Assembly (NCBI GenBank): GCA_001938485.1 | Contig: MQRK01208160.1 | Span: 1 to 58,067, forward strand | Direction of reading: 5' to 3' | Source of the DNA: Girardia tigrina | Lineage: Eukaryota | DNA: 58,067 bases | Shown: positions 1 through 58,067 of the stretch, piece by piece | Numbering within the stretch: the stretch's first letter is position 1 | How the letters are laid out: each line of letters opens with the position of its first letter | Made by a program: the position numbers and the translations under genes | The notes under the pieces: model-generated | Databases searched by the model: none | What the model was told of the DNA's origin: nothing | Seen by the model: only the letters and a program-made list of their open reading frames with translations

Positions 1-686
1 GATGAACCCACGATTTCTTGCGTTTAGAGTTAACATAATAAATCCATTTTTCATCTCCAGTCACAATATTATGCAAAAACGACCATCTTCGTTGTCTTGT
101 AAGCAATGAATTGATTATCGGTAATCGACTATCAATTTTGGCTTGACTCAATTCATGTGGTATCCATTTTTCTTCTTTTTGAATCATTTTAATAGCATGT
201 AGACGTTTACTTATGGCTGCTTGAGTAACATTTAACTGTTTTGCAAGCTCTTTCTCTGTTTAAGTAGAATCTTCCTTCAGTAATGATTCCAAATCTTCAT
301 CTTCGAATCTNNNNNNNNNNNNNNNNNNNNNNNNNNNNNNNNNNNNNNNNNNNNNNNNNNNNNNNNNNNNNNNNNNNNNNNNNNNNNNNNNNNNNNNNNN
401 NNNNNNNNNNNNNNNNNNNNNNNNNNNNNNNNNNNNNNNNNNNNNNNNNNNNNNNNNNNNNNNAACAGTAGTGCTTTCCGCAAATGCTGTTTTGTTGGTA
501 TGAAAGTTGTCATGCTAAAAAGTGATTAAAAATATGTTTATGACGCATTTAAGGTCAATGACCTACTTAATTTTAATGCCTCAATTTCAGCACTTTAAAA
601 ATCTGTACGTACGACTGTAAAATAATGCTTATTACAATGGTTACACCATCTCTTAGAAAATCCAAAAAACTAAGTTATACACTTAA
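1..686 (-). mobile_element. mariner transposon, 5' part (truncated by window edge, gap inside)
   Basis: ORF start MTTFIPTKQHLRKALL at 513. The minus strand of 1-310 reads mariner motifs (KWIPHEL, FLHNIVTGDEKWI). TIR-like end TTAAGTGTATAACTTAG plus TA at about 670-688. Confidence 0.85.
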
Positions 687-849
687 TAAAATATACAATT
701 TACAATGTTAAAATTCTTTAAATGTGTAATGATTTTTAAAAATTAATAAAATTAAACAAAATGTTTAATAATTGTAAATGTTGTTATAATTTTAAACTAT
801 AAAATTTAATTAAAGATAATTATTAGAGAATGATAATATAGATTTTTTT

Positions 850-1750
850 GGGACCTGGAGAGTTTGTGCATCAATGAACCTTATATATCAAAATCTGATG
901 ATGCGTTTTATGTAGCTGCATATAAAATGATTTACAAGGATGACTCCAAGGATTCTCACAATGATGAAGAAAAATTCAATAGGTCAAATTTTTAAGTATT
1001 TATTACAACGAAGTGTCTTCTAACAATTACAGGAAAAGCTAAAATAATGCATACTGATTCAGTGTATAAAATAGTATTGGAAGATATGTCTGTAATGACA
1101 GTTGGTACTAGTTAAGTGGATCGTCATTTTTTACACATTCTGTGTATCAGTCAACCCAAATAAAATAAATGATGATTTCAAATTCATTTTTAATAAATTT
1201 TAAGTGCTCTGTACAATGTAAATTCAACAATGCAACCGGAAACTTTAGTAAATCAGACGCTAATAATGTGTTGGCTGCATATGCAAAGCAGGCTTAATAA
1301 AAATTTAAATGTAGTTGATGATAAATACAAGGAAGATGTAACAGAGAATATAAACAACCTTCAATTGGTACAAACAGTGAAATCTTTCAGAATGTTATGG
1401 AATTATTTTTCAAAAAATGGACTCAAAAAACAAAAGCGGTTTATTGCAATGTGGTTTACTAATCATCAAAATTTGTATGAAGAAGCAAAATAGAAAACAC
1501 TATCTATAAAATATTGTTTAAAGTCATTTACTAACAAAAAAGAGGACACAGTAAGAGAACGATTAACTATTCTGAGAAATTTGGTAGGAAGTTCGTTGTA
1601 TATGCCCTTATTTTTTTCAAAACATATATTTGCAAACATCTAATTGAATTAGTTATTCGTATATATATGTTAAACCACCACTAAATGACAAGGATGATTT
1701 AATTAATAAAAAACACAAACGTTGTAAACCAAGTAAGCCTTCAAAGTGAT
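850..1750 (+). mobile_element. degenerate MULE (Mutator-like) transposase relic with SWIM zinc finger
   Basis: Manual translation across stops and frameshifts gives TTKCLL..MHTDSVYK..VMTVGT..DRHF, LIMCWLHM, and CICPYFFKTYICKH (SWIM-like, about 1597-1640). Confidence 0.65.
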
Positions 1751-1820
1751 TGTTGATTGTTTACTTAATAAAAACTTAATTGTATTTATTTTATTTTTGA
1801 AATTATATTTTTACTAAATA

Positions 1821-2220
1821 CAGGGTCGTCCATTATCCCTGAGCTTTTTGAGATAGTCTTTTTATTGAGGGTAGGAGATAAAATTAACAATGTATACATT
1901 TTAATAGTTATTATTAGTTGTATGTTTAAAAAACTGGAGCACCCTCAGAAGCAAGCGTTAAACAAATTATTTCAAAGTTTTTGGAAACCGCACATGCTAG
2001 CGCAGATTTTAGCAAAGGAAATGAACGAGAGAAAACAGTTAGAACAAGTGAAAACATCAAAAAAATTCGAGAACACTTCCTCTAGGAGCCATCAACATCA
2101 ACAAGAAGAGCATCTCCAGAGCTCAGCATACCTCGCACCACCTTAGAAAGAATTTTAAAAGAAGATTTAAAGATGAAGCCGTATAAAATTCAGATCTGTC
2201 AACCACTCAAGGAGCATTAA
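1821..2220 (+). mobile_element. Tc1/mariner superfamily (DD37D/DUF4817-like) 5' fragment
   Basis: TA|CAGGGTCGTCC terminus at 1821. Translation RTSENIKKIREHFL*EPSTSTRRASPELSIPRTTLERILKEDLKMKPYKIQICQPL. Confidence 0.7.
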
Positions 2221-3689
2221 AATATTCTTTTTTTCCTATTTTGTTAAAATTTATAGAAAGAAATTATTTATCCAATGAATAAGTAAATAATAAAAAAAAT
2301 AAATAAAAAAATAATCAAATCATGAAAAAAATTGAAATAAATAATAAATGAAAAATTTTTAAATCGCTTATTGAGAAAGTTTTATTCCAAAAGCTATGAT
2401 TAATGTTTTCGAACCTCACAAAGTGGATTGGTGGACCGCAAAATTATTAATTGAAACAAATGTATATATTTAATTTATTTATACATATAATTTCATTAAA
2501 TCTGAGTTTCGAAAATTAAACAAAAACAAAAAAAAACAAAAATTCTCCAATTTCTGTAATTGAGATTTCAGATTTCGGAAACCTCAATTGTATTTTTGGC
2601 TCAATATATAAAAAAATAAATTAATTTAATTAATTAAAAGGAATTCGTTACAAATTCAGAAATACTAAACTTTTTTAATTAATTTTTGAAAAAATATTTT
2701 AAAAAGTGAAACTGAAATTTTTTTAACCTAAATCGTTAAGAAAGACTTTTGTTTTCTAATATTAAAAATATATTTATATTACAAATAAAATAAAAAAAAT
2801 ATGTGTTATTGTAAAATTTGATATTCATCTAGATAATTATGTAGTATGATAATTAGAGGTACAGATGTTATTTAATGGGGTCCCATTACTTTATCACCTT
2901 TGCTTCAAGAAATTTGTTTGGCAAGAACAAAATAATTGTTTGAAAAAAGGAATAAAAAACAATTAATTATGATAATAACTCCTTTATAAATAAAGGACCT
3001 TAAAAATCGGTCAAACATATGTGTATTTACAATATTGGACTTTTTTATTTAAAAATAAATGTTTATTTTCAATGAAATCTTATGCTTATTTAAAAAGAAT
3101 ATGACAAAACATTCCCAATCCATGTAAATTGTAAATGGTATTTGTAAAACAAAAAAAATTAGCGTTGGGTGAACCATATTATAAAAATAATTATTAGCAA
3201 ACAACTAAAAAGATAATAATATATAATAAAATATATAATAAGTTATAAACCAAACAATAAATAACGAAAGAGGATAGGTTAGTTAAAGGAATGATCACAA
3301 ATGGAAGGTGTGGACAAACAAAATATCAAACTTTTTCGTTAGTCAATGATACGCTATTCGAAACAGTAATTTAACAAAAGAAGAATTATTCTTCTAGCTC
3401 GTCTGGAGATAATTGATTTTAGAAACTGAATATTTGTCGGTAGGCTCTTCACGACAAAATTTTCTCCACTATGTAACTGGTATGGTTTTGCTGGTGATCT
3501 TCTTAGAATCGAACAAACGTTTTCCATTCTATTTGGAAAATAATCACAGTGGAAACAGATGGATTTGAGAATTTTGTTGAGAGCGGAGTCTCAGAATTTG
3601 TATATTTAATTTGAATGTTTTTTTTAAATTGTCAATCTATCAATATTGGTTAATTTATAGGCAATTTAATTGTTCAAATAAATTATGAG

Positions 3690-4433
3690 GGGTTAATTTA
3701 AATTTTTATCTCGCCTGAATAATTTATTATTTTTTTTTAATTTAAAGAGTAAAATATTTTAATGTTAATATGCTTATTCAATATTTTAAAATTAAAAATG
3801 ATATAATAAAAGAAAATCATAAAAAATAAAATATCTATTTAAAAATAANNNNNNNNNNNNNNNNNNNNNNNNNNNNNNNNNNNNNNNNNNNNNNNNNNNN
3901 NNNNNNNNNNNNNNNGAAAGCAGGTTTAAGAATTAATCCGGAAAAGTGCCATATCTTAAAAACGGAAGTTAAATTTTTGGGACATGTAATTAATGATAAA
4001 GGTTTACAGACGGATCCATCTAAATTAGAAGCCATAAAGACATTTGAAAAACCGAAATGTGTAAAGAATCTAAGAAGTTTCCTTGGAATTTTCAATTATT
4101 ACAGACGATTTATTAAGGACTACGCAACAAGACATTTGAAGAACTGTGTGGATTGAACAAGAAGAAATTGTTATGGACAGACGCATGTGATGTAGCATTT
4201 GAAGAGATGAAAGAGGCTTTAACAACACCACCGATTCTAGGATTCCNNNNNNNNNAGAAAGAATTTATACTGGACACTTAAAAATTAAATCGAAAAGAAT
4301 TTAATAGATTAATTTGGGTCGAGATAATTAAATTAACAGGAAATTTTTTTTTTAATATGTGAATTGTAATATAAATAAATTTTGGTGTTAAAAAAATGAA
4401 TCCTGATATTGAGGTTGCAACCACTTCTCACAT
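3690..4433 (-). repeat. LTR-like repeat, reverse-complement homolog of 29518-29800, interrupted by gaps and the pol fragment
   Basis: TGTGAGAAGTGGTTGCAACCTCAATATCAGGATTC and following AT-rich blocks match 29518-29800 in opposite orientation. Confidence 0.65.
3916..4278 (+). mobile_element. gypsy/Ty3 pol fragment (RT C-terminus to RNase H start)
   Basis: KAGLRINPEKCHILKTEVKFLGHVINDKGLQTDPSKLEAI...RSFLGIFNYYRRFIKDY...LTTPPILGF..KEFILDT. Confidence 0.9.
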
Positions 4434-5779
4434 AAATAAAATTATAAATTATTTATATAAATATATTAATTATATAGTGGGGTTAAATATCCACCTCAAT
4501 TTTCCAACATGTTAAAGACGGCCACTTAAAGTAAGGCCTCACGACTAGGAGTGGAAAGAAACCCAGGAGGATGGTTAAACAAATATTGTATGATGATTAT
4601 ACAGATTGCATCTCCTTCAAACCTTTATATTTATAGAATTTTAAGATTACCATTTGACATCATCAGATATTAGATAATACAATAAGTCATCCAATTAAAC
4701 TAGATTTGAAGCTTATTACTGTGGTAGGGTATGGATTGTCCATAACGTTTCTTTGCAATGATTTAGTAATTTGTGAATTCACTTCATTTACGAATGCTTA
4801 TCTTATAATTCAAGAAAATAACAAAAATATATTTATTATAAAACATTAAACCAGAAGATAAACGTGTTCTATTAATTTATTGGCTTGTATTTTGCAAAAA
4901 CTATTACCTATTGCTGTTTTGGCAATAAATCTAATTGAATCAAAAAGCAATTTTGTCATTTGTTATCATATTAGTAAATCAATAAAATACTGTTTTTATA
5001 AAAAAAAAGATATTTTCGAGAACATAAAATCGTAAAAGAATCTGATTTTCAAAATAAAAATACATATTTTATAAAGAGTGTCCTAAAATTCACGCATCAT
5101 TTGAATTAATTAAAAAACCATAGTTTATATTTTAAAACTTTACTTTTATCGAGACATAAAATGAAAAATTTTGAAAAATCTACATTAATCAAATTGCATT
5201 TAAGGCTTTTTGACATCTGCGTTCTCTTTCGACGAAATTATCCGTGAATATTTTGTATAAATATGGCTGAATTTTATTGAATTGTGGATGAATGCTTCCT
5301 TCAATACACAAGGGATTTTATGGTTGTTATCATAAATCTTTGGCGTCAAGTGAACACAAAAAATCTAATGGTGTTAAATAATGATGATAAATAATAAGCA
5401 AAGGGACAATCACAGATGGAGTGAGAATCGACTTCAATTCTGGTGGTCAAGATCTGACGTATAATCATTTCAGTGGAGATCCGAAGAACGTCAGAGAGTT
5501 TGTTAATAGGGTGAACTACAAGAGAAAATAGGAACATTAAATCCATGTTAGAAGAAACATTATCAAAAGCAATTTATGAATCACGGAGGTCAGTACATAT
5601 TGCCTATGATTTAGTAGGAAAGTAAATAAACTAAAATTGTCAGTAAATTAAAAGTTAAATTGACTGAATATTAATAGGTTAGTAAATAAGTAACCAATTG
5701 ATCAGTAAAAAAACTACTGTTATTAAATTTGCTTAAATCTATATTAATTAACCTAGTAATATTAAGCCAAGGAATACCT

Positions 5780-6130
5780 CTTGCATCAAAGTGATGAAGA
5801 AGTCCACATATAACAACGAAGAAGAGGCTATCAAAGCATTATCGATCGATACACTATGGGGACGTTTGTAGCAGAACCGAAGTTGCGATGGACGAGAAGT
5901 CTATATCGTTGCAAGAAGTTTAAAAAAATAACGTTCCAGGGAATTGTATTTATTGTATTAAGCAGATAAAGAAAACGTTACAGTTTACAAGACTATAGCT
6001 GAACATGAGGAGTGCACAGAAATTCCTGATATACGAGGATTGAGCGAAGAAATCAAAAAAAAACAAATATAATAAATTTTTAATGATGGTATCACAAAAC
6101 CAAAGCAGATTATTTGTGAATTGTAATCAA
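5780..6130 (+). mobile_element. probable MULE transposase N-terminal relic
   Basis: Fragmented translation YRCKK..ELYLLY..VTVYKTIAEHE..RGLSEEIKK..FNDGITKPKQII resembles the N-terminal region of invertebrate MULE transposases. Confidence 0.45.
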
Positions 6131-6489
6131 GAAAAGTAGAACCTACCATCTCTTTGAAACTAAGGACTAAGTCTAATCATAGGCCAAATCTTCAAAAGAT
6201 ATTATTGGTGAAGATGAAGGTCCAAGAGAAATATACTACATACATGCTGGCGTCACGAAGAAAGTAAATAAAAATGATTCAGTTAGATATGAAGAGCAAT
6301 GCTTCACAAATTTTGCACAATTCAAAAATTCTTTTAGCATTTGGCGAATGGAAGAAGTTAACAATTGGATGAACGCAACATGTAACTGGCAAGCATTTCT
6401 GAAGGATTACATCTGTAAGCACTTTGTTGGTATGGAAATTCGTCTCAAACAAAACAAAACACCCGCCATAGCTAAAAAAAAATACTATT

Positions 6490-7079
6490 GGCAAAAAAGA
6501 AAGTGCGGTTGACCGACAAAAGCAAAGAAAGCCTTGATTGTAAAATGACGAAATGACATTCGATCAAGTTGGGGGTAGTGAAGGTCAGCGTCGATGGTAC
6601 AACCATTTGGAACCAGCTCGAAGTGAATCACGCCTTCGAAATTCCACAAAACACACAAAAATGCCTTCCTTGAGAAACAATCTCGTTTAGCTACCGGTTT
6701 TGCCATTTGTCCGGGGTCCAACCATTGATTTTGTTGGTCTGGATTACTGAAGTAAACACACTTTTCATCGCAAGTTACAATTTGACGGATGAAACGGTCA
6801 TCGCGCGGAATTTCAAGCAATATTTGACAAGTTTCGAAACGCTTTTCAGCTTGAATTTGTGTCAATTCATGAGGCACTTCTCGACATCGTCTATTGACCT
6901 TGCCAAGAGCGTGAAGGTGTCGTACAATGAATGTTTGAGGAATATCCAGTTCGGCCGACTATCTGCGAGTAGTTATTGACGGATTTGTCTCGACGGCCAC
7001 ACGAATTGCTCCGGAATCTGCGATGATAGGTCGGCCTAAACGTGCATTGTCTCCGAGGTCAATGTCGCCTTCGTTAAAC

Positions 7080-7082
<3 letters not shown>
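6490..7082 (-). mobile_element. mariner transposase internal fragment
   Basis: PHELTQ, IVTCDEKCVYF, VLWNFEGVIHFELVP motifs. Frameshifted; abuts (TA)n at 7084-7112. Confidence 0.9.
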
Positions 7083-7114
<32 letters not shown>

Positions 7115-8289
7115 CCTTTTTACCTAATCCTAACCCATCTAACCCATTTCCTATCCTTTTTTGTATATGCTTATAAGTGTATATACTGGTCTGTCATGTA
7201 TATGTAATAGGAAATGTTAAAGCACTTATATATCTTAGGTCCGTCTTCGGGCAGAGCACCAAAGAACGGGTGGGAGCATGGGTACGGGGGTTAAATTTCC
7301 TTACTGGCTAAGGGCTCGGGCACGGGCCGGGCCCACTCTAGCCGATTAGTAATTTTAGAATGAGAGAGCATCTAATCTGCTACGTACAATGAAATTATAA
7401 GAATTATTTATTTCTGTAATCATTGTTTAATTATTGAAATCTTTTGCAAAAAGTAAGTTACTTCCGTGAGGGATTATCGAGTGAAACCCTAAAACTTAAA
7501 TCAAGAGGTTGCTTTCAGTTAGTTTGGCGCCTCAGTATCTGGCAACATAAATATACTCGAAAAGTCATAAATCTACTCTTTGAGTTTTAAGGAGGGAGGT
7601 GAAGTATTTATAACGGGCTTCAAACAAACTTTATTACCATTATGTTAAACATGAATTTCCAAATTTTATGAAATTTAAATATTAAATCAGCAAAAAAAAT
7701 TATAATATAAACGAAACATCAATAGTATTCTAAATTACCAAGTAGGTAAAAAGTAAGAAAAAAATTTTTTTGGATAAACAAAAAAATTCTAAAAAGATAT
7801 TTTTACTGACAGAAGCAATTTATTCTTTTCTTCTCCGCATTTTAAATAATTTGACAGTGTTAAATTTTCTGTTATATTTCGTTTGGCTTTTCGTTCACTC
7901 AAATATTGCTAAGAGCTCAACGGATTAGCCTTTATTTTAAGTATTTCTGTGGCAGAGAACTTTAAGCACCGAAATTTCTATTGTAAAAGATAAGCTATCA
8001 TTCATATTTTAGTGGTAAAAATGTATAACTGTTTTAATATTGCTATAAATTTTAACCAGTTTTTTTCTAAACACTGTCGCGTTGGGGAGGTAATTTGTTC
8101 TAAAAAATTCTTGTTAGATTAAATAAAACAATTTGTTAAATAAATTTATTAAAAAAACTCACATAACCTTTATAAAAATTTGTATCTTAATACAATAATG
8201 TAAAAAAAATAAAAAATATAAATATGAATATTATTAAATACATAAATAAACAAATGATATGATAAAGTTGTGTACATAATAAATATTCC

Positions 8290-8815
8290 AAAATTTACAG
8301 TGTTTACCTAATATTAAATTCACTATAGAATCGAAAATGAATAAAAAACTTCCTTCTCTTGACATTCTTGTCACTAAATGAATAGGAAATATCGATCTAA
8401 ATTATATAGAAAAACAAGTTACATTTCTCTACACTATTTCACAAATCTTTTGATAAGAAAATATGGAAAGAGCTTATTTCACAGAGTTTGAAGATTTTCT
8501 TCGAAGTTTAAAACCAAAGTTTATAGTTTAAATATTCTAAGACACTTGAAAGACAACATATACACAAACAGACAGGCAAATCAAAGTATTAATGTTACAT
8601 TGGACAAATTATGTAAATAAACATGAATTAAGAAAGAATAAAGCATTTAAGAACATAAAAAACATTAAAATACCATATTCTCAATGATTTAAAGCATTTA
8701 AGAGGAGTGCAGTAAGTAACAAAGTGGTTTCAATGACATCCAAAGTTCAAAGCTGTCAAATAAATTGGAAATGATTTTTGGATTGCAATCATATCTGGTT
8801 TATAAATTTTCTGTC
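8290..8815 (+). mobile_element. Penelope-like element relic (RT C-terminus to GIY-YIG start)
   Basis: PNIKFTIESKMNKKLPSLDILV..LYRKTS and LQSYLVYKFS motifs; many stops. Confidence 0.6.
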
Positions 8816-8924
8816 AAATCAAGCAACCCTGTCGGTGGAGTTATTGTCAAAAGCTATTGAAACTCAAACAAGGTGTTTTGCATGACTTACAGTCAATTAT
8901 TAAATATATATATATATATATATA

Positions 8925-9856
8925 CAGTATCACTCAAAATGATAAGGATAGTTTTAATAAAAATATATTTCAGCATATACTGTAAAATATACAGGAAACT
9001 GATAGGAAATAAAATAATCAATATTTTACCAACAGGACGTCACACATACTTAATTTCGTCGGATCCAAAGAGATTGATATTACTTTCAACACTCAAAAGT
9101 ACCTTGGACCACTTCTGAACATACCAACGGATGTGATTCTTCGCAAAGACATTTTGATTCTTGACAGAAACAAGTTCCTTTTTTGCTGGACGTCGTCCAA
9201 ACAATCAGCAGCCACTATTAATTTGTCGTTTCGCAGTGGAAATGCTGTACTTGACATTGTAATCACGCGTCATTTCACAATTCAAGTCCATAGTTGTCTT
9301 TCGAGGATCCTCTTCGCTCAAACTTAATAGCTTTTCATAATGTCATTCTTTAGTGACTTTCGAACTCCCAGATGATTTGAAGTTTCTGGTGGTTCCATAT
9401 TGCTTGAATAGCTTCACTGGCTGATATAAGGATGTTTTTGAAGTTTCAAAATCCTTTGATATTTCGCGATAAGATTTTTTATTCTGTATGGCACTCCAGA
9501 TTAATTTCTTGACTGGCGATGCAATGTTTTTTTTACGTTTACCCATGACTTAATTTCTGGCTATTGATTAATTAATAACCCTTTAAATTAACTGAACAAA
9601 AATTATTGCAAAAATTTTAAATTTTATGATCCAAAACGTATAAACATGTTAGCTGTCCTTCTCATTTTGAGCGATACAAAAACGCTTTTGTTTCGATTTT
9701 TGACAATAGGTAAAGTTGCATAAAAACTATTCATGAATTTGGAAATTACAACAACAAATGAACAAAACAATATATAAATTGTTAATATTAATAAGTTTTT
9801 TAAACAATATTTTTTTAAAAATTTTAAAAAAATGCTGTCCTTATCATTTTGAGCGC

Positions 9857-9861
<5 letters not shown>
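8925..9861 (-). mobile_element. internally deleted Tc1-like element with IR/DR terminus
   Basis: Termini CAGTATCACTCAAAATGATAAGGATAG and its near reverse complement ending at 9861, both embedded in (TA)n. An inner copy of the motif lies at about 9652-9676. N-terminal HTH ORF at 9343-9546. Confidence 0.85.
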
Positions 9862-9897
<36 letters not shown>

Positions 9898-10472
9898 CAT
9901 AAATTTTACATTTAGTTGATCAATTTATGAGCCTTTATATTAATTTATGCACTATAAAATTTTATGTACCCCATTTTCTATAAACAAGAATCATAAATTG
10001 TATTAATTATATTTTCAAATTTTAATAAAAAAAACATTTTAAAACAATTTCTTGTACAATTGAAATTATGTTATCCATTGATTGAAAATTAATAAACAGT
10101 TATGAATTAATTCATTATATTTGTTATTTTATTAAATAATTTATTATAAATAAATTTAATAAATTATACCTTCTGAAAGATGTGTTGACAAAATCGTAAA
10201 AATATTTATATGAAAATATTTAGTTTTCAAAATATTGATGATATTGAAGTAATTTTTATAAGATGTTCGAAGGAAACATATTTACAGAAACTCTAAAAGA
10301 AGTGTATTTTAAGAATTATTTTGTATATTTTATATGTCCGCTTACTTTTCTTTTATGTTGATCTTACTTTGAATTATTTCATATTTATAAAAAAATAAGA
10401 CCCCTAGATTGCTTCAGTATTCTACTGGAGAGCTCGGTTTCATACATGTACGTAGTTTTAAAAGATTATAAT

Positions 10473-10867
10473 TGTGAGGAATATTTTGAATGGGGCTTAT
10501 TGTGTGTTGTTTTAGGATTGTGTTTCTCCCACAAAGATTGATATTTTAAATATTTTAAAACGTCAAATTAGTTATTTTATTTTAAAATTTGATTAACTTA
10601 CGTTAAAATTAAATTAATAATCTAAAATATTTTTTTTTTAAATAATTAAAATTAATTTTGTAATTTATATTATAAATTATTTTGAAAGCGAATTTTAAAT
10701 AAATTGTAGTTTAAATTTGTTTAAATAATAAGTTGTTGAGAAAGATAATTAAATTTATCAATCAAGAACGATGACGAGCTAGGAAAGTTTTATGGAGAAT
10801 TGTCCTGGTGACAATTCAAGTTGTGATACAAATAAATGTATTAAAAATCCAATCAGTGTTCTTAATA
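10473..10867 (+). mobile_element. solo LTR (TG...TA family)
   Basis: TGTGAGGAATATTTTG...GTTCTTAATA, homologous to the LTR at 33737-34049 that abuts a PBS. Flanks ATAAT/GTAAT (4/5 TSD match). Confidence 0.75.
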
Positions 10868-11988
10868 GTAATAATGAGAATTTTAGCTAAAAATTAAGAA
10901 ATTAATTAAAATCGATGCAGATAAAAAATTAACAAGTTTTTCGATCAAAATGTTTAAAAAGAATTTTATTTTTAATTTAAATATTTGAAACATTTAATCA
11001 TTGTTTCATTTAAAAGAATATTTATATATACCTTTATAATTTTTCACAGTCAAAATTTAGAAGTTTTTTTTGTTTTTTAGTAGATAATAGAAATAAATAA
11101 ATGTATTTTAATATATATTTCTAGGAAAGTATATTAAAAAAACAATCATTGTACATGTTTCAATCATTCATTGATTATCGTCAGGTGATTATTTTTTGTT
11201 TTGTAAAAATACTTTGTAAAATAAAAATAGAATAGTAATTTAATATTTTATTTAAATTTTATTTTATTAGATAAAAATATAAATTAATATTAATATTCAC
11301 TTAAAAAATTTTAATATATAAATTGAAAATATTTAGTATTGAGGTGGCTTTACGTTTCTCATTTTAGATTTCAATCAATAAGTTATATTGTTTCATTAGT
11401 ATTGATTCAAAATATAAACTCACAAAATGAGAAATAGATCTAGTCAGAAGAATAGAAAATTCATTTTTTGAAATAGATGAGGTGTTTTTGTATGAAATTT
11501 AATTTGATCGACGCGACTGTGAGATTTCACTAATCAGAGTTTGGAGATAACGATGTGCCTCTCCAATTTGGACACACAGGACAATTAAATTTACACACAG
11601 ATTAGCTTTCACTATAATGTTAGTTTTCAATTTCAATGTACAGAATTCTATCAATTTACATTCCACTGATACTATTTGGACATTCTCTATATTCTTATAA
11701 ATTATGTACTAAATTGTTCTAATTCTTCTAAAAATGGAATGTTATAATTTTTCCCGGTATCTTCTTCCTCCTTATTCTCGATGTCGTTAGTGAAGATTCT
11801 GTCAATCATCATCCTAATAATCTTTTTCCTATTGGAGTACATATCTTTAGTTAAACGTTACTTAAGTATATATTTAATTAAAACAAAGAAGAATAAAAAA
11901 AAACGATATCACAAAAAATAAATTCAGTCGATGAGAACGAACCACCTAAAATTATGTAGTTACTTTTTATGAATTTCAAGAAATTATA

Positions 11989-13116
11989 TTAGGTGTACAA
12001 GTATGAAATGCGGATTAAATTTTGAACAGAAATACGTTAAAAACAAAAGAACGATAAAAAAAGCTTTATTCAAAATATGCTCCATTACTAATGATACATT
12101 TGTCCCATCTATATCTCAAATTGTGGATACCTCGCCAGTAAAAGTCTTCCTTTTTTTCCATGAACCATTCATTGACCCATCTTTGTACATTTTCGTAAGA
12201 ATCAAAGCGCTGCTGAGCAAGTGCGTGACCCATCGATGCAATCAAATGGTAATCTGAAGGAGCCAAGTCTGGTGAATAAGCCGCATGAGGTAAAACTTCC
12301 CAATTCATTTCCTCCAACATAGCGTGAACCGGTTTTGATGTATGTGACGAAGCGTTGTCATGGAGAAGAATAACCTTGTGTTGCCTTTTGAGGTATTCAN
12401 NNNNNNNNNNNNNNNNNNNNNNNNNNNNNNNNNNNNNNNNNNNNNNNNNNNNNNNNNNNNNNNNNNNNNNNNNNNNNNNNNNNNNNNNNNNNNNNNNNNN
12501 NNNNNNNNNNNNNNNNNNNNNNNNNNNNNNNNNNNNNNNNNNNNNNNNNNNNNNNNNNNNNNNNNNNNNNNNNNNNNNNNNNNNNNNNNNNNNNNNNNNN
12601 NNNNNNNNNNNNNNNNNNNNNNNNNNNNNNNNNNNNNNNNNNNNNNNNNNNNNNNNNNNNNNNNNNNNNNNNNNNNNNNNNNNNNNNNNNNNNNNNNNNN
12701 NNNNNNNNNNNNNNNAATTCCACATCTTCGAAACCTTTTCGTGGTTTCCCATGGTCCTTATCTGCAACATCAAAGTCACCGCCATGGAAGCGCCGAAACC
12801 ATCGTTCACATGTATCTTGCGATGGGGCATATTCGCCATAAGCTTCTTGGAGTAATCGGTATGATTCAGCAGCAGTTTTCTTTAGATGGTAACCAAAAAT
12901 TAGTACTGTCCGCGAATGCTCCCTGCTTGGCATAAATTTGGACATCTAAAACACAGAAATACAACAATTATTAAAACGCTTTATCAATTTATGAGTTACG
13001 TATGAGACACTACATAATTACTCAATATTATGACATCATTGCCTAACCATTGACCTACTTTTTGCATTGTGCACAATCCGTTTTCTGAAATCCGCATTTC
13101 ATACTTGTACACCTAA
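11989..13116 (-). mobile_element. full-length Mos1-like (mauritiana-subfamily) mariner; middle hidden by a gap
   Basis: Perfect 28-bp TIRs TTAGGTGTACAAGTATGAAATGCGGATT with TA duplication. N-terminus MSKFMPSREHSRTVLIFGYHLKKTAAES; C-terminal HDNA...YSPDLAPSDY. Confidence 0.95.
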
Positions 13117-15696
13117 TAAAATACGGGAAGTATTTGAATGAGAGATCGATAAACTTTTCGAAGTTGGACCGGAAAATCAAATGATTGACCGAACATTGTG
13201 CCAATTTTGAAAATATAGTATAAATAAATTAAATAATTAATTAAAGTAAAAATTAAATAATTTTAAATAATTAAATAACTTTAAAAAGAGTAAATATAAA
13301 TTAAAATTAAAAATTAAATAATAAAATAATTTAATCAACATTCCAAAAGTGTGCGTTTGTTTAATAGGTTTAAATAATTAAGGTTTAAAATAATACAAAT
13401 ATTTTGAGATTGATTTGAGATTTTACATGTGACTGAATTATTCGTTGAGTTGTAAAAAAATGTAGTAAAATTTGTTCTGTAATGTTTGAAAAAAAAAGTG
13501 ATTCGATTCTCCTCTGTCATTGCTTGAGCTGTAATGTAAAAAATGGTGCAAATAAATGTGTGTAAAACAATTGTCGAATTTGTAAAAAAATCAATCAATT
13601 TTCGAATTCAAATTTTTAATATTAAAGTTTTGAAGAAAAAGTGGTTCCAATTTGGATTAATAAAAGTTTTTTTGAAAAAAACGTCTTTGATTTTTTAATG
13701 AATTTTTTCAATCTTCTTGAATTTTTTTTTAAAATTTTTTGAATTTTTTTTTAATTTTATTTAAAATCTTCTGTTATAAAAACGTTTGTCAATTCAATTT
13801 CAAAAGGCTATTTTAATTTGTGTAATGTTGATTTAGACGATTCTGATGATTTGATTGGGAGTAGCGATAAGAAAAACCAGTTGGAAAAAAAATTGTAAGA
13901 CTTTCACTAATAAAGCCTATGGAATTTTCAGCACAAGGAAATTCAATATCCATTCGTTTAATGATTCAATTTCAAGTTCGTTAAATAAAATGAAATCTCA
14001 AATTCCTAAAGATTTCAAATTTTCTAAACTTAAAAATAAAACCAAAGCCGAATCAAAAGTTTTAGAAATATTTTATACAGAAGTACTATAAAATTTTAAG
14101 TCAAGAAAGCACACTAGGTCAAACGAAGCAAGGTGGTCAAGGAAATGGGAATTATTAAAAAATATAGTATTATTAATGAGTAACATGATGTTACAGGTTG
14201 TTAGATACCATTACACTATTAAGTGCTAATGCTTAGGGGTTCAGTGACAGAATAGAATTTAGGAGACTGTCAGTAAAATGAAAGCACATCTTATTCTTAC
14301 AAAACTTCATTGTCGATAACCGCTGCTCACATTTATAAGTGCTGTCAAGCATTACATTTACATGATGTGTACGGGATAAGAAAATTGAAAATGAGCATGT
14401 TGTAGGGACGGTAGAAAGTAGTAATGGAGTAAGTTATGACACGAGTACGAAAACCGTGACAATTCAATTTTGCCAGATCCTACAATTAATTACTAGTCTA
14501 ATGTTTGGTCGGACTGTAAGGTCATATTTGGGATAAAGGTTGGAGTTTGTCGACGTCTATATTAAAGATTCAGAGTTATTCCAAAAATGATATCCAAAAA
14601 TTTCAAAATCCAAAACTTTGCTATGATTGATGTAGTAAAATGTTGAATATTGTTTTTAATCTACACTTTCGATCATTTCTTTCATTTATAGTTTTTCCAA
14701 ATCGTTCTTTTACTTATGTTCTCCTATATAGACTATTTACAATTTTATGCAAACTTACATATATATTTAATAATTTAACAAATATTATAATAAAAATTAT
14801 TTAAAATTTTTGTTTCTGCGATCTACGTTTCTTAAAAAAAAATATTAGATACGAAAAAGGCAAATAAAAATTAGTGATAATTATCATACTTATAATTATT
14901 AAAAATAATAAATAATCCATATTGTACAAATTTCTACTTCTAAAATAATAAAATTTTTCTTTTAATTAAATTTTGATTCATCATTGATATAACGAGAAGA
15001 TATAATTAAATAAATTAATTAAATAAAAAAAATTCTTTTAGCAATAATTAACATTTATATATAAATAATCAAATTATTTCAAATTCTTTAATATTTAATT
15101 TTCAGGAAAATTTTGTTACGATTATAGTTAAACTTTTATACTTTATTTTAAAAATTATTTCTATGTTTTTCAATGACAATTTTGAAAAGGAAAAGAAAAA
15201 TCAGTTTACTTTTCAATGATGGAATTTGTATAAAGAATTGAATTTTTATTTACTGAGTTTTGAGATAAATAAATTTAACTCAATAAATTTATTTATTATA
15301 TAAATTATTTTTTGATAAATTTAATTTTTAAAGTTGAATTGAGTATTTTTTTATTAATTACAATTTATTTTTAGAAATTTATGCTAGAATTATTAATTTG
15401 TGACAAAAAATTTGAATAAACAATTTTGATACGTTTTAAGTTACATAAACATCTTCATTCTGAACAAATGCAAAATTATTTTTTTTATAAAAATAGTAAA
15501 TTTTTTTTTATATTTTTAGTATTTTTACAATTTAAAATTTTACAAAATAAAATATATTTAACATTTTTTAATCTTTTTTTTAATATAAATTTAAAAATTT
15601 GAAGTAACCCATGTATTTTAAATGCCATTTTGTGAATGATTTAAAAGATGCACAATTACTATTTACAATAATATTTATTAAGTTTGAATAGAGTCC

Positions 15697-15860
15697 GTGA
15701 GTGAAAATTAATAATGTTGTTATTTTGTTGTTTGTATGCTGTTTAGATTGGTGACTCACCTACTGAGATCGGATTGATATGTTATTGATTAATTATTTAA
15801 ATCGTATGAGATTGATTTAATGAGATTAATGTCTAAATACTAATTAATTAAAAGTTTTGT
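15697..15860 (+). repeat. partial LTR, homolog of 27790-28230 and 42665-43503
   Basis: Shared block TTGTTTGTATGCTGTTTAGATT.GTGACT..CCTAC...GATTGATAT. Confidence 0.6.
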
Positions 15861-16859
15861 AATTTGAAATTTTAATAATACTTTTAAGTAAAAAAAATTT
15901 AACTTTTTAAGTTTATTCCGAGAAAAGTCAAAAGCAAAAAGGAAGACATCATAATAACATAAACTCTCTGATGAAGGTCGACCTAATTCTAATGAGTTTG
16001 TTGAAAATAAGCTTTTCTATTTGTATTATAAAAGCACAAAAATACTCTTACTAACTGAATATTAGAATGAATAAATTGTTTTTTATGACTTTTGCTGACA
16101 CGGTTTAAAAAATTATTGAAACACAATTAACATTATGAAGAATTAAAACTTTTAACAGAAATTATTAATCATTCAAAAATTTAATTATTTTAAAAATTTT
16201 AAACATTTAAATTCTCTGCACATATAAAAGTTGAAATTTTTAATTTCATAAAATGAGATACGATAAAATTATTTTTTTAGTAATTATGAATTTTAAATAA
16301 TAATATTCGATTTCGAAGGATTAACTGTCATCATCAAACAATGCCAACAATAAAATAAATATCATTTACAAAAGAGACATTCATTTAATCATAATTTTAT
16401 AACTAAATCAAAAAAGTACTTTAAAAAAATTGTAGAAGAGTTCTTAAATTGATTTTAGGTTCAAACGATTTAATCGTCAATGCCTTTTCAAACCTTAATT
16501 CTCTATGAATATTTAGTATTACGTGAATACAGATTCTTAAAATTACTTAAATCAACTTGAGTTATTAAATCAATGAGTTATTTGGAAACTGGAATTATGG
16601 CCGCATTGTGGTATGTGATACTGGACTGAATTAACGCAACCAGTTATACTTTATGTAAAAACTCACCAATACTGTGTGTATATTTATTTTTATTTTTCTT
16701 TCATGTAAACATTTTTATTGTTTTTGTATATTTCTGACAACTTTTGTTCTTATATATCTACATATTTTTTTGTGATATGTTTTATTTTTCGATATGGATG
16801 TAAATTATTATTAATCGTTATTAAAAAAATTATATTCAGACTAAATTAATCAAACGACA

Positions 16860-17976
16860 AAAGTTTCCCTGGGTTTGATTAGTTTAGTCGAGTATCTGTT
16901 ACTATCGAAATATTTTTAATTTTACCGCAGTTAATATTCTTTCTTTGCATATCATTTATTTGAAGACAAAGCAAGAATTTTACACTTTACAAGACTCAAA
17001 GATGGATTTCAATACAGTTGTGTAACTCTGCAAATCATTAATTGAATTTATTGACCAGCAACGGAATGACTTTAGAACTTATGAACTGCGAGGAAATCTC
17101 CATAGTGATAATTCGACTTACAGAGAAGACAATATAAGGAAATGAAAACGGAAGAAACAGTTTGATAAGGGCAACGTTGATGAAACGGAGTTCAATCATT
17201 CTGATCGATTCAAAACTCAAGTCTTCTTACTTACACTTGACAAAATTTGAAGTTCCATAGTACATTGTTTGGCAGCATACGAAGGCTGAACCAAACTGTA
17301 GGAATTTTGAAGAATCTAGAGCATGCGTCACCTGATGTGATTTGGTCAGCACTCTCTTGAGTTCAGCAAAAATTTCCAGATGATTTTGAAGATTCTGTAG
17401 CACAGGAATTGCTTCATTTTGCTGCATTTGTCAGAAATCTCCCAAGGATGTATCATCCAGAAACATGTCAGCCAGAACTATAATTATTTCTTACTATCGT
17501 TGAGAATACGACAAAATGCAGGTCAGGGAAGAAGGCATACATCGTACCTATCTTCCATAACTTCTTAATGTAGAAACGGTTCTCAAACTATTCCTCTGCA
17601 TGACGAAAACAAACTTTACAGGAGAACGAAGTTTTTCTACCTTGAATAGAGTGATGAACTCATTAAGATCAAAAATGGTAGACGTTCGATTGCATATACA
17701 TTTTTTTGCTTGATGAATATTGAGTTTGACATTTTGCGCGACATTGACGTCATGATTTCGCCGACCGAATGGCTCGAAAAGTAAATGTGGTTTAATACGT
17801 GCTGCAAATTTTAACTAAATGTTTTAGTCTATAGTTTACGTTACTGTCGCCTGACTTGACAGGGTTTTAAAGAAAGCAAGAAATGTTTTGAACTAATTTT
17901 TAGTGGTCAAAAATTAATAACATCCGGCCCACAAAAGTTCTTTGCCCCCGCCTCCAGGATCCTTAATACGGCAATG
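16860..17976 (+). mobile_element. hAT transposon 3' relic (dimerisation domain and terminus)
   Basis: LFLCMTKTNFTGERSFSTLNRVMNSLRSKM..RL..MNIE motif. GC-rich terminus CCTTAATACGGCAATG. Confidence 0.75.
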
Positions 17977-18853
17977 TGTTGAATAATATTATTTTAAATT
18001 TTTCATTAAAATTTGTTGCTGTATTTGGTTGTTAAGGTGACAAACAATACATACTTCCATATATATGCTGCAATTCACCCAACCCATTTAGACTATTTCT
18101 GATTATATCAGTAAAGAATATAAATTTAAAAATAAAGATTTGGATATAACAAAAAATTAAATAAGTTACGGAGATTTTTTGGTGTCAAAATATATTACAA
18201 ATGCAATGATAAATTTAGGAAGTATAAGTGAGGAAGAAATAGACTTATTAAAATTTGGTTCTAAACTTAGGATTATACTATGATTTAGGATCTTAGAAAA
18301 TATGTAAAAATATCATTATCATTCAAAATTCGATTATCTGAAATAAATTAAATTATGATCATTTTTGTTGTAATCAAAACTTATTTTTAAAGTACATAAA
18401 ACTTTATTATATTATTATTTTACTTATATATTATATCAATCTTTTTATGTATTTTATTTTAAACCTCTCTTTTTGTTTCTTATCTTTATGATTTTCGTAT
18501 TTAATTGTACAAATTAATCTGTATGACATTAATAGCAGTTACTATTGATCAACAAGCAGAAAAAAAAGACAGAAAAAAAGAAAAAAAATTAAGAACAAGA
18601 ATCATTATTTAATTCAGGAAATTAATAATAAAAATATTATTAATCGCGGATCTAAGGCGATCAGAATGATTTATTAAAATTAAAGAAAATAAAATCAAAA
18701 ATGATTTATCGCATCACAATAATTAATCGTATGGAATTAAATTATCGTTATTCAAAAATAATTAGAATATTGTAATTGTTGGTACTATAAATTGAAAAAG
18801 GAAGAAAGTCGTTCATAAAAAGCATTATTATATACTCAAAAATCTTTAATTAA

Positions 18854-19302
18854 CCTTTTCGCGACGTTCTACTTTCCTATTAACCCTAGAAACCTTACCG
18901 GGGTGAACCACAACTCCACATCAAATTTAATTTTTGTGGTGAAATTTGTGTTGCATGTAATAAATAAAGTATATGAATTTCATATTTCAGGTATTTTTAA
19001 TTATTATCACCATATAAGATCATTTAAATATTAAAAATATATAGGGGTATTGGTGCACCCCGGGTAAGTGTTAACGATTGTTCAATATGCCTAAGGGCTC
19101 TAGGGTTAAGTATGCCCATAAGACGGGCAGTTTTCAAGATTTGCAGAATATTACGATCTTTTTAGTTGTAGCATAAATTTACCAAAAAAGTACCGAAATC
19201 GGCGTCTCTACAAGACTATTGTACTAAATTAAAAATATAAATTATTCGACTATTTGTAACATTTTCTTATCATGGGAATATACGGTTCTTGGCTCGAAAA
19301 GG
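18854..19302. mobile_element. piggyBac-type MITE (outer element)
   Basis: TTAA|CCTTTTCGCGAC ... GGCTCGAAAAGG|TTAA. Confidence 0.75.
18884..19105. mobile_element. piggyBac-type MITE nested in the outer one
   Basis: TTAA|CCCTAGAAACCTTA ... TAAGGGCTCTAGGG|TTAA. Confidence 0.8.
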
Positions 19303-20504
19303 TTAAAGACTTTTCAGGAAAAAAATTGTTGAGTAAAATAAAACCTTCATTTATTAGAAGATGTATTTTAAAATTACTTCAAAATTTGTTAAAACAATTA
19401 ATTATCATGTTTTTTAATCTTATATAAATTTAAACCTTTCTAAGATTTTACGACAGTCAAAAATTCTAAAGAAAATATTAGAAAAAAACCAAACAATCAA
19501 TTGGGAAATGATCACAAGAATTATTATAAACATTTATTTATAAAAGAGATTTATTATCAAAACAGAAATTTACAAACAACTTACAAAATTGCTGCTGAAA
19601 TTTTCGATGGTCGAACTGACGGCGAGAGCTTGTGAAATAAAAAAAGGAAAGAAAAGTTAAAGAAAATGTACACAGAAAATAAAATTCTCAAAAAATTTTT
19701 ACAAGCAGAATTATTTAGGAAATTTAGAAAAGCTGGTATTGCTGTTTCTCAAAGCTGAATATAAAAATGTTTGAATATAAAAATGAATATACTCGAAAAA
19801 TAATTGACCGGATTCCAGACGAAACTAGAGGAAAAAATTTAGATATTCCGTGAAATTCGATTAATTTTTAATCGGAATTTCGCTTTTCTTGGTAAAAACT
19901 GGTAATGGGTGTAATCTCACAAACATTGAAGAAACATCCTATAAATACTGTAAGCCGTTTTAGGAACATATATTATTAGGTAATGGAAGTAATATTCCTA
20001 GATTATTCTAGGTTATTTTGACTAATTATGAGTTTAAAACATTAATTGTTGATTGTAGCAAAACATTAAATACTTAATAAATAAATTCCTAAATATATAA
20101 CTACTTTTAAAAAACAATTGGAACTGAATGAATATATTTACAAAATAATACTAAAGTTTCTATTTTTCAATGACAAAAATATTTCTTATATTACAAAAAA
20201 ATTAAAATTTTAAATTGTTTAAAAATATTAAATTTATTGAATATTATTTATTATTATTAAATTATTTTCATATTATTAAAAATTAATTTTTAGTTATTAA
20301 ATATATATTTTTATTACTTTAATTGTTTTATAAACTTAGTAAATCACGTGGATAATTAACATTACCTATTCTTTTGAATTATTTGAGAATTTTTTTTTAT
20401 TTTGATCAGATGGAGAATTTATTTTTTGATCTGAAAATGTTAAAAGAATAGGTTATAGTAAACCATCGGTGGTTAGTCATATTTGTGGGTTTAAAGTTTA
20501 TTAA

Positions 20505-21592
20505 AACGCCATTAAAAAATCCAATTTATTGCAATGTATTTTGGTGGATTTTCTATCATCTTCAGGCTGAATTGACAACAATTTCGCTGTCTTATATATA
20601 GCAAATTGATGATTATGCAAACATCTTGCATTATAACTAATTAAATAATTTCAACAAAGTGGAAGAGATAATAATGCCTAAAAGTCATTAATGTCTCACG
20701 AGTAACTCTTTCCCAATAATTTTTAAAATTACTGCACAATATTTTAAAATTAGTTGTTTTCACCTTCGATTTACAACCATTCATATGTACAGCAATATTA
20801 CTCCCACTACCCAATCGTCCGTGCTCCTGAATTCGTTTACAGAGATGACGAGACGTTTCTCCAATGTATGTGGCGTTGCACCCATCACATGAAAATTGAT
20901 AAACCGGATTGGAACATAAACTGAAAGGGGTACGAGATTTATTTGTGAACATACTTTGAATTTTGTAAGATTTAGAAATGATTTTTAAATTCAAATTTTT
21001 ACTATCGATTGATTTTAAAATAGACGATTTAAATTTTTTGTAATCTTCTGAATAAGGAACAATATCCAATATTAGAATTTTCATTAGATAATTTATCGGG
21101 TTTTAATTCGTCTTTACCTTCATGTTCTTTATTCATTAGTTTATCTATCGTCTCATTAGTAAGTTTCTCTAAAAACGATTTCGAATAGCCATTTTTCTGC
21201 AATAGTTCTGTTAGTTGATCTATGCTTGCATCTGCTATTTTATATGTTGATGATAGAGACCAAATTCTAAATAACAAACCTATTATCATACTTCCATTAT
21301 ATTTAGATTCACAGAAGCTTTTACTAGTAGTACTAGAAATCAACTAATTTTAGGGAAAGATTTACTTATGAGGCATTATTGATTAAATCACTTAATCCGT
21401 GCATTAATGTCCAAACAAGTCTCTCTTTCACTTTGTTGAAAATATTTAATTAGTTATTACGCAAGATGTTTGCATAATCATCAATTTGCTATTTATAAGA
21501 CAGCAAAATTGTTGTTAATTCAGCCTGAAGATTTGTGGAAAATCCACCGAAATATATTGCAATAAAATTCGATTTCTTTTTAATGGCGTTCT
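20505..21592 (-). mobile_element. 5'-truncated Penelope-like element with inverted pseudo-LTRs
   Basis: GIY-YIG ORF 20641-21084 (VYQFSCDGCNATYIGETSRHLCKRIQEH). Upstream linker ORF 21029-21343. 20505-20668 is the reverse complement of about 21422-21590. Confidence 0.9.
21519..21560 (+). ncRNA. minimal hammerhead-ribozyme-like motif in pLTR (degenerate inverted copy at about 20531-20570)
   Basis: CTGAAGA-TTT-GTGGA-AAA-TCCAC-C-GAAA-TATATT: core boxes, stem II and palindromic stem III. Stem I is very short. Confidence 0.55.
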
Positions 21593-22649
21593 TCATTTTA
21601 ATAAAAATTTGCCATTATTTTTAAATTTCTTATTAAAAATTAAATTATTATTATGAGGGGTTAGTTTTAAGTTTCGCTAAAATAGTTTATTATTTTTTTA
21701 ATTTGAAAATTTAAAAGAAATAAATTAACAATTACAATGTAGAGTAAAAATATGATAATAAATACTTATTTAAAATATGTTTACAGTAATAACAATTNNN
21801 NNNNNNNNNNNNNNNNNNNNNNNNNNNNNNNNNNNNNNNNNNNNNNNNNNNNNNNNNNNNNNNNNNNNNNNNTTTTAATAAAATGGTTATTGTAAATTTA
21901 AATTAATTAGTTTTATGATTAAGTTTCGTAAGAATGTAAAATTTGGTTACATTAAAAATTTGTAATTTTTTTGTAAAAAAATGTAAATTATTTAAGGTAA
22001 ATTTTTTGTAAAATTTTTGTAAAAAAATGTAAGATTATTTAAGATTTAAATTTTCTTATATTTTCAAAATTTAATCGAAAAATTTAATGAACTAATTTTG
22101 GGCGTAATAATTGAAGTAACAAGAAATTTGTTTAAGTATATGAATTGTGAATATTAAATAAATTTTTGTGGTGTTAAATTATGACTTTAGAATGTGATAA
22201 TAATGAAAGTGGCATAAACGATACTTACAATTATGATAAAACTAAAAAAAATGTTTACAAAAATGTTTATAAAAATCGATATATTTTAATAGTAAAATAA
22301 AAAAGAAAAGTTTATAAATAATAATTTTATAAACGGATTAAAAGTTATAATATTTTTCAGAAATTATTTTTTAAATAGTGTTTTTCGTAAATTAAAATTT
22401 TGTAGTTTTATGATAAAATTTATAAATATAATTTTAAAAAAAATTTTATAATTGTAAGGTAAATTTTAAAAACTAAATTGAGACAAAAATTTAATAAACG
22501 GCATTTAATAAATGAAATGATTAACGAGAAATTTATTTATATATGTATATAATTTTTTTTAATAAAGTTTTGCAATAATTATGACTTCTGAAATTTCGGA
22601 TACAGAAAATGGTATAAACGCTACTTACAACTGATATAATATCTTAATC

Positions 22650-22860
22650 GATCAATTAATATCCAAACAAGTTTTTCTTCCGTTTTGTTTAAATAATTGA
22701 ATTAGTTAATGCATGTCGCTTTTAGATTTGTCATTTTGATATGCTAATCACCACAATTGTTGATAATTAAATCTGAAGATGGTAAAAAATCCACCGAAAT
22801 ATATCACGTAAAGTTTTTTTAAAAAATATCTAAATTGTATTTTATAAAATGGCATTTGTA
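22650..22860 (+). mobile_element. solo Penelope pseudo-LTR with hammerhead-like core at 22773-22806
   Basis: INIQTSFSSVLFK ORF tail followed by CTGAAGATGGTAAAAAATCCACCGAAATATATC, homologous to 21405-21590. Confidence 0.65.
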
Positions 22861-23222
22861 ATTATCACAATTAAAATTTGTTAAATTTATTTAAAAGTTT
22901 TGTTTTCTTGATTAGAAAAGATTTTATAATACTAATGTACTGTAATATATAATAGCAAATCTTCTATCGAAAGCTTTCCCTAGGAAAAATAGGAGAAAAT
23001 TTCTATTTTTTCTTTTATAAATGTAAAATACACAATTTCTCTACAGAAATAAACGACTTGTGTTCCCATCAACAAGTGACTGTTGAATGCCATAGTTACT
23101 GTTCCCTTGTTTACACTGATTTTAGATGTCAATTTGTGTTTACTAAGACGGTTATTTAACTATTTGACATTCTTTACATTCTAGGTTATAAAGAGCTTAA
23201 TGAAACTCAAATAAATACTCAC

Positions 23223-24717
23223 CATTGAAACTATGTTTAATAAGATCCTCATAGAAATCTTTCCCGGGAATGTTGTTTAATGCTGCGATACATTTAAGTA
23301 AATTGAAAGGTTGACAGAGTTTCTTTTGAAATCTATTTAGTGTGTACGCCACAGCGTAAACGGCATCATAAACTGATTGAATTTTCGATTCATGTTTAAA
23401 AGTTTTTAATTTATTATACAAATTAAAATTAGAACATGGTTTCTTAGTTCTCTTGGATTCTCGTCGTGGTAGTCGAATTAATCTTTTCAAAGAATATATA
23501 TTAGGATTTTCAGTAAAATTCCGAAAATACGAATGGCGATATATCATTTTATCAATTGATCTTCGAACTATTCTTTTTGGAATATCAGATTTACAATCAA
23601 AGATTTCTTCCCAATATTCACTAAACCAAGGATTGTGAAGATTTTTGTAGCTTAGTGAACGATAATATGTAGTGAAATTTTTTATTTCTAGAGATTTTAC
23701 TTCAAATGTTAAAGCTCCATTTGCAACTTTACTGTTGTTTGTCACTGGACCATTTTCTTTTCCCCAGCCGTCACTGGCAATCCATAAAAAATGATTTGTC
23801 AAATTCATACTTGTCACGGCATTTAGTAAAAGTCTTGTGTGATCCAACCTTGTGAATAGAACGACGACTCTTGTCTTACTAAATTCTTGATAGAGAGTTT
23901 TAACAATAGCTAGTAAATCTGAATTAATAGGACTTTGTTTTATCATTTCTTTTGCTGCAATACAAACTCCTAATTTGCGACTCTCTTTCCAAAAAGCATC
24001 TATTCCACTATCGCCATAATCACCACTACTGCGAACCGTCGACACATATGTCCAATTATAGAAAGCTACCAAAGTAGCCATGGCTTTGGCTTGTTGTTGG
24101 TCTGACGGAAGAGTTCTGGCAAAAAATGGATGAGTCTTCTTCTCGCTTAGAAGAGCACTTGTAGATGCATAACTTATAAGTGGAATATGAAAGAGTTTTA
24201 ATAAATTAGCAACTAATATCGAAACAGAAGAATATGATCCCCCAATTACAGATCTGATCTTTTGCAATTTTTGAGTATGCCTGGAAGCTTCACTTCCATC
24301 TTTACAATAATAATCAGAAGCATCATTATTATCCGAAAGAGAAGACTTAATAAAATCCAATGATTGTTGAAGAGCATATGTATCTTTTGAGCATGTGTCT
24401 AAAATCCTAGCACCAATAGTAATATTTGGTAGAATATCCTGGCGACTGTTTATTTCTTTGATGGTAAAAATCATAGCTTCTAATCTTTGAATACCGCGAT
24501 CTGCATTAATTTTTTTACAAAACTCAGTTTCCGTATCATGAACGGGAAACAATCCCCCAAGAATAATATCCCCAGGATAAATTGCTGTAAGATATTTGTT
24601 TTCAATTTCAGAAACGGCAGATTTTACTACTACAAACCACAAATAATAAACAAAAATCGACAAGTTCAAATCAAAAATTCGAAAATACATTTGAAAATGG
24701 AAATTTATTAAATGCAA
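23223..24717 (-). CDS. metabotropic glutamate receptor (class C GPCR), first coding exon: signal peptide and most of the Venus-flytrap domain
   Basis: Uninterrupted reading frame of about 500 aa with GDIILGGLFPVH, GIQRLEAM, GARILDTC, GSYSSVSI, ISYASTS, FARTLPSD, GDYGDSG, WIASDGW, NPWFSEYWE, ESKIQSVYDAVYA. Donor TTCAATG|GTGAGT at 23223/23222. The true ATG may be the second Met (about 24687). Confidence 0.95.
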
Positions 24718-25067
24718 TTACAGAGTAAATACTGTTTCCTATCTTGATAAGAAACTTCTTCTAGATCTGTTATAATGTTAGGGAGAAATCTGTTGTAATT
24801 GGAGGAGAAATTGAACGAATTACTGATAAAAGATGAAGAGAAAGGCCTCTGACTTTTTATACTTATTTNNNNNNNNNNNNNNNNNNNNNNNNNNNNNNNN
24901 NNNNNNNNNNNNNNNNNNNNNNNNNNNNNNNNNNNNNNNNNNNNNNNNNNNNNNNNNNNNNNNNNNNNNNNNNNNNNNNNNNNNNNNNNNNNNNNNNNNN
25001 NNNNNNNNNNNNNNNNNNNNNNNNNNNNTTAAACATTTTTTAAAATGTACCAATTATATATATATAT

Positions 25068-25890
25068 ATAATGAAAAGAAAGGACATTTTTGAATATTAA
25101 ATTTATTTTCAATACATACGTGTTTCACCATTTCGGCATCTTCAATGCAATGAAATAAAGTGATTAATTACTATTTATATAGTTGAAAAACTATTACATC
25201 ATACGTCACAAAAACATGCTTTTTTCCTATTTTTAAAAAAAAGTACTTTAATGATATTTAAAATATTTAAAAAAACTTTAATATGATTAGATGAATCACC
25301 TTGTACGTTTAAGTATGGTTCATGATGCTTTATTAACAATAAATGCCGGAACTATTTCTCCAACAAATCAAAAACTCCTTTGTGTATTAAGGCAAATCTA
25401 GTTTATCAATTCAAATGTCACAAGTGCCTTGTACATTGGAGAGACAAGTCGTCATCTCTGCACTAGAATTGCTGAACATACTCAATCGAGTAGAAATAGT
25501 TCGATATTGAGCCATATTAAAAGATGTAAAGGTAATCTTATGGATTACAATAATGATTTTAAAGTGATTTTAAATAATTTTGAAAACAAATTATGAAAGG
25601 ATTATTGCCGAAGCATTGTTAATAAAGCATCATAAACCATGCTTAAACGTGCAAGGTGATTCATCTAATCAAATTAAAGTTTTTTAAATATTTTTAAATA
25701 TCATTAAAATACTTTTTTTTAAAAAGAATAAAAAGCATGTTTTTGAGACGTATGATGTAATAGTTTTTCAATTATATAAATAGTAATTAATCACTTTATT
25801 TCATTGCACTGAAGATACCGAAATGGTGAAACGTGTTTGTATTGCGAATAAATTTAATATTAAAAAATGGCCTTTCTTTTTATTTTTATT
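25068..25890 (+). mobile_element. truncated Penelope-like element with about 275-bp inverted pseudo-LTRs, inside (TA)n
   Basis: The core 25341-25687 reads NLVYQFKCHK..YIGETSRHLCTRIAEH..IIAEALLIKHHKPCLNVQG. 25068-25340 is the reverse complement of about 25614-25890. Confidence 0.9.
25804..25842 (+). ncRNA. minimal type-I hammerhead ribozyme motif (inverted copy at about 25112-25150)
   Basis: TGCA-CTGAAGA-T-ACC-GAAAT-GGT-GAAA-CGTGT-T-TGTA: stem I (TGCA/TGTA), both core boxes, stem II and short stem III. Confidence 0.7.
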
Positions 25891-25913
25891 AAAAATACCA
25901 TTATCAGTTCTAG

Positions 25914-25952
<39 letters not shown>

Positions 25953-26078
25953 NNNNNNNNNNNNNNNNNNNNNNNNNNNNNNNNNNNNNNNNNNNNNNNN
26001 NNTATATATATATATATATATATATCAATGTTTATATTTGATTTTAACTAATTAGAAATTTGAAAAATTAATTATTAT

Positions 26079-29000
26079 TGTAAGAGGATTCCATAATAAT
26101 AAACAAACGATTATAAAACAGAAAATATATATATATATGTGATTTAAAAATTACAGGAGTTGTTAATATTATTTAAACAAATTCAAGAGATTAATTTGAA
26201 TATTCTGGATACATTATTGTAATATATTTAGAATAATAAAGATAATATAAATATCATATAATTATTTATCCTTACACCCCCTTCTTTAAAAGGCTTCAGC
26301 CATTCGATATTTCTGTTTATTATTCGACTGTTTTATTCCGCATCTTCAAGCACCGATCATGTTCTTGACTAATGATTTCATAAGGGCCCTCATAACGATC
26401 CCAATACAAGTAATGCTTAAAATGTTGCCTAAAATGGAAGATAGCTAATAATTCTTTCCTGGTGATGCAATATCCTATCTCGTGTTTTGACATTGATTTC
26501 GATCCATATGCTATTACCTGTTCTTCTTTCTCATTTTTCTGCGACAGTACTGATCCTATTGTGTCAAAAGACGCGTCGGTGTCTAAAATAAATTATTTTT
26601 CAAAATCTGGATAACAATATCGGCACAGATGTTAATGCTTCCTTCAATTTATGAAAAACTACCGAATGGGCTTCTGACCAATGCATAACATCTTTTGAAC
26701 TTCCACACATTTCTTCTAATATTTTTGCCAATTTTGAGTAATTATTTATAAATTTACACATACCATTGGTGTATTCCATGGTGAAGAGCATTTCTCTATT
26801 ATCCCATGTCTTTCAAGATTACTGATCGCATCATCTATCTGTCGTTCCAGGTGGTTTGGCTGCCTCCGCGGTTTTTGTAGAATTGGTTTTCCTGATGTGT
26901 CAATTCTGTGTTTAACCAGTGTCGTCTTCCTTATATCCCATCTTCCAGTCATAAAAATATTTTTAAACTTGTTGATTCATTTATATAATTTATTTCCTTC
27001 CCTTAAATTTAACTTTTCTTTCGCATTCAGAAATTGCATTTTATCGGTATATTCCAACTTATTTGTATAAGGATTTAAGGCGCAAATTTCTCCATTAGTT
27101 TTAGTCCATAATTCCGATCCTTCATTATACTCTCTCTGCTCCATCTCAGTTCTAAACCAATCGCTCTGATCAATGTTATTCCGAAAATAATTGCCAGGAA
27201 TGCCGCTTTTGCCACATAAAATAATTGGTTAACTCTCTTATTTTTCCATACAACTATAATATTAAAAGTACCAACTATATCCATTCCGCTACCGTTCGCA
27301 CATATTACCGATGATATTGTCTTCTTATTTATTCTAATCTGCAACTTTTGTGCGATTTCCAAGTCAATAACATTGATTCGGGCACATGTGTCTAATAAAC
27401 AGTTATTTTCCATTCCTTCTATCCTAGCCTTAATACTGGGTCTATCATTAAATTCACTATAGTCTAATTTCTCATTCGGTGCAATCTCATATTTAACTAT
27501 CTTATACTCTTGAATTGAACTATCTATAAATTATTTGTTGTTTATACAGGTTTATTATAATCATTAAAACTACATACATTACAATTATTATATAATACAA
27601 TATGATATACATTACTATAATTAAAATTAAAATTATAATTACAATCATTAATATTACAAATAACCGGATCCAAAACATTCTTACTTTTTAATTTATGGCT
27701 CCTATTATCTCTTGACCTGATAGGGCCTCCGAATTTCCCGATATGTCTCGGTCACATCCGTCTATCTCCTCTATTTCGGCGATTCCGGCTATTAAAAACA
27801 TCACAATTTGAATGCAAACATTTATTTACAACACAAACAGATTCTTCACAACAATTTTCAGTGGTCATCTTTCTTTGATTAATATAGTTTTTGATTAAAT
27901 ATTTAAATATGAAAAAATCAATGAATGAAATATTACATTTTAATTTCTAATAATTTTATTGGATAAAAAGACATTATGTAATTTTTTAAATAAACATTAA
28001 TTTTTAAAAATATTAAATTTAATAAGTTAAAATCGTTTACTGAAAATATTATTAAAATTCATAATTAACAAACTTTAATTAATTAGTACTTTAATTTAAT
28101 ATCATTAAATTAATTTCATTAGATTCAAATAATTAATCAAATAAAATATCAATCCCATCTGGGTAGGAGAGTCACAAATCTAAACAGCATACAAACAACA
28201 AACTTACAACATTCACAATTATTTCTCACACCGGCAACATTCGATTTATACCGGTTCAATTCTTAACCGATCGGATCTCGATTCATCTGCTGGCCTTATT
28301 GTTTGAAACATTGGTACCATAAATGTCATTGTCCCTTACAATTTGCGCATTTCAGATATGGACGCTCTCTCCGAATATGTCCTTTGGCAAGGCATCTGTA
28401 GAACCCACTTGACGTTTTCGGGACATTCACGTCTCATATGAGCAATTTTTCTACAAATGAAACATTCAATCACCTTACTCGCTGACGTCTGGAATCTCTA
28501 TTGGTTTCTTTGATCATAATTTTCATTTCGTTTTATTAATTCCGGTCGGGACTCCCTTGTTTGCTGGAAACGGTTTGGTTTCCCGAAATTTGATTTTTCT
28601 CGCAACACATTTGCAAAAGTCTTTTTCTGTTGCAATAACGCAATCTCGTTGGACTGTACTTCAGCCTTGATGTGCTCCGATTTTTCGATTACCATCTTAA
28701 TGGAATCCGGAACTTTCGCTTCTTGCATAAAAATTTGCGTCCTGATTGACACATCCTCGACACAGTGGGTGAGGAAATAGGTCATCAATTCCTATTTGTT
28801 CCACTTGTGTAACAGTACTCTGTCCACCATTTTTTCAATTTTGTTGAAAAATACTGTCGGTTTCCTTCCTGTATGTTATCAATTCGTTGAGATCCTGGAT
28901 TAGGTACGATGGTCGTTTGAAAGCCTTTCTCAATCGATCCTTGAAATCCGTGATCTTGCTATCCACTGTTTTGTACGTGGCTAACATATCTCGGTCCATG

Positions 29001-29342
29001 AAAGCTTTAGCGATTGTCGCTTGAATAGCCTCGTTGATCTGAGCAACTTTAAAGAATCGCTGGCAATCAGCTTTAAATTCTTCTATGTCCTGTGACCATT
29101 TATAAACCTTCGGAGTCTGATTTCCAATGACACTGGCCGTGGTCGGCATGCAAGAGGATTCCATAATAATTAACAAACGATTATAAAACAGAAAATATAT
29201 ATTTGTGATTTAAAAATTACACGAGTTGTTTATATTATTTAAACAAATTCAAGAGATTAATTTGAATATTCTGGATCCATTATTGTAATATATTTAGTAT
29301 AATAAAGATAATATAAATATCATATAATTATTTATCCTTACA
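26079..29342 (-). mobile_element. internally deleted gypsy LTR retrotransposon with both LTRs
   Basis: LTRs 26079-26276 and 29149-29342 (TG...CA), TSD ATTAT on both sides, PBS-like TGCCGACCACGG, PPT TTTAAAGAAGGGG. Gag remnant with CFICRKIAHMRREC knuckle, protease LLDTC, RT start SSPWNTP fused to RNase H ILDTDAS, integrase tail YEGPYEI. Confidence 0.92.
27790..28230 (-). mobile_element. solo LTR (TG...TA family) nested in the gypsy element
   Basis: Minus strand TGTGAGAAAT...GTTTTTAATA flanked by a perfect CCGGC duplication. Homologous to 42665-43503. Confidence 0.85.
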
Positions 29343-29842
29343 ATTATAATAAATATTATCCATTGTTTTCAAAAATTAGATGAAACTTAGAAATATACAA
29401 AGTATTAATCAAGAAAGAATGTCGAATAGTGAAGGCGGTTTGAATAATTGTTGTAATGACAATTATGCTTGTGATATCAATAAATTTTGGAAAAATCATA
29501 TTAATGTTAATAATAATTGTGAGAAGTGGTTGCAACCTCAATATCAGGATTCATTTTTTTAACACCAAAATTTATTTATATAACAATTCGCATATTTAAA
29601 ACAAATTTTCTGTTAATTTAATTATCTCGACCCAAATTAATCTATTAAATTCTCTTCGATTTAATTTTTTTAATAGTTGTTTTATTATATAATTTTTAAT
29701 TTTAAAATATTGAATAATCATATTAACATAAAAATATTTTACCCTTTAAATTAAAAAAATAATAAATTATTCAGAAGAGATAAAAATTTAAATTAACCCT
29801 TCATAATAATAATAATAATAATTTTTATCATTATTATTATTA

Positions 29843-30593
29843 CTAGCGCGCTCGGCCCGCTTCGCGGCCCTCTCTTGCCGGGGGTTCAATTTTTTTATAT
29901 TATAAAAGCCCAAGTCACTCACTGCCTGCCTCACTGCCTCACTAACGCTGTAAGGTNNNNNNNNNNNNNNNNNNNNNNNNNNNNNNNNNNNNNNNNNNNN
30001 NNNNNNNNNNNNNNNNNNNNNNNNNNNNNNNNNNNNNNNNNNNNNNNNNNNNNNNNNNNNNNNNNNNNNNNNNNNNNNNNNNNNNNNNNNNNNNNNNNNN
30101 NNNNNNNNNNNNNNNNNNNNNNNNNNNNNNNNNNNNNNNNNNNNNNNNNNNNNNNNNNNNNNNNNNNNNNNNNNNNNNNNNNNNNNNNNNNNNNNNNNNN
30201 NNNNNNNNNNNNNNNNNNNNNNNNNNNNNNNNNNNNNNNNNNNNNNNNNNNNNNNNNNNNNNNNNNNNNNNNNNNNNNNNNNNNNNNNNNNNNNNNNNNN
30301 NNNNNNNNNNNNNNNNNNNNNNNNNNNNNNNNNNNNNNNNNNNNNNNNNNNNNNNNNNNNNNNNNNNNNNNNNNNNNNNNNNNNNNNNNNNNNNNNNNNN
30401 NNNNNNNNNNNNNNNNNNNNNNNNNNNNNNNNATGCATCCATCATGTTAACGTATTGTATCCATCATGTCAACATATTTCATTTATCATGTTAACAAATT
30501 GCATTCTTAATGTCAACGTAATGCACAGTTGATTATTTTCAGTTGATTATTTCGTCAGCGTTAGTGAAGCAGTGAGTGACTTGGGCTTTTATA

Positions 30594-30594
<1 letters not shown>
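29843..30594 (-). mobile_element. non-autonomous Helitron (with an opposite-orientation 5' end inside, and a gap)
   Basis: Reverse complement of the 3' hairpin plus CTAG at 29843 and of the TTATAAAAGCCCAAGTCACTCACTG 5' end at about 30570-30594. Same family as 34482-34840. Confidence 0.7.
30434..30521. repeat. 22-bp minisatellite (4 visible units, probably continuing into the gap)
   Basis: TGCATCCATCATGTTAACGTAT / TGTATCCATCATGTCAACATAT / TTCATTTATCATGTTAACAAAT / TGCATTCTTAATGTCAACGTAA. Confidence 0.85.
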
Positions 30595-30626
<32 letters not shown>

Positions 30627-31350
30627 TTAAGTTATTTAAGACACTTTCCTTTTTTTAGTTTACACAATCATTATTCTATCGAAATTTCATGTACTTATAT
30701 ATAATCGAAATTACTTAAAAACATAAATTAGTTAAACAAAATAGAAAAAATAATTTAAACAAAAATGTCTTCAATCTAAAATTATATTATGCATCACAAT
30801 TTTTAACAAAATTATTTTCCTCAATCTCCTTTTTTATTTCTATGAACTTATTTAACTTAACGTTATTTATGATAATAAGTAATAAAATTTTGTTTATTAG
30901 AAATTTTAATAAATATTGTCGTAATATTATTTAATATTATTTTTCTTGAATTTCTCAAATAATTTATACATAAAATAATCAATAATATGAAAAACAATTC
31001 TCTAAAAAATGTAAATTCATTCTGACAAATATTTTTTTTTAATTTAGATTTTTAATATTTTTATTGATTACAAATTTAGTGATTCTTTCAAGAAAAATAA
31101 AATGAAAATATAAATTTATAAATATTTTATAAATGAAAATATAAATATTAAAGTAATTTTTTTATAAGATATTTAAGTTTACAATAAAATGTTTATAAAT
31201 AATAATTAGTATTTTAATAATATAATTGATAATTAACACAATGAGATGAAACAAGATTTTTTGTACATAATTACATTGTATATAATTGCATTTAAAAAAA
31301 GATAATTCAGATTGAATAATATAAAGTACAGTACTCATTGAGTTATTTGA

Positions 31351-32453
31351 ATGGAAAATCAAAATGAGCATATTCGTCATGTTATGTTGCATTATTTTCG
31401 CAAAGGGAAAACTGCTGTGCAAGCTCATAAGAAGATATGTTTTGTATATTGTAGTGACTCCTTAAAACTTCGACAGTGTCAATACTGGATTTCTAAATTT
31501 CGTTCTGAAAAATTCCATCTGAAAGATGCACCACGCTCCGGTCGACCAGTTGAAGTTGATGACGACAAAATAACAGTACTGATCAAATCTAATCCATATA
31601 TGACGACAAGGGAAATTGCAGAGACTCTGGAAATATCAAAATCAAGTGTTTGAAGTCATTTAAAGAAACTTGGATTCGTCAGTAAACTCGATATATGGTT
31701 ACCACATGAACTAAAAGAAATTCATTTGGTGAAACGTATAGACATTTGCGATTCCCTTTTGAGGCGAGAACAAAGTGATCCATTTTTGACGCGCTTGATT
31801 ACGGGTGACGAAAAATGGATTGTTTACAACAATGTGGAACGCCGACGATCAAGAACAAAACATGGTGAGCCTGCCAAAACGATGCCTAAAGCAGAAATTC
31901 ACCAAAAGAAGGTTATGCTTTCCGTCTGGTGGGATTTTAAAGGAATTGTGTTTTTTGAACTCCTTCCTAGGAATGAAACCATCAATTCAGACAGATATTG
32001 TGGTCAGCTGGAGAAATTGGCTCATTCAATTCAACAGGAACGTCCTGAATTGGCAAATCGAAAAGGAGTTGTAATTCAGCATGATAACGCAAGACCGCAT
32101 ACAAGTTTGACCACTCTCCAGAAACTCTTATCACTGGGTTGGGAGGTTTTACCGCAATCACCGTATTCTCCAGACTTGGTCCCATCGGATTTTCACTTAT
32201 GTAGATCACTGCAGAATTCCTTAAGCAGAAAAACATTCACCAGTAATGATGACATCAAATTGTTCCCAGACGGCTTTTTTGCTGACAAAGGCAAAGGTTT
32301 TACTGAATCAGGAATAATGAAGCTACCGGAAAGGTGGAAGAACGTGATTGAAAATAATGGACAGTATATCGTGTAAAAATATTTGTGCATCCATGTCATT
32401 TTTTGATAATAAATATTTTAGTAAAAAACGCAATGACTTTTTGGCCAACCCAA
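31351..32453 (+). mobile_element. mariner (mellifera-like); transposase 31351-32376 with a single in-frame stop; 3' TIR present
   Basis: MENQNEHIRHVMLHYFRKGK, WLPHEL, TGDEKW, HDNARPH, YSPDLVPSDF all in one frame with TGA at 31651-31653. TIR ...CTTTTTGGCCAACCCAA|TA. No matching 5' TIR seen. Confidence 0.95.
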
Positions 32454-33398
32454 TATAAATATTTTGGGTGTTTACATGAATTAATTCTCTTGATATATGT
32501 ATGTGATATTTTATGAAAATTCTTAACATAATCTACAATAATTTTGAAAAAAATCATCGGGTTTTTAAGGTATGCTTTTTTAATTTTATAATGTATTTAT
32601 GACTATCATGTTTATTGATATTATAAATGTAAATAATGGAATATGTTAAATATAATTAAAATCAAAAATAACTGAAAAAAACAAAATTTTTTACGGTATA
32701 AGAACAAAATGACTTGTCAGTGGGGTATTTCTAGAACCCTTTGATAATAAAATGCTAATTGAAATGGGAAAAGAATGTTTAAATTAACGAAAAAAAATAA
32801 AAAAATAATTCAATTAAAATAACTTTAAAACAATCAGTTATGTTTGAAAAATTTTTTATATCAAATGAAAAATATCTTTCGGGTAAACATCCTTAACATA
32901 ATTATGAAAGATAATTCTCGCAGTGCATAACAGGCGAACAATTAACCAGGGTCAGATTCAACAATATCATTAAAGAACAAAAAATAATTTACTAAGTAGA
33001 ACTTTTTTAGTCGTCGGAAATCCTGTTAATATCACAGGATATGTTCGTGATGCAACGAAGGATAGTATTATTAACTGAAATATGCTACAAGTAATACCAT
33101 ATTTGACAGAAAGTTGTTTTTATATTAAAACTTAATTATAAACAAATATAAAGGCTTTTTTTCTTTGTCGTGGATCTTGCGGATTAGAACATCTACGAAC
33201 CATATCTTATCTTATTAAATTCATTATATGTTATACCATTAACATGTACAACAAGTTGTCCTTCGATCTCTAAATGAAAATAGTAACGATACTCTTTATA
33301 CATTATGAATGATGGCAAATCTATTTAAAATTTGAACTACCTCGATTCAATCATATGAACAATTCTACATATTTAAAGATTAATCCAATTTTACAGCT

Positions 33399-34049
33399 TC
33401 ACTTAATTAGTTCATCTATTAACCGGAATACGGTTGAGGGGTCGTTTGATCCAACTTTTATTTCAAAAAGTTCCCTCATTATCTCCAGAATGTTCTTTTC
33501 ACTGGTGAATGCAGATCTCATTTTTGTTTTCCATGTATCTCCCTCTGCATTTTCGTATTTGTTTATTGCTTCCGGAGTCATGAATGCTGTCACCAGCAAG
33601 ACTCTTCTTTCTTCTGAGAATCCCATGATCTAGGCATATCTGCCGAAGCTCTTAAAGAATTCCTCAACATTTGACTCAGATCCGTCAAATATTTCTGGAC
33701 CTCTAATGTTCGGAGTCACGTGGTCGTTGGTCGCCATATTAAGAACATTAATTGGGTTTTCTTTACATTTATTTATATCACAATTTGAATTGTCACTAGA
33801 ACAATTCTCCGTAAAACTTGCGTAGCTCGTCATCGTTCTTGATTGGTAATCTTTAATAATATTATTAAAACATTATTTTTGAAATATTAATTTAATTTTA
33901 AAGTGATTATTGATATTTTAATAATTGATCAAACAACCCGACGTTTTAAAATATTAAAATATCAATCTTCCATCTGGGTGGGAGAAACACAATCCTAAAA
34001 CAACATACAAAACAACACACAATAAACACCATTCAAAAATATTCCTCAA
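33399..34049 (-). mobile_element. 5' end of a gypsy-like element: LTR (33737-34049), PBS, gag fragment
   Basis: LTR end GTTCTTAATA directly followed by TGGCGACCAACG. Gag-like PEIFDGSESNVEEFFKSFGRYA*IMGFSEERR. Confidence 0.75.
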
Positions 34050-34481
34050 AATCATGATGATCATTTTTATATTTTTGACAATCTGATAGAAGGTTGTTTT
34101 CTCATTATGTAAACAACTTTCTTCATATTACTCAAGATTTACTTCCTACGTGAATCTCGCTTTCTAATGTGACCATTTTTCATCAGATTCGGTACCCTTT
34201 CTTTTGCAAAATCCTTCTTAAAAATTTGGACCATTTACACTTTCATTAATTCTGCTATTCATGCTATCACAAGCATTTAGTGCATTTCGAAAGCATTGAA
34301 TCGTTTCTTTTTTTGATTCACCTTGTTAAGTCTTAAATTTATTTGAACTTTTTAAATTTGAACATTTTTTATTAAATGGCGTCTCCATTACAAAGAACAA
34401 GCTAATAAATTACGAATTAATGAGTCATTTGACCTCTGATTCAAATACTTATGTCAAGCAATTAATCCAAAATCGGAATTA

Positions 34482-34840
34482 TCTTATCTTATAAAAGCCC
34501 AAGTCACTCACTGCCTGCCTCACTGCCTCACTAACGCTGTAAGGTAAATTTTTGAAATGATTTTATAATCAATAAAGAAATGATTGTATATTAANNNNNN
34601 NNNNNNNNNNNNNNNNNNNNNNNNNNNNNNNNNNNNNNNNNNNNNNNNNNNNNNNNNNNNNNNNNNNNNNNNNNNNNNNNNNNNNNNNNNNNNNNNNNNN
34701 NNNNNNNNNNNNTGTTATACGATTTTTTATACTCGAAACACTGAAATTTTCAATAAAAATGCTTTCAGAAAAAAGTCGCGTGATCTAATAACATTGAACC
34801 CCCGGCAAGAGAGGGCCGCGAAGCGGGCTGAGCGCGCTAG
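34482..34840 (+). mobile_element. non-autonomous Helitron
   Basis: A|TCTTATCTTATAAAAGCCCAAGTCACT ... GC-rich hairpin GGCCGCGAAGCGGGC ... GCTAG|T; no TSD. Confidence 0.8.
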
Positions 34841-34994
34841 TTTCAAATAATGTCGTATAGGAATTATTTAATCAAGAATTGTTATGAAACTCAAAATACA
34901 CGTTTTTTTTAACTCAACACAATATGTTCCAGATTGATTAAATATATGTATTATTATTTAAAAGTGTGATGAACGATAATTCGGTTGTTTAAAT

Positions 34995-36085
34995 TCATTG
35001 ATTCGAGAGGATAATCTAGGGTGCCAATTCGATCAAATTCCGACGGGAAGTTCTGATAGCGAGCGGCAATGTGGTGGCGAGTCTGAGAACGAGGGGCTGG
35101 AGGCAGAGACAGGAACAACTGACTGAAGGTGTACTGCGGTCTGTACAATCTTGCGGTGCCGGACTTTGTGGAGACTCGGGTGACCAATGAATGATATTGT
35201 TACGGATCCAATTGTTACGGATCTGAAAATCGGGGCCATGAAACAGTGACCGTTTGCTGGATTAAACAAGTCGGGCGACCAGGAATGGGCTTATCTCGGC
35301 AATTCATTGTGCGGTCTTGGGGCTGATGAGAACCAAGTCGGGAACATTTTCTTTATCTCAAAATTGGTCGAACTACTCGACACTGTCTTTTTTATTTTTC
35401 AAAAAAAACAACCAAAGAACTTTTTTTCATGTCTACCACCATGCAGTAATGACCCTAATTAAGATACTACTAGGAGTGATATCTTCTGAAGTGAGAAGGT
35501 TCATGCTGCGAGAAAACGTGAAAAAGTAGCACGGGCGATGAATATTGTTGGAAGCATGAACGAAACAAGAAGCGAGGGCCAGGTGAATACGTGGAGATCC
35601 TCGTGAAATATTAATGGAGATGGCTAAGGGCGGATCGCGACTGGGGCGATTAATGACGCAACTTGAAGATCCGGGGACGATCACTGCAGCGGTGGCAAGA
35701 TCACCGTTGTCTTAAATTGGCGATCGAGGGTCCAAATTTGACCCTCGGAGGACCAGTTGTAATACCGGTTATGGCTTTCCCTCTTGCTCGGGTTATGTGT
35801 CTTGATTGTAGACGACATGTTGATAAATCGATCAAGGCTTCCGAAAGGAGGTGATAATTCGCTGAATCTTGTGGGTCGGGCAGCCGAGAGCGGGCCGTCC
35901 GAGAAACTTACAGTGTGGTATAAAGGCCGTAAATCAAATCTGAGAGGCTTCCGGAACTGTTATAGGAACAGAAAATTTAATCTGCGTCTTGGAGACAATA
36001 TCGTTTTGAAGGCCTCTGGTCAACAAAAACCAGTGACTATTAGCCTCCTTGCTAGAACAGTGAATGTTCCTTAATGACAGGGGTC
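34995..36085 (-). mobile_element. GC-richer insert, probable degenerate LINE RT relic, bounded by 31-bp direct repeats
   Basis: GTGTGATGAACGATAATTCGGTTGTTTAAAT occurs at 34964-34994 and 36086-36116. Weak RT-like remnants on the minus strand (DSANY, HLALASCFVHASNNIHR). Confidence 0.45.
35347..35460 (+). pseudogene. ELOVL/GNS1-SUR4 fatty-acid elongase fragment
   Basis: FFISKLVELLDTVF...KKNNQRTFFHVYHHAVM: KxxExxDT and HxxHH signature motifs. Confidence 0.85.
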
Positions 36086-36499
36086 GTGTGATGAACGATA
36101 ATTCGGTTGTTTAAATACACCGAATATCGTATTTGCTTTTTATTTAAATATATTTTTAGAGCTCATTGTGTGTGTTTTACATAAAGTAAAAAATTACAAC
36201 AAAATCAAACTAAAAAAATATATATGTATAGATTTTATAAAGTTTTTGATTTTTTTTACAAAAAAAATTTTACTAGAAAATTCCAGAAATTTATGATTGT
36301 TGTTTAAATAATATTGTTATTGGAGATGAGATAATTTGAATTTGTAAATTTCGAATCTATAAAATTGAGTATCGCTTGAGTTTTTTTTGTCAAATAATTG
36401 AGAGGAGTTTGAATTTTCAGAGCGCGATTGATTCTATAGTCGATGTCCAATTTGAGAGCGGAAAATTAAATGTTCGTTAAGACTCCGCATTTTGCGTCG

Positions 36500-36890
36500 G
36501 CTTGTGTTATGATTTTTTGATCTTTGTGCTGATCGGACCAAAATTAATGGCCAATGGATCGGCGTTTAATTTAAAATTCGTTATAATATCCAATAATTTC
36601 ATGTTGGTCACTTGGTTGACATATATGTGTATTTTGTTTGCAAGATACTCTCTTTTCAATACCGACTTCAATCTGTTCTATTATCCGGTCTATTAAAGCA
36701 ACGATCGCAAATCGATAGTGTCAGCCTGGGCTGTTTACATTTTCTATATCTCGAAATTGGTCGAACTACTCGACACTGCCTTCTTTATTTTTCAAAAAAA
36801 ACAACCAAATAACCTTTTTTTTAATGTCTACCGCCGTGCAATAATGCCCCTTATATGGTGCCTTTGCTTCACAATTTGTTACTAGTGGCA
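36500..36890 (+). pseudogene. intronless ELOVL elongase pseudogene fragment
   Basis: LIFVLIGPKLMAN..FNLK...WAVYIFYISKLVELLDTAFFIF.KNNQITF. Frameshifts; the His box is destroyed (NVYRR). Confidence 0.85.
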
Positions 36891-37702
36891 AAGTGATATG
36901 TCTTTCGGCCAAACATGACATCACCGTTCCGGCTTTCAGAACCCCACGAACTGTTGAAGAAGTTTCAATAGTTGCGGAAGAAATTGCTAAATCGTTGGGA
37001 ACCAGAAATGTGGTAGTTAAAGTTCAGGTACTAGCAAAAGTCTGTCGAGGGTGCGCATTCCTATGGGCCCGAATTCGCCTAATCCTTATCTTCGAAATTT
37101 AGATGAAACATAATAAATTAAAAAACACTTACAAAATGAATCATAATCTGAACGATTTTGAAAATTTTTCGATTCAAGCCTTGCACAAATAGAAAATCAA
37201 GTTTGGTACTTTGTATTAACTATATTTAATCATTTTCTATTATAGCAATCAACACAATGTTTTGTTGTCCTTTTGTATAATTGAATCTTGATTCAGAAAA
37301 CTCTTTCACGTAAACTTTCATTCTTTCAAAAACCAATAATATTTTTATGTTTGAAATATATATTTAGCATAAGCGAAAATAATAAATTAATAACTGAATA
37401 TTACAAAAAACTATAAAAAATTCTTCTTTCATCTGTCGAAATATTTTTTTTACTGTAGGATGAGTTTTTCTTTCTAAATTATTCATAGAAATCTCAGGAA
37501 AATCATTTTTTCTAACAGCTTCTTTCATAAAATAGAGAGTTTTTATTGGAGCTGAAAAAGATTCAAATTATTTTCCAATGTGATTTACTTTCACGAAACC
37601 TCAATTGTAAAAAAAGTGTAAAAAGTATTTCATGGAATTGCAACAATCTACAAAGCAGTAGATATATAAAAATCGTTTATTTCTTTTTAATAAAAATTTT
37701 TC

Positions 37703-37738
<36 letters not shown>

Positions 37739-38258
37739 NNNNNNNNNNNNNNNNNNNNNNNNNNNNNNNNNNNNNNNNNNNNNNNNNNNNNNNNNNNNNN
37801 NNNNNNNNNNNNNNNNNNNNNNNNNNNNNNNNNNNNNNNNNNNNNNNNNNNNNNNNNNNNNNNNNNNNNNNNNNNNNNNNNNNNNNNNNNNNNNNNNNNN
37901 NNNNNNNNNNNNNNNNNNNNNNNNNNNNNNNNNNNNNNNNNNNNNNNNNNNNNNNNNNNNNNNNNNNNNNNNNNNNNNNNNNNNNNNNNNNNNNNNNNNN
38001 NNNNNNNNNNNNNNNNNNNNNNNNNNNNNNNNNNNNNNNNNNNNNNNNNNNNNNNNNNNNNNNNNNNNNNNNNNNNNNNNNNNNNNNNNNNNNNNNNNNN
38101 NNNNNNNNNNNNNNNNNNNNNNNNNNNNNNNNNNNNNNNNNNNNNNNNNNNNNNNNNNNNNNNNNNNNNNNNNNNNNNNNNNNNNNNNNNNNNNNNNNNN
38201 NNNNNNNNNNNNNNNNNNNNNNNNNNNNNNNNNNNNNNNNNNNNNNNNNNNNNNNNNN

Positions 38259-39177
38259 TGGCGTAGTGACAAGAACCAAGATCTGGCCAGAAGATGAAGT
38301 GACCAGCTGGGTATTTCTCATTCAGATAAGGAAGCAAACGCTTCGTTAAGCACTCGGAGATATAAATATCCGAATTATAAACTACAGATTTCTATTTCCT
38401 GATGTACAGGTTTGAAATGCCTCGTCAGGAAACAGTTGCCCAAACAAAAACTTTTACTGTGAATTTCTCTTGAAATTTAAGGCGAATATTATCAGGTACA
38501 TCACCGAACTTATTTTGGTCCACATAATAACCCGATGTCATTGCTCCGGTGAGTGTAAAATACAACTCATCATCAAGTACAAAGTCGGTTTTGGTCTTTT
38601 CCACAACAATTTTAGCGAGATTTTGCAACCTGGCTTTCTGGCGAATAATCTGTGTCGGAGTAACCTTTGGGGCTTCTTTCCCCTTTTGAAACTCTATGTT
38701 ATTAGTGTTGAGCATCTTATGCACGAAAGACTTTGAAACATTCATTTCTCTACCTAACTTTCTCACACTTTGTCCAACAGTCAAAGTTGCACGCTGCAGA
38801 AGTCTCTTCCTTTTGTCTGACGTCATTTACCAGGTTTCCTTCCACTTCCTACTTTTCTTTCAATGCTGCCGGTGTTCTCATAGCGTTGTATTATTGCATA
38901 TATACCTCTTCTGGAAAAATGAATGCCAGTAAACTTTGTCACAGTCTCACTTTTACTGTGCGTTTTGAAAGAAATGATTATGTCTTCATGTCGTTTTGAA
39001 ATCATTATAATTGTCTCTAAAATAAAACATATTAAACCAAAAATTTTAAATACCTGCTTTACTATTTCTAACCTATCAAAACAAATATTTAAATTCCAAA
39101 TTTACGAAATTAAATAATATTACATTAAAAAGTTATGATGGTTTTAAAACTTGTGCACTTTTTTAGTGGACACACCT
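38259..39177 (-). mobile_element. DD37E/TRT-like Tc1-superfamily transposon, frameshifted; 3' part in the gap
   Basis: ERKVGSGRKP, FVLDDELYF, KVFVWATVS, LLPYLNEKY..FIFWPDLGSCHYA. Terminus-like TAAGGTGTGTCCACTAAAAAAGTGCAC. Confidence 0.8.
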
Positions 39178-39268
39178 TATAACAAAGCTTTTAACTATTT
39201 GTATCAAAGTTTTAATTTGTAGACTAATTACAATAATCTATATTTTTTTATTTTTTTCCGATCTTTAA

Positions 39269-39620
39269 CCCTTACAGGATCACAAGATGTTCAAGACTAA
39301 ATATGCCAATACAACAAAATATATGTTTTGGTTTTGACGCAATAAAGTTTGACAAATTTTTTTATTCGTTCAGAAACACATTTGCCGCATTTGACATACG
39401 TTTTATTTTGACATTCAGCAAAAAATTTCGATTCAATAATAATTGAACAATCGATAGCGATTTTTGTAGAAGGGAAAAATATTTCCTTTGAGTTTGAAAG
39501 GGATAAACATTCATATATGTCACTTCTTAATCAGAATTTCACCGAAAGAGTTCCATTTTCTCCAAAAAGGGTTTTTTAGCAAATATTTTTTCTCGCTTAC
39601 AATATGATTTTTTTTCCAAA
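39269..39620 (-). mobile_element. possible piggyBac 3' remnant
   Basis: TTAA|CCCTT end. The minus strand reads ECQNKTYVKCGKCVS, resembling a decayed C-terminal Cys-rich domain. Confidence 0.3.
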
Positions 39621-40105
39621 TTTGAATCCAATCTTCATTAATTTACTAATTATTTTTCAGAGACTGTAAACTGCTTGGTTTCAAAAATCACATCTTTTGC
39701 TAAAAAGATTTTTCAAGATTCATTTATTGACAAAAAATTATAAGAAATCACGAGATTTTTTATATTTTTTAACGATGTTTACATATTTTCGCCCATAATT
39801 ACAAATAAATTTTTAATTTTAAACAACGCCCAATATTGTTCAAAATTAATACAAAATATTTTATTCTGTATAATACAATATATTTTCAATCAAAATTACA
39901 ATCACAAAATGTTTTCTCAACAATAATTTTTAAAAGATCACATATTTTAATTTTCAAAAATATTTGAATGATTTTTGTTACAAAAATCATCAATTAATTT
40001 GTGGTAATAAATTATTAAATTATTCAGCAAAATGTTAATTCCCGAAAATCTATTTTAAAATAATAGTAATAATATAATACAATGAAAATATTAAAAATTG
40101 AAAGG

Positions 40106-40155
<50 letters not shown>

Positions 40156-40164
40156 CTTATATAC

Positions 40165-40972
40165 ATATAATGAAAATAAAGGCCATTTTTGAATATTAAA
40201 TTTATTATGAAATTTAAATGTCACAAGTGTGAATCCTTGTACATTGGAGAGACAAGTCGTCATCTCTGCACTAGAATTGCTGAACATACTCAATCGAGTA
40301 GAAATAGTTCGATATTGAGCCATATTAAAAGATGTAAAGGTAATATTATGGATTATAATAAAAATCGGTAGTAGCGACGGGCGGTGTGAACAAAGGGCAG
40401 GGACGTAATCAGAGCAAGCTAGTTACTTGCGCTTACTAGGAATTCCTCGTTCAAGTGGGATAATTTCAATCCACTATTCCTGACACGACAGGGATTCAGC
40501 AGGTTACCCGACCATTTCTAGCTAGGAATAAAACTCGCTGGTACTGCCATTGTAGTGTGCGTGCGGCCCCGGACATCTAAGGACATCACAGGCCTGTTAT
40601 TGCTCCATTTCATTTAGTTAAACGCTATTTATTCCTCTAAGAAGTCAGCATTTGCGATTTAACACAAATGTACTATTTAGCAGGTGAGAGTCTCGTTCGT
40701 TAACGATATTAACCAGACAAATCGCTCCACCAACTAAGAACGGCCATGCACCACCACCCACCGAATCAAGAAAGAGCTATCAATCTGTCAATCCTCACAG
40801 TGTCCGGATCGGGTGAGATTTCCCGTGAGCATACTCAATCGAGTAGAAATAGTTCTATATTGAGCCATATTAAAAGATGTAAAGGTAATCTTATGGATTA
40901 CAATAAAGATTTTAAAGTGATTTTAAATAATTTTGACACAAATTATGAAAGAATAATTGCCGAAGCATTGTT
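40165..40972 (+). mobile_element. Penelope-like GIY-YIG fragment (same family as 25068-25890), interrupted by an 18S fragment
   Basis: FKCHKCESLYIGETSRHLCTRIAEH...YERIIAEALL, near-identical to 25410-25620. Short inverted tail at 40165-40207 next to (TA)n. Confidence 0.9.
40363..40827 (-). pseudogene. 18S rRNA fragment (3' half, roughly the V7-V8 region), non-functional copy
   Basis: Reverse complement contains universal 18S motifs GTGGTGCATGGCCGTTCTTAGTTGGTGG, GCAATAACAGG, AACGAGGAATTCCTAGTA, CACACCGCCCGTCGCTACTACCGATT. Several substitutions at normally invariant sites. Confidence 0.95.
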
Positions 40973-41965
40973 AATTATAAATCGTTCTCGATCGATAATG
41001 AAAAATAGTCGTTTGTCCGAGCTTTTCTTTTTTTATTTTTTTTATTACACAAGTTCAGTGAACTATCAGCAGTAGTTAATAATGTCTTGTCAATAAAGAA
41101 TTATATATATATATATATATACAAACCTATATACTAAAGATAAATAAGACGACGCGTTTCTAGGTAACAATCCTAAAATCAGGTCAATCCACATCATTTA
41201 TTAAACTAACACAGTAATGGACTTCAAAATAATTTCTAAAAACATTTTACTATTATTTTTACTATTACTAAATTATTTTTTTGATTTTTCTCAAAAATTA
41301 AATGAGGACTTATTAATTTTTTTTAAATCTAACATTTGAACAAAAATTCTAAAAAATACGTAAAACATAAAAAATAGATATTGTTTACAAAACTTTAAAA
41401 AGTTTAAAATTATTTTTTTTAAAACCAACCAAAACTAAATAATTATATAAAACAAAAAAGGTAAGACTAATTAAAATTGATATATTTTAAGAGGAAACTA
41501 ATCAATAAAAGTTTTAAATTGAGAATTTTAAAATAAGTAATAAAAAAAATAGTCTCAAATTAAATAGCCTATTTTTATTTATATTGGTATTTATTTATTT
41601 ATTTATTGTCTGATTCATGTTTATGTATTTATTATTTATTTATTTTTTTAGTTATGTTTATTATATTATGTATGTTAATTATTTATCTATCCCTATTATA
41701 TTAATACCTAACAGCATAAGGTTGTTAGGATATTATATTAAATTTTAAATTTATTGATTTTAAAATAATCACTATTTATTTATTTATGAAATGAATTATT
41801 TACCTGATATATCAATGCTTGTTATTCTATGCTGAAAGAAAACGATTCTTTATTGAGAAGACATTATTAACTACTGCTGATAGTTCACTGAACTTGTGTA
41901 ATAAAAAAATAAAAACTCGGACAACCGACTATTTTTTATTATCGAGCGAGAACGAATTATAATTA
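40972..41965. mobile_element. unclassified element with about 125-bp terminal inverted repeats
   Basis: 40972-41101 is the reverse complement of about 41845-41965 (e.g. TTACACAAGTTCAGTGAACTATCAGCAGTAGTTAATAATGTCTT). No coding interior. Confidence 0.75.
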
Positions 41966-42664
41966 TTAACCAGACACAATTATCAACGACAGACAATTCC
42001 CTAAATTTATATTAAAAAATATGGACAAAAAAAATCCTCGTGATTATATTACGAAACATTTATATCTATATCAAGTCACTGTGTTATTGTCTACTGACGA
42101 TTTTGCCTGAAAAGACTAAAGTAAACTATTTGTATTCATTACAATCACTGATATTCATATTTCGTGTTTTGTGATCACATTTATATCTTCGTTTTACTCT
42201 TTCTGTTGGTTATATTGAAGTATCATTATAAAAAAATATTAAATATTATTTTTTATTTAGCGGCTATATTTTAGTTTAAATAGTTAATTATACATTTAAA
42301 AGGGTGAATAAGCGGTTCTGTTGGAATATCGGTTAGATTTTCACCAGATCTACTCATTCATTTTTTTATATAAAAAACAATAAACATGTTAAATTTATAA
42401 TTATTTTGAAAGAGTTAAGTTGAATATTTTTACGAAATGATTTTTAAAATAAAATGTTTATTATATATTTAATTTAATAATTTTATAATTTATAAATAAA
42501 ATAAATTTCATAAGTAAAGTTTTTAATTTATAAATTACAATTTTAGTTTATAATTTAAATTTAAAGAAAATTTAACCTTCCGCTGCTCGCGTGGCGTCTG
42601 ACAGGTACCATACATATTTTTAGAATTATATTTGTATTATAAACTTTTTCGAATTTAAACTATT

Positions 42665-43503
42665 TATTATCAACATCACAATTTGAATGAAAACATTTAT
42701 TAACAACACAAACAGATTTTTCACAACAATTATCAGTAAGCATCTTTCTTTGATTGATATAGTTTTTGTTTCTGTATTCAAATCTAAAAATACAATCAAT
42801 GGGAAATTTTTTTTATGAACTTTTAATTTCTCATAATTTTATTGGATAAAAAGGCATTACTTAATTTTTAAATAAACATTAATTTTTAAAATTATTAAAA
42901 AGTGAACGCCATTTTTCACAATTTATTTTCGTAATTAATTTTAGCGGATTACCCGCCATCTTCAGACTAAATTAACACTGGCTTTTTGCAGTTTATATAT
43001 GAGAAGGTGATTACGTAATCAATCATGTAATAAAGGCTCTATTTGAAAATGTTTAACAGAGAAGTTGAGTGTGAAGCTTGAATATTAATTTTTGGATCCA
43101 TGGATCTTACTAATAAGGCCTCACACGTTACTCTCTCCCAGTAATTTTTAAATCGATTACACAGAATTTTAAAATCATTTAAAGTACATTTTTAAAATTT
43201 TTCATTACGAAAATAAATTGTGAAAAAGGGCGTTCACTTTTTAATAATGAATATCAATTGCCATTATTTTTTACATTCCTTAATTTTTAAAATATATTAA
43301 ATTTAATAAGATAAAATCGTAATAATAACTTTAAATCGTAAAATAAGTTAAAAGTAATAGTACTTAAAATTAATATCATTAAATTAATTTCATTAGAATC
43401 AAATAATCAATTAATAACATATCAATCCCTTCTGAGTAGGAAAGTCACAAATCTAAACAGCATACAAACTACAAATTTACAACATTCTAAATTTTCCATC
43501 ACA
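42665..43503 (-). mobile_element. solo LTR (TG...TA family) interrupted by a mini-Penelope
   Basis: Perfect CTATT duplication. Colinear with 27790-28230 apart from the insert at about 42892-43280. Confidence 0.85.
42892..43280 (-). mobile_element. mini Penelope-like insertion (ORF tail, pLTR and short inverted tail)
   Basis: Minus strand FKILCNRFKNYWERVTCEALLVRSMDPKINIQASHSTSLLNIFK*, then CTGAAGATGGCGGGTAATCCGCTAAAA. 42892-42935 is inverted at 43204-43248. Confidence 0.85.
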
Positions 43504-43789
43504 CTATTTACTACCCAAATTCATATGTATTCGGACACGTAAAATAATTTTTATTAAAAATTTTAAATTATAAATAATATGTACTTATTTGTATTATAGA
43601 TGAATTAATTTGATATTTTACGATAATCTAAATACAATTCTAAAATAATTTGAAGAAATAAAATAAAAAAGTTAACTAATAAAATTTTATTCGCATTTAA
43701 AAATTTGTTCTCAAATTCAAAAGAATTCAGACACCTACTATTTAAAATCTTGTAACATCGCCCTTTGCTTTTATGACCTCTTCCATGAT

Positions 43790-44030
43790 AAATGCTACAT
43801 CTTTCCTCGCAGAAAAACTTGACCTCCACTTCCAACCAATCAAATGTGGAGTTCTGGCCGTACCTGCAATTAACCAACATCGGACCAACAAATTTACCAT
43901 CAACATAATTCAAATCCCATTTGTTGACAACTGACACCCCATCAAATTCCTTGGATCACCGGTAACTCACAGCCATAACACAAACCCGAGATCCAAATTT
44001 GATGAAATCATTGATTGCCTTAAGAAATCA
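43790..44030 (+). mobile_element. non-LTR (R2/NeSL-like) RT C-terminal relic
   Basis: LDLHFQPIKCGVL..FTINIIQIPFV..IKFLG resembles the late RT motifs of non-LTR elements. Confidence 0.45.
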
Positions 44031-47000
44031 TGGACAGAAAATACAGATTAATAAACGTGATTGGCGTCCGACAGTCCAACGCGAGCAGTTGGACTTCAAA
44101 TTATTTTAAATAGATTTTGGCGAAAGACTAAATTTACAAAAACAATTTTTAAATGTGTGTATTATTTTTTATTAATATTTTTTGTGTAAAATATAAATTC
44201 AGATTCTGAAATTTCAAATAAAGACATATCATAAATGCTTCCGATACAGTAAAATCGTTCAATTTCATTCTCGAAAACTAACTATTCTCAGCTATCAATT
44301 GCCATTTGAAAAAGCAATATGTTTAATCTATCGTTCCGTACTTTAAAGAGTAACGAAGACATATAATAAAGAAAATAATTGATAAAAAATCAAAAGCTAA
44401 TCTTTGAGAAGAAACTGCCCACATTCAATGCGATCCTCTCCATTTCCCATAAAATGCAAAGAAAAATGTATTTTGTCTGTGTGTGATTGCCCTGCACTAA
44501 GAATATATAATAACTAGTAAATCAAAAAATTAAATTTTTTATATCCATTCTTTATGCAAACAGAACTCTAATCTTTTTCAATTAATATTGTTCAGTAACT
44601 CCGATCGCACAGTTTTTTTCCACTTTGTCTGAGACCTTAAAAAGTTTTTTTGATCAAATTTTAACATAATCATTTATTATCATCGAAAATAGGTAAGTAT
44701 GCAAAGTTTGGAGTAAAAAGCCTTCAAAAATAGGTTTATAAATTCCATGGATATTCCATATATATATACCTATATAGAAAGTAAGCTAATAAAAAGAATG
44801 GAAAAATAACAGTTATAATTACAATAATAATAATAATAATATTTATCGAAATAATATTTTTTCTTATTCATTTTGAATAATCTTTAACAGACGTTTATTA
44901 GAAAATGATACTTAGAAAAAAAATTACTCATTAATAAATTATTAAAATAAATTAATTATTTTCTATCATTTGCTTTAATAAAAACAAATATCATATTTTA
45001 AGAAAAATAATTAATTGTTGAATTAATTTAAAAAAAATTACCAAATGGTTTTTTTTATTTTGAAACAAAAAATAACAATCTGTTTCTCATCTAAATGTCT
45101 TCTTGTTTCAACATCTGGCGATTCTTGTCACCAAATGTTTTCTTTTATTAAAGCAAAACATTTACACATCGATATAAGTAATTTAAAATGTTTAAATATA
45201 TTCAAGACAGTATTAGAAAAATAAACAAATAGTATTTTCTTAAATAACTTAATTACTTTTACTTGTAAATTTGGCCAAACATTTTTTTAATAAAAACAAA
45301 ATTTAAAGATTTTTAATGTAAATATTTTTTATTTATTAATTTATTTTATTTTACTTTATATTTAATTATTAAGATTGACTAGAATTATCAATGTTAGAAA
45401 AACTGTTTGCACGCAAACCTCCTCAAAATTGGAGTCCATAAAATTTATTATAAAAAAATGTGCTTTTTTAATTTTTTGAATATTTAAACAAAGTTCTTTT
45501 TTTAGGAGTTTTTACAATTTTTAAATTTAACCGTATTATAAATATGTATATAATAAATATATATAGAATTTTAATAAGCGTGTTTTTAATGTAATTACGA
45601 CTTTAAAATATATTGAAATTAAAATATCTATATTAAAATATAGCTGCTATTCCTTACAATCAATATTTCCACTTATATTCTATACGATAACTTTTTACGT
45701 TTTTGTGAAACCTTTATTGAAAAGATTTATTATTAGTACAAGAAAAATCCCCAATAAAAGTTTTACAATATCTAATATTATTACTCAATCCAAACCAAAA
45801 ATAATTCAACATTATATTAAATTAATCTTGGTTGGTCATACAACACACTATGTATCGATTGATAAAAAAAATTTAACGATGGGCAAACAATGTTGTTAAG
45901 GAACCACTTAGTCAGGAGTAAGTGGTCTTAGCAAATAATAATAAGGAAAAATATAAATGAACAAATAAAACCAGTTATTAATCAAATTTATAATAATTAA
46001 CAAATTACTCAACGGAAGGTTTAAAAGAAGAATACAAAGTATTAATGGAAAACAGGTGACTGAATAGGAAGAGTCTAAAGAAAGTAATTACTTTTGATTC
46101 GATTATTAAGTTTAGGATTAATCAGAATTTTTCTGAGTTATTTTGGATTGAAGAAAATTATTTTAATTCTTTGGTGGGATTTGATATTTGGGATAATCAT
46201 AGTAGGAAAATAAATTCGAAATCATCTTATATTGATTGATATAAAAATTCTTCCAAAAAGAATGACTGACCTTTGAAGTGATTAAATGTTGACAGAATCG
46301 GATTCTTCTTTGGGTTAATAACGAGATTGAATGACTTCAGTTGCGGAATTGAAGGAAAAAGATTTTGGTTGTTTGGGAGAAATAGAATCGCTTATTTCCA
46401 AGTGCGATCACCGAAGAATTGAGATAGTTAGATAGGATTTCTATTTAATCCTATTTTAAATTACTAATATTGATTTTTTTTATCGATAATATTTTATTAG
46501 ATAATAATAATATACATATAAATATATAAACATATTTAATTGTTACATAAATAAATATATGAGTGACTATATGTCACTACAAATGCATTAGATGAATAAT
46601 GAATATGATTGAATATGAGTGACAATTACCAAACTACAACTTAATAAAATAAATAACCAATTTCCAAGGGCGTAAAGTTATTATGATGATACGGAATTAG
46701 CGATAGCTGGATTATTTCGAAATTTAAGGACGAAAATAGAAATGTTTCTCCACAAATATAACAGGTGGAATACTCGGATATGATGAAAGTTTTCTACTGT
46801 AGAACTAGACAATGATAGGGATTAAAATTGGATTTTATAGAGAAAAATAAATCGGTTAAAGTTGGGAAAAGGCATCGAGATTCGTTAACAGATCTTCTTA
46901 CTTCAGAAAAAAATGTAATCGGTCTTCTGTTTTATTTCCTCAAGAATTCAGACTGTAGACGTCAAATTTCGAACCTTTCTGTCCAATTCCTCGGTAAGTA

Positions 47001-48980
47001 ATTACTTGTAATTTTTTATTAATTTTTTTTATTTTTCTGATCAATTATAATTATTATAATTTTTAATAATAATTATTATTATTGTGGAAAGGAGGTGGGA
47101 GGAAATAAATATAATTTTCTTTCGTTTTGTTTCTTTTCTTGATTTTTTTCTTTTCTTCTTTCATGTCTTAAAAATAATAATAAAAATAAATATTTACATA
47201 TACAGTCACGTAAGACGAAAAACACATACACGAGTAAAAAAAAAATAAAAATGTACTTCTACAGTTTTCATCAATAAAAAATATTTAACAAAAATAGTAC
47301 GGAGTGTATTTGTACACTGGGCGTACTGACCTCTTTGAAAACTGAAATTTTCATTGAAAGAAAGTGAGTACAGAAAGGCATTATTGAGATACTTCTAAAG
47401 AAAATAACGTAAAGATTATAACTGTAAACAGATGCTTTTGTTTAATATTATTGTGCTTCACATTATAACGACCTCGCGTCACTTAGAATATACGTATTTA
47501 TATAAGTAAATATAAGTAAGGAGATGTGCTTTATATCAAAAATAGTTGATGAAACCGTGGTTAGCATAATTGCGCAAATCAACCACCGGTCGCTAGCGGT
47601 AAAACGTGCGGTTATCCCACATACTGACAAACATTTAAATATTTGAAATTGAATTTGACGTAATCGTTACATAACTAATATAATATTGCTATCATAAACA
47701 CAACTTTTTTCATTTAAGTTTTCATTTATTTCTTTAAATATTTTAAACACCATTTTACTGTTTTATTATTTATTTAAAATATAATTATTTTATATATAAT
47801 CACTTCAATTACAACAATATTATTATATTATACCTTAGCATTGAGATAATCTATCATTCCCAAAAGATATAATAAGAAAAAAACATAAACTACGAAGGAC
47901 ATTAAACAAGAACAAACATCTTAAAATACCTAAAAACATACACATATCTGATAGATTATGTTCTGGCAAAGATTTGTAGTTTTTGATTTTCTGTCTTCAA
48001 AATGGATTTAAAATTTTAATAACTTAAATACAACCAAAGATGATGAAGAAAGGTTTTGACTGGTTGTTTTCAAATATGTGTGATTTTCATTTACATATGA
48101 TTGTTTGCAATTATTCTTATCATTTCCGTACCATATGAAGTACAATGATAGATATATATACCACACTTCAAACTTCTTTCTTGCTACTTTCGCAGCAAAG
48201 AATCCTCAATTGCTACATTTAGTCTCAAATTGAAACTAATATTTTCAAAAGAAAAATAAATAAATAAATAAATAAAATTATCTTTTTTATAACCATGTCT
48301 GCGCATAAAATTTTTTTAATTTTTAAAAATGGTGAACACATTCTTCAAAAAAATATAAAGTTTTTTTTAGTTATAATAGCTTTTTCGGTAGTACAACACG
48401 TTATTTAATATAAATTTAGAAATTGGGTATATTTAGCAAGATTTACACAGTTTTAGAGTGTCTTTAGAGATAAAATAATTATTCAAATGATTCAATGTGA
48501 TAAAAATATTAAAGTTCTTTACGTAAAAAAAATTTAGATAATAAACTAAAAACATAAATAAATAAAAAAATAATTTTTTATAAACATTTCAGATGATGAT
48601 TTGGAAGTTATCTCTCAAAAATATTGTGCGACTATTACAACGTACTCCTTATAAATACCTATAGATTAAGCGTTGTTAAATTACCACAGGAAAATATTTT
48701 TAATTTTATGTCTTATGCTATTAGCTGTTTTTATTTTAATACTTGTGTTTCAGAATGAATTAAAATTCTCAATTAAATTGTGAAAAAATAAAAATAGAAA
48801 TATATCAAAAAAAATGTTAATAAAAAATTGTATATAAATATATATGTTATATATGTCATATTTATAATTTTTTATTTGTTAGAATTGAAATTCGTTTGTT
48901 TTAACGAATTAGTTTTATATAGTTTTTGATATCTAATAAAGATATATCAATATCGATTTCTTTATTATTTTTGAGATTGG

Positions 48981-49460
48981 ATGCGTAATTTAAACGGACA
49001 AATAACTTTGCCTTTTGACTATGTTTTTAATGCGGAATATTTTATCAAGACATATGCAGGCATTTATGAACCATGGTATGAATTGATGAGAATATGTTGT
49101 GGAAACAATATTGGAACGATGTTTTGGAAAATAATCACTAATGAACACGGAATCAAACCGACCACTGGTATTTACGAAGGCGACAGTGATTTGCAATTAC
49201 CGAAAATTTACGTTTACTTTACTTCTGGAATTCATGGAAAATGTGTGCTAATCAGCGTCATGGTTGAATTGAATAGTACCACTCTCGATTATGTACTGAA
49301 TTCGAACCTTGGGAAATTCTTTCAACCCGATTATTTCATCAGAGGTTCCTCAAGGGCTTCTAAGAATTGCGAAAGACATACGGCCCTCTTCAGGGCAAAA
49401 ATTCGTGATTGGAAAGTGGAGACGGATTTGACAAAAAAAATTTGTATTTTTCATATCTGA
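48981..49460 (+). pseudogene. ORF containing a divergent beta-tubulin N-terminal fragment (about 49096-49370)
   Basis: CGNNIGTMFWKIITNEHGIKPTTGIYEGDSDLQLPKIYVYF...FQPDYF aligns by eye with beta-tubulin residues ~12-100. MREI start and the remainder of the protein are absent. Confidence 0.8.
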
Positions 49461-50004
49461 CATTTTTAAATTTTTTATGAAACGTAAAAGATTTTATGAT
49501 ATAAAAGAATATTCACCTATGATATAAAAGTGAATCAAATTTTGTCATGTTTTGTATATTTCATTTTCTTTTAGCATAATTAGTTGCGTAAATATCCTTT
49601 ACTTTCGCAAAAAGTATAATTATTTAAAGCTAAATCAGCATATAAAAATGAAGAAGTATTACATAAATTGTGAAAATGAATATGTAAAATACGTTATGTA
49701 TAAGATAAAAAAAGGAAAAATATTAAAAGTAAAAAGAAAGGCGACTATTCATAATATAATGAAAATAATTTGAAAAAAGGATGATGTACTTATTTAATGA
49801 GTATTTCTTATATTCACTAAAAAAAATAATTTAGGGTTTTTTTGTACAGCAAATCTTTATTACATACTCAAAAAAATTTAAGTTAACAGAAATTTTCAAA
49901 TTGCTTTTATAGATTTTTTATGAGTATTTCATTTTATTTACTTTATAGAAATAATCAAAATGTATTATAAAAAAAAAGTTAAATCAACATAATTTTCTAA
50001 GTTT

Positions 50005-50098
50005 TTACCGGTGAATATCCGGTAATTTCCGGTCTTACAGATTTTTAAACCGGTCCTTTCCTGTCCGGTACCGTTTAACCGGACCAGTTCCACCCCTG
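50005..50098. mobile_element. hAT-like terminus with subterminal CCGG repeats
   Basis: Six CCGG motifs within about 80 bp, ending in ...AGTTCCACCCCTG (reverse complement CAGGGGTGGAACT). Confidence 0.55.
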
Positions 50099-50109
50099 GT
50101 CTCAATTGT

Positions 50110-51005
50110 TTAGAGATTCATATCAAAATAAAGCTTAATGAAACTCCAACAAGTGTTTCAACATTTATTGATCGCTTTGAGAACAGTGATCAACACACAG
50201 GTCGATCAAGTAGTTCTAAAGAACTTTCAAAAATGTAAAATCAGCATTGGGAGCACACTCATACACGAATGATAAAGGATTTTTCAGCTTTAGAACAGTG
50301 GGATATGAAGTGAATGTTCCAGATAAGCGAGTGTGCGCAGTGCGGCTGCAGCACCATAGTGCGAGTGAGAGGTATTCGAGTCGAAGAGAAATATTTAATA
50401 TATTGTAATTGGTCAAATAATTCTTGCTATGGTCATCGAGATTCGGTCGAATAGTTCCATTTGAGAAATCACAACGATCCTTAGCGACTCTCAACTCCGA
50501 TCTGTTTTCGATAAGACTGCATTGAATGTTAGTAATCAAATTGGCATTGTTACAATGTCTGTTATATAATTTCAAGTCGGTTCTCTTCAACTCCATGAAT
50601 TACTGAAATTTGCTTAAAACGACTGACATTGACAACAGAGATCCGAAAATGTCGTTTTCTTCAGATACTTTGACACTTGTGTTATCATATATCAAAAGCT
50701 TTAAAATGAAATTGATCGTCTCTATCAATGGTTCCAAGATCAATTGAGATGAGAATGTTAACAACACATCCGGGTCATAATTGAAACATTGTTTGACGAA
50801 CTCGATTTTACAACACACCACACCAATTCATTTAATTTGTATTTCGTTACATCATGAAACGATATTTGAGTTTGGGAACCGTTTGAATTCTTAGCTGCCA
50901 TTGTATTGCTATTCGGATTAGCAGCGATCAATAACTGATCCACTTTCAAAGATGTTCTAAGGATATTCGAATCCATTTTTAGAATGTGCATGGTCGCACC
51001 AACTT
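50110..51005 (-). mobile_element. highly degenerate Penelope-like RT relic
   Basis: PLIETINFILKLL and LSFVYECAPNADFTFLKVL resemble the PLE RT motifs VPLxETI and IKFTxE..LPFLDVL. Confidence 0.35.
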
Positions 51006-51007
51006 CC

Positions 51008-52070
51008 AAACTGATCGGTGTTACAACAGATGGCGAAGGAGCTAATACAGGGTTAACAAGGGGGCTTTAGAAGCTTAAAAAGAACTGGTTGCATCGTGAT
51101 CTATTGACGTTCTGGTGTTTTGTTCACTGAAGTGACCTCGTTTTTAAAAGCATTGAAGAAGGCGTTTCGGCGCAGCGTATCTGAATTAAAAATGCCAAGT
51201 CTCAAACTACCTTCTTCAGGATATCTAAAAAGACAACGTAACTCCTGCATCAATTTCAACCAACGGCGAATTATTTCTCAGGTCATTACGAAGTTTGATT
51301 TGCGGAGCACATAATCAACCTTTTAAAGGTCATTCTTCATAATCTTTATGGCTGCAAGGATGTTTTTAAGTTTTTAGAAGGGAAAGTTAAATTGAAAAAA
51401 ATAGAGAGCAAGAACACGGATATATTTGAAGACATGGTAATTTGAATCGCATCAAATTTGGCTAAACTGTCTCAGAGTTGATATTTTGAAAATATTTCGT
51501 TATTTGCAAAAACAGCTACAGCTTGATGACCTGATTCTATCAGAGAAAATAATCAGTAGAGATTCGGTACTTCGTAAATTAGAACTTTTATCCAGGGCCT
51601 CCTATCCTCGTGGAAAGGAAGAGAAACTACATCCCTAGGAAAGAGAGAGTCATTTTAAGAGCTGTTAATAACACGAATATGTTAACTGCCAGAAGTCAGG
51701 ATGTGGTGCGCCTCGAAATTGTTTAATTAAGACAGAATTATCTTAGAGAGCGGTTTGAGGTGAAACAAGAAGTAGTTCAAGACATGTTAACTCTTTTGCA
51801 AGCAGCAGAACTCGAAACATTTATTAATGCAGGGGTCAAAATAACATTACATTTGTTTTCAGCAGAAATCAAGCGCATTGCAGATGACTGTGCTAACCAA
51901 TGGTCAATAAATGCTTTACCGTAACTGAAGTTGAAAAACTTCCTATGGCGCTACAGGGGTGTACTTTTGAAAGTAATATCGTCTTCGGTAACACTCACTC
52001 CTCACAGCAAAACTCCTGAGAGGCTTGATTCTTTATAAAACTTGAACGTTTCAGCCCATCGCACGAGAAC
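51008..52070 (+). mobile_element. hAT transposase relic (ZNF862-like)
   Basis: KLIGVTTDGEGANTG...LLTFWCFVH*SDL: catalytic D plus CxxH motif; many stops. Confidence 0.65.
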
Positions 52071-52865
52071 CTCAGCTAAGACAGCCATCTCTAGAATGAT
52101 GATTGCAATGAATTGAAAGGGGACCTGCAAGTTTGATCCTCACAGTGTTAATCCTCACTTTGTTGCTAATTCTTTTTTTAAAAGTAACATGTGTTTTAAA
52201 AGTAACAAGTTTTATATAATATAACTCGTGTTCGTAAAATGTTATGGGTCGGGTGACTTGTGTATTTTCTTCTTTTATATCTGAGAGCACTTGATAAAAA
52301 ATGTTTGGAATAGGAAAATTCATTATAAAAAACAAGGAAAAATAACTATTTTCATTCGAGAATAAACTTACCGAATTTCGATACATGATCATTCCAGATT
52401 GCTTGTGCCTCTCCAGTGAAAATTTCTTAAAGAAGGCCCTGAACCACCGTAACATATATTCACCTTTCATATTATTTTTATTTATACAATTGTCATTGAT
52501 TGACGTTTCCTTGAAAGAACTATTCAATGGTAAATTGAGTCCAATTAATTCGGAAGAATTGAGTGATGCGAATTGATTTTGTTTCCTCTTAAGATCAGTT
52601 TATGATACAGTAGAGAAATCATTTTTACTTGGATTTTTTTTAATTATTTAAATTAAAATTTATCTCGAAACAGTTCCTAAGTCTACAATTCATAAAACAA
52701 TAAAAAAACATAAAGCTAAAACCGTATAGTGTCCATTGTGAGCAGATAATCAAAGATCTCAACTTGGAGTCCCCTGCCACTTTCGATAACCCTACTCTAC
52801 AAAAAAACTTATAATTGGTATTTGAACTACCGAATAGAGATGAAAATTTTATTTTACCTCTTTTA

Positions 52866-53300
52866 TGGACAGACAAACCTCAATTTTACCTCGAGGACAA
52901 TGTGTTTACTCGTAATTGTCTGATACAAATCTTCGCAAAGATGGCAACAACATTATTTAAGCCTCAATGAGTGACTGCTTGGACAGGTCTCAATTCAAAA
53001 TCTTTGATTACTCTATATTTCTTCCATGACACTGTTAACGATAATCGATACCTAAAATCATAAAGGATCATGTTATTCATAATTAAAAAATTTTTTTGTC
53101 TAGAACAATTTTTTAACTAGACGGTGTTTGTGCATCATGTGAAAAATGACCTCAAGGAATTTCTTTTGTCGAAATTCGCTGAAAATTTTTTTAATATTTT
53201 AATAATTAATAATTTTAATAATCCATGGCCTCCACGTACTAAAGATCTGTTGCCAGTAGATTTTTGCTTTGGGCCACATTGAAGTACATGGTATAATGTA
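52866..53300 (+). mobile_element. DD37D/DUF4817-like transposase catalytic-domain relic
   Basis: WTDKPQFYL..NC, VTAWTGL..YFFHDTVNDNRYL, WPPRTKDLLPVDF. Confidence 0.65.
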
Positions 53301-54832
53301 AGTAAAGAGAGGAGTCTCTGAACATTTAATAGTTTAATATTATCTCATGTTACCTGAGCATAAATTATATTTTCTTCGCCTGCCTTTCTTATTTTCATAA
53401 CAAGATGTTAACAATTTTTAATGAATAGCTGTATTTTTTTCAAAATTGAAAACTTAACAATAGACATCTTCTTAATAGACTCTTCTCAATAGAATCTTAG
53501 ACCCCTGTACTTAATTATTTTTAAATTTTCTCCTCCATTCTTCTACTTTCTTTGATGAAATATCTTCAAGAACATATTTTCGATTAAAAAATTTTTGAAT
53601 GAATTTATGTAGCTCGTCATATTTTAATTGATTTTTTGTTCTAGATTCGACATTTCTAAATACTTATTCTCATGAAATAACTATTGTTGCTTCATGGCCT
53701 TTTGGTACCAATTATATTGAACTGTTTTACCAAATTTTCTTCATCTAATGAATCTTTTAAAAATAATTTCAACTGAACTAATCTTTTTGTCTCTTATAAT
53801 GTGTCATTTAATTAGAACTCGATTTCTGGTAAGATCTCTGCAGAGTCGGAACTTTTTATTTCATGGAATGTTGCAATGTATCAATTATGTCATTACGAAA
53901 TTGTTTGTTTGTTCTTTTGTATTATGATAACATGAGCTGGGGAATCGAATTTCGAAAATCGGTTTCCTACAAATTCTTCCATCTTTGTGACTCAAAACTC
54001 AATGTGACCGCAATGTTATGATTCATAACATTATTTCCAGTTGTGATGTTATCTGAATTTACGTTGTCTGTGCAATTCAATATAAAGAATACATTTTTTA
54101 AATGTCAATTTTCACCCAAATAAACTTCTTTTCGACAAAATTTCTTATTGATAAACGTAAAATAAGTGAAAAAATTGTTGAGGATGATTGAGAGAGTGAA
54201 CGGTTATTTCACATGAGGGGTAAAAGATGCAACTGAACCAGTTGGAATCGCCGTTTGTGATACCGGTAGCAATAACTTTGATCTAACAACGTCTATTTAA
54301 AGTCGCTTTTAATGATGTTCTCTTTCAAACTTGGGATAATGAATGAGAAATTTTAAAAAGAAAATCGGTTTTCAAATTCTGTGCAATCGATTTAACAATC
54401 GTTGGGAGAGAGTAAGGTTTGAGGACTTATTACTAAGATCCATGTATCTAAAAATTAATAGTCAAGCTTCAGATTTAACCTCTGTTAAACATTTGCAAAA
54501 AGAACCTAAATCACATAACTAATTAAACAATCAACATTTTTTTGAATAAAGTTATTTTTAATAAATATTGAGCTTTTTTCTTTTATAATATTTTTTTCGT
54601 TATAATTTTATAATGGCTTCCAGCGATATTTTTATACATTTATATATCAAAATATTCAAATGAGGAAAAATAATATTGAAAAATTTCTGAATTTAGAAAT
54701 AATAACAGTAGTAACAATAGAAAAAAGTATAACAATAATAAATATTTAGAATCCATTATCAATAGACTTTTCTTTTAAACTCTTCAGGTTAAGCGACTTA
54801 AGAACTTATTATTTTTTGAAAGTTTTTTTCAT

Positions 54833-54861
54833 GGGCGGCTCGCCGCCTATAAACTTTCTAG
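54833..54861 (+). mobile_element. Helitron-type 3' terminus
   Basis: Hairpin GGCGGC-TC-GCCGCC followed 10 nt later by CTAG|T. The 5' end was not located. Confidence 0.5.
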
Positions 54862-56319
54862 TAGGTTTTAAAATAATATTTTTTTTATTAAATTTATAAA
54901 GTTTTCTAATATATTGTCCTAAACTGTTATCATTTACAAAAGATAAATAAAACTTCTCTTTATTTTCTTCATGAAGATATTTACTTATCTGTCTTTATTT
55001 AAAAATCAAATAATAAGCAAATAAAATATAAAAAATATTATAATTAAATATCATTTTGTGTTATCTTCAGTAAGTTATAAAAGAAAGAATTATGAAAAAG
55101 TAGATTTTTTATTATAAAAATTTTAAGCCTTAACTTTTGAAAGAATTTAATTGAAAGATTTTAGTGTTATAATAATATAGAAAGTTACTGAAATTCTTAT
55201 ATTCTTTAGATATGATATATAAATAAAAAGGAAAGCAGTCAAAGAAATGAAAATAATAACTAAGAAGTACATAAAAATGATAATGTTTGGGATTCAAATT
55301 TTATTATTATTATATATGTTATTCTTATCGATATTTATATTGATTTACGTTCTTTCTTTCATCTTTCTTGTCTCGAAAAAAATAAATTTTACTTGAAAGA
55401 CAATTTCGTTAATTTCTATCATTTCTTGATAGATAGACTGGTGTAGAAAATATTAAATGATATATGATAGAAAATTACCAAACTACGGATTTTTTTAATA
55501 TGTGAATTTATTTTTTGACCTTGAAATCAAAAATAAATGATTGTTTTTGGAAAAATTTGCTGAATAATAAAATTTTGTGTTGTTTGGAGTTAATGTCCAT
55601 TGCTTTATCGAATGATGAGAGAATATATTGTGAAATGACTCTTGGTTAAAAAATTCAAACACAACTCCGCTTCTAATGCACAAATCTTTTAAAATATCAA
55701 TATTTTATAAATCATTTGCGCTGAGCGAATTGAATACTTTCATTTGCTGAATCGTTTACAAAAATTCGATATACCTTTGTGGCGGTAGCAATTTATCAAA
55801 TTTTTCCTGTCGCAATAATTTATGCAACAATCCCTCAAACGCTCGATCGATCAATGCAGTTATCGCAATGGTTATGGCAATCTTTTACTCTGTAAATGCG
55901 GATAAAATCAATCCCGATAATCAATTTTATTGCTTTACAGGAGTCGAAGACTTGTTCATCTTTATCTGCAAGGACAGTGGCTCTTTTCTAAAATTTAAAG
56001 TGTGCAAATCTGATTTAGTTCTACTTTAAGGATGTATGAAAGCATTTACAGTGAAGTAGTATGTATGAGCTTTGGTGAAAAATAGGCCCAGCAAAATGAT
56101 ACCGAGATTATATCGCCATAAATTCTCTACCACCATCCGGTTCTCGGGGCGACTCGGGGATGGTGCGGAACAGATACTCAAAAGTGTTCAAAAGGACAAT
56201 TTTTAAAATTTTCTATAATTAAATGAAAGTCAAAAATAAAATAAAAATAAAAACCCCAAACCGAAATTTGGATTTTATTATTTACATCAGTAAGGCAAAA
56301 ACAGTCAAAGATTTTTTTA

Positions 56320-56556
56320 CTGTTCATATCAACAATGCATATTATTGATCATATAGTAGTATGCATGTTGATGAAAAATTATGAGACTCGTTGCCAAAGT
56401 TTTGGAATTGTGAAACATCGAAAGTGTTTTAAGAAAAACAACATGATTTTGAGGCATGGTTTCAATGTTTCAAGATTCCAAAACCTTGACAACGAGTCTC
56501 ATAATTTTTCATCGACATGCAAACTACTATATGATATACATTGTTGATATGGACAG
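56320..56556. mobile_element. fold-back MITE (long imperfect palindrome) flanked by TA
   Basis: TA|CTGTTCATATCAACAATG...CATTGTTGATATGGACAG|TA; arms of about 100 bp around a spacer of about 35 nt. Confidence 0.8.
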
Positions 56557-58067
56557 TAAAATAATGATGTCCATTTATGTAGGATTTATATTTTATTATT
56601 ATATATAATTATATTAATTTCAATTTATATTTATATTTTAAATTAATATGTTTTTGTATTTTTAATTATTCTAAATGAGTTTAAATAGTGATTTTAAAAT
56701 TATTTAAATATTTCAATTTTAAAGAAAGAAAATTGCTAAGCACATTGACACAATTTTCATTCGAATTTTTATTATTATCACATTTAGAGTTATTAAAACT
56801 CTCGAAAGATCTTTCACCATTTCGTATCATTCTAATTGGTTTTTTCATCTCTATTTTTAATAATGTTTATTCGAAAAATTTTTCTAAATCTTGTTAAAAT
56901 ATTTAATTTCAAAAAATATTAATTAAAAATAATTAAATTAATTAATTGAACTTAATTTATTGTTACTTTTAAAAATATAAACTTATCAAATTATTATTTT
57001 AATTATGTTCGAATAGTCAGTCTCTGTAAATATAAAAAAATACCAATTTCCCAGTGGGTGGTAAAATCACCATTTTAAGTTCAATATACGCAAATCAACA
57101 TACGTCAATTTACCATGCACATCCTCTTGAACGTAGCTTATAAAACATTTAAAGATTCACCCATCAAAAGGAAGTTGTAATAGTGATTGTAAAATAAGCA
57201 CTTCAACCTCCTCTTTTATGAGCGATAAACTTGTTATTTTAACTATTATAAAAATAAACCCAGATTAACACTAAAAACAGGTCATAACTGATTAGAATTG
57301 TTGTGAATGATTCAGTGATATACAACAATGGAATGATGCAAAAAAAAACAGTGACATACAAAATATTCAATTTTTATAACGACTTCTTATTGACTATAGG
57401 TAACGAGTTGAACAATAATAATTTTACTGGGATAACGTAATCGAAAATAACAAAGTTAAACTCGAAAATACTTTCGACTGTACAGATACAGATTATTAAT
57501 CGACCTTTACGGCTAATGTACATATCTAATTGTCTATGGACCAAAATAAACGGTATTAGATGTATAAAACAATTATAATCGGATTAATGTTAATGATTTG
57601 ATCACTATGATAATTGTAGGAAGCCCCAATAACGAAATATAACGGGAGAATCGTCGTTGAGAAATAACAAATTATAATTTGCCGTACTCGAAATTAGAAT
57701 TTATAATTGTAATTGTGGATCAATATTAATCATTGATTCATTATTTCAGTTTTTAAATTTTTTATATTGCCGTAAGTGATATAATTATCATGACGAAAAG
57801 AAAATAAATAAAACACAATATTTTTTTCTCTTCCTTCCTTACTTCTTTGATATAATAAATCTTTTCATTGACTCCTTCATCTTCTTGTACAATAAAATAA
57901 AGACTAAAAAAATAATAAAAATTACAATGATAAAAAATATAAATTTCGTTTTATACATGACACATACACTAGCGCTAGAGTTAATACATTAATAAAGAGA
58001 ATAGGAATAAAAATTATACACACTGTAAAAATGAATCATCTTTCATTCGTTCGGTGTTGATTGTGTT

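Follow-up and report, generated by a model that had tools for sequence, protein, structure and literature searches.

The window, a 58,067-nucleotide stretch of Girardia tigrina DNA (contig MQRK01208160.1), holds the first coding exon of a metabotropic glutamate receptor (mGluR) and, beside it, a cassette of two inverted arms from a Penelope-like element. The outer end of the cassette lies 380 nt from the mGluR ATG, an interval that includes a masked stretch. The features of the locus are listed below, with pLTR sequences making up the arms.

23223..24690, minus strand: first coding exon of the mGluR gene (best match mGluR3, E=9e-110), with the ATG at 24690
25052..25069, no strand: (TA)n at the left end, the likely target, which masks any target-site duplication
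25070..25340, minus strand: left inverted arm, a 5'-truncated pLTR copy with the family's short 3' end and no tail, in mGluR sense
25107..25155, minus strand: left hammerhead motif, damaged (C3U at 25145; stem III ACACGU; residue 17 is A at 25117)
25171..25181, minus strand: TATA-like box of the left arm, with an initiator-like TCATT about 30 nt downstream and a predicted start at 25151, facing mGluR
25330..25345, no strand: head-to-head junction of two 5'-truncated copies, with about 3 bases in common, unseen in the other copies examined
25338..25687, plus strand: 3' end of the Penelope ORF, what is left of a GIY-YIG endonuclease, with a frame shift and an internal stop (ORF stop at 25685-25687)
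25615..25884, plus strand: right arm, the pLTR part of the sense copy
25773..25783, plus strand: TATA-like box of the right arm, with an initiator-like A at 25803 within the 5' strand of hammerhead stem I
25799..25847, plus strand: right hammerhead motif, core intact (C3 at 25809), with G10.1A and stem III ACGUGU, antisense to mGluR
25885..25918, plus strand: 34-bp tail, at the right end only, with the start of the family ORF inside it (ATG changed to ATA at 25895-25897)
25919..25952, no strand: (TA)n at the right end

The initial annotation described a mini-element with inverted arms around a GIY-YIG piece, and this arrangement was recovered: the arms at 25070-25340 (minus) and 25615-25884 (plus) are 91.5% identical over 272 columns and are separated by a 274-bp spacer. 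Both arms contain the ORF end, the TATA-like box, a three-pair stem II with GAAA, and AATAAA, as had been stated. CTGAAGA was found in the right arm only; the left arm, also said to carry it, reads TTGAAGA owing to C3U at 25145. The plus-strand copy is one piece of about 25338-25918, running through the endonuclease ORF end, the stop, an AT-rich stretch, the TATA-like box, the hammerhead and the tail. The element had been drawn too short, with the tail extending it to 25918. The spacer remnant matches PF01541 at E=0.0022 and 18.7 bits, below the cut-off of 22.6. No palindrome is present at the junction, and a target-site duplication, if there is one, is hidden by the (TA)n on either side. The pairing of a TATA-like box with an initiator-like motif in the pLTR has been described before (PMC3846280). 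AATAAA was considered as a poly(A) signal and dropped: the DNA is very AT-rich, and the ends found 32-66 nt after the motif border on (TA)n.

A genome search with the arm returned 1700 first-look candidates, the best 39 others being 92-96% alike. Longer copies encode a reverse transcriptase (RT, PF00078) with a C-terminal GIY-YIG domain that exceeds the PF01541 cut-off; one of them (L065) scored E=5e-13 for PF00078 and E=5e-8 for PF01541. These domains bear out the Penelope-like identity first proposed for the cassette. By the criteria of PMC8557442, the linker before the endonuclease keeps the CCHH motif (CxxC..H..H), visible in all 3 long copies aligned, and is without CX2-5CxxC or CxCX5C. 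On its sequence, the family is an endonuclease-bearing (EN+) Penelope-like element, likely of the Penelope/Poseidon clade, a placement based on the linker motif and not on a tree. A tree of 79 arms supported 4 of its 76 branches and gave no resolution. Neither the host nor this family was found in the papers searched.

The 3' ends of the family fall mostly at two fixed places. Among 76 distinct matches, 29 had the short end, 35 the tail end and 12 another end; 30 ended at the equivalent of 25918 and 19 at that of 25884. Two preferred ends thus lie 34 bp apart, and (TA)n followed in 20 of 29 short ends and 18 of 35 tail ends. The tail is the start of the family ORF. Diverging pairs of copies filled 24 rows, of which 14 combined a short and a tail end like the cassette (a count that includes the cassette itself and one locus twice), 2 were tail with tail, 3 other with tail, and 5 could not be assigned. 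An 11-12-bp duplication flanks another copy (L042), and the cassette's own flanks are (TA)n.

The junction itself was not found elsewhere. None of 33 other distinct inversion junctions, drawn from 98 partly overlapping loci, matched it, and their breakpoints were scattered along the element. Likewise, none of the 39 other top spacer matches crossed the junction. These samples are the best-scoring 40 per search and not the whole family. The proposal that the cassette is a mini-element replicating as a unit is not sustained, with all 33 other junctions differing from its own. The 5' ends of arms recur near the equivalent of 25611-25615, where the cassette's left arm starts. Two junctions were each common to two contigs (L132/L133, L142/L164, L149 region). 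An RT stop or the re-copying of composite elements is a possible source of these recurrent starts and shared junctions.

In our preferred reading, an abundant EN+ Penelope-like element, likely Penelope/Poseidon, left one decayed, 5'-truncated insertion here, which likely arose from two RT events at one (TA)n and likely has no effect on mGluR. We assign this reading a probability of about 0.85. The element protein would nick both strands of AT-rich DNA. One strand would then be extended from the tail start site, giving a 580-nt copy that spans the hammerhead and reaches the endonuclease region, and the other from the short start site, giving a copy of 271 nt. Both cDNAs would stall, and their ends would finally be joined through a few common bases. 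The hammerhead would be a passenger of the pLTR, and RNA of the active family would be cleaved as a dimer through the palindromic stem III. Cleavage and extension of both strands, with two RT start sites bounding the tail, are described for anole Poseidon (PMC11167929). The self-priming model of Arkhipova (PMC3846280) offers an alternative route to the same layout and was considered, but the cassette junction is without a palindrome.

Differences between the arms bear on a second explanation, in which a single (TA)n tract received two independent insertions, from different subfamilies and oriented head to head. Two sites of the subfamily type separate the arms, residue 17 (A/U) and 25862 (C/A), and the arms mismatch at 11 of the 140 bases compared, a count toward the upper end of what other pairs show (0-13); residue 17 agrees in 18 of 19 other pair rows. 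Two insertions would account for these differences, but no TA remnant is present at the junction and the asymmetry of short and tail ends is the norm in the family. Furthermore, one template can supply both arm types: in copy L061, the upstream pLTR is A-type and the downstream one U-type within the same stretch. We therefore regard two independent insertions as very unlikely. The differences at residue 17 and 25862 could reflect two templates, two insertions or later change. Compared with the majority of 77 other arms, the two arms are 96.3% and 94.1% identical (median 96.6%, range 92.1-99.2%), and the left arm is more diverged than typical copies. This divergence is ordinary decay, and conservation was not seen.

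The layout of the insertion has precedents. In Adineta vaga, Pen2/Pen2a likewise place an inverted 5'-truncated copy beside a sense copy (PMC3846280; scheme in PMC8557442, Fig. 2). Elements of this EN+ type are also described as having a tail of 30-40 bp at only one end, an ORF start in the pLTR or tail, TATA and initiator-like motifs within the pLTR, microhomology junctions and AT-rich targets. Unlike Pen2/Pen2a as these accounts present them, the cassette is without a full ORF and without a junction palindrome, and its target-site duplication is masked by (TA)n. In Anolis carolinensis, the Poseidon element PAc shows the same fixed 3' ends bounding a tail, AT-rich cut sites and extension of both strands (Frangieh et al. 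2024, PMC11167929). The PAc ORF begins inside the hammerhead, whereas that of the cassette's family begins 57 nt past the predicted cut. Non-LTR retrozymes and MITE-like elements (bioRxiv 10.64898/2026.07.22.740005) are likewise short, non-coding, hammerhead-bearing and pLTR-derived. However, retrozymes are portrayed there as tandem direct repeats that replicate as units, whereas the cassette is an inverted arrangement with a junction that no other examined copy shares. The layout is already set out in PMC3846280 and PMC8557442. The locus is ordinary transposon debris.

At the family level, the hammerhead motif is well preserved. At least 1004 exact copies of the 40-mer hammerhead are present in the genome, and all 11 core letters are kept in 67 of 77 arms. 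The family-majority stem III is the palindrome ACGCGT, present in 81 of 90 motif rows, a count in which overlapping loci are included, the filters required C..G, and loci L102-L131 were chosen for ACGCGT. From its sequence alone, we judge the family motif to be a sound minimal type-I hammerhead with a palindromic stem III, in agreement with the claim made from the cassette. A pattern made of the core and ACGCGT, with N7 not A, matched 194 times, compared with 3 for its reversed control; most of the 194 belong to a second family, with other stems that also pair. The stems of the other families, left unspecified in the pattern, were GAC/GTC and TTG/CAA for stem I and GAGAT/ATCTC for stem II. No two-sided stem II change was found within the cassette's own family, where only G10.1A occurs, in 4 of 77 arms. 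The proposed check of family-wide conservation thus came out in favor of the core, and stem II covariation appears across families and not within this one. At least two further minimal-hammerhead families are present in the genome (L102-L131 and flanks L030, L111, L126), one with ACGCGT and a GAC/GTC stem I, the other with ACATGT (4 of 4) and a TTG/CAA stem I.

Hammerheads cleave after an NUH triplet. Residue 17 among the 1004 exact copies was U in 550, A in 377, C in 76 and G in 1, which fits the NUH rule, a fit that rests on just two lineage-founding changes. The rarity of G17 in decayed copies is not itself a sign of selection, as about 1 is expected from decay (estimated from few N7 variants). 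The signal at residue 17 is limited to U, A and C each having founded lineages and G not.

Both motifs in the cassette are altered. Their stem III letters are as originally given, GAAACGTGTT in the right arm and GAAACACGTA in the left, and the homodimer of this stem is weaker in both, at -3.1 kcal/mol (right) and -2.3 kcal/mol (left), against -7.5 kcal/mol for the family. In the right motif, residue 17 is U at 25837 and the predicted cut is 25837|25838. C3-to-T occurs in 2 of 77 other arms and G10.1A in 4 of 77. In anole Poseidon PAc, C3G or G8C mutants lose cleavage (PMC11167929). From C3U and the broken palindrome, the left copy is predicted to be dead; the inactivity of C3U is inferred, the C3 mutant assayed in that report being C3G. 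The right copy, antisense to mGluR, is predicted to be weakened. The notion of a working hammerhead in each arm is not supported, both copies being mutated. The proposed Rfam covariance search returned no hammerhead at E up to 10 in 20000-31000 and none in the window at gathering score. Monomers folded no better than shuffles (z of 0.23 for the right arm, -0.73 for the left and 0.64 for a typical copy), which is expected for the minimal class, yet gives no support for the motif.

These copies compare closely with the minimal type-I hammerheads of metazoan Penelope-like elements (Cervera and de la Pena 2014, PMC4209133), which have the same CUGANGA and GAAA core, the same extra nucleotide between 9 and 10.1 (here U after A9) and a palindromic 15.2-16.2 region. 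Opposite-strand hammerhead pairs 100-700 bp apart are already reported in that paper, and so is low activity in vitro. Stem II here has 3 pairs with G10.1-U11.1, against the 7-8 pairs in Schistosoma and the conserved G10.1-C11.1 given there. Also unlike the hammerheads described in that source, stem I here can be extended to about 10 pairs and both cassette copies are mutated.

The 5' ends of family copies allowed the predicted cut to be compared with the genomic record. Among copies running into the ORF, 7 of 25 distinct 5' ends fell within 3 nt of the predicted cut (+26 to +31, with the first base after the cut at +29), against 1.0 expected if ends were uniform (binomial p 4e-5; 4e-5 to 1.4e-4 with simulated junctions and the same aligner). 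Ends were taken from 60 loci and stretches plus a third set, in the range from 60 nt before to 90 nt after C3. Copies with the same flank were merged by eye. Ends at contig edges or N gaps were dropped, as were internal deletions, rows that could not be assigned and two spurious alignments. The cut-site window was drawn after the first sample, which supplied 6 of the 7 ends; the second sample placed 1 of 10 new ends at the cut and the third 0 of 1 in range (1 of 11 together). Three further ends lay at the initiator (-8 to -5) and five at +50 to +56. The latter pile (p about 0.006-0.01) has no ribozyme explanation and reveals an uneven background. Of 17 short arms that stop short of the ORF, 1 begins at the cut, and that one is an internal deletion. 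The lack of a pile in this small sample argues against a plain RT stall.

These counts suggest that about one quarter of cDNAs running from the ORF to the upstream pLTR may stop at the predicted cut (7/25), beside a smaller group at the predicted start. We give slightly less than even odds to this being a genomic record of cleavage in vivo. The role of Penelope hammerheads has been described as unclear (PMC8557442). For PAc, PMC11167929 reports no RNA reads ending at the cut and finds cleavage dispensable in vitro, whereas in the present family the predicted cut is where some genomic copies start. The open literature searched, as listings, abstracts and selected papers, showed no account of genomic 5' ends coinciding with the cut of a Penelope-like hammerhead. 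A large, fairly young family with 5' ends that can be counted against a predicted cut makes the role of the hammerhead testable from the genome alone, and the family offers three natural residue-17 variants for assay.

The remaining question is the neighboring mGluR gene. Contigs of 4/4 sequencing runs leave the genome at the splice donor 23222, indicating a spliced exon. In 22900-24868, contigs of 4/4 runs span the exon and end at 24730, 24730, 24754 and 24786 without a loose 5' end. Such contigs cannot show a transcription start and have no bearing on read-through, and 11 of the 15 sequencing runs were guessed to be RNA. In 25029-25614, family pieces were plentiful in 4/4 runs; none among 32 pieces listed of 686 bridged the junction, and repeats fragment contigs. 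A search of the readable part of the window for the following mGluR exon found none. The ligand-binding region of the receptor lies in one 1.47-kb coding exon (23197-24717, minus strand), with a basic insert at about residues 385-430.

The initial annotation suggested that read-through mGluR RNA would contain a long hairpin and a ribozyme-like motif; in its strongest form, this would mean a working ribozyme that regulates the message. The hairpin stands in silico, with a very stable -383 kcal/mol over 890 nt, and the cassette is close to the ATG. As the arms are on opposite strands, one RNA holds just one hammerhead in sense, and for mGluR this is the left one, the other being antisense. With C3U, a weak homodimer helix and its burial inside the hairpin, where it would pair with the antisense right arm, the left motif is unlikely to act as a ribozyme for mGluR even with read-through. 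A ribozyme role in the mGluR message is thus unlikely on these predictions, and we consider regulation by hairpin and working ribozyme together extremely improbable.

Co-option of the left arm as an alternative mGluR promoter is a further possibility; transcription would then begin at 25151, 461 nt upstream of the ATG, and C3U would protect the capped RNA against self-cleavage. The TATA and initiator-like motifs of the left arm are intact and face mGluR, family 5' ends fall at the initiator in 3 of 25-26 cases (p about 0.02-0.04, uncorrected), and the 3' pLTR of Drosophila Penelope can reportedly drive genes downstream of it (PMC2377424). Such an RNA would nevertheless have 5 upstream ATGs in the readable part of its leader. 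The left arm is also more diverged than typical copies, not less, and its C3-to-T change recurs in 2 of 77 others. We consider this promoter role improbable and prefer an insertion likely without effect on mGluR. A bacterial promoter scan was set aside as irrelevant here.

Other elements were noted in the window. A second, chimeric fragment of the same Penelope family lies at 40169-40975. In order, it shows (TA)n, a 38-bp inverted pLTR end, part of the endonuclease (40211-40361), 18S rRNA sequence in antisense (Rfam SSU_rRNA_eukarya at 40411-40841, E=1e-98) and an overlapping endonuclease piece (40826-40975). This chimera likely arose by an RT template switch onto rRNA and back. The mGluR intron holds, at 20641-21102 (minus strand), a GIY-YIG fragment that belongs to another Penelope-like family and shares 38% identity with the first copy of the alignment. 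A decayed Ty3/Gypsy-type LTR retroelement, in pieces and with protease and RNase H matches, lies immediately upstream of the cassette at about 26300-29200 (minus strand). Additionally, ORF pieces at 6485-6958, 12066-12945, 31654-32376 and 37687-38826 resemble Tc1/mariner transposases, as judged by eye.
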